The notes under the pieces were generated by a model, which saw only the letters and a program-made list of their open reading frames with translations, was not told the origin of the DNA and made no database searches. 43,534 nt of DNA from a virus (taxonomy: Duplodnaviria > Caudoviricetes): IMG/VR virus record IMGVR_UViG_3300022670_000308, positions 1-43,534 of that record; one strand, given 5' to 3'. Positions 1 to 43,534 of the stretch are shown in pieces. Made by a program: the position numbers and the translations under genes. How positions within the stretch are numbered: the first letter of the stretch is position 1; each line of letters opens with the position of its first letter.

Positions 1-144
1 CTGCTTTATCGCCTGCCTTGTCCTTGCCAATAACTGCAGTCTTGACAATATCTTCTTGCCTTAGTAGCTCAGTCGATGCCCGGTCACTAAATTTAAGCGC
101 GGCCTGGGTGAGTGTAGGAGACTTAAAGTTGCTTGACCCTTCCC
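1..144. repeat. Terminal overlap, identical to 43391-43534 (circular assembly)
   Basis: Exact 144-nt duplication at both ends; the portal reading frame continues across the join. Confidence 0.97.
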
Positions 145-442
145 ATGGTGAAGACTTGGCGTTTTTCTCTGGTTTTATCAGTGTGCGGCCTACCTCAACG
201 AAACTATTCCACTCTTCCATCGAATCAAGGTCAGCATCAAAACCATTTTTAACATTGGCGCCAACTTCCATTAGCATGTCTTCTTCAAACATATCGGCAA
301 TGTTAGCCTTTGTAAGGAATATCGATCTTGTTCCGGTTTCCGTTTCGGTTGTCTTTACATCAAAGTAAGACGACAATAGTTTGACGCCATCTTGTGTGGT
401 TTCTTTTTCTTTTTCTATTATTTCTATTTGTGGATCAGCCAT
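1..442 (-). CDS. Portal protein, N-terminal part (continues from 43390 down to 41655; 725 aa in total)
   Basis: ATG at 442 (MADPQIEIIEK...PWEGSSNFKSPTLTQAALKF) is in frame with ORF 41655..43340 after circularisation; lies downstream of terL. Confidence 0.9.
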   Translation of the reverse strand, partial: MADPQIEIIEKEKETTQDGVKLLSSYFDVKTTETETGTRSIFLTKANIADMFEEDMLMEVGANVKNGFDADLDSMEEWNSFVEVGRTLIKPEKNAKSSPWEGSSNFKSPTLTQAALKFSDRASTELLRQEDIVKTAVIGKDKAGDKA

Positions 443-444
443 TG

Positions 445-657
445 TTAATTGCCTTGGTCTATATAATATTTTGGTTGTGGGTCCATTGGTTCTGACAGGT
501 GATCAGGGTTTGCTACATCACGCCATCCCATATCATCAAGCCATCCGATATAAATACCATTAATAGGGCACCTTAACAGCACATTCATTGGTGATGTTTT
601 ATCATCGTAACTTGATATACAATTCCACTTTAATAATTCGATCTTGCCTAATATCAT
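445..657 (-). CDS. Hypothetical protein (weakly DUF551-like) between terL and portal
   Basis: 70-aa ORF coupled to the terL stop; W...VLL...Y.G...W pattern. Confidence 0.55.
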   Translation of the reverse strand: MILGKIELLKWNCISSYDDKTSPMNVLLRCPINGIYIGWLDDMGWRDVANPDHLSEPMDPQPKYYIDQGN

Positions 658-2288
658 CAGTACCCCATCACACCAACGTCGTTAAAATCATCGCATTCAT
701 CGTCAAAATCTTCACTTGAGTTTACCACGTATCCGCCTACAAACCCAAGGGCCATGTATTGCTCAGCGTCGGCAGGGTGAGAGTATTTGTTTTTGTCTGG
801 CTTATCTTTAAATTTATCCTCTCCTGATACTTGCATCCGCTTGTATTGATAGCCACCGATTTTTCCTTTTCTAATCATAGGGCATTTACGGCTAACCAGA
901 TAACCAGGCTCGCCATCGACTAGTTTGATTATGTATGAGTTAACGGCATCTATACGCTTTGTCGGGTCGTTGGTTGGCGCTGACTCAGTCTCAAATCCCA
1001 GGTTTAGCGACTGGATAATGTCACCGTCTTCGTTGTCATCAATATAATCATCGTTAAGGATACCCATTGCGCTTTTGGCTTCTGCTTCGCCGCGACCTTT
1101 ACCAGCAGGATCGATATAACTGAACGCAACGTCGATGCCGTAAAAATTTCGCTGAAGGAATGGCTTGACTATGTCCCGGGCAAACTGCCTAACTCCCATA
1201 TCCTCACTAACCAACTCGGCAATCACTCGTAACTGGCCACGCTTAGTTTGCTGGCCAATGATGCACGAAGGAGTTAATCCGCCATCCCAACCAAGGCCAA
1301 TAGGTAAATCCTCGATAACACCTAGTGGTTTTTCAGGACAGTGTAAACGGTCATTGTATTGTGGGTAGACAGGCTTACCATCTTTAATGGTGCCGTAGTT
1401 ACCCATAACCATAACGTTTATGTGATCATCAGTATTACCGGCTAGCATGTCGCGATAGTATTTGTACCCACCTGGCAGGAATTTGATATTCTCTGCCTTT
1501 GGGTTGTTAATGTATTCGTCACCGTTTTTGATGAATGGCGATGGCCCACGAAAGAAACCGAATATTTCTTTAATTGCCCGCTTGGCTTCGGGTGAGTTAT
1601 TGGTACGCAAGTGACCATCCTCTGCCAGTTGATACCACCAGTGATCATCTTCTGGCGGGTTGGTATCCATCAACAATGCTTTGCGTGTGCAAGGTTTGGT
1701 TTTCTCTGTTCCGTCGGCGTTTAATGATACATTCCCGTCGGCGTCATATTCGCGTGGGGCTTTGTATGTTAGTTTACCTTGCTTGTATACGTCCTGATAT
1801 CCATCAATCTCAGAAGGGTACCGGCCTATTCTCTCCCTGGCGCCCTTGACTACGGCATAAGGTAATTCGCGGCTTTCATTCATGAATACGCCGGTAACCT
1901 CTAATGACAGGAGTTTTTTAACATCATCGGGCCTATCTAGGGCAAGGAATATAAACTTAGCCTCTACCCTTGTTCCGTCGGCTAATGGGTATGCCATGTT
2001 GCCGCGCATTGGCTTTAAGGTTACGCCGCACACATCAGGCGGGATCCATTGGACGAATGTTTGCAGGGTTGTGGTTTCTAGCATGTCGTAAGTGTTACGA
2101 ACTATTGCCCATTTGGTTTTGCGTATACCTTCGCTGTTTGGCTCTTGCAACACTGCTAGTCTGTGCATTTCGTTTATGCATGTCACTGACTTACCGTTAC
2201 CAACTGGGCCCAAGAAGCCGCGCACAACCTTATCGCATGCGTGAAACTTTGCGCCGGTTGTTGATGCTATGTAGTTAATTGTTGTCAT
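657..2288 (-). CDS. terL: Terminase large subunit
   Basis: Walker A GPVGNGKS, Walker B VFMNE, motif III DTNPP, nuclease motifs LGWDGG, YIDPAG and YSHPADAEQY. Confidence 0.95.
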   Translation of the reverse strand: MTTINYIASTTGAKFHACDKVVRGFLGPVGNGKSVTCINEMHRLAVLQEPNSEGIRKTKWAIVRNTYDMLETTTLQTFVQWIPPDVCGVTLKPMRGNMAYPLADGTRVEAKFIFLALDRPDDVKKLLSLEVTGVFMNESRELPYAVVKGARERIGRYPSEIDGYQDVYKQGKLTYKAPREYDADGNVSLNADGTEKTKPCTRKALLMDTNPPEDDHWWYQLAEDGHLRTNNSPEAKRAIKEIFGFFRGPSPFIKNGDEYINNPKAENIKFLPGGYKYYRDMLAGNTDDHINVMVMGNYGTIKDGKPVYPQYNDRLHCPEKPLGVIEDLPIGLGWDGGLTPSCIIGQQTKRGQLRVIAELVSEDMGVRQFARDIVKPFLQRNFYGIDVAFSYIDPAGKGRGEAEAKSAMGILNDDYIDDNEDGDIIQSLNLGFETESAPTNDPTKRIDAVNSYIIKLVDGEPGYLVSRKCPMIRKGKIGGYQYKRMQVSGEDKFKDKPDKNKYSHPADAEQYMALGFVGGYVVNSSEDFDDECDDFNDVGVMGY

Positions 2289-2622
2289 TTAATACAGCCT
2301 TACATTCCTTTGTAAATCTGCGGATCTTTTTCGCTTTCTTACCGGTGAAATCAGACTTAACCCCGATACAATAACTAAGTATTTTTTCTATTAAACCCCT
2401 CATACAGTTTGAAATATAGCGCCTGTCCACTCTTTGAATTACCAGATAGCGACCAAATGTAATATTATTAGTTTTCATCATAAAGGACGAGTGATTAAGG
2501 ATTCTAAACAGTTTTTCTTGTGGTTCCGTCCAAGAAATTCTTTCGTTAAAGTTATTAGCCATAACGTAAACAATAAAGTTATAATATGCATACTCCTGTT
2601 TGTTCATGTCGTTATTACTCAT
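2275..2622 (-). CDS. Hypothetical protein
   Basis: ORF overlapping the terL start; likely start MSNNDM. Confidence 0.55.
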   Translation of the reverse strand: MSNNDMNKQEYAYYNFIVYVMANNFNERISWTEPQEKLFRILNHSSFMMKTNNITFGRYLVIQRVDRRYISNCMRGLIEKILSYCIGVKSDFTGKKAKKIRRFTKECKAVLNDNN

Positions 2623-2707
2623 ACTTACCCACCTTTTGAAGTATATCAGCGCCATATTTGATACTTATTTGATGTTTGCTGAATGGTTATGCTGTTATTG
2701 TGAATAT

Positions 2708-2953
2708 CTATTTTTGAAACTCGTGTCTAGCATCCTGTATGAGTATCTCTATAGCATCAACAATGGCGTCATCCATAATAGGTGTTATTGCTTTTGAATA
2801 TCTCCTAGCTTCTCCATCTTCCAGCCAGCGCCATTCAAATACTAAATGCCCAACCATGCTATTGGTTATCGACGGAAAACACTCGTAAGGGTGGGCGCTT
2901 TGCATATCTTGAAGTATACCGAGGATATCTTTAATCATCTTTCTTAACTCCAA
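2708..2953 (-). CDS. Hypothetical protein
   Basis: ORF in the operon directly after terS. Confidence 0.55.
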   Translation of the reverse strand: MELRKMIKDILGILQDMQSAHPYECFPSITNSMVGHLVFEWRWLEDGEARRYSKAITPIMDDAIVDAIEILIQDARHEFQK

Positions 2954-3392
2954 ATTGCATATTAAACGTTACACCTTCACCTGGAACTATCTCTTGCTGG
3001 ATCTTATCACCGTACTTTTTAGGCTTCATCTTAGATGCTGCCCACTTTCTAGTGTCAACACGCAACCTGCTACGCTGTATAGATTCACCGTTAAGCCTAT
3101 ACCCTTCGTTATCCTCTCCGTTAGACTTCATCCAGTCATTAGTTGCGTTGTCTGCAATATCAACCATATCCTCGACAAAAGCTTCTGCTCTTTCTTCTGT
3201 TGCAATCGCGTATTGCGCCCTAAAGTCGTCTTTTTCTCTTAACCATCTAAACACTGTCGTCATAGCTGGTGTGGACTCATCTCGACACACTGACCGCATT
3301 GATTCTCCGTTAGCTAACCTTTCACATATGACATCTGCTAGCTCCACTGTGTAATCTGTGGGCCTCCCCTGTATGACCTTTTCTTTAGTCAT
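2931..3392 (-). CDS. terS: Terminase small subunit (Sf6-like)
   Basis: GRPTDYTVELADVICERLANGESMRSVC HTH and SRLRVDTRKWAASKMKPKKYGDK signature. Confidence 0.92.
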   Translation of the reverse strand: MTKEKVIQGRPTDYTVELADVICERLANGESMRSVCRDESTPAMTTVFRWLREKDDFRAQYAIATEERAEAFVEDMVDIADNATNDWMKSNGEDNEGYRLNGESIQRSRLRVDTRKWAASKMKPKKYGDKIQQEIVPGEGVTFNMQFGVKKDD

Positions 3393-3394
3393 GC

Positions 3395-3583
3395 TTACCT
3401 CTCTATTTTATTAACAGGCTTTGCTAGCCTATCGTATTCAGCTTTAGTTATTATAACCAATTCACGGCCTTTAATCACCTTACCGTTAGTTTCCAAAAAC
3501 TCAAGTAAAGCGCCGCCGGTTCTAGCTGACTCTAGTACACTGGCCCTATCTCTAGTTAGAGCGCTTGATTTATATGTTTTCAT
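3395..3583 (-). CDS. Small protein resembling a Phd/YefM antitoxin fold
   Basis: MKTYKSSALTRDRASVLESA...LVIITKAEYDRL follows the Phd/YefM pattern. Confidence 0.45.
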   Translation of the reverse strand: MKTYKSSALTRDRASVLESARTGGALLEFLETNGKVIKGRELVIITKAEYDRLAKPVNKIER

Positions 3584-3954
3584 AGCAACCCACCAAAAAT
3601 ATTACCGATATCCGACTGGCCAGAACCTATTAACATGCCTCTTTGATATTGTGCACTACCCATAGATGCTTGACCAAATAAATCATTGGATTTTCTAGCC
3701 CCTAACTGCGCACCCATCCTTGAAGCATTAATCGCCTGCGCCTGAAGCATAGCTAATTGGTTCTGAGAAACCCATGGTATATCAACTCTAAACCTTGAGT
3801 TATCCACCTTTTTATCAATAACCATTTTAATCTTGATATGTGGCTTTTTTGCATACATGCTTATATTGCGCTTTGGGTTTAAACCAAAGAATTTAAACTG
3901 TTCACTTCTTCTTTTTAACTTATCTTTGTAAAATGCTTCCCTTAGCTTAATCAT
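3580..3954 (-). CDS. Hypothetical protein
   Basis: 124-aa ORF with GAGG RBS, coupled to the next gene. Confidence 0.6.
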   Translation of the reverse strand: MIKLREAFYKDKLKRRSEQFKFFGLNPKRNISMYAKKPHIKIKMVIDKKVDNSRFRVDIPWVSQNQLAMLQAQAINASRMGAQLGARKSNDLFGQASMGSAQYQRGMLIGSGQSDIGNIFGGLL

Positions 3955-4013
3955 TTCCTATCCTCTTCTATAACGACCTCAAAAACAATCATGAAGCCGC
4001 TACATTCTAAACA

Positions 4014-4520
4014 TTAAATGGCAACTAACCTTCTTCCGTTAGATTTGTCACCGTCGATTAACTCGATTTTAACCCCAAGTGCAAATGCTAATGCCTCTGA
4101 AACGTTATCACCTTGCTGAGTGGTTACCTGAACAATACAGCCAACGCCATCAATCTGCATTGCTTTTGTAGATTTCATCCATCCTTCATTGGCACTTGAT
4201 GCCTTACATATTAACTGGAATGAATCCCCGTTGCCGAATACCTGAATATCTTTAACGTTCTTGCGCGCTCCGATAACGGTTGAATTATGCAAGGTTTTAC
4301 CCTCACATCCCCCGCCAGCTCTTGATGGTACGTAACTATTGTCAAAAAACGCCTTAGCCACATACCACTTATCATTATGATTATCAGGGTTACGCGCAAT
4401 CATCCCGCCTAACTCTGGTACGTCTTGGTCGGATACACTTACACCGCTTAAATCTTCACCCGGTACGTATGGGCGCATTGGTTGTACTGCTGGTTTTATA
4501 TAGTCTTTGTATTCACTCAT
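4014..4520 (-). CDS. Hypothetical phage protein, possibly two domains
   Basis: 168-aa ORF with RBS; GGG linker separates an N-terminal ~65-aa and a C-terminal ~95-aa part. Confidence 0.7.
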   Translation of the reverse strand: MSEYKDYIKPAVQPMRPYVPGEDLSGVSVSDQDVPELGGMIARNPDNHNDKWYVAKAFFDNSYVPSRAGGGCEGKTLHNSTVIGARKNVKDIQVFGNGDSFQLICKASSANEGWMKSTKAMQIDGVGCIVQVTTQQGDNVSEALAFALGVKIELIDGDKSNGRRLVAI

Positions 4521-4557
4521 TTTAATTATCTCTATTGATTGGTTAAAATTCTTTATT

Positions 4558-4999
4558 TTAATCTTCTATAAACGCATTACTATCAATATCAAATACCCAA
4601 ACCTTGCCGCCTGAGTTGAAGTCTTTAGTTATTGCGTACTCTACTGCCTCCCTGGCTGACTTACCAAAGTCTAAAGCTGCCATAGCAAAATCACCACCTG
4701 ACCCAATGCCCTGGTTAAATTGCATCAAACAGCTACGAAACCCACCTTCATCTATGGTTGTAATGTAAACTGCCCTGTCGTCAATAAATAAACCTACGTT
4801 ATCCAGTCCCTCGCTAGCCGATTCGAGCTCCTTAAAATTATTCATAAAGGTTTCCGTCTCGCCTGCCCTGCCCGCCAAGAACCATTTTAAACCATCCTTT
4901 TCCATGTGTTTTATTGCGCTATCAGTTAATATCATCCATCCATTACTTGTTCTGCTATCGAAGGCTATTTGTCTTATGGCAATAAACTATTGTTGTCAT
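4558..4999 (-). pseudogene. Frameshifted Ntn-hydrolase (HslV/proteasome-beta-like), paralog of 6573..7040
   Basis: ATG at 4999 reads MTTIVYCHK and shifts frame near 4972 into QIAFDSR...GSGGDFAMAALDFG...AVEYAITKD. Confidence 0.75.
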
Positions 5000-5016
5000 T
5001 TGTAACCTATTTATTA

Positions 5017-5032
5017 TATGAACTAGTTCATA
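5017..5032. promoter_or_regulatory. Perfect 16-bp palindrome TATGAACTAGTTCATA, candidate operator
   Basis: Lies between a TTGAAT-N16-TATGCT minus-strand promoter-like site and the ATG at 4999. Confidence 0.45.
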
Positions 5033-5112
5033 AAGCATAACATAAAAATAAGCACATTCAACACTTAGTGCGCTTACTGGGTTGTTTTCTCTTACCGCGC
5101 AGGGGTGGTGAT

Positions 5113-5364
5113 CTACGAATCATCTTTATTAGCCTTGCTTGCTTCGTACTCTTCGTTTTCTCGACGTATCTTTTTGAAGTTTTCTATGTGCAATCGAATA
5201 AGGACAACAACCAAAATAAAACCAGCAATGCCAGCTCCTGCATCTAGCAACCAGCTCCCCCACTCTAACCACCATATCTGAAATATAGAAGGAGCAGCAA
5301 CCAAGGCGGCAACTTTTGGGTTACTCAGAATCGCTGTTGTCGTCTCTTTTATTCCGTCGCTCAT
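5113..5364 (-). CDS. Putative holin
   Basis: 83 aa, two hydrophobic segments, charged C-terminus, near the endolysin. Confidence 0.55.
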   Translation of the reverse strand: MSDGIKETTTAILSNPKVAALVAAPSIFQIWWLEWGSWLLDAGAGIAGFILVVVLIRLHIENFKKIRRENEEYEASKANKDDS

Positions 5365-5846
5365 TGGCCCGCCTCTTTTTCGAATAGCGGAAACTCATGA
5401 TCTTGTTTAAAGCTATCAAAATTAAGAATGCGAACCAGAGCGCGTCCACGAGTTCCTTTAAGTGTGATAGCATCTGTCATTACCCTAGCGCCAAGCAATA
5501 GCACTTGCAGAATGGTTATTGTTACAGCGAGTGTATCATATAACACAGGTGAGTAATAATGGACATACATCACTCGACCAATAAAGCACAGTGGTATGAA
5601 TGCGAATGACAATAGAGCAAATACGCGATATCTATCATATACCAAATAAGCTATGCACGTATTCATCAGTGCCGTTAGGTGATAAAAGTAATCATCTGAA
5701 ACGCCATTAAACCCAGCAAAACCATCAAGCCCGGCAATAAATAAAACGTAAATTGTGTAAGATATAAATGACACTCTTCCTACTGCTTTGTGATTATAAC
5801 TAAAGCAAATAAAAAGAAAGAATGCCAAAACAAATAAATTAAACAT
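5361..5846 (-). CDS. Multi-pass membrane protein
   Basis: About five hydrophobic segments. Confidence 0.7.
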   Translation of the reverse strand: MFNLFVLAFFLFICFSYNHKAVGRVSFISYTIYVLFIAGLDGFAGFNGVSDDYFYHLTALMNTCIAYLVYDRYRVFALLSFAFIPLCFIGRVMYVHYYSPVLYDTLAVTITILQVLLLGARVMTDAITLKGTRGRALVRILNFDSFKQDHEFPLFEKEAGQ

Positions 5847-5849
5847 TAA

Positions 5850-5951
5850 TTATTTGCTAGCATTTTTCTTGGCCTTTTTAGCCTTTTCTCTGGCTTTCTG
5901 CGCCGCTGTCGGTGGTGGTGGTCGCTTTCTTCCGTCATTTCCGCCTGGCAT
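5850..5951 (-). CDS. 33-aa basic peptide (MPGGNDGRKRPPPPTAAQKAREKAKKAKKNASK)
   Basis: Fills the gap between neighbouring same-strand genes almost exactly; below the ORF-track cutoff. Confidence 0.5.
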   Translation of the reverse strand: MPGGNDGRKRPPPPTAAQKAREKAKKAKKNASK

Positions 5952-5955
5952 ATTT

Positions 5956-6147
5956 TTAATTTCCGTAGTTAGTTAAAGTTTGATTGACATTAATTGTATC
6001 ACCAATCTGTTTATATTGCATTTCTGCGTTTTTGTATATCATTCCATACGAATTCCAGATACATGCACACACCACCACACATAACACCAGGCCTCGGCAG
6101 AATGAGTCGAATAACGGTTCTATCCTTCTTGGTGTGTATGTTTTCAT
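5956..6147 (-). CDS. Small single-TM protein
   Basis: Coupled to the endolysin stop; one hydrophobic segment. Confidence 0.5.
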   Translation of the reverse strand: MKTYTPRRIEPLFDSFCRGLVLCVVVCACIWNSYGMIYKNAEMQYKQIGDTINVNQTLTNYGN

Positions 6148-6527
6148 TAGGTGTAACTCCAGCTAACAACGCGATTACTATCAACCTCACGCCAACCCAT
6201 ATGTATAAAGCCAGCACCAACAGCTACGGCAGTGGCACCATGACGACCAGCCAATACCAACAGTTGATTACGCTGCACCACGCCCTTGTAACGAATATCT
6301 ACAGCTACACAATTCTGATGATCTGCAGGTTTTAACCGGTGTATTTCGTTAGGGTGAAATTTACAACGACCACCAGAGGTTATTGTCATAGGCCCAAAGT
6401 CATCACGTACAAGCTGAACCCGATCTAAAACCCATTGCTTAACGCTTCGGTGATCACACTTGTCATGGCCGCATGTGCAAATTAACTTAGGATCTGTTTT
6501 TGGTTTGAAGTTTTTAGTTTTTATCAT
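6147..6527 (-). CDS. Endolysin, peptidase M15A family (Zn D-Ala-D-Ala type)
   Basis: CTCG, ITSGGRC..H, ADH...AVDI and FIHMG motifs. Confidence 0.85.
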   Translation of the reverse strand: MIKTKNFKPKTDPKLICTCGHDKCDHRSVKQWVLDRVQLVRDDFGPMTITSGGRCKFHPNEIHRLKPADHQNCVAVDIRYKGVVQRNQLLVLAGRHGATAVAVGAGFIHMGWREVDSNRVVSWSYT

Positions 6528-6572
6528 TATTCATTCACCTTGTTTGTTGTCTTGTTGGATGGCTAATAATGA

Positions 6573-7040
6573 TTACTCATTAGTTATAAATTTAGCGGTA
6601 GCGATATCGTAAACATGGACCTTTCCGCCAGAATAGCAATCCTTGGTTATCGCATATTCAACAGCTTCTTTTGCTGTGCAGCCAAAATCTAGCGCGGCCA
6701 ACGCCCAACTATCACCGCTCCCTTGTGCGTAATTATGGTCAGTTATACATTCTGCATAAGTATTATCACTGTCTTTTATTGCCATATAAACACCGCCAAC
6801 ACAATCGCCCTCAGTAATTACAAATATGCATGATACGTCCATATTTTCATTAGCTGAAGTCAGTGGCTTATAGTGTTTTATGAAAGTATCTGCATCGCCA
6901 ACCCTGCCAGAAATAAACCAAAGTTTATCACCTACCTGTCTATATTTTATAGATTCATCATCAATTATAGTTCCGCTGATTGTGCTGCGGCTATCACATG
7001 CTATTTGTTTGTTCTTATGATCATAAACTATTGTTGTCAT
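6573..7040 (-). CDS. Ntn-hydrolase, HslV/proteasome-beta-like peptidase
   Basis: N-terminal (M)TTIV, ACDSR, GSG and D.YSGG motifs. Confidence 0.8.
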   Translation of the reverse strand: MTTIVYDHKNKQIACDSRSTISGTIIDDESIKYRQVGDKLWFISGRVGDADTFIKHYKPLTSANENMDVSCIFVITEGDCVGGVYMAIKDSDNTYAECITDHNYAQGSGDSWALAALDFGCTAKEAVEYAITKDCYSGGKVHVYDIATAKFITNE

Positions 7041-7243
7041 TATTGAGCCCCTTTTGCTGCTGTTATTTCCGTTTCGGTTGCAAGCCTAAAATCATCAGGG
7101 TTTGTTGCATCAAGGTAGCTAAATGGTTGAGGGTGATCTGTGTCGTAATCAAACACTGGCGAACAACCCTTTTTATTACCTACACCAAAAACCCAATCAC
7201 CTTCTTTGAACTTTTCTTTAACTTCTTTATATTTATTTTGCAT
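7040..7243 (-). CDS. Hypothetical protein
   Basis: Coupled ORF ending in FRLATETEI. Confidence 0.6.
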   Translation of the reverse strand: MQNKYKEVKEKFKEGDWVFGVGNKKGCSPVFDYDTDHPQPFSYLDATNPDDFRLATETEITAAKGAQ

Positions 7244-7326
7244 TTTACGCCCTTAATTGTTTATTACCCCCTTAGGGGTGTTATAGATAGCTAAAGCCTG
7301 ATCAATGCCGTCCCTGGCTTACCCGA

Positions 7327-7626
7327 CTACCCTTTTACATCTTTTATAATCTGGTGTATGGCTGCTGCCTTTGGTGATACTAAGTCACCGGCGTTAAACA
7401 TAAACAAAACAAACGCCACAATACACAAAACGATCCTTAACGCAAAAGCTCCTTCATCATCCATAAACTCAGGCTTTTTAAACTTTAACGCAAGCGTAGC
7501 CAACAACACAGCTGCGACTAAATACACCAGCGATACCCATACAAAATAATGCGTGTATTCAGTTAGAGCAACACTAGCACTTGAGCTTAAAGCTTCTATT
7601 AATTTATTTGCAATTTGTTCATTCAT
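7327..7626 (-). CDS. Two-TM membrane protein
   Basis: Two hydrophobic segments, RBS present. Confidence 0.65.
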   Translation of the reverse strand: MNEQIANKLIEALSSSASVALTEYTHYFVWVSLVYLVAAVLLATLALKFKKPEFMDDEGAFALRIVLCIVAFVLFMFNAGDLVSPKAAAIHQIIKDVKG

Positions 7627-7729
7627 TTTATTTACCCTTTATTTAAAGTTAATGGTCACTAGATAGGCCTTAGGATGAACCCTGTACTATCTTTGTTTTA
7701 TTCTCACGTTATACAATTAATTATATCAG

Positions 7730-8155
7730 TTAATCTTCTTCATCAACCCAATCATCAGGATCAACAAGGTTTGTGTATTTTTCTATTTTTCCATCGCCGC
7801 CGACATTAAAAATTATATAGTCACCATATCCGATGTCACCATGACACAACCCATTAGGCACATAGTTATTATCAATTGAAGCAAGGATATCCATATTCTT
7901 ATCTAATAAATAATAACTGCCTGTATCGCAAATCTTAAAATAAAACTTAGCGACCATGTCATCTGGCCAAGCAACAACAGTACCATTGTCTATGTCAATC
8001 ACGGGTGCCCAGAAATCACCACACCTAAAAGGCACTTTAGATCCTGACTCGTCAATTTTCCCGTTTATTTCTGCACCAGACCAGCGACGAACATTTGCAG
8101 AAACTCTTAGGAATCTAGCTTCGCATTCTTTTTTTTCTGTTAATTCTATTTTCAT
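7730..8155 (-). CDS. Hypothetical phage protein
   Basis: 141-aa ORF with RBS, directly downstream of ncRNA copy 1. Confidence 0.75.
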   Translation of the reverse strand: MKIELTEKKECEARFLRVSANVRRWSGAEINGKIDESGSKVPFRCGDFWAPVIDIDNGTVVAWPDDMVAKFYFKICDTGSYYLLDKNMDILASIDNNYVPNGLCHGDIGYGDYIIFNVGGDGKIEKYTNLVDPDDWVDEED

Positions 8156-8190
8156 TGTTGAACCCTTAAATTTATTGAATAGTTATCATA

Positions 8191-8417
8191 TGACCGTTAC
8201 TTCAAGGAGGCAGTCCCTTTAATAATCTCTTGCTCAGTAATGCATAACAGTAATCAGTTAGCCTATTTACTCCTTGTTGGTGGCTCAGACCAATATACCT
8301 TGAAGAACGATCTGTTTATCCGCGGTCAAACGTAATCATGCATTAATTTGTACGATATTTGCTAATTTAAACTCAGCTGGTTTGCGGTTGTTTTACGATA
8401 ATGCCGGGAATATCGGC
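8191..8417 (-). ncRNA. Unidentified structured RNA, copy 1
   Basis: Block-wise homology with 15551-15780, frame-breaking indels and compensatory substitutions. Confidence 0.75.
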
Positions 8418-8426
8418 AGTTTGATA

Positions 8427-8546
8427 AGTCTGTTTAGTTGAATGAGTTAGCTGGATAACCTTTACCAAGGTTAGAAGCCGTGGTTTCAACGGATTAAAGG
8501 CTGACGCCAACATCTATTTTCTACTAACTCATTCACTAAACAGACT
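8427..8546 (-). ncRNA. Stem-closed RNA module (23-bp stem with two internal hairpins)
   Basis: Inverted repeat 8427-8450 / 8524-8546. Confidence 0.5.
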
Positions 8547-8558
8547 GTTAGTGTGTAT

Positions 8559-8666
8559 TGGTCTGAGCACTGGGACTCGAACCCAGACGGTAAGCTTGTC
8601 AATTGCTGCCTACCAAGCCAACGGTTGCGACCCGTACACTGCGGCTACCAATTACGCCATACTCAG
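8559..8666 (-). tRNA. Atypical 108-nt tRNA-like RNA (apparent anticodon CGC, extended anticodon arm, long variable arm)
   Basis: Acceptor CTGAGTA/TGCTCAG plus A-CCA; D arm GCG-TAATTGGTAGC-CGC; T arm CTGGG-TTCGAGT-CCCAG. Confidence 0.75.
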
Positions 8667-8766
8667 AACAATACACACTAGAGGGCTGTTGAAAGGGGTT
8701 GTGCCTGGCGGTTACTTCTAAACCGCAGTTTTTTGTAATATTATAAGCTACGCACATTACAAGCAC

Positions 8767-8910
8767 AAAAAAAGGCTAATTGTATAAAGCCCTAAACATT
8801 TCAGGATGGTAGAAAACGGTGGAGTTTTTAAACCCTACGCGCCTAAGACCTTATACAAATAACCTTTAATGTTTTCTACCGTTTCAACAGTCTCCACAAA
8901 CTGCATTTTA
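8767..8910 (-). promoter_or_regulatory. Structured leader/attenuator A ending in a U-tract terminator
   Basis: TAAAAT -10; 5' GTGGAG and GGTAGAAAAC are complementary to the loop of the downstream long hairpin, which is followed by T7. Confidence 0.6.
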
Positions 8911-8935
8911 CCCCTGTATCTTAGCTTATATGGTG

Positions 8936-9124
8936 CTAAGATTCAAGTTTAACCCGATTGTTCCATGCATCTACCGCTTCCTTCTCAGGTTTATCAAACC
9001 CAATACACGGACCATCTGCCTCACAATCATTACAAGTAACCCATCCGTTTGAACCTCCTGAGTCACCACCTATAGATACGCGTGCTTCACCACCACAAAA
9101 AGGACATGATTTTAACTTGCTCAT
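8936..9124 (-). CDS. lar: Lar family restriction-alleviation protein
   Basis: LKSCPFCGGEA...CNDCEA.GP...AVDAWNNR signature. Confidence 0.85.
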   Translation of the reverse strand: MSKLKSCPFCGGEARVSIGGDSGGSNGWVTCNDCEADGPCIGFDKPEKEAVDAWNNRVKLES

Positions 9125-9156
9125 AACTCACCCTTAATTAATTGATTTGCATGTAA

Positions 9157-9360
9157 CTAATCGATGTAAGATTTAGCAACTAACTCACACTCATTGCCCT
9201 GGTTATCGTAAAATTTAATAAATCCGGTTTTAGTTGCCCTTACGCTAAACTTAGCCTTTTGAGTTTCCACCGAAATAATCACAGCGCCTTTTTTATCTTC
9301 GCAAGTTCGTGTCACAGATATGGCGACGAAATTAAATCCAAACTCTGTTGTTTTACTCAT
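9157..9360 (-). CDS. Hypothetical protein
   Basis: ORF with AGGTGAG RBS. Confidence 0.6.
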   Translation of the reverse strand: MSKTTEFGFNFVAISVTRTCEDKKGAVIISVETQKAKFSVRATKTGFIKFYDNQGNECELVAKSYID

Positions 9361-9568
9361 GATCTCACCTGTTTAACCCGTAACTGACCAGCGTTAATTC
9401 ATCGAATTAAAAACACATAATCCTTAATATCTGTTTTTATCCAGCCAACAAACTTACCGCGGTAAACCTCTAATTGCTGATCCTTTTCAATCGCTTTTTT
9501 TAGTTTTGGAAATGAATTAATCATGTTGTTACCTTGTTTAGTCGTTATTTCTAACGACTGCTTGCTGG

Positions 9569-9763
9569 TTAATATAGATTGTCAGCATGTTTCTCAGCCA
9601 ATTGTTTAGCTTTACCTACCTGATCTAAATTATCAACACTACTTATAGATAGTAGCTCTTGAATCTCCTTAAATTCAGTTTCAAAGAAGTTAATTACATC
9701 TGTCAATTTGTCATGCTGTTCGTCTTCAAACATATCTAAAATATCTTGCCTTTTCATTGCCAT
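9569..9763 (-). CDS. Hypothetical protein
   Basis: Helical acidic ORF with AAGGA RBS. Confidence 0.6.
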   Translation of the reverse strand: MAMKRQDILDMFEDEQHDKLTDVINFFETEFKEIQELLSISSVDNLDQVGKAKQLAEKHADNLY

Positions 9764-9777
9764 TCCTTTTTTTATTA

Positions 9778-9910
9778 CAGTTTAAATTGTTGACGCCTGT
9801 TTGGTGCGAGATATTCACCCCGCCGCTAGAAACACAAATGAAATATTTGTTAGTTGGGTTCGCGGCGCTTTTCCTCGTTGAGTTGTCTTAGGCGCCAACA
9901 ATTTAAACTG
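9778..9910 (-). ncRNA. Multibranched stem-closed intergenic RNA module
   Basis: 21-bp inverted repeat 9778-9798 / 9890-9910 (one G-U on the minus strand) with inner stems. Confidence 0.5.
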
Positions 9911-9939
9911 CTGTTGTTTGCCGGTTGCCCGGCGTTAGA

Positions 9940-10647
9940 TTAATAGTTAATTGTCGCTTTGGGCAGTACGCCCTTGGCCAGTAGGTTAACAACCTTACGC
10001 CCATGCTCATCACTCAAGCCATGTTCAACAAGAACGCTAAGTATTGCATTGTGTGCATCCTTTTGGTTTTGTGCATCTGCTGCACGATGTGCATTTTCAA
10101 GCTCAAGCTTCTGTCGCTCGTCTTCCTGGCGTTGAATTTCTTGGTTCTTGGCGCGCTCTGCTGCTTGATCCTCCCTTGCTTGCTGTTCTGTCTTTAGAGT
10201 TTCAGACTCAACCTTTGCGTCCAATGCTCTTTTGTCAAATTCGGAATCAAATTTATCATTCATCAGCAATGCAAATTCGTGATCAGCTTCAAGCTTTACG
10301 GTATCCTCAATGGCTTTCTTTCGCGCCTTTTCTTCAGCCAACACCTTTGCTCGCTCTGTGTTGTATTCGTCAATCAATAGCGTAAATGGCTTGTTTGCAG
10401 CGACCAACCGATCAGTTATAGACTTGGCTTCGTTACTAACATCGCTTTTGTATTTAGCTGACTTGTCTATGCGCGCACGGTCGACCTTTTTTATTAGATC
10501 GCTTATCTTCTTTGATCCGTCCTTCACGTACTTTCGTTCAGGTGCGTTATTCATATCGACATAAAGCCCTTTGTAACTGGCCGCTTCAACTTCCAGTACT
10601 GAAAGGTGATCTTCTGTCGTTAAATCTTTAAATAGTACAACTTCCAT
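9940..10647 (-). CDS. Coiled-coil early protein next to the recombinase
   Basis: E/K/A/R-rich helical protein coupled to the SSAP gene, as in lambdoid recombination regions. Confidence 0.7.
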   Translation of the reverse strand: MEVVLFKDLTTEDHLSVLEVEAASYKGLYVDMNNAPERKYVKDGSKKISDLIKKVDRARIDKSAKYKSDVSNEAKSITDRLVAANKPFTLLIDEYNTERAKVLAEEKARKKAIEDTVKLEADHEFALLMNDKFDSEFDKRALDAKVESETLKTEQQAREDQAAERAKNQEIQRQEDERQKLELENAHRAADAQNQKDAHNAILSVLVEHGLSDEHGRKVVNLLAKGVLPKATINY

Positions 10648-11210
10648 TAGTAACCCTCTTTGATAAATAATTGTATTTTTGTTTTGTAAACCGAGTCCGT
10701 TATTTGGTCCAGGATTTTCACATCTTCCTTACCAGCATTAATCCAGGTCATATCCGTATCATTTGGTGCTGACTTATTGAATTCATCATTCATCATTTGA
10801 ACGTATTTATGATCATCAAATAACCCCATGAATACATCAGCATTAAATCCAAGCTTACTTAATGCCTTTGTCAGCGCGTCAGTTTCTACCTTTTTGGCAA
10901 AGTCGGCATCTGGCTTAGTCTGCGCTCCATCTTTGTATGCGCTAATTGATGACGTTATTGGAAACTCACCGTTAGGAAAGTAAAACACGCCATTAAAAAC
11001 AACTATTCCAGTCTTTTCTAGCATGCTGTAATCAAATTCTGCGACCTTAAAACCCCACTTTGAACCATAGGATCCAAACTGTTCAGTAGCATTCTTAATT
11101 TGCTGCTGTGGAGCTATGGCAGTTATCTTATTTCCTCTGACGTTGGCGGATTTTGTGTGAGCCGGGTTTGTCTTTTCGACCTTGTTCCACAACTCTAAGT
11201 TATTTGACAT
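10647..11210 (-). CDS. Sak/Rad52-like single-strand annealing protein
   Basis: ATEQFGSYGSKWG and KKVETDALTKALSKLGFNADVFMG motifs. Confidence 0.75.
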   Translation of the reverse strand: MSNNLELWNKVEKTNPAHTKSANVRGNKITAIAPQQQIKNATEQFGSYGSKWGFKVAEFDYSMLEKTGIVVFNGVFYFPNGEFPITSSISAYKDGAQTKPDADFAKKVETDALTKALSKLGFNADVFMGLFDDHKYVQMMNDEFNKSAPNDTDMTWINAGKEDVKILDQITDSVYKTKIQLFIKEGY

Positions 11211-11347
11211 CTAAATGATCCAACTCTTGTGATTTAAGCCATTCAATCGCGTAATGTTCCGGTGAGGTTAACTCGTCACCTTTAAACTCTTTGTGAACCT
11301 TATCCTCTTTACCGTTTGAGTCGTCAAAGATTGTTATTACTATCGAT

Positions 11348-11695
11348 CTACCTTTCATGATTTTCTACCCCCCTTGCTTGCTCTTGCTCATGCGCCCTTG
11401 GTGCTGTGTAAACATCATTAGCATGAGTCCCGCCCAATGTTTCTCCTGACATGTACCTGAGTACAGATTCAAGACCGTTTAACATTTGCATTAGCTGAAA
11501 TGAGACATTAATAAATGCAAACAACTTGAAGTGGTCATATTTATTAGTTAAATCCAGAAGTCTTAAATCACCAGTTAAACGACCTTGGCATTCTTTGACG
11601 TCAACTATGGCAGTCTCGCAATCTTCCTTGCTTGCAAATGTAGGAATATTTGGAGCCATCCACGTTGGTGTTAAATTGTACTTTATCTTGCCCAT
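11348..11695 (-). CDS. Hypothetical protein
   Basis: ORF in the leftward early operon. Confidence 0.6.
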   Translation of the reverse strand: MGKIKYNLTPTWMAPNIPTFASKEDCETAIVDVKECQGRLTGDLRLLDLTNKYDHFKLFAFINVSFQLMQMLNGLESVLRYMSGETLGGTHANDVYTAPRAHEQEQARGVENHER

Positions 11696-11700
11696 ACCGC

Positions 11701-11955
11701 TTACCCCTTTACCCTATATTTAAACTCGTCAAACTGTTCTTTTGTCAATTCAAGAACAACGTTAAAATCTTCTGTTGTGCAACTTACTGCGTGAGTATTA
11801 AAACCAAGCGCTTCAGGATTTACTTTATATGTAGTAATTTCAAGGCAACGAAGAACACCTAAAAAAATACTCCAAGCAGTAGCGCCTTCATTTCGACTCA
11901 AACCCATCATAAAAACGTCTAACTCGTTAAATTTATGGAATTTACTTACGTTCAT
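11701..11955 (-). CDS. Hypothetical protein
   Basis: ORF in the leftward early operon. Confidence 0.6.
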   Translation of the reverse strand: MNVSKFHKFNELDVFMMGLSRNEGATAWSIFLGVLRCLEITTYKVNPEALGFNTHAVSCTTEDFNVVLELTKEQFDEFKYRVKG

Positions 11956-12173
11956 AATTAACCCTTTCTATTTGATAGGCACCCACGCCCACACTGATTT
12001 AATATTCTGCAACAAAGGCTAGCTTTCAATTGATTATTGCAAGTGAAGCCGGAAACCTCGACTAGCTTACCGTCACGCATAACCATTTCATAAACGTTCG
12101 GCTTTCCTGTTTTGCTATAGTAACGATTCATGATGCTGCTCCGTTGTTGCTCTACTACTGACTAAACCCCAAC

Positions 12174-12467
12174 CTAGGTGATTAGTGACTGTTTTTCCAG
12201 ACGTAAATAATCACTTACGTATTGATCTGCCCAGTCTGACGCGTTACCGGCGGCGGAGTGACACTTGTTATTGTGATGAATGGCTGAGTAGAGGGCAGAT
12301 TTAGCTGCTTGGCTAGCAGATCTCAACTGATCACTATGGATGATTGAGAACGAACAAGTAGCTTTAAAAGAGTTTTCTTTAAGCTGCTCGACACTTACGC
12401 TGGTTTTCTCATTTAGCCACTTTATAACCAGAGATACAGTTTGGCTTTCCGTTAGTTTATCTGTCAT
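12174..12467 (-). CDS. Hypothetical protein
   Basis: ORF with purine-rich RBS. Confidence 0.6.
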   Translation of the reverse strand: MTDKLTESQTVSLVIKWLNEKTSVSVEQLKENSFKATCSFSIIHSDQLRSASQAAKSALYSAIHHNNKCHSAAGNASDWADQYVSDYLRLEKQSLIT

Positions 12468-12551
12468 TTTTCTTCTCTTTAGTTACTGCGTTGTTAGCGC
12501 CCTTGTACTGGCTAACCCGCAATCAAGCGGGTCGGTTATGGCATGTTATTA

Positions 12552-12731
12552 TTAACTATTCTTTGCGTTATACACCCGTATATACTTCCCTTTTGACATT
12601 GAAACATACTTACCTAACTTTAAAAGACGAGCAGTTTTTACTTGTTTGATTTTTCTTGCTGGCTGATTTTTGTTTGATAATGTGATTGCGAATGATAAAA
12701 GCCCTTGAGCAATATTTTTTTCGTAAGTCAT
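12552..12731 (-). CDS. 59-aa basic protein, first gene of the leftward operon
   Basis: MTYEKNIAQG...ARKIKQVKTARLLK...NAKNS; downstream of a TTGCAC-N17-TAATAT promoter-like site. Confidence 0.55.
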   Translation of the reverse strand: MTYEKNIAQGLLSFAITLSNKNQPARKIKQVKTARLLKLGKYVSMSKGKYIRVYNAKNS

Positions 12732-12739
12732 TTCGTTAA

Positions 12740-13030
12740 TCTCTCTGGTTGTTTAGTTGCTGCGTTTCGATGAGTTTATATTAATTGATACATTGAGATT
12801 GTGCAAGTATATTTGCATATTTATTTAATGCATTTGTTTATGCCCCTTTTACTTGCTTTATATAGGTGTTTAATTTATTATTATGGCTCTTGTGAATGGT
12901 TATATTAAATTGCACTGGCAATACCAGTAAGTAAATCAACTGAGGATATAGAAATGTAAACAAGGACTAAAGACCCTACCAACAAACTGCTTAATTGCGG
13001 CTTTTTGGGTATTAAATATAAATAAGGTGT
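12740..13030. promoter_or_regulatory. Divergent early control region
   Basis: AT-rich gap between divergent operons with sigma70-like boxes, a minigene and a hairpin. Confidence 0.65.
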
Positions 13031-13034
13031 GAAT

Positions 13035-13214
13035 ATGTCAGAAAAAGTTAAGAGCGTTAATTTACGGGTTAGCATGGATACAAAGGAAAAGCTTGTTGCT
13101 CTATCCAAGGTTAGAAAGAAAGCTGAAAGGCTGGACGCATCACAGAAAAACATTATCAAGGGGCTAGTCGATGCTGCACATAAAAAAGAGGTCGAGAATG
13201 CTAAATCTATTTAA
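13035..13214 (+). CDS. Putative ribbon-helix-helix DNA-binding protein
   Basis: KSVNLRVSMDTKEKLVALS...SQKNIIKGLV strand-helix-helix pattern. Confidence 0.55.
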   Translation: MSEKVKSVNLRVSMDTKEKLVALSKVRKKAERLDASQKNIIKGLVDAAHKKEVENAKSI

Positions 13215-13301
13215 TAAGCACAAGAACAACTTATACATGGGCTTTGTATTTATTATTGTTTTATGCGCCGAGTCTTTCGTTAATTTATTGCAAGGGGCGC
13301 T

Positions 13302-13598
13302 GTGATGAGCAAGTTAACAGACAATCAGATAATAGAAACCATAAAAGCTTGTTCTGGGGTTCACTCAATCGCTTGGGCAAAGGAAACAAATTGCACTGAC
13401 GATCAGGTTTTTTGTGAGCATAACGGAACATCCACAGGTAAAATTTCCAACGCGTTTGATTTAGATATAAACAATACCCGAAAGATACTAAACAAGCTAG
13501 CTGAACGAGGACTGATACGAAAAAGCAAGGATAATGGCGGCAAACAATGTTTGTGGTGGCCTGTTGGGTATTTGGCCGAACTTAAAGGGGGTTTGTGA
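13302..13598 (+). CDS. Winged-helix-like protein
   Basis: STGKISNAFDLDINNTRKILNKLAERGLIRK. Confidence 0.6.
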   Translation: MMSKLTDNQIIETIKACSGVHSIAWAKETNCTDDQVFCEHNGTSTGKISNAFDLDINNTRKILNKLAERGLIRKSKDNGGKQCLWWPVGYLAELKGGL

Positions 13599-14014
13599 TG
13601 AGCGCTCTTGTATACACAGGACAAGTGTTAGAATTTACATACCCGTTTCATGATCAGTTCGTTGATATGTGGCAGGGCAAAAAGCAAACAATGCTTACGC
13701 CTGGTTGCCATAAATCAGAAGAGGATGACGGGAGCGGATACGGAACATCAATATACTGGACGGCAAATTGTGAAGGTAAAATTGTTTTTGAAGTTTTATC
13801 AATAGCCGAAATGCCCGGTAAATATATGGACCGTGTAATTGTTAAAAAACATTACTTAAAGCCTTGCGGTGAAAAATTAAGTCGGGGCGATGTAGTTATG
13901 ATGACCGATGGCAAATTGAAACGGTATATAGATGATCAAACAGTCTTTCCTTGGGAGTATGAAGTTGATGAAAGTTTCACGGCAGATAAGCCCACCTATC
14001 AATCACACTTTTAA
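13595..14014 (+). CDS. Hypothetical protein
   Basis: Coupled 139-aa ORF. Confidence 0.65.
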   Translation: MMSALVYTGQVLEFTYPFHDQFVDMWQGKKQTMLTPGCHKSEEDDGSGYGTSIYWTANCEGKIVFEVLSIAEMPGKYMDRVIVKKHYLKPCGEKLSRGDVVMMTDGKLKRYIDDQTVFPWEYEVDESFTADKPTYQSHF

Positions 14015-14038
14015 TTGCAGTTAAGGAGTAACAAAATA

Positions 14039-14239
14039 ATGAAACATAACATAGTTGAATTTGACGGTTCAAATTACCAAGCACAGCCAGTTAATCGGGA
14101 TGTTCATTGCTGCCATGATTGTGATTTTTATGACCACCAAGTCGAATCATGCATTAATCGTCGTGCACCATGCATGCCGCGTGAACGAGAAGACGGCACA
14201 GATGTTATTTACAAGATAATACCAGTTAAGGAATTATAA
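14039..14239 (+). CDS. Small Cys-rich protein
   Basis: AAGGAG RBS; CCHDCDF...C...C...REDG. Confidence 0.6.
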   Translation: MKHNIVEFDGSNYQAQPVNRDVHCCHDCDFYDHQVESCINRRAPCMPREREDGTDVIYKIIPVKEL

Positions 14240-14547
14240 TGACCAACATGATTGATGGCTTAAAAGCAATTGTTAGAAATAACGAATACAATCCCCTGTC
14301 ATCAAAAGAGAAAACAAAACGGTTACTTTCTTATGACGCAGAAAAAAGAAGAGGGGCAATACTGGATATAATTTCATCGTCATTCAAATCCTGCAAGGAA
14401 ATAAGCGAGGAATGTGATTTTGCATTATGCACCATAAATAAAGATTTACGTTATATGCTTGATAACAATATCGTTGAACATAAAATTATGAAGGTTAAAA
14501 TGAAAATAAACCGTAACATAGACTTTTACAAGAAAATTAATCGTTAA
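14239..14547 (+). CDS. HTH-like protein
   Basis: SCKEISEECDFALCTINKDLRYM HTH pattern. Confidence 0.6.
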   Translation: MTNMIDGLKAIVRNNEYNPLSSKEKTKRLLSYDAEKRRGAILDIISSSFKSCKEISEECDFALCTINKDLRYMLDNNIVEHKIMKVKMKINRNIDFYKKINR

Positions 14548-14568
14548 ATATAATAACCTGGGTAAAAC

Positions 14569-14594
14569 AAAGCCAGTCATCACGCTGGCTTTTT
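14569..14594. terminator. Intrinsic terminator between convergent operons
   Basis: AAAGCCAG-N8-CTGGCTTTTT. Confidence 0.75.
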
Positions 14595-14602
14595 AATGCG
14601 CT

Positions 14603-14836
14603 CTAAACGCCAATGTAAGCATAGTGAATAAAGCAAGCTATGCATCCTATAAACGTTATGACTTTACAGGCAGTAATGAAACGACAAGCTTGTTTATACG
14701 CTTCAAATAACTCGTTGTAACTTTGCACCCTCACAAATCTAAATGAACCCGCGTCTTTTTTTGTGCATCGATCCATATTGTCGGCGCTTGTTGGTCGCCA
14801 TACTTCTATATTATCGAATTCGTCTGTTGTTTTCAT
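14603..14836 (-). CDS. Hypothetical protein with C-terminal TM
   Basis: GAGG RBS; hydrophobic C-terminus. Confidence 0.55.
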   Translation of the reverse strand: MKTTDEFDNIEVWRPTSADNMDRCTKKDAGSFRFVRVQSYNELFEAYKQACRFITACKVITFIGCIACFIHYAYIGV

Positions 14837-14858
14837 TTTTGTTATACCCTCTTAACTG

Positions 14859-15215
14859 TTATAAATAAATGTGGCGACCAACCAATGAATGTCTAATTTT
14901 TTTCATTGATTCAATAAGAGTAAAAGCATCTTCGCTATTGTTAAAGCTGACCTCTCGATTACCCTTGGCGCATACCCTTTTATCGTTAACGGAAGATATT
15001 GACCATTCATACATAGGGATAGTGTAGTAATCGTTGATATGGTGGATTATTGCCAGGTTTACCCCGGATTTTTCGCAATCTGTTACATAACCAAGTATTT
15101 CTGTAACGCTACCTATATCTGCAGCCTGGCATATATGAGTAAAATTTGCATTGTGCATCTGCTTAACCAGAGACTTTGTTAACTTTCTCTTTGTTGTGAT
15201 TATTTCTATCTTCAT
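14859..15215 (-). CDS. Hypothetical protein
   Basis: 118-aa ORF with RBS. Confidence 0.65.
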   Translation of the reverse strand: MKIEIITTKRKLTKSLVKQMHNANFTHICQAADIGSVTEILGYVTDCEKSGVNLAIIHHINDYYTIPMYEWSISSVNDKRVCAKGNREVSFNNSEDAFTLIESMKKIRHSLVGRHIYL

Positions 15216-15232
15216 TGTTCTTACCCCTGTTA

Positions 15233-15511
15233 TTAAATAGCGATTATTGACAACACTGTCCAGTCATCTTGTAGGCCATAACTACCCGTTGGTAATTTAT
15301 AAGTAACCCTTACTCGCAAATCAAACCCCGTGTAAAGCAATGGCTTACCTGCTGCCCGTTGCAGTTTCCTGACGCTATTAACGCTAACAGTGTAGCCAGA
15401 AAGCTCCCTTGAATTATCGTCAAGAGTTTCTATTACGTGGCTTATCAAGTCACCCTCATTTATATTCATCCACTTCAATTCTTCATCTGAAACTGTTATT
15501 TCAATATTCAT
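15233..15511 (-). CDS. Hypothetical protein
   Basis: Likely start MNIEITV at 15511, just downstream of ncRNA copy 2. Confidence 0.6.
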   Translation of the reverse strand: MNIEITVSDEELKWMNINEGDLISHVIETLDDNSRELSGYTVSVNSVRKLQRAAGKPLLYTGFDLRVRVTYKLPTGSYGLQDDWTVLSIIAI

Positions 15512-15550
15512 CTGTAAACTCTTAATTAATTTTAAAAATAGGTCTCTTAT

Positions 15551-15780
15551 TGACCGTAACTGCAAGGATGGAGTCCCTAACCAGTAATCTCATATTCAAT
15601 AATACATAACAGTAATCAAGCATCAATTCACATCCAATGTTGGCAGATCAAACCATATACCTTGCAGAAAACTTGTTTATCGCGGTCTAACGTCATTATG
15701 TATTAAGATAAAACTTATTTGCTACTTTAAAAACTTAGCTAGTTATGCGGTTTGTTTACGATAGCGCCGGGAATATCGGC
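15551..15780 (-). ncRNA. Unidentified structured RNA, copy 2
   Basis: Homologous to 8191-8417 with covarying helices. Confidence 0.75.
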
Positions 15781-15804
15781 TATTTGGAGAGGAATTAAGG
15801 CAAT

Positions 15805-15920
15805 AAAAAAGGTAAAGTGAGTATCTCTGTTCGAAGCGGATTAATTAGATTAACCCCAGAAATACTTACTTTACCTTATCAATTATCTGGGCTTCGACTC
15901 CAAACAACAAGGTTATTATC
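15805..15920 (-). promoter_or_regulatory. Structured leader/attenuator B ending in a U-tract terminator
   Basis: 5' hairpin loop TCGAAGC is complementary to GCTTCGA in the loop of the stem 15809-15824 / 15862-15877, which is followed by T6. Confidence 0.6.
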
Positions 15921-15926
15921 TGTTAT

Positions 15927-16511
15927 TTAGGCAGAAGTTGCAAGCTGATTTCCCACCTTGACGTTATATGCTTTCTTCTTTCCATCCGGTGTATCTGAAA
16001 AATATAACTGTTCAGCAAATTGGTTTCCAGCTACCGATACGATAACCATCCAATGATTAGGCAACCCACAATCATCACCGGAATACTCCTGATAGTTAAC
16101 GCTTCTAACTTCGGTTATTTGGCCGTCTTTGAATTTAGGCTGTTGACTGTTAAAGCACATAAGTGCAACCTCTGCTTTAGCCTCTTTACCGGCTGCGCGA
16201 TCATATTCTTCCTTACCATCGTTTTCGGGGAAAAATATATCAATGCATTTTCCGTTAAATTCAGCCTTGTAAATCCAACCACTACCAACCGGTTTTGTAA
16301 GCCCTATCAATTCAAGCGCGCCAATTAATCCGTCAACGTCTATCCTAGGCACCTGTCTAATCCTGTAAAACAATATATCAAGGTCTTTGCGTCGGCCAAC
16401 CTTATACAGCACACCGCCAGTTAATGCTACGTGGCAACCGTACAGTGGCGCTATTGCTTCTATTTTGACTATTAACGCTATTGCGTCATCCATACCCCAA
16501 GTGTTCATCAT
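15927..16511 (-). CDS. Pol-beta-superfamily nucleotidyltransferase-like protein with extra C-terminal domain
   Basis: hhGG-x8-DLD plus a third Asp in CIDIF. Confidence 0.6.
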   Translation of the reverse strand: MMNTWGMDDAIALIVKIEAIAPLYGCHVALTGGVLYKVGRRKDLDILFYRIRQVPRIDVDGLIGALELIGLTKPVGSGWIYKAEFNGKCIDIFFPENDGKEEYDRAAGKEAKAEVALMCFNSQQPKFKDGQITEVRSVNYQEYSGDDCGLPNHWMVIVSVAGNQFAEQLYFSDTPDGKKKAYNVKVGNQLATSA

Positions 16512-16527
16512 TCGCCCTCTTTTGTAG

Positions 16528-16941
16528 CTAACTGTTATTGTAAATTTCTTGTGACTTTTTCTTGATCGACGTATCTATCCATTGCTTTAGCCGATTTAGG
16601 TACAGGGAAGGAGCGTCCATTTCAATCTCGGTAGCTGGTAACACTGGCCACCCCATTAGTTGGGCTCGCTTCTCCTTCCACTGCCTAACATGCCAGCGCT
16701 GCATCTGGCCGTGTTTAGTCAAGAATGGAACAAATTCCTTTACGGCCTCTGTAATGCAGTCAGCCATAAGTCCATGCTCCTTGTAATGGTACGCACAACT
16801 GCAATTATCAGCTTTAATTGTCGTAGGTAACGGACAACCAGCATGTGAGCAGTTCGGCCACTCAGCGGCTCGTGCATACTCTTTGTTTTTGTTGCTGCCT
16901 TGATTCTTCAACCCCTTAACAAGATCTTCTGCGTAACTCAT
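16528..16941 (-). CDS. Hypothetical Cys/His-containing protein in the replication region
   Basis: CSHAGC...CAYH; coupled to the upstream gene. Confidence 0.6.
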   Translation of the reverse strand: MSYAEDLVKGLKNQGSNKNKEYARAAEWPNCSHAGCPLPTTIKADNCSCAYHYKEHGLMADCITEAVKEFVPFLTKHGQMQRWHVRQWKEKRAQLMGWPVLPATEIEMDAPSLYLNRLKQWIDTSIKKKSQEIYNNS

Positions 16942-17468
16942 TTAATCCACCTTTCATTGTTCAGGTAGGTTGTTAAGTGCAAGGTGTCAAAACCTGGCTC
17001 TGATGCGCTTTTCTTAATGTCAGCAATAAACATTTCGGTTAATGTTTGGCATGTTTCATCTGTGTCACCGGCCAACATTGATTTGAATTTTAATAGTGCT
17101 TTAGGTTTTGCGCCCTTCTTGCCTTTGGCATCCCATAGAAAACCAAATTGTTCTTCTATGTTGCCCGGGTATGTTTTAGGCTTAGAACGCGCGACCTTTG
17201 TTTTTGGTGCGCCTGCATCGCTTGTACAGTACTTTTTAACCATCCTTTCAATTAAATAACTGCACGTTCTGTCATGGTTCATCATCAGAGAATTTAAAGA
17301 ATATGTAGACTCATCGCTTAATGTTAATAGAAAGCCATTATCAGAAAGAAACTTATCCATTATCTTGTCTAAGTACATGCTAGTACTGCTGTAACCTTCT
17401 AATAGCGCCTTTTCTGCTAGTCTTTTTACGTTGCCTTCTTTCAAATTATAACTTGTAACTTTTTTCAT
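16938..17468 (-). CDS. Putative replication-initiation/DNA-binding protein
   Basis: C-terminal F..LW...KK..K..A...F...HLTTYLNNERW pattern typical of phage replication proteins. Confidence 0.55.
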   Translation of the reverse strand: MKKVTSYNLKEGNVKRLAEKALLEGYSSTSMYLDKIMDKFLSDNGFLLTLSDESTYSLNSLMMNHDRTCSYLIERMVKKYCTSDAGAPKTKVARSKPKTYPGNIEEQFGFLWDAKGKKGAKPKALLKFKSMLAGDTDETCQTLTEMFIADIKKSASEPGFDTLHLTTYLNNERWIK

Positions 17469-17952
17469 AATATCTCCACATATTTTTAGTTGCTTGCTTT
17501 AGTATTGATGCGTAAACAAACCCATCGGATATGCTTATTTTTAGCTTTCTTGGTTTTCTTCTTCTGGTTATCGTGTTGTTCTTACCGTTTTTGTCGTTGA
17601 TTGTATAAATACCAAACAGGCAGTGTATTTTTGGCGCGGCCTTTTCGTAAATGCTTTCGGGAATTAAATAAGAGAAATAATTTACGAAATATTCGCCTTT
17701 TAATAATTGGTTTATCTTTGTAGATTTAAATTGCTCCTGCCCCAGGTCGTGAAGGCTTCTTTTAACCTCGATTTCATAGACATGTAAATTATCGTCTACA
17801 CATATTATGTCAGCCTCACACTTCCTATCAAATTCATACTTTTCTGATGGGTAGTAATAGTTAGGGCAAGTGCCAATGCCCCTAGCTATAGCGTACCTAG
17901 AAAAGCACAGTGTCATCCGCTCTGTTTGCTTTGACTTTTTACTTCTACCCAT
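17446..17952 (-). CDS. PD-(D/E)xK endonuclease (MmcB-like)
   Basis: EADII...YEIEVKRSLHDL motif. Confidence 0.7.
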   Translation of the reverse strand: MGRSKKSKQTERMTLCFSRYAIARGIGTCPNYYYPSEKYEFDRKCEADIICVDDNLHVYEIEVKRSLHDLGQEQFKSTKINQLLKGEYFVNYFSYLIPESIYEKAAPKIHCLFGIYTINDKNGKNNTITRRRKPRKLKISISDGFVYASILKQATKNMWRYYEKSYKL

Positions 17953-17982
17953 TGATAAACCTTAATTAATAACACTTGTTAT

Positions 17983-18011
17983 ATCTTAGTAAAACTTATT
18001 AAGTATGTCAA
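17983..18011 (-). promoter_or_regulatory. Sigma70-type promoter
   Basis: TTGACA-N17-TAAGAT. Confidence 0.7.
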
Positions 18012-18061
18012 TGTTTATTAGCAAGTCAAATAGGTGATCACTTGGATTTATATTCACCCAT

Positions 18062-18089
18062 AAAAAAGCCGCCATGAATAAGGGCGGCT
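18062..18089 (-). terminator. Intrinsic terminator
   Basis: GCCGCC stem followed by T6 on the minus strand. Confidence 0.75.
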
Positions 18090-18110
18090 AGTGTTTACCT
18101 TTGGTGGTGT

Positions 18111-18473
18111 TTAGAAAGGAATCCTATCCCGCTTAGATTTAGCCGCACTATCACGCCATTGCTTTTGCTGCTTAATTGTCGGGCGGCTGTATGCTTCGAA
18201 CCAGTCACCTTCCTTGTAAGGGTAGGGGTTTTTATAAACCCAACCTTCAAATTGATCAATAGGCTCAAGACCGTAAATTTCATATAGGTCGCGGTGGCAT
18301 TGCTCAGCGTCCCACGGATCTAATTGCCAAAACCAATTGTTATTAGGTAGCTTTGCCCGCCTTGCTTTTATTAGGTGGTATCCGTCACGCTGTACGTGCT
18401 CACCACCTTCGCAAGTATCTGTTATCCAGTATAGTTTGACCCAACATGTCCGGTATAGCTTAGGTAGGTCCAT
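18111..18473 (-). CDS. Hypothetical protein
   Basis: 120-aa Trp-rich ORF in operon. Confidence 0.6.
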   Translation of the reverse strand: MDLPKLYRTCWVKLYWITDTCEGGEHVQRDGYHLIKARRAKLPNNNWFWQLDPWDAEQCHRDLYEIYGLEPIDQFEGWVYKNPYPYKEGDWFEAYSRPTIKQQKQWRDSAAKSKRDRIPF

Positions 18474-18474
18474 C

Positions 18475-18705
18475 TTAATTCCTTACCGGAAAATTAACCG
18501 GATCAGCATCTGTAAATATAAAGTTAAAATCTCCGTCAATAAAGTAAGCCCACTTGTTAAAGTCGAAATCTTCCTCTAAGTATCCACTGCCCCAATACAA
18601 CTCGGGTGGCTCGCCTAATATCTCGCCGTTTTCGTCCCTGCTAAAACTGACAAAAATAGATAAGCCTAAGTCTTCGTGCCAATCGCCTGAGGGTTTTAGC
18701 TTCAT
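18475..18705 (-). CDS. Hypothetical protein
   Basis: Acidic 76-aa ORF in operon. Confidence 0.6.
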   Translation of the reverse strand: MKLKPSGDWHEDLGLSIFVSFSRDENGEILGEPPELYWGSGYLEEDFDFNKWAYFIDGDFNFIFTDADPVNFPVRN

Positions 18706-18707
18706 GA

Positions 18708-18917
18708 TTATACGACCTTATTAGTCTGGTTGGTGAATAGCTCAAGCTTATCGTGATCATTGCCCTTTGTTACCCTAACAAAGTGAAACTCTCCTGATTC
18801 GTCGCCCATGTACTTTCTGACCGTGTTTCTGTTGACACCCAACTCACGAGTTAAAAAAGTTTGGTTTTGACGAAAAAGCCTTGTGTTCAGTAAATCTGCA
18901 ATAGTAGTGGTTACCAT
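18708..18917 (-). CDS. ninH: NinH-like HTH protein
   Basis: TIADLL...NQT...RELGVNRNTVRKY..D....H resembles lambdoid NinH. Confidence 0.75.
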   Translation of the reverse strand: MVTTTIADLLNTRLFRQNQTFLTRELGVNRNTVRKYMGDESGEFHFVRVTKGNDHDKLELFTNQTNKVV

Positions 18918-18948
18918 TTTTTACGCCTTGTTTAATTAATCTATAAAC

Positions 18949-18993
18949 ATTTTATGACTATTTACTAGACATTGCAAGTTTTTTGTTTATACT
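18949..18993. promoter_or_regulatory. Overlapping divergent promoters
   Basis: TAGACA-N16-TATACT on plus and TTGCAA-N17-TAAAAT on minus. Confidence 0.55.
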
Positions 18994-19036
18994 TGTTGGC
19001 AGTTAAACAAATCAACCAAACCAAAGGAAAGCAATA

Positions 19037-19405
19037 ATGAAATTAGATGTTAACGAAATAGAAATAAACGGCGAAGTGTATATTAAGAAATCAGGCATTA
19101 AGAGCGTCGACCAACCTAAAGGTGACTACGTTGTTATTCGCACATATAGCGCAGGCGTTCATGCAGGATACCTAAAATCAAGAGAAGGAAAAGAGGTTGT
19201 TCTAACTAATTCGCGCCGCCTATGGTACTGGAAAGGTGCAGCTTCACTATCTCAGGTAGCTGGTTCTGGAATAGCAAATATAGACGCTTGTAAATTCCCC
19301 GCTGCAATTGCTGAAATAACACTATTAGAAGTTATTGAAGTGATCCCTTGCACTGATAATGCCAAGAAAATAATAGAAGGTGCAAAAGAATGGATCGAAA
19401 AATAA
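19037..19405 (+). CDS. Conserved phage protein (DUF6948-like)
   Basis: YVVIRTYSAGVHAG...SRRLWYWKGAASLSQVA...EVIEVIPC. Confidence 0.75.
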   Translation: MKLDVNEIEINGEVYIKKSGIKSVDQPKGDYVVIRTYSAGVHAGYLKSREGKEVVLTNSRRLWYWKGAASLSQVAGSGIANIDACKFPAAIAEITLLEVIEVIPCTDNAKKIIEGAKEWIEK

Positions 19406-19650
19406 GCGACCGAGATAAAAGAGGCGATGGCTCTGGCTCTGGCTCTGGCTATGGCTCTGGCTCTGGCTATGGCTCTGGCTCTGGCTATGGCTCTGGCTCT
19501 GGCTATGGCTCTGGCTATGGCTATGGCTCTGGCGATGGCTATGGCTCTGGCTCTGGCTATGGCTCTGGCTCTGGCGATGGCTCTGGCTCTGGCTCTGGCG
19601 ATGGCTCTGGCTCTGGCTCTGGCTCTGGCTATGGCTCTGGCTCTGGCTAA
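19390..19650 (+). CDS. Gly-rich (Gly-X)n protein
   Basis: 75 residues of G-S/G-Y/G-D after a short charged leader. Confidence 0.65.
   Translation: MDRKISDRDKRGDGSGSGSGYGSGSGYGSGSGYGSGSGYGSGYGYGSGDGYGSGSGYGSGSGDGSGSGSGDGSGSGSGSGYGSGSG
19423..19647 (+). repeat. Hexanucleotide tandem array (GGCTCT/GGCTAT/GGCGAT, 37.5 units)
   Basis: Directly visible in the sequence. Confidence 0.95.
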
Positions 19651-19718
19651 CCAGCAATAACTAATTAATTAAATCATGCGACCTATAGGGTCGCAATAAA
19701 CAAGGCAGAGTAATAATA

Positions 19719-20249
19719 ATGGAAAATGATTTATGGAGAACGCCGACAGAAGTATTCAACACACTTGATCTTGAGTTTAACTTTTATGCTGACATGGCTG
19801 CAACTGAACATAATGCGCTGTGTAGGGTGTTTTTTAATGAGGCAGATGACAGTTTAAGTTTTGACTGGGCTGAAAGACTAAGTTCTCAATACCCAACTGA
19901 TAAAAATAAATATGTTTGGCTAAACCCTCCTTATTCAAATCCCATGCCGTGGGTTAAACAAGTTATTAAGGCGCAATTAAATGGTCTTGGCACTGTCATG
20001 CTTCTTAACTCTGACACTAGCGTTGGATGGTTTGCTGAGGCACTTAAGGGCGTTAGCGAAATACGAAACTTGATCGGCGAGGCCAAAGAATTTGGTACCG
20101 GATACCATAGCGGGAGATTGGCATTCTTAAATGACCTGGGTGAGCCGGTTAGCGGGAATAGTAAACCGCAATGTGTGCTTGTATTCAATCCGTTTAAAAT
20201 CGGTGAGCAGGTTACAACATACGTTAAGCGTTCAGAGTTTTATAAATAG
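19719..20249 (+). CDS. dam: Phage DNA N6-adenine methyltransferase (Dam family)
   Basis: DLWRTP, F.AD.AA and VWLNPPYS motifs. Confidence 0.9.
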   Translation: MENDLWRTPTEVFNTLDLEFNFYADMAATEHNALCRVFFNEADDSLSFDWAERLSSQYPTDKNKYVWLNPPYSNPMPWVKQVIKAQLNGLGTVMLLNSDTSVGWFAEALKGVSEIRNLIGEAKEFGTGYHSGRLAFLNDLGEPVSGNSKPQCVLVFNPFKIGEQVTTYVKRSEFYK

Positions 20250-20256
20250 CGCGCAT

Positions 20257-20288
20257 AAAAAAGCCGCTAGGGGTGAGTTAGCGGCTTT
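20257..20288. terminator. Bidirectional intrinsic terminator
   Basis: AAAAAAGCCGCTA...TAGCGGCTTT between convergent genes. Confidence 0.75.
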
Positions 20289-20363
20289 CAACAAGGATAA
20301 TAACAAAGGGTAAAGAGTGCAACAAGGGTGTTCGTGTATTCGACATAGGGTGATATTAGCCCA

Positions 20364-20893
20364 TTATTGTTTACCGGTCAATCTATGATTCTTCTCGCTG
20401 CTCGATCTGGTTGTGCCGTACCCTTCTTGATGTTTTATTGCCGACATTTCGTAACACTGCGAAGCCTCTAATTCAGTATGAAAAAGCCCTAAATGAATCG
20501 CCTTACCTCTTATCGTTATTCTTGCTCTGAATCTTGATTTTGACTTCATAAAATCAACGCCTTTACTTTTATATATTGAGTTCTTTTTGGATGTTGTATT
20601 GCATTGATTTTGAAACTTGTCGCATGACCTGAGATTTACTAAGGAATTGTTATCCTTAACCCTATCTACGTGGTCGATTTCGCAAATAGGCCACTCACCA
20701 TAAGAGTAAAGCCAAGCAAGTCTGTGCGCGTAATATTTTTTAGATAAAACCCTTATCGATACATACCCAGAAGTTGACTTGTATCCTGCCACATCACCTA
20801 CCTTCACCTTTCCACAAATAGACTTTTCTCTTGTGAATTCACCAGTGATCTCGTTGTATTTCAAGTGCTCTTTTAGTGTTTTTGAGTTAACAT
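20364..20893 (-). CDS. HNH-AP2 homing endonuclease, with a 1-nt frameshift after codon 5
   Basis: YAHRLAW, EIDHVDRVKDNNSLVNLR and C-terminal AP2 (RARI...HLGLF); the RBS-led ATG at 20893 is out of frame. Confidence 0.85.
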
Positions 20894-20898
20894 TGTAA

Positions 20899-20993
20899 CC
20901 TCGTTAGTGGTCAGTCGTTACTGAATGGTTTTGCGCCAATCAAGGTAACGAATCTTGACTTTCACCCGCTAAAGCTAGGCGCAACTTATTGTA
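20899..20993 (-). ncRNA. C4-like cloverleaf leader RNA with downstream antisense target sites
   Basis: TTGCGCC/GGCGCAA closing stem; loop TCGTTAC is complementary to two TAACGA sites, one on the RBS; extended -10 TGaTACAAT. Confidence 0.6.
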
Positions 20994-21001
20994 TCACCTT
21001 T

Positions 21002-21496
21002 TTATCTTTTCATCATTTCTGTTTTTATCTGACTGCTTCTGGTGCTCCCATACCAAAAACCCATCGAGTTAGACCACTCTTTTACCACCACACCTAAAAG
21101 CATAAATAAAACCTCCCTGGCTCCCGTTGGTGGCTCAAAAGAGAATAATGATACGACTATGCCAATTATAAACATAGTCATCATAACAGACAGTACAGCA
21201 GGCATTTTTGAGTGTTTATGCTCTGCCCTGGCGCTTTGCTTATCTTCTGCCTCGATCTTGAATACGTCAACGCCCAGGCTGGCCATGTGCTTTTTAAAAT
21301 CTAAGTCCATAGCTTTAAGTTCGGTTAGTTGATCGGGGCTTGCACCAAGTACAGCCGATTCAATTTGTTCTATGCTGGCGCTTTCGTCACCAAGTAAATT
21401 GGCCGCTATGAACTTGGTTGCTGCACCAGCTAGTGGGCCGCCTATTGCTGTAGCCAATGCAGGTGCTATTGATCCTAGAGTTTTCAGCCAATCCAT
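21002..21496 (-). CDS. Holin-like membrane protein
   Basis: MDWLKTL..IAPALATAIGGPLAG N-terminus, two C-terminal TMs, FWYGST..SQ.K. Confidence 0.7.
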   Translation of the reverse strand: MDWLKTLGSIAPALATAIGGPLAGAATKFIAANLLGDESASIEQIESAVLGASPDQLTELKAMDLDFKKHMASLGVDVFKIEAEDKQSARAEHKHSKMPAVLSVMMTMFIIGIVVSLFSFEPPTGAREVLFMLLGVVVKEWSNSMGFWYGSTRSSQIKTEMMKR

Positions 21497-21572
21497 ATTG
21501 TGATACTCGCTATTTGTTTGAGGGTTAATTGTACACTGTTTTAAATAAATGATAAATACCACTCATTAACAC

Positions 21573-21601
21573 TTGACTAGTTGACAGTTGATGGGTACTA
21601 T
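21573..21601 (+). promoter_or_regulatory. Sigma70-type promoter
   Basis: TTGACT-N17-TACTAT. Confidence 0.55.
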
Positions 21602-21742
21602 TAACTTTCCAGTAAAGAAGTGTTTAGGAATTTATAACGTCAAGCAACCGAGGATATAACAATGCAATAGGCGAATAAAGAGCGCCCTGGTTAAGCCCCT
21701 TTGACGGGGCTTAGTTGGTAGTATTATCAAATAAGGAAAGGC

Positions 21743-21952
21743 ATGCTAAATTTATTATTCAGTCAATTATCTAATTCAGAAAATCAACACCAAGCAATAT
21801 CATCAGGCGCTTGCTTAATCGTTAAGAAGAACCAGGCGCGAAAGTCAGAAGTTGAATGCCTATTGATCAACGTAACAGGATTAACACCTGAGTCAATAAA
21901 CGACATTGCTCAGGCATCAGTAAAGGCCGTAAGCGCGGCAAAGGGTGAGTGA
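21743..21952 (+). CDS. Hypothetical protein
   Basis: TAAGGA RBS. Confidence 0.55.
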   Translation: MLNLLFSQLSNSENQHQAISSGACLIVKKNQARKSEVECLLINVTGLTPESINDIAQASVKAVSAAKGE

Positions 21953-22239
21953 GAAAATACAAGATTTATGTTTTTACCGCGCTACAGACCGTACTTTATG
22001 GCATTGCAAAGTAACACATAAGTGCATTTACCTTGTCAAAACTCTTAAGTTTTAGCAAGATTGATGTTTGTTAAATATCATCAACAATTTACGATTTGAT
22101 TTGGTGTGACACAAGGCACAAATCATTAATTAACTATAATCATTCTGTCATGTAAATTGTCAGAATAACCGAGTCTCACAAGGTAATTAATCAACAACCG
22201 ACATAATCAATCAAGGTTATGCCATAAGGGGAATAGAAA

Positions 22240-22476
22240 GTGAATGAACTTACATCAAGTGAAAAAATAATTAAAAATGCAAAAATCATAATGAAGTGTT
22301 CTGGTGTAGATTGTGAAGACCTAAGCGAAGAACGTGCGCTAAAGGTTCTTAGTGTGGCAACTGGTGTTGTTCGGCACTTTAATCCTATTAGCATATTAAC
22401 CTCTGATGGCTCAGTTGTTGGTACCATTAAAAGAGACTCGTTTTTACAGGCTCAATTAGCGATTTTAATTAGATAA
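22240..22476 (+). CDS. Hypothetical protein
   Basis: GTG start with AAGGGG RBS. Confidence 0.55.
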   Translation: MNELTSSEKIIKNAKIIMKCSGVDCEDLSEERALKVLSVATGVVRHFNPISILTSDGSVVGTIKRDSFLQAQLAILIR

Positions 22477-22641
22477 GAGGAATGACAATGACGACAATAT
22501 ATGAAGTGTGGATCAAGGAAGTTTACCGGGTAATTATCTTAAGGTTTAAAGGCAATGATGTTAATTATTTTAAGGAAAAGACTGATTGGCGTAGGCATTA
22601 CGATAACAGATTGAGTGCACATGAAGCGGTGACGATCTCTT

Positions 22642-23109
22642 GTGGCTGCTAATAAGCCGCCGATGAAAAACTTCGCTTTGTCACTAACGTCAAAGCGAGA
22701 GTTTGACGAAATCATTAATAAACTGTTATCCGAGAATCCTAGCCAGGCTCTGTACGTCAATATAACCGAGAAGAAAAAGAAACGCTCACTATCTGCTAAT
22801 GCGCAACAATTTCTCTGGTATGGGCAGATTAGCGAGTTCTCAGCTACCGATATAAAGACATGCGAGGCTGAATGTAAAATCGATTTTGGATTGCCGATTA
22901 TATTGTCAGATCCAGAGGTTGGCCGGGTCATTGGTTACGCGCTTGAGAATGCGAAGTTTTTTAGCATGCAGAGAGAGCAGCAAGTTAAATTCATTCAGAT
23001 TATTCAAATTACCAGTCTAATGAACACGAAGCAGCACAATCAGTACCGTGAAAACATTTTGTATTTTTGGAATCAGGCCGGTTTAAATATAGGGTATAAG
23101 GATTGGTAA
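22642..23109 (+). CDS. ninB: NinB-like recombination protein
   Basis: KKRSLSANA...W...IS and TSLMNTKQ...Y.E.I motifs. Confidence 0.7.
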   Translation: MAANKPPMKNFALSLTSKREFDEIINKLLSENPSQALYVNITEKKKKRSLSANAQQFLWYGQISEFSATDIKTCEAECKIDFGLPIILSDPEVGRVIGYALENAKFFSMQREQQVKFIQIIQITSLMNTKQHNQYRENILYFWNQAGLNIGYKDW

Positions 23110-23312
23110 TGGATGTAATAAATTATTTAAAGGCTGTCGACTATGATTATTTACCTTGCGCTAAGGGTGATGGTGTTACAGATGATAAATGGGTTATACA
23201 GCAAAGGCTTTATGCTGGTTTAGAATGCCTTAAATCTACAGTTGGCAGTTGCTACCTTTTAAATAAACCTGTCGTACTTAGAGATAAACAATCATTAAAA
23301 GTAAATAAATAA
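23103..23312 (+). CDS. Small protein with tailspike-type AKGDGVTDD motif
   Basis: Motif typical of the cap of pectate-lyase-like beta-helices. Confidence 0.5.
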   Translation: MVMDVINYLKAVDYDYLPCAKGDGVTDDKWVIQQRLYAGLECLKSTVGSCYLLNKPVVLRDKQSLKVNK

Positions 23313-23481
23313 TATGAATGATGAATTTAATTTATGGTACAAAAGGCTAGAAGTTTATTTTGAAAATCGAGACGTTGATTGGAATGAAGGCCCATATGAC
23401 TGGTGTTCTAAAGAAGAATGGAAAGTTCACTTTGATAATCAGTTAACGCCTAACCAAGCATATATAGAGGAATGTTAAATA

Positions 23482-23715
23482 ATGTCAATACATAAACTTG
23501 ATAATGGAACGTGTGTTATTGGTGCTAGCGGTATATGGCTTGCTGGTTGCTATGAGGACGAAAGAGCGGCTAGGTTTGCTTTTAGGGTTTCAGATGATAC
23601 AAAGGTCACTTTAAGGGATGCAGCAATAGCTAGAGGTGATGGGGTTATTACATGGAGAGATATTAGCGATATCCGGAGGAGGCTGAATAATGAAAGAATA
23701 CATACGAAAATTTAG
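23482..23715 (+). CDS. Hypothetical protein
   Basis: ORF in operon. Confidence 0.6.
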   Translation: MSIHKLDNGTCVIGASGIWLAGCYEDERAARFAFRVSDDTKVTLRDAAIARGDGVITWRDISDIRRRLNNERIHTKI

Positions 23716-23862
23716 GAAAAGCAGCGGTGTAATGCAAATGAACGCGATTGATTTTTACAAAGAGAATGGAAAAATAATAGAGCATTCTTGGGAAAATGGC
23801 GGAGAGAGTAAAAAAGAAGTTGACAAAGTTCCTGATGAAATTGAAGGGTATAAGGTTATAAG

Positions 23863-24075
23863 ATGAATGACATAAATAAACTTAAAAATTTATTAACAGA
23901 ATTTAATGTTGAGTATACAGTTAATAAGCATAGATCTCACCAACTAGCATCCAAAAAAGAGACACATATTGAGTGCTTATCTAATGATAAAAACGTTAGT
24001 GGTTATGAGTATTTTTATACAGCGTTTGCGTTCGATGAAAATGGTAAGTTTCTTTATATGGGAGCATGGGAATGA
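23863..24075 (+). CDS. Hypothetical protein
   Basis: ORF ending FAFDENGKFLYMGAWE. Confidence 0.6.
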   Translation: MNDINKLKNLLTEFNVEYTVNKHRSHQLASKKETHIECLSNDKNVSGYEYFYTAFAFDENGKFLYMGAWE

Positions 24076-24269
24076 CTATACCAAAACACCCAGTTAGATA
24101 CGACAAGTCAGACGAAAGCCTTATTGATGCTGATAACAATTTACTTTTACAAATTGCATTTGAAACAAACAGAGAATATCACGACACTGTGTGTATTGAC
24201 TTAGGTTACATAGAAAAAGCAATCAATTTCTACGAAGAAAACAAGCATGCAATTAATAAAGAGGATTAG
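24066..24269 (+). CDS. Hypothetical protein
   Basis: Coupled ORF. Confidence 0.55.
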   Translation: MGMTIPKHPVRYDKSDESLIDADNNLLLQIAFETNREYHDTVCIDLGYIEKAINFYEENKHAINKED

Positions 24270-24271
24270 TA

Positions 24272-24646
24272 ATGGCAATGAAGAAAGCGAATGCAGTACA
24301 AAAGAAATGGATGGACGACATAACTGAATGGGCTTATGACTACATGAGGTTTCTATATGGAACATATTGGAAATCTGGTGAGTTTCAGCGTCATCATGTA
24401 GTTGGCAGGAGCGCAAAACAGAACAAAGTACCAATCGGTCATTATTTTATCTTGCCAGTGCCTTTTAAGCTACACGACGTGAGCAGCGATCATCCGCTTA
24501 ATGTAACTCATAGAAAAAAAGCTTTCACGGCTAAATTTGGAATGCAGCGCGACTTGTTTGCTACTATGTATCATTCAATGATGGAGCAAGGTTATAAAGT
24601 TCCGTCTATTGAGGTTTTTAACGCGATCATGAGTACCTACGAATGA
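24272..24646 (+). CDS. HNH-fold nuclease (Ref/DUF968-like)
   Basis: HHVVG...HYFILP...LH...HRKKAFTAKFG.Q.DL. Confidence 0.6.
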   Translation: MAMKKANAVQKKWMDDITEWAYDYMRFLYGTYWKSGEFQRHHVVGRSAKQNKVPIGHYFILPVPFKLHDVSSDHPLNVTHRKKAFTAKFGMQRDLFATMYHSMMEQGYKVPSIEVFNAIMSTYE

Positions 24647-24933
24647 GTTTTAGGCGCGCCGCAAAGGTCGATGACAACCAGGGCGAGATAGTTAAGTTGT
24701 TTCGCAAGCTTGGTTGGACTGTTTTGATTATCAGCCAGTTAAAAAACTGCTGCGATATAATTGTTAGTAAGAATGGCAGAACTGTAGCTGTGGAAATAAA
24801 GGACGGGGCTAAGCCCCCAAGCCAGCGCAAGCTATCTGATGGTGAAATCAAGTTCCGAGATAATTGGCAAGGTGAGTATTCACTAGTTATATGCAACGAT
24901 GATGTTATCAATATGGACAAGGGGTTAAAATGA
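24643..24933 (+). CDS. VRR-NUC-like PD-(D/E)xK nuclease
   Basis: RRAAKVDDNQGEIV...DIIV...VEIKDG.K..SQRKL. Confidence 0.8.
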   Translation: MSFRRAAKVDDNQGEIVKLFRKLGWTVLIISQLKNCCDIIVSKNGRTVAVEIKDGAKPPSQRKLSDGEIKFRDNWQGEYSLVICNDDVINMDKGLK

Positions 24934-25175
24934 CTTTTCACAGAACAAAAGAAATGACTTGGTATAAAAAGCTAGAATTCTCAAATGATTTACTAGGCAC
25001 CGAGGTAAGTGTGGTAATCATGTCTGGTGCAAGCTGTCGTGGGTTTGAGGTTGGAGAGGTGTACAAAGGAAAGCTTAAGAGTAAGGTTGACTGGATGGTG
25101 GGCTGTCCAGTTTTTGAATGCAAAACAGAAATGCTTGGCCTGGGTTATGAGTGCTATCTTGTTGAAAAAGTTTGA
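24930..25175 (+). CDS. Hypothetical protein
   Basis: Coupled ORF ending before the terminator. Confidence 0.55.
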   Translation: MTFHRTKEMTWYKKLEFSNDLLGTEVSVVIMSGASCRGFEVGEVYKGKLKSKVDWMVGCPVFECKTEMLGLGYECYLVEKV

Positions 25176-25206
25176 CCGGGTTAGCGTATGTAACCCGGCT
25201 TTCTTT
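25176..25206. terminator. Intrinsic terminator between convergent early and late operons
   Basis: CCGGGTTA/TAACCCGG stem flanked by A- and T-rich tracts. Confidence 0.75.
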
Positions 25207-25207
25207 G

Positions 25208-27457
25208 TTACCCTTCTAAGGCATCAAGCCTCGCGGATATACCGGCCAATATAAAAATATTCAACTGGTCATATCTGAATCCGTACAAGTCCCCTTTTGC
25301 TGTAACTAACTCAGTTTTACCGGTATCAACTCTATCTTTGTATTCGTTTCCTTTATCATCAACCTTGTCAACGTATTCATAAATAGGCTTAAACTCATCC
25401 TCCCAAGAATCATGACAGATAAATCCATACTTGAATGGCTCAAGGTTGTTAGACTCCATTATTTCAATAGCTCTTTGGACCGTCATACCGACATGACTAC
25501 GTGCATCATCACCTTTTGCTTTTACAGAAGATAAGAACTTATAAATACCGATTTCTTTACCTAACTGCTTAGCTGCTGATAATTCATCTTTAGACATTGG
25601 TATAACGTCTGTCTTATGTCTAGCGTCTGATGTATTTATTGCGCCAATAGCTGCGAAGACTTCCGACCAGCGCCTAGATGCTAAACCTAAAGGCCTAGTG
25701 TTATCATCAGCAGGGTAAGTCGCTTTTAATATAGTATCGCCATCAATAGACACGTCACCTGTAAACGCGTGAGGAGTCGACCCGCCAAGCCTATATCGCT
25801 CAGTACCTTGATCACTAAAAGCCATCTCGGCAGCACTAGGCCAGAATATACCATGATTAGTTCCGCCAACTGGAAACAACCAAGGAGCAGCGGCAGACCC
25901 AAGCGTTTGAACTTGTACCTTGTCGCTAATAAGATTATCAATCCTTAACGTTTTGTGTTGATCTACGCCAGATAAGTTATAAATAGTTGTGCTAGTTGAG
26001 CTATTTGTTCCTGCTGGCGCTATATTGAAGTCACCCTGTATCCAGCAGTCAGTTACGCTTGCATCAATGTTATAACCTTCTGCTGGAGTCATCGCGGTGT
26101 TTGGCCCTGACTCATCCATCACACCTCTGAACTGCTGCGTTGATGTCCGAAACTCAAGTCGAATGAACGCCATAATAGGGAATTTTGCTGTAGTATCTTG
26201 GAATGATCCATCGATAAACATAGCACTGAAATCGTTTTCTGCTGTAGAACCTTCTAGTCTAGTAGCATCATCCCAGTTAACTCCGTAATTCGTCCCTTCT
26301 GCATCAGCTATCAATGGTGCATAAGTATGAATACCAAACTCACCAATACGTCTAAAATAAAGTCGTGATGATATTGTGGCATTTACTGAAGCTGTTAGTA
26401 GATACGCCTCTTTCACATCTTCAAAGAGTACATTATCTACGATGTTAAAAAATACAGAGCCGTTTGCGCTAGGGTTTTTATTAAAGTCACCCAGGTTAAG
26501 CATCATTAAACCAATGGTATCAGTAGTGCCGAACGTGCCAGAAGTACCAAAAGGGTCATTACCTATAATTCTAAAATTACCGACTCGATTGTATTGTATT
26601 GCATCATCATCTGTAACTAGTGCATGTCCTATTTTTACCACACCTTGATCGGCTGCTACGCCTGAATCTAGAGTTATGATAGATGAAAAATCAGTTCCTT
26701 GAAAACTACCTCTTTCACCTTTTACCCTGACCGCTGGAGATACAGCGCCTGATATAATAGTATTCTGACTCATTTTCAATCGCTCAAAATCTTCTATTAA
26801 TAAAGATGCTGAAACGTTATATTTTTTATTTCCAGATAATCTAACTTCTTTTAAAGTTGCTAACGCTAAAGTTATAGCCGCTAAACTGTCAGAGCCATCG
26901 CCTTTGGCTCCCCATTGATCTGCAAAAACAACGTCCTTTTCTTCTAGCACTAATGCTAAAGTAGGAACGCCAGTACAAGTTACTATATTTCCTATTGCTG
27001 GCTCTCCAACACTAGGGGTTACGCTGGAGAGTAAAACAACCTCCCAATTAGAACCGCCATCATTACCCGTTGTTCTCTCTTTTATTTTTACAGTATCACC
27101 ACCATTTTCAGCAGTAAGCCCTTCATCTTCAATAGCTAAAGCTAGTGTGTCGAAGTTTTTAACGAATGCACTTTCAGACGTTAAGACAAATGACGTTACC
27201 GGGTCGCCTTCCCATTTCTGTACGTCGTCCTTATCCTTAAGGATAACTTTAAACGTTCCGCTGAAAAATATGTCAGGGAAAACACCTTTTGCATCTGCAA
27301 TAACTGGATTGCTGTTGGCCGTGGTGCCGTCAGGACAGTTAAACGTGTCTTTTGGCACGCCGGTGCCTGTATCGAAAAAGAACAGCTTGGCGCCGTCACT
27401 TGGCTTTATTCCGCTGCCAACGTCTGCAAAGGGTAAAACGAATCTTGATAAAGCCAT
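25208..27457 (-). CDS. Tailspike with C-terminal intramolecular chaperone (peptidase S74)
   Basis: N-terminal particle-binding region (NSNPVIADAKG), WGAKGDG beta-helix start, TSDARHKT cleavage motif, YGFRYDQL. Confidence 0.88.
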   Translation of the reverse strand: MALSRFVLPFADVGSGIKPSDGAKLFFFDTGTGVPKDTFNCPDGTTANSNPVIADAKGVFPDIFFSGTFKVILKDKDDVQKWEGDPVTSFVLTSESAFVKNFDTLALAIEDEGLTAENGGDTVKIKERTTGNDGGSNWEVVLLSSVTPSVGEPAIGNIVTCTGVPTLALVLEEKDVVFADQWGAKGDGSDSLAAITLALATLKEVRLSGNKKYNVSASLLIEDFERLKMSQNTIISGAVSPAVRVKGERGSFQGTDFSSIITLDSGVAADQGVVKIGHALVTDDDAIQYNRVGNFRIIGNDPFGTSGTFGTTDTIGLMMLNLGDFNKNPSANGSVFFNIVDNVLFEDVKEAYLLTASVNATISSRLYFRRIGEFGIHTYAPLIADAEGTNYGVNWDDATRLEGSTAENDFSAMFIDGSFQDTTAKFPIMAFIRLEFRTSTQQFRGVMDESGPNTAMTPAEGYNIDASVTDCWIQGDFNIAPAGTNSSTSTTIYNLSGVDQHKTLRIDNLISDKVQVQTLGSAAAPWLFPVGGTNHGIFWPSAAEMAFSDQGTERYRLGGSTPHAFTGDVSIDGDTILKATYPADDNTRPLGLASRRWSEVFAAIGAINTSDARHKTDVIPMSKDELSAAKQLGKEIGIYKFLSSVKAKGDDARSHVGMTVQRAIEIMESNNLEPFKYGFICHDSWEDEFKPIYEYVDKVDDKGNEYKDRVDTGKTELVTAKGDLYGFRYDQLNIFILAGISARLDALEG

Positions 27458-29721
27458 TATTGTTGTTCCTTGTCTAAGTCTCTAATTTCTAAGAATGCCA
27501 ATGCTTTAGCGGCTTTGACTAGTTGTGATCTGTTCATTTTCGGGTTGTCTGCTTTTAGCCTAGTTATCTTAGTGTTAACTATTCCGTCTAAGGTTTTATT
27601 TCGCGCCGCTATGTCCTTGCCTTTTTTTGCTGTCTCAACGGCTAATGAACCAAAGTTAAACTGGCCAAACCCGGCAACATTCCCTAATCGCTCAGTGATA
27701 TTAAGCAACCGGTTAAAAGTGCCGCTTGGGTTTGTTGTTCCTGGCGGTGGGATGGTTGCCGTACCAATAACTTTTTGCAGTTGCATTAATTCAGAAAATT
27801 GTTTGCGGCCTAATAATTCCTTTAGCGCTTCTGGTCTGAATTTCTTAATTGCAGAATTTAACCTTGCGCCTGATATTTCTAACGTGTCCTTGTTTATAGC
27901 CTGGGCCAGTATTTCACCAACTGATTCAGCCTGTATTGATCGCCAAGCGCTTTTAGATTGCTCAGTAGGATTGGTTAGTAATATCTGTTTAACCTTGCGT
28001 ATATTAGTTATAGCCTTGTCACCTTTAGCAATCTTGCTTATGACTGTTTCAGGATCAACAACCGCCGTCCTTGTTCCTTTCTTAAAGCCAACCAGGTCTT
28101 GAACAACGTCTTTAGCGCTAAAGGTTGTTTTCTGCTGCGCCGCTGCTTGCCTGGCTGTTTTGAACGCTGTTGTTCTTCCGGTTTCTGCGCCCTGCTCGAT
28201 AACCTTTAAAACCTGATCATCAAGTTCACCTACGACAATTTTCGCACTGCCTGTTTGATCTGCACCTACCGCCTTGTTCAAGGCCTTTCTAAACTCTTCG
28301 GCGTTGGACAAGGTTAGTGGGGTAACATCACCGGTAATAGTTATCGTTTGATCGCCATCTAAAACCTTGAATTTGTTGCGGGTAGACTTTTCTACAGAAT
28401 CACCAATCAGCCCAAACTTGGCAAGCGCAGTGTTAATGGACTTTTCAACTTCTGGCGTTATTGGCCGGTTAACAATTATATCGTCGGCAATTTCAACTAT
28501 TGAATCATTATTGAGTGGCACCGCTTCGCCTGCCGTTTCCGCTGCCTCCGTGTATAGCGCTGAAACTTCTTTGCGGCCTAACTCTTGAGTTGTACGTAAT
28601 GCTGATTGTATTGATTCGCCTTTATCGCGCGCGGTAATGTCGGCAACTTCGCCTTGTGCCTGTTTTAGTCTGGCAGAACCACCAAACTGTTCGGTGAATG
28701 CCTCGGCAGCACCTTTTAACTGCTCTTGCTGTTGGTCAATAAATTGACGCGCTTGCTCGCCTTCTGGTGATAAAGACTTTAATAGTGTTTGCTCTGCTTC
28801 TGCCGGGCCAAACTGTTGTAAAGCTTGCGCCCTGGTAAGTTGTACACCTTGTTGCTCTGCCTGTCTGATACTAGCCAATGCTGCCGGTGTTAAACCCGCC
28901 TGTGTTGCTTTCTGTAATGTCGCTCCGGTTTCTGATGGCTTTGGCTGTTTAGCTCCGAACTGTTTACTTACTGTACCTTGTGATTCAAAGCTTTTAAGTA
29001 TCAAATCAGGGTCAATGCTTGCATCCTTTTTCAATACATCACGAATGCCCCTCCCTGTAGCTTTGGCAATATCAAAGGCTTTATCAAGCAAGCCTGCCGT
29101 TACTGTATCAATGGCAACCTGTGAAAAATCAAATTCTCCACCAGAAAGAGCCTGTAGCGCTTCAATTCCCGCGCTAGTGGCACCAGCCGCCACGCCAGTT
29201 TTAACGGCACCAGCAATACGCCCAGCAGGAGTAAACGCCGCAGCAATACCAAGACCTTGTAAAATATCTAATTGGCTAACACCAGGCTGATTTAATACAA
29301 CCCTAACGCCGGTCTTGTTGTTGTTAGCGATCAAGTTTCCTTTTTCATCAGATGTTATGCCAATATTTTCAAAGTTGCTCGATAGTATTTGGCCTAACTC
29401 GTTTGGATCGGTTGCCGATAACAAAGCCGGTGTTATTGCTTTGCCTATGGTTTCGTCTTCACCAGATAGCAAACCGCCCTGGCCAAGCTCTGGCAATTCC
29501 TGCGTTGCTCTGGTTTGTCTATCGCTGCCAGTGAAAAACTCGCCAATAGAATCTAATATACCTGGCTCTGCTACTGACTGCTGTTGCTGAGGAGCCCCAC
29601 CAGCACTAGGTACGCCCAAACCACCGCTATCAATACCAGCATTTTGCACCTCTCTTGATTCAAGTTCACGTAATCGCTTTATTTTCCTAAGTCGATCTAG
29701 CTCTTGTCTTTCATCGGCCAT
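27457..29721 (-). CDS. DNA ejection (internal virion) protein
   Basis: 754-aa helical A/Q/K-rich protein at the P22 gp16 position. Confidence 0.7.
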   Translation of the reverse strand: MADERQELDRLRKIKRLRELESREVQNAGIDSGGLGVPSAGGAPQQQQSVAEPGILDSIGEFFTGSDRQTRATQELPELGQGGLLSGEDETIGKAITPALLSATDPNELGQILSSNFENIGITSDEKGNLIANNNKTGVRVVLNQPGVSQLDILQGLGIAAAFTPAGRIAGAVKTGVAAGATSAGIEALQALSGGEFDFSQVAIDTVTAGLLDKAFDIAKATGRGIRDVLKKDASIDPDLILKSFESQGTVSKQFGAKQPKPSETGATLQKATQAGLTPAALASIRQAEQQGVQLTRAQALQQFGPAEAEQTLLKSLSPEGEQARQFIDQQQEQLKGAAEAFTEQFGGSARLKQAQGEVADITARDKGESIQSALRTTQELGRKEVSALYTEAAETAGEAVPLNNDSIVEIADDIIVNRPITPEVEKSINTALAKFGLIGDSVEKSTRNKFKVLDGDQTITITGDVTPLTLSNAEEFRKALNKAVGADQTGSAKIVVGELDDQVLKVIEQGAETGRTTAFKTARQAAAQQKTTFSAKDVVQDLVGFKKGTRTAVVDPETVISKIAKGDKAITNIRKVKQILLTNPTEQSKSAWRSIQAESVGEILAQAINKDTLEISGARLNSAIKKFRPEALKELLGRKQFSELMQLQKVIGTATIPPPGTTNPSGTFNRLLNITERLGNVAGFGQFNFGSLAVETAKKGKDIAARNKTLDGIVNTKITRLKADNPKMNRSQLVKAAKALAFLEIRDLDKEQQ

Positions 29722-30752
29722 TATTGTTGTCCTAGCTCTGCGCGAAGTTGCGCTAACTCTGATTGCTCTGCCTTGCTTAGTGCGCCGGTATTACTTTTAT
29801 TCTGAACATCAAAAACCCCTTTAGATTGATTTCTAAGGTTTTCAAAAGTTCTTTTCCGCCCTAATGATTTTTGTTTTAGCACTGCTGGCTTATCACCAAC
29901 TTGCGGGAAAAACTTTTTGTCTTCGTTTGCGAATTCATCTTTCCCTATGGCTGCGCCAGACTCTTTGCGTAAGATGGCAGTGATAAAATCACGCTTTGAT
30001 TGGGCGTACCTTTGTTCGTTTTCTGATAACGCCAGATTACCACCCGGTAAAGCCTCGAAAATAGCTGTTTGTATTGAAGTCGGATCAAAGCCCGGTGTAT
30101 TTTCTAATGCAGTTAAATTTTCATTAGCTGATTGAACTCGGACGGCAAAGCTAGCTGATGCCAACTGGCCTTCATTGGCCTTATTTAAAATTTGCTGATC
30201 ACTTGGCTTTAATGATGGGTCAGTCCTTGATCCTTGAGTTATTTCTCTTGCTCTTGCTTGTCCTTGTGGTGTAAATGGATCTAAACCTTCAGCCGCTACT
30301 TTTTGCTGTAGAGAGCTTAGATTTTTAACCGGCGCTGCTTTAATTATACCCTGCCTTTCACCTTGAGATATGATGTTGTCGATACCCTGATTAAGTTCTG
30401 CAAAATTACCTTGTTGCGCAAGCAATATCCCGGCGTCTGTATCTGCTGAATCAGCGCCAGGTGCCAACCCTGCTTTTTGCTGCAATAGTGCATCAAGTTT
30501 TTGTGCGTCTGGAATGTCTTTTAATCGCAAAGCTGAGTTAACAAAAGATAAATTCTTTTGTTCGTCAGAGCGCTGATCAATCTGTTGCTGTAAAGCTTGT
30601 TGTTGCAACCCGCCAGTTGTTAATTGCTGTTGCTGTCGTTGTAATGCCAATTGATTCTGCTGTGCTTGCATAGGCGCTTGTTGTTCCTGCTGCCTTAACT
30701 GCAATCCTCGCTGTATCGCGGCTGGTACATCTATCGTTAAACCGTTAGCCAT
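29721..30752 (-). CDS. DNA ejection protein
   Basis: Q-rich N-terminus; LRKESGAAIGKDE...FFPQVGD; P22 gp20 position. Confidence 0.7.
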   Translation of the reverse strand: MANGLTIDVPAAIQRGLQLRQQEQQAPMQAQQNQLALQRQQQQLTTGGLQQQALQQQIDQRSDEQKNLSFVNSALRLKDIPDAQKLDALLQQKAGLAPGADSADTDAGILLAQQGNFAELNQGIDNIISQGERQGIIKAAPVKNLSSLQQKVAAEGLDPFTPQGQARAREITQGSRTDPSLKPSDQQILNKANEGQLASASFAVRVQSANENLTALENTPGFDPTSIQTAIFEALPGGNLALSENEQRYAQSKRDFITAILRKESGAAIGKDEFANEDKKFFPQVGDKPAVLKQKSLGRKRTFENLRNQSKGVFDVQNKSNTGALSKAEQSELAQLRAELGQQ

Positions 30753-30762
30753 TTTATTGTCC

Positions 30763-31629
30763 TTATCGTGGTGGAAAGTTGGCGAATGGGTTTGTTATCG
30801 CTGGCGGTGGTGGCTGAGGTGAAAATAATCCGCTAGCCGCCGCGCCCGTAAATACACCACCAAGACCTGATTGTAGCGCTTGATTCTGTCCGGCTATGCC
30901 TGATGCCCTGGCTTGACCGCCCTGTATGGCAAGGTTTCCAATGTTTGCCGCTGACGCCTGCCCGAACTGGCCTTGTCTTGCCGCTGTATTGATTGCGCCA
31001 GAACCAGTTAACTGACCCGCTGTAAATTGCGTTTGACCAAGATTTGCACCGGTAGTTAATGCGCCTTGCCCGATGTTTGTTGCCGCTGCTTGGCCACCGG
31101 TTCTTAAATCTCCCAATTGAGCAAATCTAGTATTGAAGTTTTGCGCGTTGAACCCAGCCCTTAACCTTTCAAGCTCTGCCTTTACTCCGCCACCGCCAAG
31201 GTTTCCAGTTGCACCGGCAGTACGTAACGCTCTTTTTTCCTCTTGCTCTCTTGCGAACTTTCCGCCTGCCGTTTCCACTCTTGATAGTGCCTGACCTTGC
31301 TCTTCTGCTGTGCCTGTCTGACCAAGCAATAGTTGCTGTTGCTCTAAAGCGCTAACACCAGCCCTAGAAAATGGCTGCAGCTCTCTGCGCTGTATGCCAA
31401 GCCCTTCACGAAGTGCGGCAGTACTTCCGACTCTGCCTCTTTCGATTGCTAGCCTGTTAGCTTCTTCAGCTGCAGTTAGTTGTCCCGTGGTTATATCAAA
31501 CTGCCTGCGAGTCTCTGCCGTTGCAGTGTCAACGCCTGCTTGCTGTGCTGCCGCTTGCTGCCCTGCCGCCCTAGAACCTAGCACACCAGATACGATAGAC
31601 CCGCCAATTATTGCTGCGCCTATTCCCAT
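30763..31629 (-). CDS. DNA ejection/pilot protein (P22 gp7-like)
   Basis: G/A/Q-rich with hydrophobic N-terminus. Confidence 0.75.
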   Translation of the reverse strand: MGIGAAIIGGSIVSGVLGSRAAGQQAAAQQAGVDTATAETRRQFDITTGQLTAAEEANRLAIERGRVGSTAALREGLGIQRRELQPFSRAGVSALEQQQLLLGQTGTAEEQGQALSRVETAGGKFAREQEEKRALRTAGATGNLGGGGVKAELERLRAGFNAQNFNTRFAQLGDLRTGGQAAATNIGQGALTTGANLGQTQFTAGQLTGSGAINTAARQGQFGQASAANIGNLAIQGGQARASGIAGQNQALQSGLGGVFTGAAASGLFSPQPPPPAITNPFANFPPR

Positions 31630-31997
31630 AATTTCACCTCAAAATAAACGTTTTCTGAATCTCGTTTGTATTCTTTCATTCCGATCTTTCTGGCCAGGTT
31701 TGCGATCTTACCTTCTGGCCCGTTACTTATGATTCTTTCGGCGCCATAACTAAACAGAAACTTCAACACTTCTTTAGACAGCATTCTGCATTTTATAATG
31801 CTGTCTTTCTTGCATGCTATATGCACTTCGCAAGTTTTATTTTTATTCATCCAAAATACAAACATCATTTTTTTACGGTCTTGCTCTACAATCCACGGTT
31901 GATAAATTAACCTCTCTGTTTTCAATCCTATTCTGCCAGCGTTTTGAGGCTCATTTAATATTTCTATTGCCTCATCTTGCGAGCAAAGGCGTATCAT
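31620..31997 (-). CDS. GNAT-like virion assembly protein (P22 gp14-like)
   Basis: CEVH and NLARKIGM motifs; synteny. Confidence 0.6.
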   Translation of the reverse strand: MIRLCSQDEAIEILNEPQNAGRIGLKTERLIYQPWIVEQDRKKMMFVFWMNKNKTCEVHIACKKDSIIKCRMLSKEVLKFLFSYGAERIISNGPEGKIANLARKIGMKEYKRDSENVYFEVKLWE

Positions 31998-32335
31998 ACA
32001 AATTCAATTCCAGATCCACGAACTGCAATAGATGAAACTGCCGACGCCAAAGCTTGAATAGTGCCGCCTGCAGGAACTAATTGGTTAATGATTGCAATTG
32101 GCGAGTCATCCTCACCAGCATCTAGGCCAAATGCTTTAACTAGTCTGTTTGTTGCGTCTGCTGATCCGCCGCTAGGCACAATGTGCAAGTTAAACGTTTG
32201 AGGCGCGGCGTTATCGTTGGTTAATGCAAAGGCTACAACCCTCGTTCCTTTACCGTTAACTGGTGCCGTGTAAAGTGTTGATATGGATGTACCAAGTACA
32301 ACCCCGTCAACCAATGTTTTATTTGTTGCTGCCAT
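31994..32335 (-). CDS. Putative virion structural protein
   Basis: Beta-rich, TLYTAP...SGIE; in the tail module. Confidence 0.6.
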   Translation of the reverse strand: MAATNKTLVDGVVLGTSISTLYTAPVNGKGTRVVAFALTNDNAAPQTFNLHIVPSGGSADATNRLVKAFGLDAGEDDSPIAIINQLVPAGGTIQALASAVSSIAVRGSGIEFV

Positions 32336-32388
32336 TTTTTAAACCTTAACTTTTTGTTAAAAATAACACGAAACAGCTTGAATTTATA

Positions 32389-33108
32389 TTAAGCTATTAG
32401 GCCGTGAGCTCTTGCTCTTGCTAGTAATGCATTCAATTGAGATGTTGCAGATCCTAGCGTGCCATCAGCATCAGTTACGGCTGCGCCTTGGTTGCTAACT
32501 ACTTGTGTGCCGTCCACGGAATAAGCACCGGATGTATTTACATTTGTTAATGTTCCAACCGACGTTAGGCTTGATGCCGTTACGCCTGCGCCTAAAGTGG
32601 TACTACTCAAAACAACACTACCATTTATTTTGTATGTACTAAAAGCCAGCAGGTCAATCCCTGCACTATCCCATGTTCCCGATGCTGCTGTGAAGGTGCC
32701 TGAGACTGATGCTGTAGTAATCACCGCTGATTTAATGGTTAGTTTATCGTATTTTGTTTTGTAAAACGGTGCTTTAGTATCGTTGCTTAATTCGTCTAAT
32801 CTTTTATTTAATGCGCTGATTTGTGCGCTAATGTTTGTTACGCTTTCAAGTTGTTCAATGCGTTTTTTTAGCCTCTGAACCTCTGCGTTATTATTTGGAG
32901 ATAAGTCGTTTTGTAGCTCTTTAACCGCTTTGTTTATAGATGATATTGCACCTACCGACAAATTAACACTAGACGGATCGGCTTCGTTTGCTGCTGTGGA
33001 CTCATTGACCTGTGATGCTACCTGCTCTAGGTATTCCAAAAACCTCAAAAGACCAACGCCACCTTGTGTAAGTGTTTCGCTTCTGCGTGGCGGTATAATA
33101 TCAGCCAT
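32389..33108 (-). CDS. Tail needle/fibre-like protein
   Basis: N-terminal coiled coil, SSLTSVGTL repeat-type motif, C-terminal RAHGLI; P22 gp26 position. Confidence 0.6.
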   Translation of the reverse strand: MADIIPPRRSETLTQGGVGLLRFLEYLEQVASQVNESTAANEADPSSVNLSVGAISSINKAVKELQNDLSPNNNAEVQRLKKRIEQLESVTNISAQISALNKRLDELSNDTKAPFYKTKYDKLTIKSAVITTASVSGTFTAASGTWDSAGIDLLAFSTYKINGSVVLSSTTLGAGVTASSLTSVGTLTNVNTSGAYSVDGTQVVSNQGAAVTDADGTLGSATSQLNALLARARAHGLIA

Positions 33109-34571
33109 TATTGAACGCCCACCTCAGCAGTTGCAGCAAGCCTTAGCAAATTGGCCTTAACCGGATCAGTGATCGTATTTCTTATCGTGCGCGATACTGG
33201 TATGCGGCCTTGTCTGTGCCATATTGCCCTATGCTCGTACTTGCCTATCTTACCGATTGACCTACTAAACTCTGAAGAAAAAGTACGTGCACCATCGTCT
33301 GAAAAATCCATCCTGACTTTTGGATCTGCGCCTTGGCCAGTTGTGGTGCCAACGCCTGACTCATAGGTCGCTTCAAATTCTCCGGCAAATATTGGCAAGC
33401 CTTCCTGACTAAATGGCTGGCTTGACCATGTTCTAAACATTATCTCGCCATAATTATCAACGGTATTGCTATCTATCTCGCCAATGATACCTGTTGTTAA
33501 ATCGCTAACTAACAACTTACCGTAAGCTTGCACGATAGCAGCAACAGCCCATCGATTGCCGGTAATGCTAACGCCTTCCTGTAGCTCAAACCATACCTTA
33601 ACGCCACTTAGAGCTGATGCAGTGGCATTGTAAACGAATGTGCGTGAAGGAATGCGATCAGACTCAAACGTGAATATGGCGAAGAATTGCCCATGCTCTG
33701 CGTAAGTCATGGCGAAGCTGCTTTCTATCTCTTGCGTGTTGAATTTCTGTATTGCATTATCAATTGCATCGGTTGATATTTTAGATGCGCTGGCGCTACT
33801 GGTTACTTTCCAAATTGCTGATTGTTCATTTAAACCACCACCAACAAAGCAGAATGAGTTATCAAACTCGACCAGTGAAAACTTAGCGTGGCAGCCCTTT
33901 TGTATGTTTGCGCCTTCAATTCTCTGGAATGAGAATTCTAAAGAATTGGTGCTTTGGAATAATTCAAATGTAAGTGAACCAGCAACAAATAATTCATTGT
34001 GATTTACGTGAGTGGTCACTATTCGATCAGGGTTTATCTCTGCCGTGCCAAAATCCAACGCGTTAATCGAAAAAGGGTTATTTAGCTCAGAATGAAATAC
34101 TACGGTTCCGTCTGATGATGTAAACACAAAGAAACCAGCCTTAAATGACACCGTGTCGGATGTTATAAAATCAGGATCTGTTATCTGCGTTATTGTGTTG
34201 GCCTGGTTATCAAACACAAAAGCGTTACTGCCCGGTATAACGATAACCAAGAATTTACCGTTGTTTGCTATCGACACGCGACCACTGCCCGGTATTGCTC
34301 CGTGGTTTGTTATAACCCCGGTAACTGATACGGAAACAAGGCTATTGCCATTAACAAAATACGGTATGCCTTTCATCTCCTGACCACCGCGACCACCAGG
34401 CACCAAAGAATCAGCAAATTGCTTTAACCCGGCAACCTGAAATAGGGCCCGGTTATTAAGTGCCGCTCCTTCTGGTATTAACGGGATCATGTTTACGCAC
34501 CGGTTAGCAGCAAAAGGGCGGCTTGGCGATTGGTAAAAACCTAAAGGGATTGGGATCGGGGTTCTAGGCAT
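33108..34571 (-). CDS. Head-closure/DNA stabilisation protein (P22 gp10-like)
   Basis: AEINPD, SDDGARTFS..., GKIGKY..RAIW..QG motifs. Confidence 0.85.
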   Translation of the reverse strand: MPRTPIPIPLGFYQSPSRPFAANRCVNMIPLIPEGAALNNRALFQVAGLKQFADSLVPGGRGGQEMKGIPYFVNGNSLVSVSVTGVITNHGAIPGSGRVSIANNGKFLVIVIPGSNAFVFDNQANTITQITDPDFITSDTVSFKAGFFVFTSSDGTVVFHSELNNPFSINALDFGTAEINPDRIVTTHVNHNELFVAGSLTFELFQSTNSLEFSFQRIEGANIQKGCHAKFSLVEFDNSFCFVGGGLNEQSAIWKVTSSASASKISTDAIDNAIQKFNTQEIESSFAMTYAEHGQFFAIFTFESDRIPSRTFVYNATASALSGVKVWFELQEGVSITGNRWAVAAIVQAYGKLLVSDLTTGIIGEIDSNTVDNYGEIMFRTWSSQPFSQEGLPIFAGEFEATYESGVGTTTGQGADPKVRMDFSDDGARTFSSEFSRSIGKIGKYEHRAIWHRQGRIPVSRTIRNTITDPVKANLLRLAATAEVGVQ

Positions 34572-35515
34572 TAGTTAAAGTCCGGTTGTAAATTCAAGCT
34601 TGTCATTTCTTCATCCCAACCTAGCAAGTCATCCAAAAATTGCGCGGCGTCATCCCTTATCAATTGAATCTTGGCTGGTGGCGCATTATAATCACTCGAC
34701 AGCCTTGATGCTAAGTTGTAAATAATCGCTTCAAGCCATTCAACAGGAAAGTCCAAGGTATCGTCGCTAATCAATATATCCTCTAACTGGCGTTCAAATG
34801 TAAACAATAGTAAATCGTTAACGTTGCTTGCTGTTTGCCATACGTACATACGGCCATTGTTTAATTGTGGCGAGTAATAGCAATTTACCACTGTGCCCTG
34901 TGAGTTTTTATTGACTTGGTTAAAATACTCTTGTCTGCTCCAAGTGATTACCGGGATCTCATTGTCCTGAGCGAATGTTTTTCGTCTGCATGACAATGTT
35001 CTTTGTGGTCTTTCAATCAAGTTGGTGAATTTAAATACTGTACTGTCGATCTTTGATGCAGATGGCAACCCGTCATTGACTGTTATTTGCGTTGCGCTAT
35101 CTACGCTAAATATTGTTGTCCAGTGCCTGGTGTTGTCATCGAGTTCAATTCCTACGGTGTCAAACTGAGCCATGTTTGCGGTAGATACGACTTGTATAAT
35201 TACGTCAGTTGCCACTTGTGCAGTTGTTGTTGTGGTACTTATAAAGTCATCGGCGCGGCATGCTTCGTCACCAGTCGGACCTAAGTTGTAATTTGTTTTA
35301 CCAGCATCAAGAAATAAAACACCTTCATCTTTAGCCCATAAATGCAAACCTTGCGCAGCCCATGACTTGATCATTAGGTTTAAAGCGTCAAGGCCATCTT
35401 GAATTTGCTCCGCCTGCAATTCTTGTTCAGCAATCTTAACGCCTATTTTACCAAAGGCCTTGTTGATAACCGTTGTTGCGCCCATGGTGAACGATGTAGT
35501 GCCGCTTGTAGCCAT
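34571..35515 (-). CDS. Head-tail adaptor/tail tubular protein
   Basis: MATSGTTSF...LNLMIKSW...GLHLW and DFPVEWLEAI.Y.LA. Confidence 0.75.
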   Translation of the reverse strand: MATSGTTSFTMGATTVINKAFGKIGVKIAEQELQAEQIQDGLDALNLMIKSWAAQGLHLWAKDEGVLFLDAGKTNYNLGPTGDEACRADDFISTTTTTAQVATDVIIQVVSTANMAQFDTVGIELDDNTRHWTTIFSVDSATQITVNDGLPSASKIDSTVFKFTNLIERPQRTLSCRRKTFAQDNEIPVITWSRQEYFNQVNKNSQGTVVNCYYSPQLNNGRMYVWQTASNVNDLLLFTFERQLEDILISDDTLDFPVEWLEAIIYNLASRLSSDYNAPPAKIQLIRDDAAQFLDDLLGWDEEMTSLNLQPDFN

Positions 35516-35775
35516 TATAAATCGTCCTGTGTGATTTGTGCAGGGAACTGATCATCAGGTCGCAACCTAACGTTTGTTACTGACTGATCGTCTTCGCGCG
35601 CTTTGATCTTTAACTGAGGGTGCGCAGGGTTCCATTCAGATATATGAACAAGTAAACCGGCCTGTTCACCGGTCAACTTTCGCATTTCTGATGCGGGGAA
35701 TTTAAAGCCTGATATGTCGCTGATTACCCAGTGATCGCCAAGAATTAAGTTTTTCCTGCGGTTATGATTGCCCAC
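35515..35775 (-). CDS. Conserved virion-module protein
   Basis: SDISGFKF...HPQL...RP pattern. Confidence 0.65.
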   Translation of the reverse strand: MGNHNRRKNLILGDHWVISDISGFKFPASEMRKLTGEQAGLLVHISEWNPAHPQLKIKAREDDQSVTNVRLRPDDQFPAQITQDDL

Positions 35776-35776
35776 T

Positions 35777-36955
35777 TTATCTAACCCTTAGTATTGCTGA
35801 TGAGCAAACCAAGTTGACAGAGTCTGTGTTATTTTCCAAAAAAATCTCTAAAAAGTCATTTTCAGTTACAGTTAATTGCCACAATACACTTGTTGCTTTT
35901 GGGTCATTGGCACTTACTTTGTTAGTTTTTCCACTATTGGCTATGATCGTACCATTTAATGACAAATAGATTGTTATGTCTTTATTTGTCCCGCTTGCAG
36001 CCTCTATGGTCGTCGTAATGTCAACAGGCACTACAATGTCACGCTCACCATTAAAAGTTATCCGGCCAGTAGTACCTCCTGAAAAGAAAGATTCTCTTTC
36101 AATTATCCAAGTACCGGTAACTTTAACCGGCGTGTCAACCATAGCAATTGATGTTTCTGTAGTATTGCTATTAAGTGACAACATAGCGTCTGGCATTGTG
36201 TCTTGTATGTCATCGTTGTTTTGAAAGTTCCACCTTATATCGTCGATAGTTATACCCACTAAAGGCGTTCCCGCCCCAAATATTCTAGTCCCTGTAATTG
36301 AGCCTATATTACCAGAAGTTATATTGGCAGAATTAGCCGCACCAGATAGCATGGTTGTTCCGGGCGCAACCGTTACAAACGAGCTAGATAAATCAACTGC
36401 GTCAAAAGTTGCAGTGCCTAAATCTAACAATACACCACCATTTAAATTAACGAGATCCGTTTGACCTGTAAATACGCCATGAGATCCCGTAAATAGTATA
36501 CCGTTTGTTTTTATATCGTTAAAAGCAACGTTTGAAAGTTGAGTCGCAGCAAGATCACCTAATACCCCAATAATATCACAAGAATCAACGGTGCAATCTA
36601 CCATCTGAAATACGCTAGGAGTTACAGGGCTAGTTGAACTAAATAATGATCCATTAGGGCAGTCAAGGGTAAGTTTTGTTATCTTATTATTGGTGTCTAC
36701 CGCTGTGAACATAATTCCTGTTCCGGTATATGTTAGCGATGAAGTTGAAGAGTCAAGACCAGCCACTACAGTGTCTTGCTGTAAAACAAACCTGTCAGTA
36801 CCTACATTTAAATCATCCCCGATAAGGTAAAATGTAGATGCATCTAATGTTCTAAACCCACCAGATGCCGTCGGAAATTCACTAACGAAGTTAATTAGCT
36901 TTTCGTTTGTTGGTCTTGCCCCGGCACTTGGATCTAATATGGATACTGTACCCAT
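35777..36955 (-). CDS. Putative structural beta-rich protein
   Basis: T/S/G/D-rich 392 aa in the virion module. Confidence 0.65.
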   Translation of the reverse strand: MGTVSILDPSAGARPTNEKLINFVSEFPTASGGFRTLDASTFYLIGDDLNVGTDRFVLQQDTVVAGLDSSTSSLTYTGTGIMFTAVDTNNKITKLTLDCPNGSLFSSTSPVTPSVFQMVDCTVDSCDIIGVLGDLAATQLSNVAFNDIKTNGILFTGSHGVFTGQTDLVNLNGGVLLDLGTATFDAVDLSSSFVTVAPGTTMLSGAANSANITSGNIGSITGTRIFGAGTPLVGITIDDIRWNFQNNDDIQDTMPDAMLSLNSNTTETSIAMVDTPVKVTGTWIIERESFFSGGTTGRITFNGERDIVVPVDITTTIEAASGTNKDITIYLSLNGTIIANSGKTNKVSANDPKATSVLWQLTVTENDFLEIFLENNTDSVNLVCSSAILRVR

Positions 36956-36956
36956 T

Positions 36957-37271
36957 TTATCTACCTCCCGCCTGTAGTATTGTCAATGTAACACTACCAG
37001 ACGTAAATGCAGTAACGTTCAAGCGAATTGCCGCAACTGGAAAGGCTATATTGCCATTATCATTTGCCACAAGGCTTGTTAGTCCGTCAGTGTTAAACCA
37101 AGTAGGCGTAACGCTCGGATCTTGAATGTCGTCAAAAGTGTGCTGTACGGAATACGTTAACGTACCACTAACAACAACGCCCATACCAATTTTAAAGTCG
37201 TTTTCACGCCAATCTACAGGTAGTGCCGCACCTGAAGCCTGAGATGCTAACGTTTGAGTTATTCTGCGCAT
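36957..37271 (-). CDS. Putative structural protein
   Basis: TYSVQHTFDD...AIRLNVT jelly-roll-like small protein. Confidence 0.65.
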   Translation of the reverse strand: MRRITQTLASQASGAALPVDWRENDFKIGMGVVVSGTLTYSVQHTFDDIQDPSVTPTWFNTDGLTSLVANDNGNIAFPVAAIRLNVTAFTSGSVTLTILQAGGR

Positions 37272-37273
37272 GA

Positions 37274-37684
37274 TTACGCCTCCTTAGCCCAAACTCCACG
37301 AGCATCAACAACCTGCCATGCAACTGTGCCATTAAGGCTAGCCAGCGTTACATAATCTCCTTTTTTAGACGTTGCCTTAGTGTTGATCAGGTCTTTGTCG
37401 TCGGTATTGCTGCCTACGTAGTTGATTCCGTCTGCGGCTGCGGGGCTAACGCTAAATTCTGCCGTGCCGTCTTCGGCCATGTTGACAAATGTTATTGTGT
37501 TACCAGTGCCGATAGCCGGAATAGATGCAACAAAACCATCCAGGGTTGACGCAATGGTCTTGCCTGAATCATCATCAATAATGACCGTGTAGTTTGCTGT
37601 TTTGATTTCTGCGTTGATATCCACTAAGAATGTGGCGAAGCCGTTAGGCATTACAGTTAAACGAAGTTTAGAAAGTTCTGACAT
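37274..37684 (-). CDS. Putative capsid-associated structural protein
   Basis: GGAG RBS before MSELSK; KTANYT...WQVV..RGVW. Confidence 0.65.
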   Translation of the reverse strand: MSELSKLRLTVMPNGFATFLVDINAEIKTANYTVIIDDDSGKTIASTLDGFVASIPAIGTGNTITFVNMAEDGTAEFSVSPAAADGINYVGSNTDDKDLINTKATSKKGDYVTLASLNGTVAWQVVDARGVWAKEA

Positions 37685-37751
37685 TTTATACTCCAAAGCG
37701 CTGCCACTGATTCAAACAGTGATTGACCCATCAGGAACGCAATTATAGGAT

Positions 37752-37770
37752 TAAGGGACCGAAGCCCCTA
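37752..37770 (-). terminator. Hairpin after the major capsid gene
   Basis: AGGGGC-TTCG-GTCCCT with a UUCG tetraloop; weak U tract. Confidence 0.55.
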
Positions 37771-37776
37771 GTTTAT

Positions 37777-38700
37777 TTATACACCAGCTGAAGCATAGCA
37801 GCCGCGAGCATCAGACCAACCGAACGCATAACGTTCTTCAGCCTTAAATCGTGCGTTACTTGTGCCAAAGTCCATATCTTGCTGGAACTCAACTCCCTGA
37901 CGGGTGAAGTATTTCATACCATCCGGCGCGTTGGTCTTAATAAACCATGCAGTATTCGAGGTTAAGTAGTTATTAACCATATGACCAGCAGGTAGCATAC
38001 CAGTGGCGCGCACGGCGTTGATCGCGTTGTTGCCGGTGTCGTTTTGCAATACAGAGTTTAAAATTCTCTCCGCTTCAAAACCAAGCTTAGGCGGAACAAT
38101 TAGACGTTCGCCACGCAAAGCTATGCGCAATCCGCGAGGATCTGTTGCTTCATTGATTTGGATAAGCAAATCTTCAAGCGATGCTTCTGATAGTGCGGCC
38201 GGTGTTGCAAGCTCGTTACTAAACGTCGTAGAATCCGATGGTCCATTAACGTGTAACTCAGAGAATAACTCAACACCATCACCGCCGGTCATCAAGAAAG
38301 CAGGGTTAAAGCCGCGGTTGTAAATGTTAGCGCCAACATTTTCTTTTGTTTGCTGCATTGAAAACGCTAAGGCTAATGCTCGCTTATCAAACAAGTGATA
38401 CAAGTTATCGGCCATTGCCTCTTTGGTTACAATAAAGCCTTTTGCGTAGGTCAGATTAAGGAACTTAGGACTAAAGCCCGCTTGTTGCGAGTCATACGCA
38501 ACGCCAGAACCCTCTTTCTTTTCCGGTGCCAGACCGAAACCTTCAAATTGCTGATCTTGCTCGAATGCTTTTTTTGACTGCTCTGTATTATAAAGCATAT
38601 TCCATTGTGTTTGATGCGATTGATAGCCGCGACCAAATACTTTATTTACACCCTCTTGTAATAGGGGTGAGATGTTGCCAGTTGTAATTACGCCGGTCAT
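37777..38700 (-). CDS. Major capsid protein
   Basis: GDGVELFS..H, LIVPP.L...A.RIL, YLTS..AWF, ERYAFGWSDARG motifs. Confidence 0.92.
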   Translation of the reverse strand: MTGVITTGNISPLLQEGVNKVFGRGYQSHQTQWNMLYNTEQSKKAFEQDQQFEGFGLAPEKKEGSGVAYDSQQAGFSPKFLNLTYAKGFIVTKEAMADNLYHLFDKRALALAFSMQQTKENVGANIYNRGFNPAFLMTGGDGVELFSELHVNGPSDSTTFSNELATPAALSEASLEDLLIQINEATDPRGLRIALRGERLIVPPKLGFEAERILNSVLQNDTGNNAINAVRATGMLPAGHMVNNYLTSNTAWFIKTNAPDGMKYFTRQGVEFQQDMDFGTSNARFKAEERYAFGWSDARGCYASAGV

Positions 38701-38701
38701 A

Positions 38702-39262
38702 TTATACCCCTACTGTGTCGTTGGTTGATTCGTTGATTCGACAAATTAGCGTGGTGCCAATAGCTGCCGGGAATGTTAATACATCGGAGTTTTTAACCCC
38801 TACAATGCGAATTTGATCTGTACCGCTAATTGACGCACCGGCTGCATTGATTGTCATGTTTGAGTTGACCAGGCTACCTGATGCAGATGCGGCAGTTGCT
38901 AAGATGGGAAGGTTGCCACCAACATCAGTTAGCGCAAATGTGCCGCCTGAAGTTTCGGCTTCAAGTAACATGTCTTTATCAACAGCAACTTTAATAGTGC
39001 CAGCAGTTAAAGCAGGCAAGCCTTTTTGATCAAGGTTGGTCATATCAAAATCAACACTAACAATAATGCCGGTAATCAAACCACCAGCGCTTGCTGCGTC
39101 AACTTCAGATAATCCAGTTGCAGCATCTAAGTTACCAGTTTCAACAACTAGATCGTTTACTGCCAGGAGTGTTGCGTGTGCTGCGTCTACAGCGTAAGTT
39201 TCAATCTTACCTGTATATGAGTGACCTGATCGGTCTTGGAATAGGCGGAATCCACCAGACAT
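38702..39262 (-). CDS. Capsid decoration/minor head protein
   Basis: A/G/T-rich gene immediately upstream of the MCP; GGAG RBS before MSGGF. Confidence 0.65.
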   Translation of the reverse strand: MSGGFRLFQDRSGHSYTGKIETYAVDAAHATLLAVNDLVVETGNLDAATGLSEVDAASAGGLITGIIVSVDFDMTNLDQKGLPALTAGTIKVAVDKDMLLEAETSGGTFALTDVGGNLPILATAASASGSLVNSNMTINAAGASISGTDQIRIVGVKNSDVLTFPAAIGTTLICRINESTNDTVGV

Positions 39263-39484
39263 AGTATTCTCCAAAAATTAAAAAGTATAAGCAAAGCCCG
39301 TTAAGGCGTTAGTTTTACAAATCAATTAGGAGTTACTTTCCTGGGAATGATTTGGGGCAGGCTTTTACATCTATAAAAACGGCCACTTACCAGTTGTCTT
39401 AATTGTTTTGCGGTCAATATCACCACTTCTATAGTGTAAATTGACCGCTATTTAGTTAACTTTACCACAAATTGTTTAATTTGG

Positions 39485-39880
39485 CTAAACAATATCTCTT
39501 TCGCGCTGCATTACATTCTGACTGCCATCGGGTACATACTCTTCTTCACCGAGCGTGTGCGCCTGCTTTGTTGTCGCGTCTTGGTTTAGTTTTTGCTGCT
39601 TGGCCATATCTTCGTTGTGATATTTTTCTTCTATGCACATTAAGTAGTGAGTTTCGCCGCCACCAGCAGGTACAGTAACCTCCTTACCTCCATCTAAAAC
39701 CTTTTCATACCAGGCTGCCTCCATCTGCTGGATCATTCCTTTTCTATCTAAGGCCCAGTAGTAAAAGTAACCTTCTTTTTTCAGGTGGACGGGTACTTGA
39801 AGTTTATTACCGGCGCTCAATGGCACTCTGGCCGGGCGCTCTGTGTTTTTGTGTGCTTTATTACTTCTATTATCGTTCAT
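39485..39880 (-). CDS. Hypothetical head-module protein
   Basis: Position between scaffold and capsid genes. Confidence 0.7.
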   Translation of the reverse strand: MNDNRSNKAHKNTERPARVPLSAGNKLQVPVHLKKEGYFYYWALDRKGMIQQMEAAWYEKVLDGGKEVTVPAGGGETHYLMCIEEKYHNEDMAKQQKLNQDATTKQAHTLGEEEYVPDGSQNVMQRERDIV

Positions 39881-40719
39881 TATGTTACCCTCGTATCAGC
39901 AACAGTTTGTAAGAATTCGGCTTCGTTTTTAAACATATGCCCGATATGACCGTATTGTTCTCTCTCGTCATTTGTCAGGTCTCCCATTGTTAACCCTTTG
40001 CTTTTTCTGGCCGAGCGTCTTGTGTTATTTTCAATGGTGTTTTTCTGGTTGCGCCGAGGGTTGTCGATATTTGACGGGTATAGTCGTTCTATTCTTTCAT
40101 CTATGTGCGCCAGGGTTTGCGCTACGCTTGCGGTAGGGTTTTTATTAATGTAGGAATTCCAGACCCCTACGGCAACCTCGCCACGCTCATCACTCATATC
40201 ATTGAACCATGAGTTTTTTGCTTCCCACGCTACTATCGCCGGGTCTTTCCCTGGTTGGTCTGCTGGTTTATCTTCTGTTTCTGGTTTCGCCTGAAGCTCT
40301 TCAATCTCACCCTGTAACTGGTCGTGAGCATCGGCATCAGAAGTCAAAACAGCTTCACGTTGCTGTGATTTTAATGACTTGATCTTGGCTTCAGTTTGAG
40401 CTTTATTAAGTTTGTTTAGGTTTTCAATGCGATGATCAAATGACTTTTGCTGACTAGATATCTGCCCCTTAAGATCATTCATCTGTGTCATCCATTCACC
40501 GTCACGAACGTATTCTTTGGCAGTCTTCCAGTTTTCAGAAGGTCCATTGAATTCATCTTCAGGGCGCCAACCTTGATCGAATGCCTTTTGCTCCATGGAT
40601 GATAGTTGTAGCGCTTTTTCTTGATTATCTTCCTGCTCTTGCCCTTGATCGGCTAAATCTTGTATGTCTATATCTTGATCATCGTTTTCTTGATCAGCAT
40701 TGCTTTGTTGATCGGCCAT
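39880..40719 (-). CDS. Putative scaffolding protein
   Basis: Acidic N-terminus, QGWRPEDEF.G, coiled coil, W..KN.WF. Confidence 0.7.
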   Translation of the reverse strand: MADQQSNADQENDDQDIDIQDLADQGQEQEDNQEKALQLSSMEQKAFDQGWRPEDEFNGPSENWKTAKEYVRDGEWMTQMNDLKGQISSQQKSFDHRIENLNKLNKAQTEAKIKSLKSQQREAVLTSDADAHDQLQGEIEELQAKPETEDKPADQPGKDPAIVAWEAKNSWFNDMSDERGEVAVGVWNSYINKNPTASVAQTLAHIDERIERLYPSNIDNPRRNQKNTIENNTRRSARKSKGLTMGDLTNDEREQYGHIGHMFKNEAEFLQTVADTRVT

Positions 40720-41265
40720 TTACTTATCCTCACTTGTGATGTATTGATTAACAGCTTGCTCACTGATAACCCCAATTATGTCATCGTCATTAACATATCG
40801 CAGACCGCCGAATTTTTCGTTATAGTCTACCATCCTTGTTTTTTTACCGTCGTACCTCCCGCTTAATTCAACGATATCACCTACTTTTACACCCCATTCT
40901 TCAGGGCCTCTGCAATTAGCGAAACCTTTATAGGCTATTGGTCCGAATGCTAGTATCTTAGCGATGGCACCAGCTCCCTTTTCGCGCTTTTCTTCGTTTC
41001 CTGTCATGAGTGCAATACCACCAGCAGACATAACATGTACCTCGACCTGCTCAACTAGAACAAAGTGGCCTAATGGTTTGGTTGGTGTTGGAAATAAGTT
41101 AAGTCCGGCATCTAAAGCGAACTCATGGATCGATTTTAGCATTTCTTTACCCGCTTCATCGGTCTTTAAAAGCCGGTTTTTTGGTGTTTCGTTATCTCCA
41201 TTCATAACAGCCGCTCGATCTTTTGTAAGTTTTTCAATATTAGCTATAGCATCATTTGGGTTCAT
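40720..41265 (-). CDS. groES: GroES-like co-chaperonin with N-terminal extension
   Basis: KPLGHFVLV...SAGGIAL...ILAFGP...VKVGDIV...VNDDDIIGV. Confidence 0.85.
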   Translation of the reverse strand: MNPNDAIANIEKLTKDRAAVMNGDNETPKNRLLKTDEAGKEMLKSIHEFALDAGLNLFPTPTKPLGHFVLVEQVEVHVMSAGGIALMTGNEEKREKGAGAIAKILAFGPIAYKGFANCRGPEEWGVKVGDIVELSGRYDGKKTRMVDYNEKFGGLRYVNDDDIIGVISEQAVNQYITSEDK

Positions 41266-41486
41266 TCTGAAGCCTCCAAAAGCAATTCGTAAGCCTCTTT
41301 CAGAGAGTTAGCACCGTCCTTTACACCTTGAACCCTGGCCGTTTCCATTGCCGTTTCATCAGCAGTTGGCCTTAAGGTTGATTCGTTAGATAAGTCTACT
41401 AACTGCTCGTTAATATCCTTAAATATCGCTATTGTTACAGGGTGGCTATTCCAATCCTGTAGATCCTGCTTGGTTAATAATGACAT
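41262..41486 (-). CDS. Hypothetical protein
   Basis: W..HPVT motif, typical of small post-portal genes. Confidence 0.7.
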   Translation of the reverse strand: MSLLTKQDLQDWNSHPVTIAIFKDINEQLVDLSNESTLRPTADETAMETARVQGVKDGANSLKEAYELLLEASE

Positions 41487-41689
41487 TACTTATCATCCTT
41501 TTTTTTATTGCGGCATGAGTTTGCTAAACATACCTGAACAGGCTGATTGAATACAGCCACTACATCGCCAACACCTAAATCGTCGGAATATAAAGTTACA
41601 ACCCCTTTATTGTTGCATTGCATGTAATCAGCTTGAACATTCCTGTGTCCGCCTCTACTGTTGATTACCTTGTATAGATTTTTGCTCAT
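41486..41689 (-). CDS. Hypothetical protein
   Basis: ORF overlapping the portal stop and coupled to the next gene. Confidence 0.6.
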   Translation of the reverse strand: MSKNLYKVINSRGGHRNVQADYMQCNNKGVVTLYSDDLGVGDVVAVFNQPVQVCLANSCRNKKKDDK

Positions 41690-43534
41690 TATTCAGCTCC
41701 TGTGGCTGTTGTAATTCCCGCAATACCTGCTGGTTTTGCAGTTCTTTATTATCTAAATCCAACTCCGCTGTGTAATCGGAAATAGAATTGTTTACTTCTT
41801 CTGTCTCGGCTTTTTCGAGATTTAATATTGTAGCAGATTTGTTCTTGTCTATCTCGCTTTCTTCCTTGTTGAGCTTGCTCTCTGTCTCGGCGTCTTTCCT
41901 ATTCTCTTCGCGATCTAATGCGTCAGTCTGTGCTTGTGCTATTAAGTCGTTTCGCTCAACCTCACCGCTGATTAACTCGGCCAGCTCTGGATTCTCAGCA
42001 ATCAATCGCTGCAATCGTTGCTGCGGATCTTCTTCTGGGAATATCTCATCAACGTTTTGTGCCCCGACTGACTCATAGAAGTTTTTAACAATAACTCGAG
42101 CATCACCGCCAACCTGGGCCACTCGGTCAACCTGTGATAGCTCAACCTCGGCCTGCTGAATGCGTTGAATCTTGCTTGATATCTCAGGGTTAGCAACAGG
42201 CGTTATGTTCATTCGTCGTAAATCAAAGTCAGTCTCAAAATTAGCCTCTGAATCGTCTAAAATTTCTTGGTATTCTTGAGGGTCTAAAAACTTAGAGTTT
42301 AGAATGAATAGCTTTTTAAACTCGGAAGTCATTGCCCGGTAAATTCTAAGGATTATTGCACCGGCTGATTGCTGCTGCTCCTGAACTAATGCGAGGGTTG
42401 TAGTAGCTGGTGCGTTGGCGCCTAATGCCTGGGTTAAGTCCGCAGATGCGGAAAGCTCTTGTGATGAGCTAATCATGAATTGCATTAATGAGAATAACGT
42501 GGCGCTCGGCTCTTTAACTGGCAAAGGTACAATCCCATTATGCAGGTCTTGCGCTGATATTCCTGTTTGCTTCCATTCTCCAGGCTTAAAGGATGAATTG
42601 CCCATCTTGCGTCTAAAGCCTTTGGCCAACCAACCTCCCTGCCTGTTTGCCAATGTACCAGCATCAACCAGTTGGTTAGTTGTGGCGTTTATGCCGGAAG
42701 TTAGCGCGCCCAATATGTAATAGTAACCAACATCTAAGAATCCACCCTCAGGATCGCGAAGAAAGCCGTATTTGGTGATGTTACTAGTCGGGGTTATTCT
42801 GACTACTTCACGGTTGCCACTGGTACTTGGTAAACCTTCATCGGTTAGTAAGTCGGATAACTTAGCAGATCGTTGATTGCTTTCGTCTTTGATCAATACG
42901 TCTTCAGGTTCAAATCGAGGCGTTATACGAACAACTTGCTGTGATGATTTGACGATTGTGAATATATATGGTTCTTCGTACCCGTCACCATCTAAATCAA
43001 AATAACCGTATTGCTCGATGAATGTCGTGTCTTTGTCTGCTTCGGCTTGTGATGATTCGTCGCTATCATCTGAATCACTATTAAAGCTTATTTCTACATC
43101 TGACCACACACCCTGATTTTGCCGCTCTAATATTTCGTTTTTAGAAAGCTCAAATTCTTCGCTGAACCTTCTTAGTCGGGAAATGCTTTTAGCCTTGTTA
43201 TTAACAACAAAATCAGGATAGCAAATTACATTTGAAACTGGACGACCTAACCGGTGATCAAAGAATGTTTTCTTAAACTCGCAACCTTCATACGGTAACT
43301 GGTATAAAAGCCCTTCATGTTCGTCGCGCCATTCTTCCATCTCAACGTTGAGTTGATAGTTAGAATATTCAGCAACGCGATCTGCTTGTTCTGCTTTATC
43401 GCCTGCCTTGTCCTTGCCAATAACTGCAGTCTTGACAATATCTTCTTGCCTTAGTAGCTCAGTCGATGCCCGGTCACTAAATTTAAGCGCGGCCTGGGTG
43501 AGTGTAGGAGACTTAAAGTTGCTTGACCCTTCCC
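41655..43534 (-). CDS. Portal protein, main part (start at 442 across the origin)
   Basis: KKTFFD, DLDGDGYEEPYI, NQLVDAGTLAN, PATTTLALVQE motifs; frame open to the window end. Confidence 0.92.
   Translation of the reverse strand, partial: EGSSNFKSPTLTQAALKFSDRASTELLRQEDIVKTAVIGKDKAGDKAEQADRVAEYSNYQLNVEMEEWRDEHEGLLYQLPYEGCEFKKTFFDHRLGRPVSNVICYPDFVVNNKAKSISRLRRFSEEFELSKNEILERQNQGVWSDVEISFNSDSDDSDESSQAEADKDTTFIEQYGYFDLDGDGYEEPYIFTIVKSSQQVVRITPRFEPEDVLIKDESNQRSAKLSDLLTDEGLPSTSGNREVVRITPTSNITKYGFLRDPEGGFLDVGYYYILGALTSGINATTNQLVDAGTLANRQGGWLAKGFRRKMGNSSFKPGEWKQTGISAQDLHNGIVPLPVKEPSATLFSLMQFMISSSQELSASADLTQALGANAPATTTLALVQEQQQSAGAIILRIYRAMTSEFKKLFILNSKFLDPQEYQEILDDSEANFETDFDLRRMNITPVANPEISSKIQRIQQAEVELSQVDRVAQVGGDARVIVKNFYESVGAQNVDEIFPEEDPQQRLQRLIAENPELAELISGEVERNDLIAQAQTDALDREENRKDAETESKLNKEESEIDKNKSATILNLEKAETEEVNNSISDYTAELDLDNKELQNQQVLRELQQPQELNNEQKSIQGNQQ
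43391..43534. repeat. Terminal overlap, identical to 1-144
   Basis: Exact duplication. Confidence 0.97.

Follow-up and report, generated by a model that had tools for sequence, protein, structure and literature searches.

The DNA analysed here, a stretch of 43,534 nt (the window) that makes up a complete phage of 43.4 kb, carries two diverged copies of a predicted multi-pseudoknot RNA that belongs to a family with a core of about 160 nt. The best reading of this RNA, put forward tentatively, is that of a stand-alone, accessory molecule that binds or decoys a protein.

Two copies and a covarying fold

The original prediction described two related copies of one RNA of about 230 nt, sharing ordered sequence blocks, encoded on the minus strand and ending 35-40 nt before the next ORF. 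All of the blocks are present where they had been placed, a BLAST of copy 2 on its own genome recovered copy 1 (76% identity, E 4.9e-37, both on the minus strand), and the distances to the next ORFs measured 36 and 40 nt. The RNA does not hold as a single unit: the core is about 160 nt long (156 nt in both window copies), the 5′ 70 nt form a separate module, and both lie inside a longer ORF-free unit. The type I core of copy 1 occupies 8191..8346 (covariation in homologs, covariance-model score 118 bits) and that of copy 2, with the same helices, 15551..15706 (covariation, 142 bits); a covariance-model search of the window matched these two copies only, with no third. These and all features below lie on the minus strand. 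Each core is followed by a conserved AU-rich tail, at 8160..8190 before the ribosome-binding site of ORF 8155-7730 (141 aa, no family) and at 15516..15550 before ORF 15511-15233 (92 aa, with a weak DUF3850 match under the cut-off).

The evidence for a fold came from a structure-blind alignment of 70 homologs, in which 93.7% of the cells pair, compared with 31-41% in slid controls. Twenty-nine of the 41 pairs are altered on both sides, and doubly changed cells number 487, versus 152 in shuffles. The core comprises nine helices, each with covariation, and this, together with about 45 positions conserved at 97% or more, indicates that the RNA adopts a tertiary fold. Single-sequence folding gave no advantage over shuffles (z -1.5 and -0.1 for the two copies), so the case for structure rests on covariation. 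The fold that the alignment shows, as predicted from these pairs, contains a three-way junction (helices A, B and D), an H-type pseudoknot, a second, loop pseudoknot and a 3′ strand held in two helices. In the H-type pseudoknot, loop 1 is U-rich, stem 1 is followed by the A-rich strand AUAAA, stem 2 is free in sequence and loop 3 contains an insertion of about 110 nt.

In copy 1, the model places helix A at 8345-8336/8249-8238, a 2-bp helix (C8332-G8321, G8331-C8322), a UUU loop, P1 (8328-8324/8195-8191), and then the invariant G8323 and the AUAAA strand. Helix D (8314-8311/8258-8255), helix E (8304-8298/8207-8201), a UGG/CCA hairpin (8292-8290/8280-8278), a single pair G8286-C8196, the second pseudoknot (8285-8282/8263-8260) and an AGGA hairpin (8277-8269) complete it. 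The corresponding elements of copy 2 are helix A (15705-15695/15611-15600), P1 (15687-15684/15555-15552), helix D (15675-15672/15620-15617), helix E (15666-15660/15567-15561), the second pseudoknot (15648-15646/15624-15622) and the single pair G15649-C15556.

The pseudoknotted model first proposed is supported in its fold by strong covariation across the 70 homologs, and was incomplete, as it missed six helices, including the second pseudoknot, and had some boundaries off. Its helices B (8298-8304/8201-8207) and C (8336-8345/8238-8247) both covary, as does the GACC/GGUC part of its helix A; the outer G-C pair of the latter is probably wrong, because its C covaries with an internal-loop G (paired in 70/70, with C-G twice and U-A once as variants) while the G stays invariant.

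The choice of the minus strand was also borne out, with 103 G-U versus 16 A-C cells at 26 paired positions, 55 of those G-U cells coming from one pair. This G-U excess on one strand and the surplus of doubly changed cells argue against a DNA-level site. As for a neutral duplication, three phages carry two copies per genome (that of the window, one with L016 and L119, and one with L268 and L269), and these genome-mates are not nearest kin: the RNAs of other phages are closer to each window copy than its partner, which ranks 14th and 6th of 69, so a simple DNA duplication is unsupported. Either possibility is extremely improbable, even though RNA-library contigs are flat in depth and speak neither for nor against transcription. 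In RNA runs X1, X5, X8 and X14, one contig each crosses an HS2-like locus (L055) at flat depth with no joint, showing neither expression nor its absence (assembled RNA contigs drop rare forms, which bears on the absence of joints); the RNA-library contigs extend over the entire region at a single depth, and one of them is 37.6 kb long.

The description of a conserved, compactly folded phage RNA belonging to no known family agrees with both the covariation and the Rfam searches. Rfam 15, at E<=1, matched nothing at either copy, the matches in the rest of the window being int-alpA and a weak tRNA alone. A search of 32 related loci with cut-offs of E<=5 or 10 brought tRNAs as the sole matches above the gathering score. 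Literature searches returned no description of this RNA, with supplements possibly bearing on its novelty, and the words non-coding, intergenic and ncRNA are absent from the main text of the HS2 transcriptome paper. Six 11-mers were absent from the three files searched of the viral csRNA catalogue of Fremin and Kyrpides (2023), which are part of that catalogue; as its entries span 29-151 nt, a fragment of this RNA could be among them. In a general comparison, hammerhead, hairpin-ribozyme, group I, RNase P and SAM-II RNAs were set aside as models, since their helices come in a different order or expected residues are lacking here.

Distribution, type II and the exchangeable 5′ module

Pattern scans found at least 73 distinct homologs, many false loci being removed with nhmmer (5 of the 77 loci of later scans had no profile match). 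The family occurs in many marine phages, including phages of Vibrio and Pseudoalteromonas, and among cultured ones in Pseudoalteromonas HS2, BS5 and HS1 and in Vibrio breoganii phages. A BLAST of phages with copy 2 recovers the family, that with copy 1 gave only three short chance matches, and plasmids gave no match. In sibling V. breoganii phages the same slot holds a type I RNA, a type II RNA or a gene with a T5orf172 (endonuclease-like) domain, and one sibling is devoid of the whole unit; judged from these genomes, the slot is swapped among siblings, which is the pattern of an accessory locus.

Type II keeps the outer scaffold of type I and shares with it about 15 invariant nucleotides, an unpaired G among them, grouped at one junction and pseudoknot. 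It also retains two alternative partners for one strand and, in 10 of 16 rows, has a direct repeat of 9-12 nt; with filters off, a strong covariance-model score was kept by only one of seven type II loci. A second RNA in L282/L283 showed no detectable homology to this one.

The type II repeat, which permits domain swapping, and the loop pseudoknot might pair between molecules. The RNA would then be an RNA-only molecule of a structural or oligomeric kind, comparable to ROOL and GOLLD, with which it shares a niche in phages and near tRNAs, several pseudoknots and a non-essential character (bioRxiv 10.1101/2024.12.08.627333). This is clearly unlikely for an RNA of one quarter their size and with no Rfam match, all the more as the raiA RNA, of similar size, is a monomer in the same source.

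The exchangeable 5′ module lies at 8350..8417 in copy 1, where it comprises a GCCGA hairpin or an alternative pseudoknot, an A-rich linker and a small AGCU hairpin, and at 15710..15780 in copy 2. Its hairpin had been called invariant, which is true between the two window copies; of 65 homologs, 47 have the window-type module and 18 fail to match it. Alternative module types co-occur with type I and type II cores alike.

Within type I, ANANGGA occurs in 67 of 70 RNAs (exactly ACANGGANGU in 22, with a one-base-longer loop in 24), its ANGGA in a hairpin loop, and the closing pair of the ANGGA hairpin covaries (6 events on the tree). SELEX with CsrA gave the consensus CANGGAYG, placed in a hexaloop (bioRxiv 10.1101/2020.08.24.265819), and type I might be a CsrA/RsmA-binding RNA specifically. 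Set beside CsrB/RsmZ sponges and CsrA sites, type I has one ANGGAN hairpin, a single site in a complex fold, with one invariant GGA, whereas many are found in CsrB-type sponges. The two window copies deviate, and the motif is not retained in type II, where the ANGGA hairpin is absent at the equivalent position and ANGGA occurs anywhere in 5 of 16. Furthermore, GGAU might instead be the pairing partner of the invariant AUCC, as suggested by one compensatory case, copy 1. This specific identity is, all in all, very unlikely.

A predicted protein-free operon and the genes beyond it

The typical layout, which holds no ORFs, consists of a -10 box, a leader, a long-stem cassette complementary to the leader, optional tRNAs, the core RNA and the AU-rich tail. 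The cassette is upstream of the RNA in 46 of 64 loci, 41 of these 46 having a -10 box (shuffles mean 10.4, max 18), and in the reverse test a cassette-first scan led to an RNA downstream in 7 of 9 loci. A tRNA precedes the RNA in 11 of 62 loci. Cassette and leader share a complementarity of at least 7 nt in 38 of 46 loci (shuffle p<=0.05 in 25), in many different sequence variants; the specificity test by duplex energy was weak, the cognate leader being the best in 6 of 46 and among the top three in 11. By exact search, 6 of 46 loci repeat the matched word in the 1.5 kb that follow, always as a word of 6-7 nt, and most loci show no second target of the seqC kind.

In copy 1, the promoter scan called no promoter; candidate -10 hexamers may lie at 8923-8918 or 8910-8905, within a putative head that extends with the leader over 8868..8925 and includes a hairpin loop "a" (~8898-8892) and a segment "b" (8880-8871). 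The long-stem cassette with its terminal U tract follows (8765..8867), its interior complementary to the leader over 10 perfect nt (8817-8808; 0/200 shuffles). Fold prediction then gives a second stem-enclosed cassette (8701..8766), whose flanks recur in homologs, and, after the next element, there is a predicted fourth, with a stem of ~20 bp around an insert of ~75 nt (8430..8543). Between them lies a tRNA-like element with CCA (8539..8690; Rfam tRNA 29.5 bits, E 0.03), with a 29-bp enclosing stem and extra hairpins in place of the anticodon arm, which ARAGORN did not call at default settings. Copy 2 has a sigma70-like promoter, TTGCAA-17-GATAAT (15943-15915), and a leader with a segment at 15897-15891 (together 15878..15943), and then a long-stem cassette with a U tract (15803..15877), whose bulge (15837-15831) is complementary to the leader over 7 nt (shuffle p 0.11).

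In closing arrays that contain tRNAs, the RNA is reminiscent of theta (minimal HDV-like) ribozymes, phage RNAs with pseudoknots found downstream of tRNAs (PMC10879173), and the core might be a new class of self-cleaving or processing ribozyme that parts the RNA operon from the downstream mRNA. The invariant nucleotides shared by types I and II, the unpaired G among them, would then be its active site. The two partners that type II retains for one strand point in the same direction, alternative partners for one strand being known from splicing ribozymes. Such a role is nevertheless rather unlikely: no Rfam ribozyme matched in the window or in 32 related loci, neither window operon has an HDV-like fold or a hammerhead core word (by a descriptor and a word scan), and called tRNAs end at least 116 nt before the core anchor, while the theta criterion is a cleavage site within 5 nt of the tRNA 3′ end (PMC10879173). 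By the same descriptor, this RNA differs from theta ribozymes in lacking the HDV topology, a nested double pseudoknot P1-P2-P3-P1.1 with a catalytic C, besides being larger and not adjoining tRNA 3′ ends; the topology that emerges from covariation is a different one.

Downstream, the genes are unrelated: among the 58 scanned, 13 are virion-structural, 2 HNH, 1 a methylase, 6 unknown PHROGs and 36 of no family, and the family scans found no protein gene travelling with the RNA. In 20 of 69 loci, one of them with the promoter inside an ORF, a new extended -10 promoter comes directly after the RNA, where shuffles give 1.2 on average and 5 at most, and for this reason the RNA is, as far as gene order tells, one that serves no fixed gene. 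The original prediction had listed riboswitch and put-like roles. The former is disfavoured because downstream genes are not shared and a new promoter follows in those 20 loci, and the latter, for the core, because its anchor is 115-454 nt beyond the end of the promoter-proximal cassette (46 loci).

A role in cis, as a put- or EAR-like antiterminator or as a translation or stability leader for the following genes, has in its favour the presence of two copies in three phage genomes, an ORF with a Shine-Dalgarno sequence starting within 60 nt of the RNA in 35 of 70 loci, and the position of copy 1 at the head of ~26 kb of co-oriented lysis, packaging and virion genes, in a phage where no Q-like protein was found. 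The distance from the cassette, the promoters that directly follow, the absence of the whole unit from one sibling phage and the fact that copy 2 is followed by no more than three small ORFs and then by a convergent operon make it improbable.

Proposed role and known systems

Besides the fold, what the comparison of sequences shows is the operon layout, the absence of a fixed downstream gene and slot exchange among siblings. According to the reading of an accessory protein-binding or decoy RNA, host RNA polymerase would transcribe the RNA from the -10 box, as the final element of an operon devoid of protein genes, which leader-cassette pairing may control, as in P4 seqA/CI. The RNA would be cut out of the long transcript at flanking stems and would exchange a local for a distal strand pairing while its 3′ end is made. 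A small hairpin with a conserved loop (ANGGAN in type I, CGACAA in type II) may be the recognition element of a compact, nuclease-resistant particle that would act in trans on a presumed host protein partner in the course of infection, most plausibly in counter-defence. Context is what suggests this last step; phage tRNAs, for instance, can cancel host defence (bioRxiv 10.1101/2023.03.15.532788). Against this reading stand the lack of a protein gene travelling with the RNA, the nearby ORF starts, which are just as compatible with a role in cis, the absence of the ANGGA hairpin from the equivalent position in type II, the few loci in which the cognate duplex is the best, and, as regards the predicted transcription, the even depth of the RNA-library contigs.

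The family may, with due reserve, be the founding member of a new superfamily of phage RNA machines, with a pseudoknotted scaffold, swappable interiors (types I and II) and a local-to-distal flip on completion, which marine phages would carry in an island made up of RNA genes and under antisense control, and could be a new natural ribozyme class or an RNA anti-defence factor. To our knowledge, bacterial RNAs with so many helices and pseudoknots are few, and their known functions are mostly those of ribozymes or riboswitches. Annotation pipelines leave the predicted protein-free operon with its leader-antisense head blank or fill it with spurious ORFs. The size of the RNA suits probing and cryo-EM, cultured phage-host pairs carry it, and siblings that have type I, type II or neither provide natural controls, so that the role of such non-coding RNA islands of phages is directly testable.

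The put antiterminator of HK022, of ~65 nt and promoter-adjacent, also occurs as two copies per genome upstream of operons, whereas the core described here has 160 nt, is far from the promoter and is often followed by a new one. The H-type pseudoknots of SAM-II, preQ1 and ToxI likewise have a U-rich loop 1 and an A-rich strand after stem 1; here, in contrast, stem 2 is free in sequence, loop 3 holds the long insertion, and there is no Rfam match or common downstream gene. The head of the operon (the cassette, not the core RNA) resembles the layout of promoter, leader and long-stalk RNA complementary to the leader described for P4 seqA/CI/seqC, P1 c4 and Gifsy-1 IsrK (PMC4825925), from which it differs in mostly having no second downstream target, no Rfam C4 match and a payload of RNA genes instead of an antirepressor.

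Finally, ROOL RNAs measure ~600 nt. Many GOLLD RNAs exceed 800 nt, both are found in phages near tRNA islands, and raiA has 205 nt (10.1101/2024.12.08.627333), a size similar to that of the present RNA. With these three it shares a structured, pseudoknotted nature and an obscure role, and it stands apart from them by its ~160 nt, its lack of an Rfam match, its different helix order and its occurrence in marine gammaproteobacterial phages.

Two copies, their homologs and the type I fold

Both intergenic regions proposed to share ordered blocks read as the original prediction had described them: copy 1 (minus strand, core 8191..8346, 5′ module 8350..8417) and copy 2 (minus strand, core 15551..15706, 5′ module 15710..15780) are 76% identical (E 4.9e-37), and neither matches Rfam. 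Each copy folded alone did no better than shuffles, so homologs were needed. With copy 2 as the query, matches appeared in 1.131.O and related phages of Vibrio breoganii, in the Vibrio K30 group, and in two Pseudoalteromonas phages, BS5 and HS2. Pattern scans, six in all, across viral, metagenome and genome collections, followed by an nhmmer filter, gave at least 129 matches and at least 73 distinct sequences, the invariance of motifs contained in the patterns being partly built in, as scan patterns select for their own motifs.

The alignment of 77 rows was reduced to 70 by removing five truncated or unparsed rows, an ambiguous one (L247) and a duplicate. A G-test on 8,778 column pairs against a tree-based null (60 simulations; null maximum 67) put 13 of the pairs above that maximum: 12 base pairs and one neighbouring-column artefact. 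Helix A, P1, helix D, helix E and the second pseudoknot account for two base pairs each, the 2-bp helix B for one (10 compensatory events) and the closing pair of the small hairpin for one. The P1 register in that alignment had been set by pairing, and the count was therefore redone on a plain MAFFT alignment: both-side changes occur in 29 of 41 pairs, and 93.7% of 2,833 cells are paired, against 31-41% in slid controls, while none of 500 shuffles reached the observed value. Covariation across more homologs, which had been proposed as a check, is thus strong. The excess of G-U over A-C cells (103 vs 16) fixes the strand as minus, as first suggested.

From 5′ to 3′, the elements of this core (type I) are A, AC-N, UUU, P1, an invariant G, N′-G, AUAAA, D, E, UGG-loop-CCA, ACA-NGGAN-UGU, the pseudoknot 3′ strand, D′, AU(U)AC, A′, a variable region, E′, WAA, P1′ and an AU-rich tail. 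In the predicted fold, A, B and D meet in a three-way junction, B and P1 together make an H-type pseudoknot, and E and P1 hold the 3′ strand. A long-range single pair joins a loop G to the C preceding P1′; all 70 rows pair here, three of them with changed bases, and the pair alone is not significant (E about 6). The 5′ hairpin, claimed to be invariant, is indeed present in both copies; across the family it is part of a ~70-nt module that 47 of 65 rows have, and other modules stand in its place in some homologs. The module can be folded as a hairpin or a pseudoknot. For the Vibrio K30 group, the GenBank annotation places a 'hypothetical protein' of 37 aa, probably spurious, over the 5′ part of the RNA (L004:3895-4008).

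A second type and exchange of the slot

When the 1.131.O RNA was the query, sibling phages matched in the flanks only, and these carry a ~210-nt RNA (type II) that is preceded by the 5′ modules which stand in for the hairpin type in some type I homologs, and that shares the type I outer scaffold: helix A, AC-N/N′-G, P1, invariant G, AUAAA, helix D (4/4 pairs in 16/16 rows), helix E, UAA and tail. The type I model detected 4 of 9 type II loci at E<0.001 and three more at 0.02-0.04, these E-values being rough; with filters off, only L320 kept a strong score. A tail scan returned 12 loci, nine of them further type II members, some minimal. One divergent minimal member (L334, about 600-830, plus strand) differs in its upstream context and may come from another host group.

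Type II carries a direct repeat whose two copies match exactly over 9-12 nt in 10 of 16 rows; in the remaining six the repeat is interrupted. Both copies can pair with a single 5′ strand, and pairing of the distal copy is stronger (-16 to -24 vs -7.5 to -10 kcal/mol for the local; 11 of 16 rows computed). The repeat sequence differs from clade to clade, from which we infer that a strand exchange, local to distal, is conserved. A smaller exchange of this kind would fit type I (61-70 of 70 rows paired at four positions), with no compensatory change at these positions in the 70 rows. The conserved small hairpin differs by type, as would suit a recognition loop; the type I version matches the CsrA motif, which type II lacks, and CsrA binding as a function common to both was therefore ruled out.

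In phage 1.168.O a T5orf172-domain gene takes up the slot itself, from promoter to tail; in L327 an ORF with an HNH-like motif, read by eye, has its end at the tail. As judged from such replacements, the RNA is dispensable in some lineages. T5orf172-domain or HNH genes in place of the RNA locus or right behind the RNA (L321:305-805 and L327; also L317, L318, L004 and L269) suggest that free-standing endonucleases target the slot.

Carrier phages

Of nine stretches matched in genome collections, six were true, all on MAG contigs of up to 41 kb, and plasmids gave no match, from which the RNA would be carried mainly by non-integrated phages. Two copies also occur on two other phage-sized contigs (L016+L119; L268+L269), and in none of the three cases is the partner copy the nearest relative, an indication that the copies were acquired separately.

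The window is the record of a complete phage and has direct terminal repeats. PHROGs matches comprise a P22-like set of head-closure and adaptor genes, portal, capsid, small terminase, endolysin, and genes for recombination and replication; neither PHROGs (82 ORFs) nor Pfam (65 ORFs) gave a match to an integrase, a CI repressor or a Q family. At the large-terminase position, a 543-aa ORF (657-2288, minus) has no PHROG or Pfam match and a faint NCBIfam terminase match (E 0.007). Also present are two HslV-family peptidase-like ORFs (4558-4935 and 6573-7040, minus) with a common 29-nt upstream repeat (D17), a GroES-like ORF adjoining the portal (40720-41265, minus), a tandem repeat of 18-bp units whose overlapping frames are rich in GSGYGS and in MALALA (19387-19695), and, upstream of an HNH gene, an Rfam int-alpA RNA scoring above gathering (20916-20985, minus).

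A predicted all-RNA operon

Folding of the upstream DNA revealed long-stem arrays. Under a strict rule (a long stem ending in a U tract), 46 of the 64 loci with enough flank have such a cassette upstream of the RNA; 38 of the 46 contain a perfect leader-cassette complement of at least 7 nt, in many sequence variants, and 41 a -10 hexamer ahead of the leader (shuffle mean 10). A duplex-energy test of leader-cassette specificity gave a weak result. Scanning for the cassette only, the RNA was found behind it in 7 of 9 loci, and 11 of 62 loci have tRNA calls upstream. Copy 2 is preceded by a predicted promoter, a leader and one cassette, and copy 1 is the last element of an ORF-free stretch of ~740 nt that holds four cassettes, one of them tRNA-like. 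This element (8539-8690, minus) has an acceptor stem, CCA, and D and T arms, with extra hairpins replacing the anticodon arm; it is possibly a tRNA decoy, and similar 3′ ends occur in L205 and L177. Behind the same cassette, L282 (about 1130-1330, minus) and L283 (about 1020-1230, minus) carry a different structured RNA that starts with an ANGGAN-capped stem and shows compensatory changes between the two copies; a pattern search of IMG/VR found only these two, and no Rfam family scored above cut-off.

On the downstream side, 35 of 70 rows have an SD-led ORF beginning no more than 60 nt away, by a rule that missed copy 2's ORF at 40 nt, and 20 of 69 have an extended -10 after the RNA. The proteins encoded next are adaptor, head-closure and scaffold proteins, HNH, a methylase and unassigned ones, with no shared function. 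The minus-strand ORFs after the two copies (8155 and 15511) begin alike, MKIELTE and MNIEITV, and are otherwise unrelated, as if recombination joints reached into the first codons; the ORF following the latter (15215, minus) begins MKIEIIT. The elaborate fold, its own predicted promoter, the tRNA neighbours, the lack of a fixed cis target and the exchange among siblings are best fitted by a stand-alone accessory RNA; a cis-acting role is a serious rival. A new ribozyme is another. An HS2-like locus (L055) is present in 19 RNA runs and forms, in four, one long contig each with flat depth and no joints, a pattern that does not show the RNA being made. From its context, a counter-defence role may be envisaged for the stand-alone RNA.

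The superfamily is real and strongly supported, and the functions proposed for it are putative. It is apparently undescribed: Rfam and the literature gave no family or paper describing it, and a fragment may be listed in the 2023 IMG/VR catalogue (PMC10690425). The all-RNA operon predicted to house it was previously unnoticed. In P4 seqA/CI, according to PMC4825925, a processed RNA pairs with upstream and downstream sites, leading to termination. In our loci a downstream pairing site was mostly not found; the head of their operon, a promoter-side leader with a complementary cassette, resembles that of P4.
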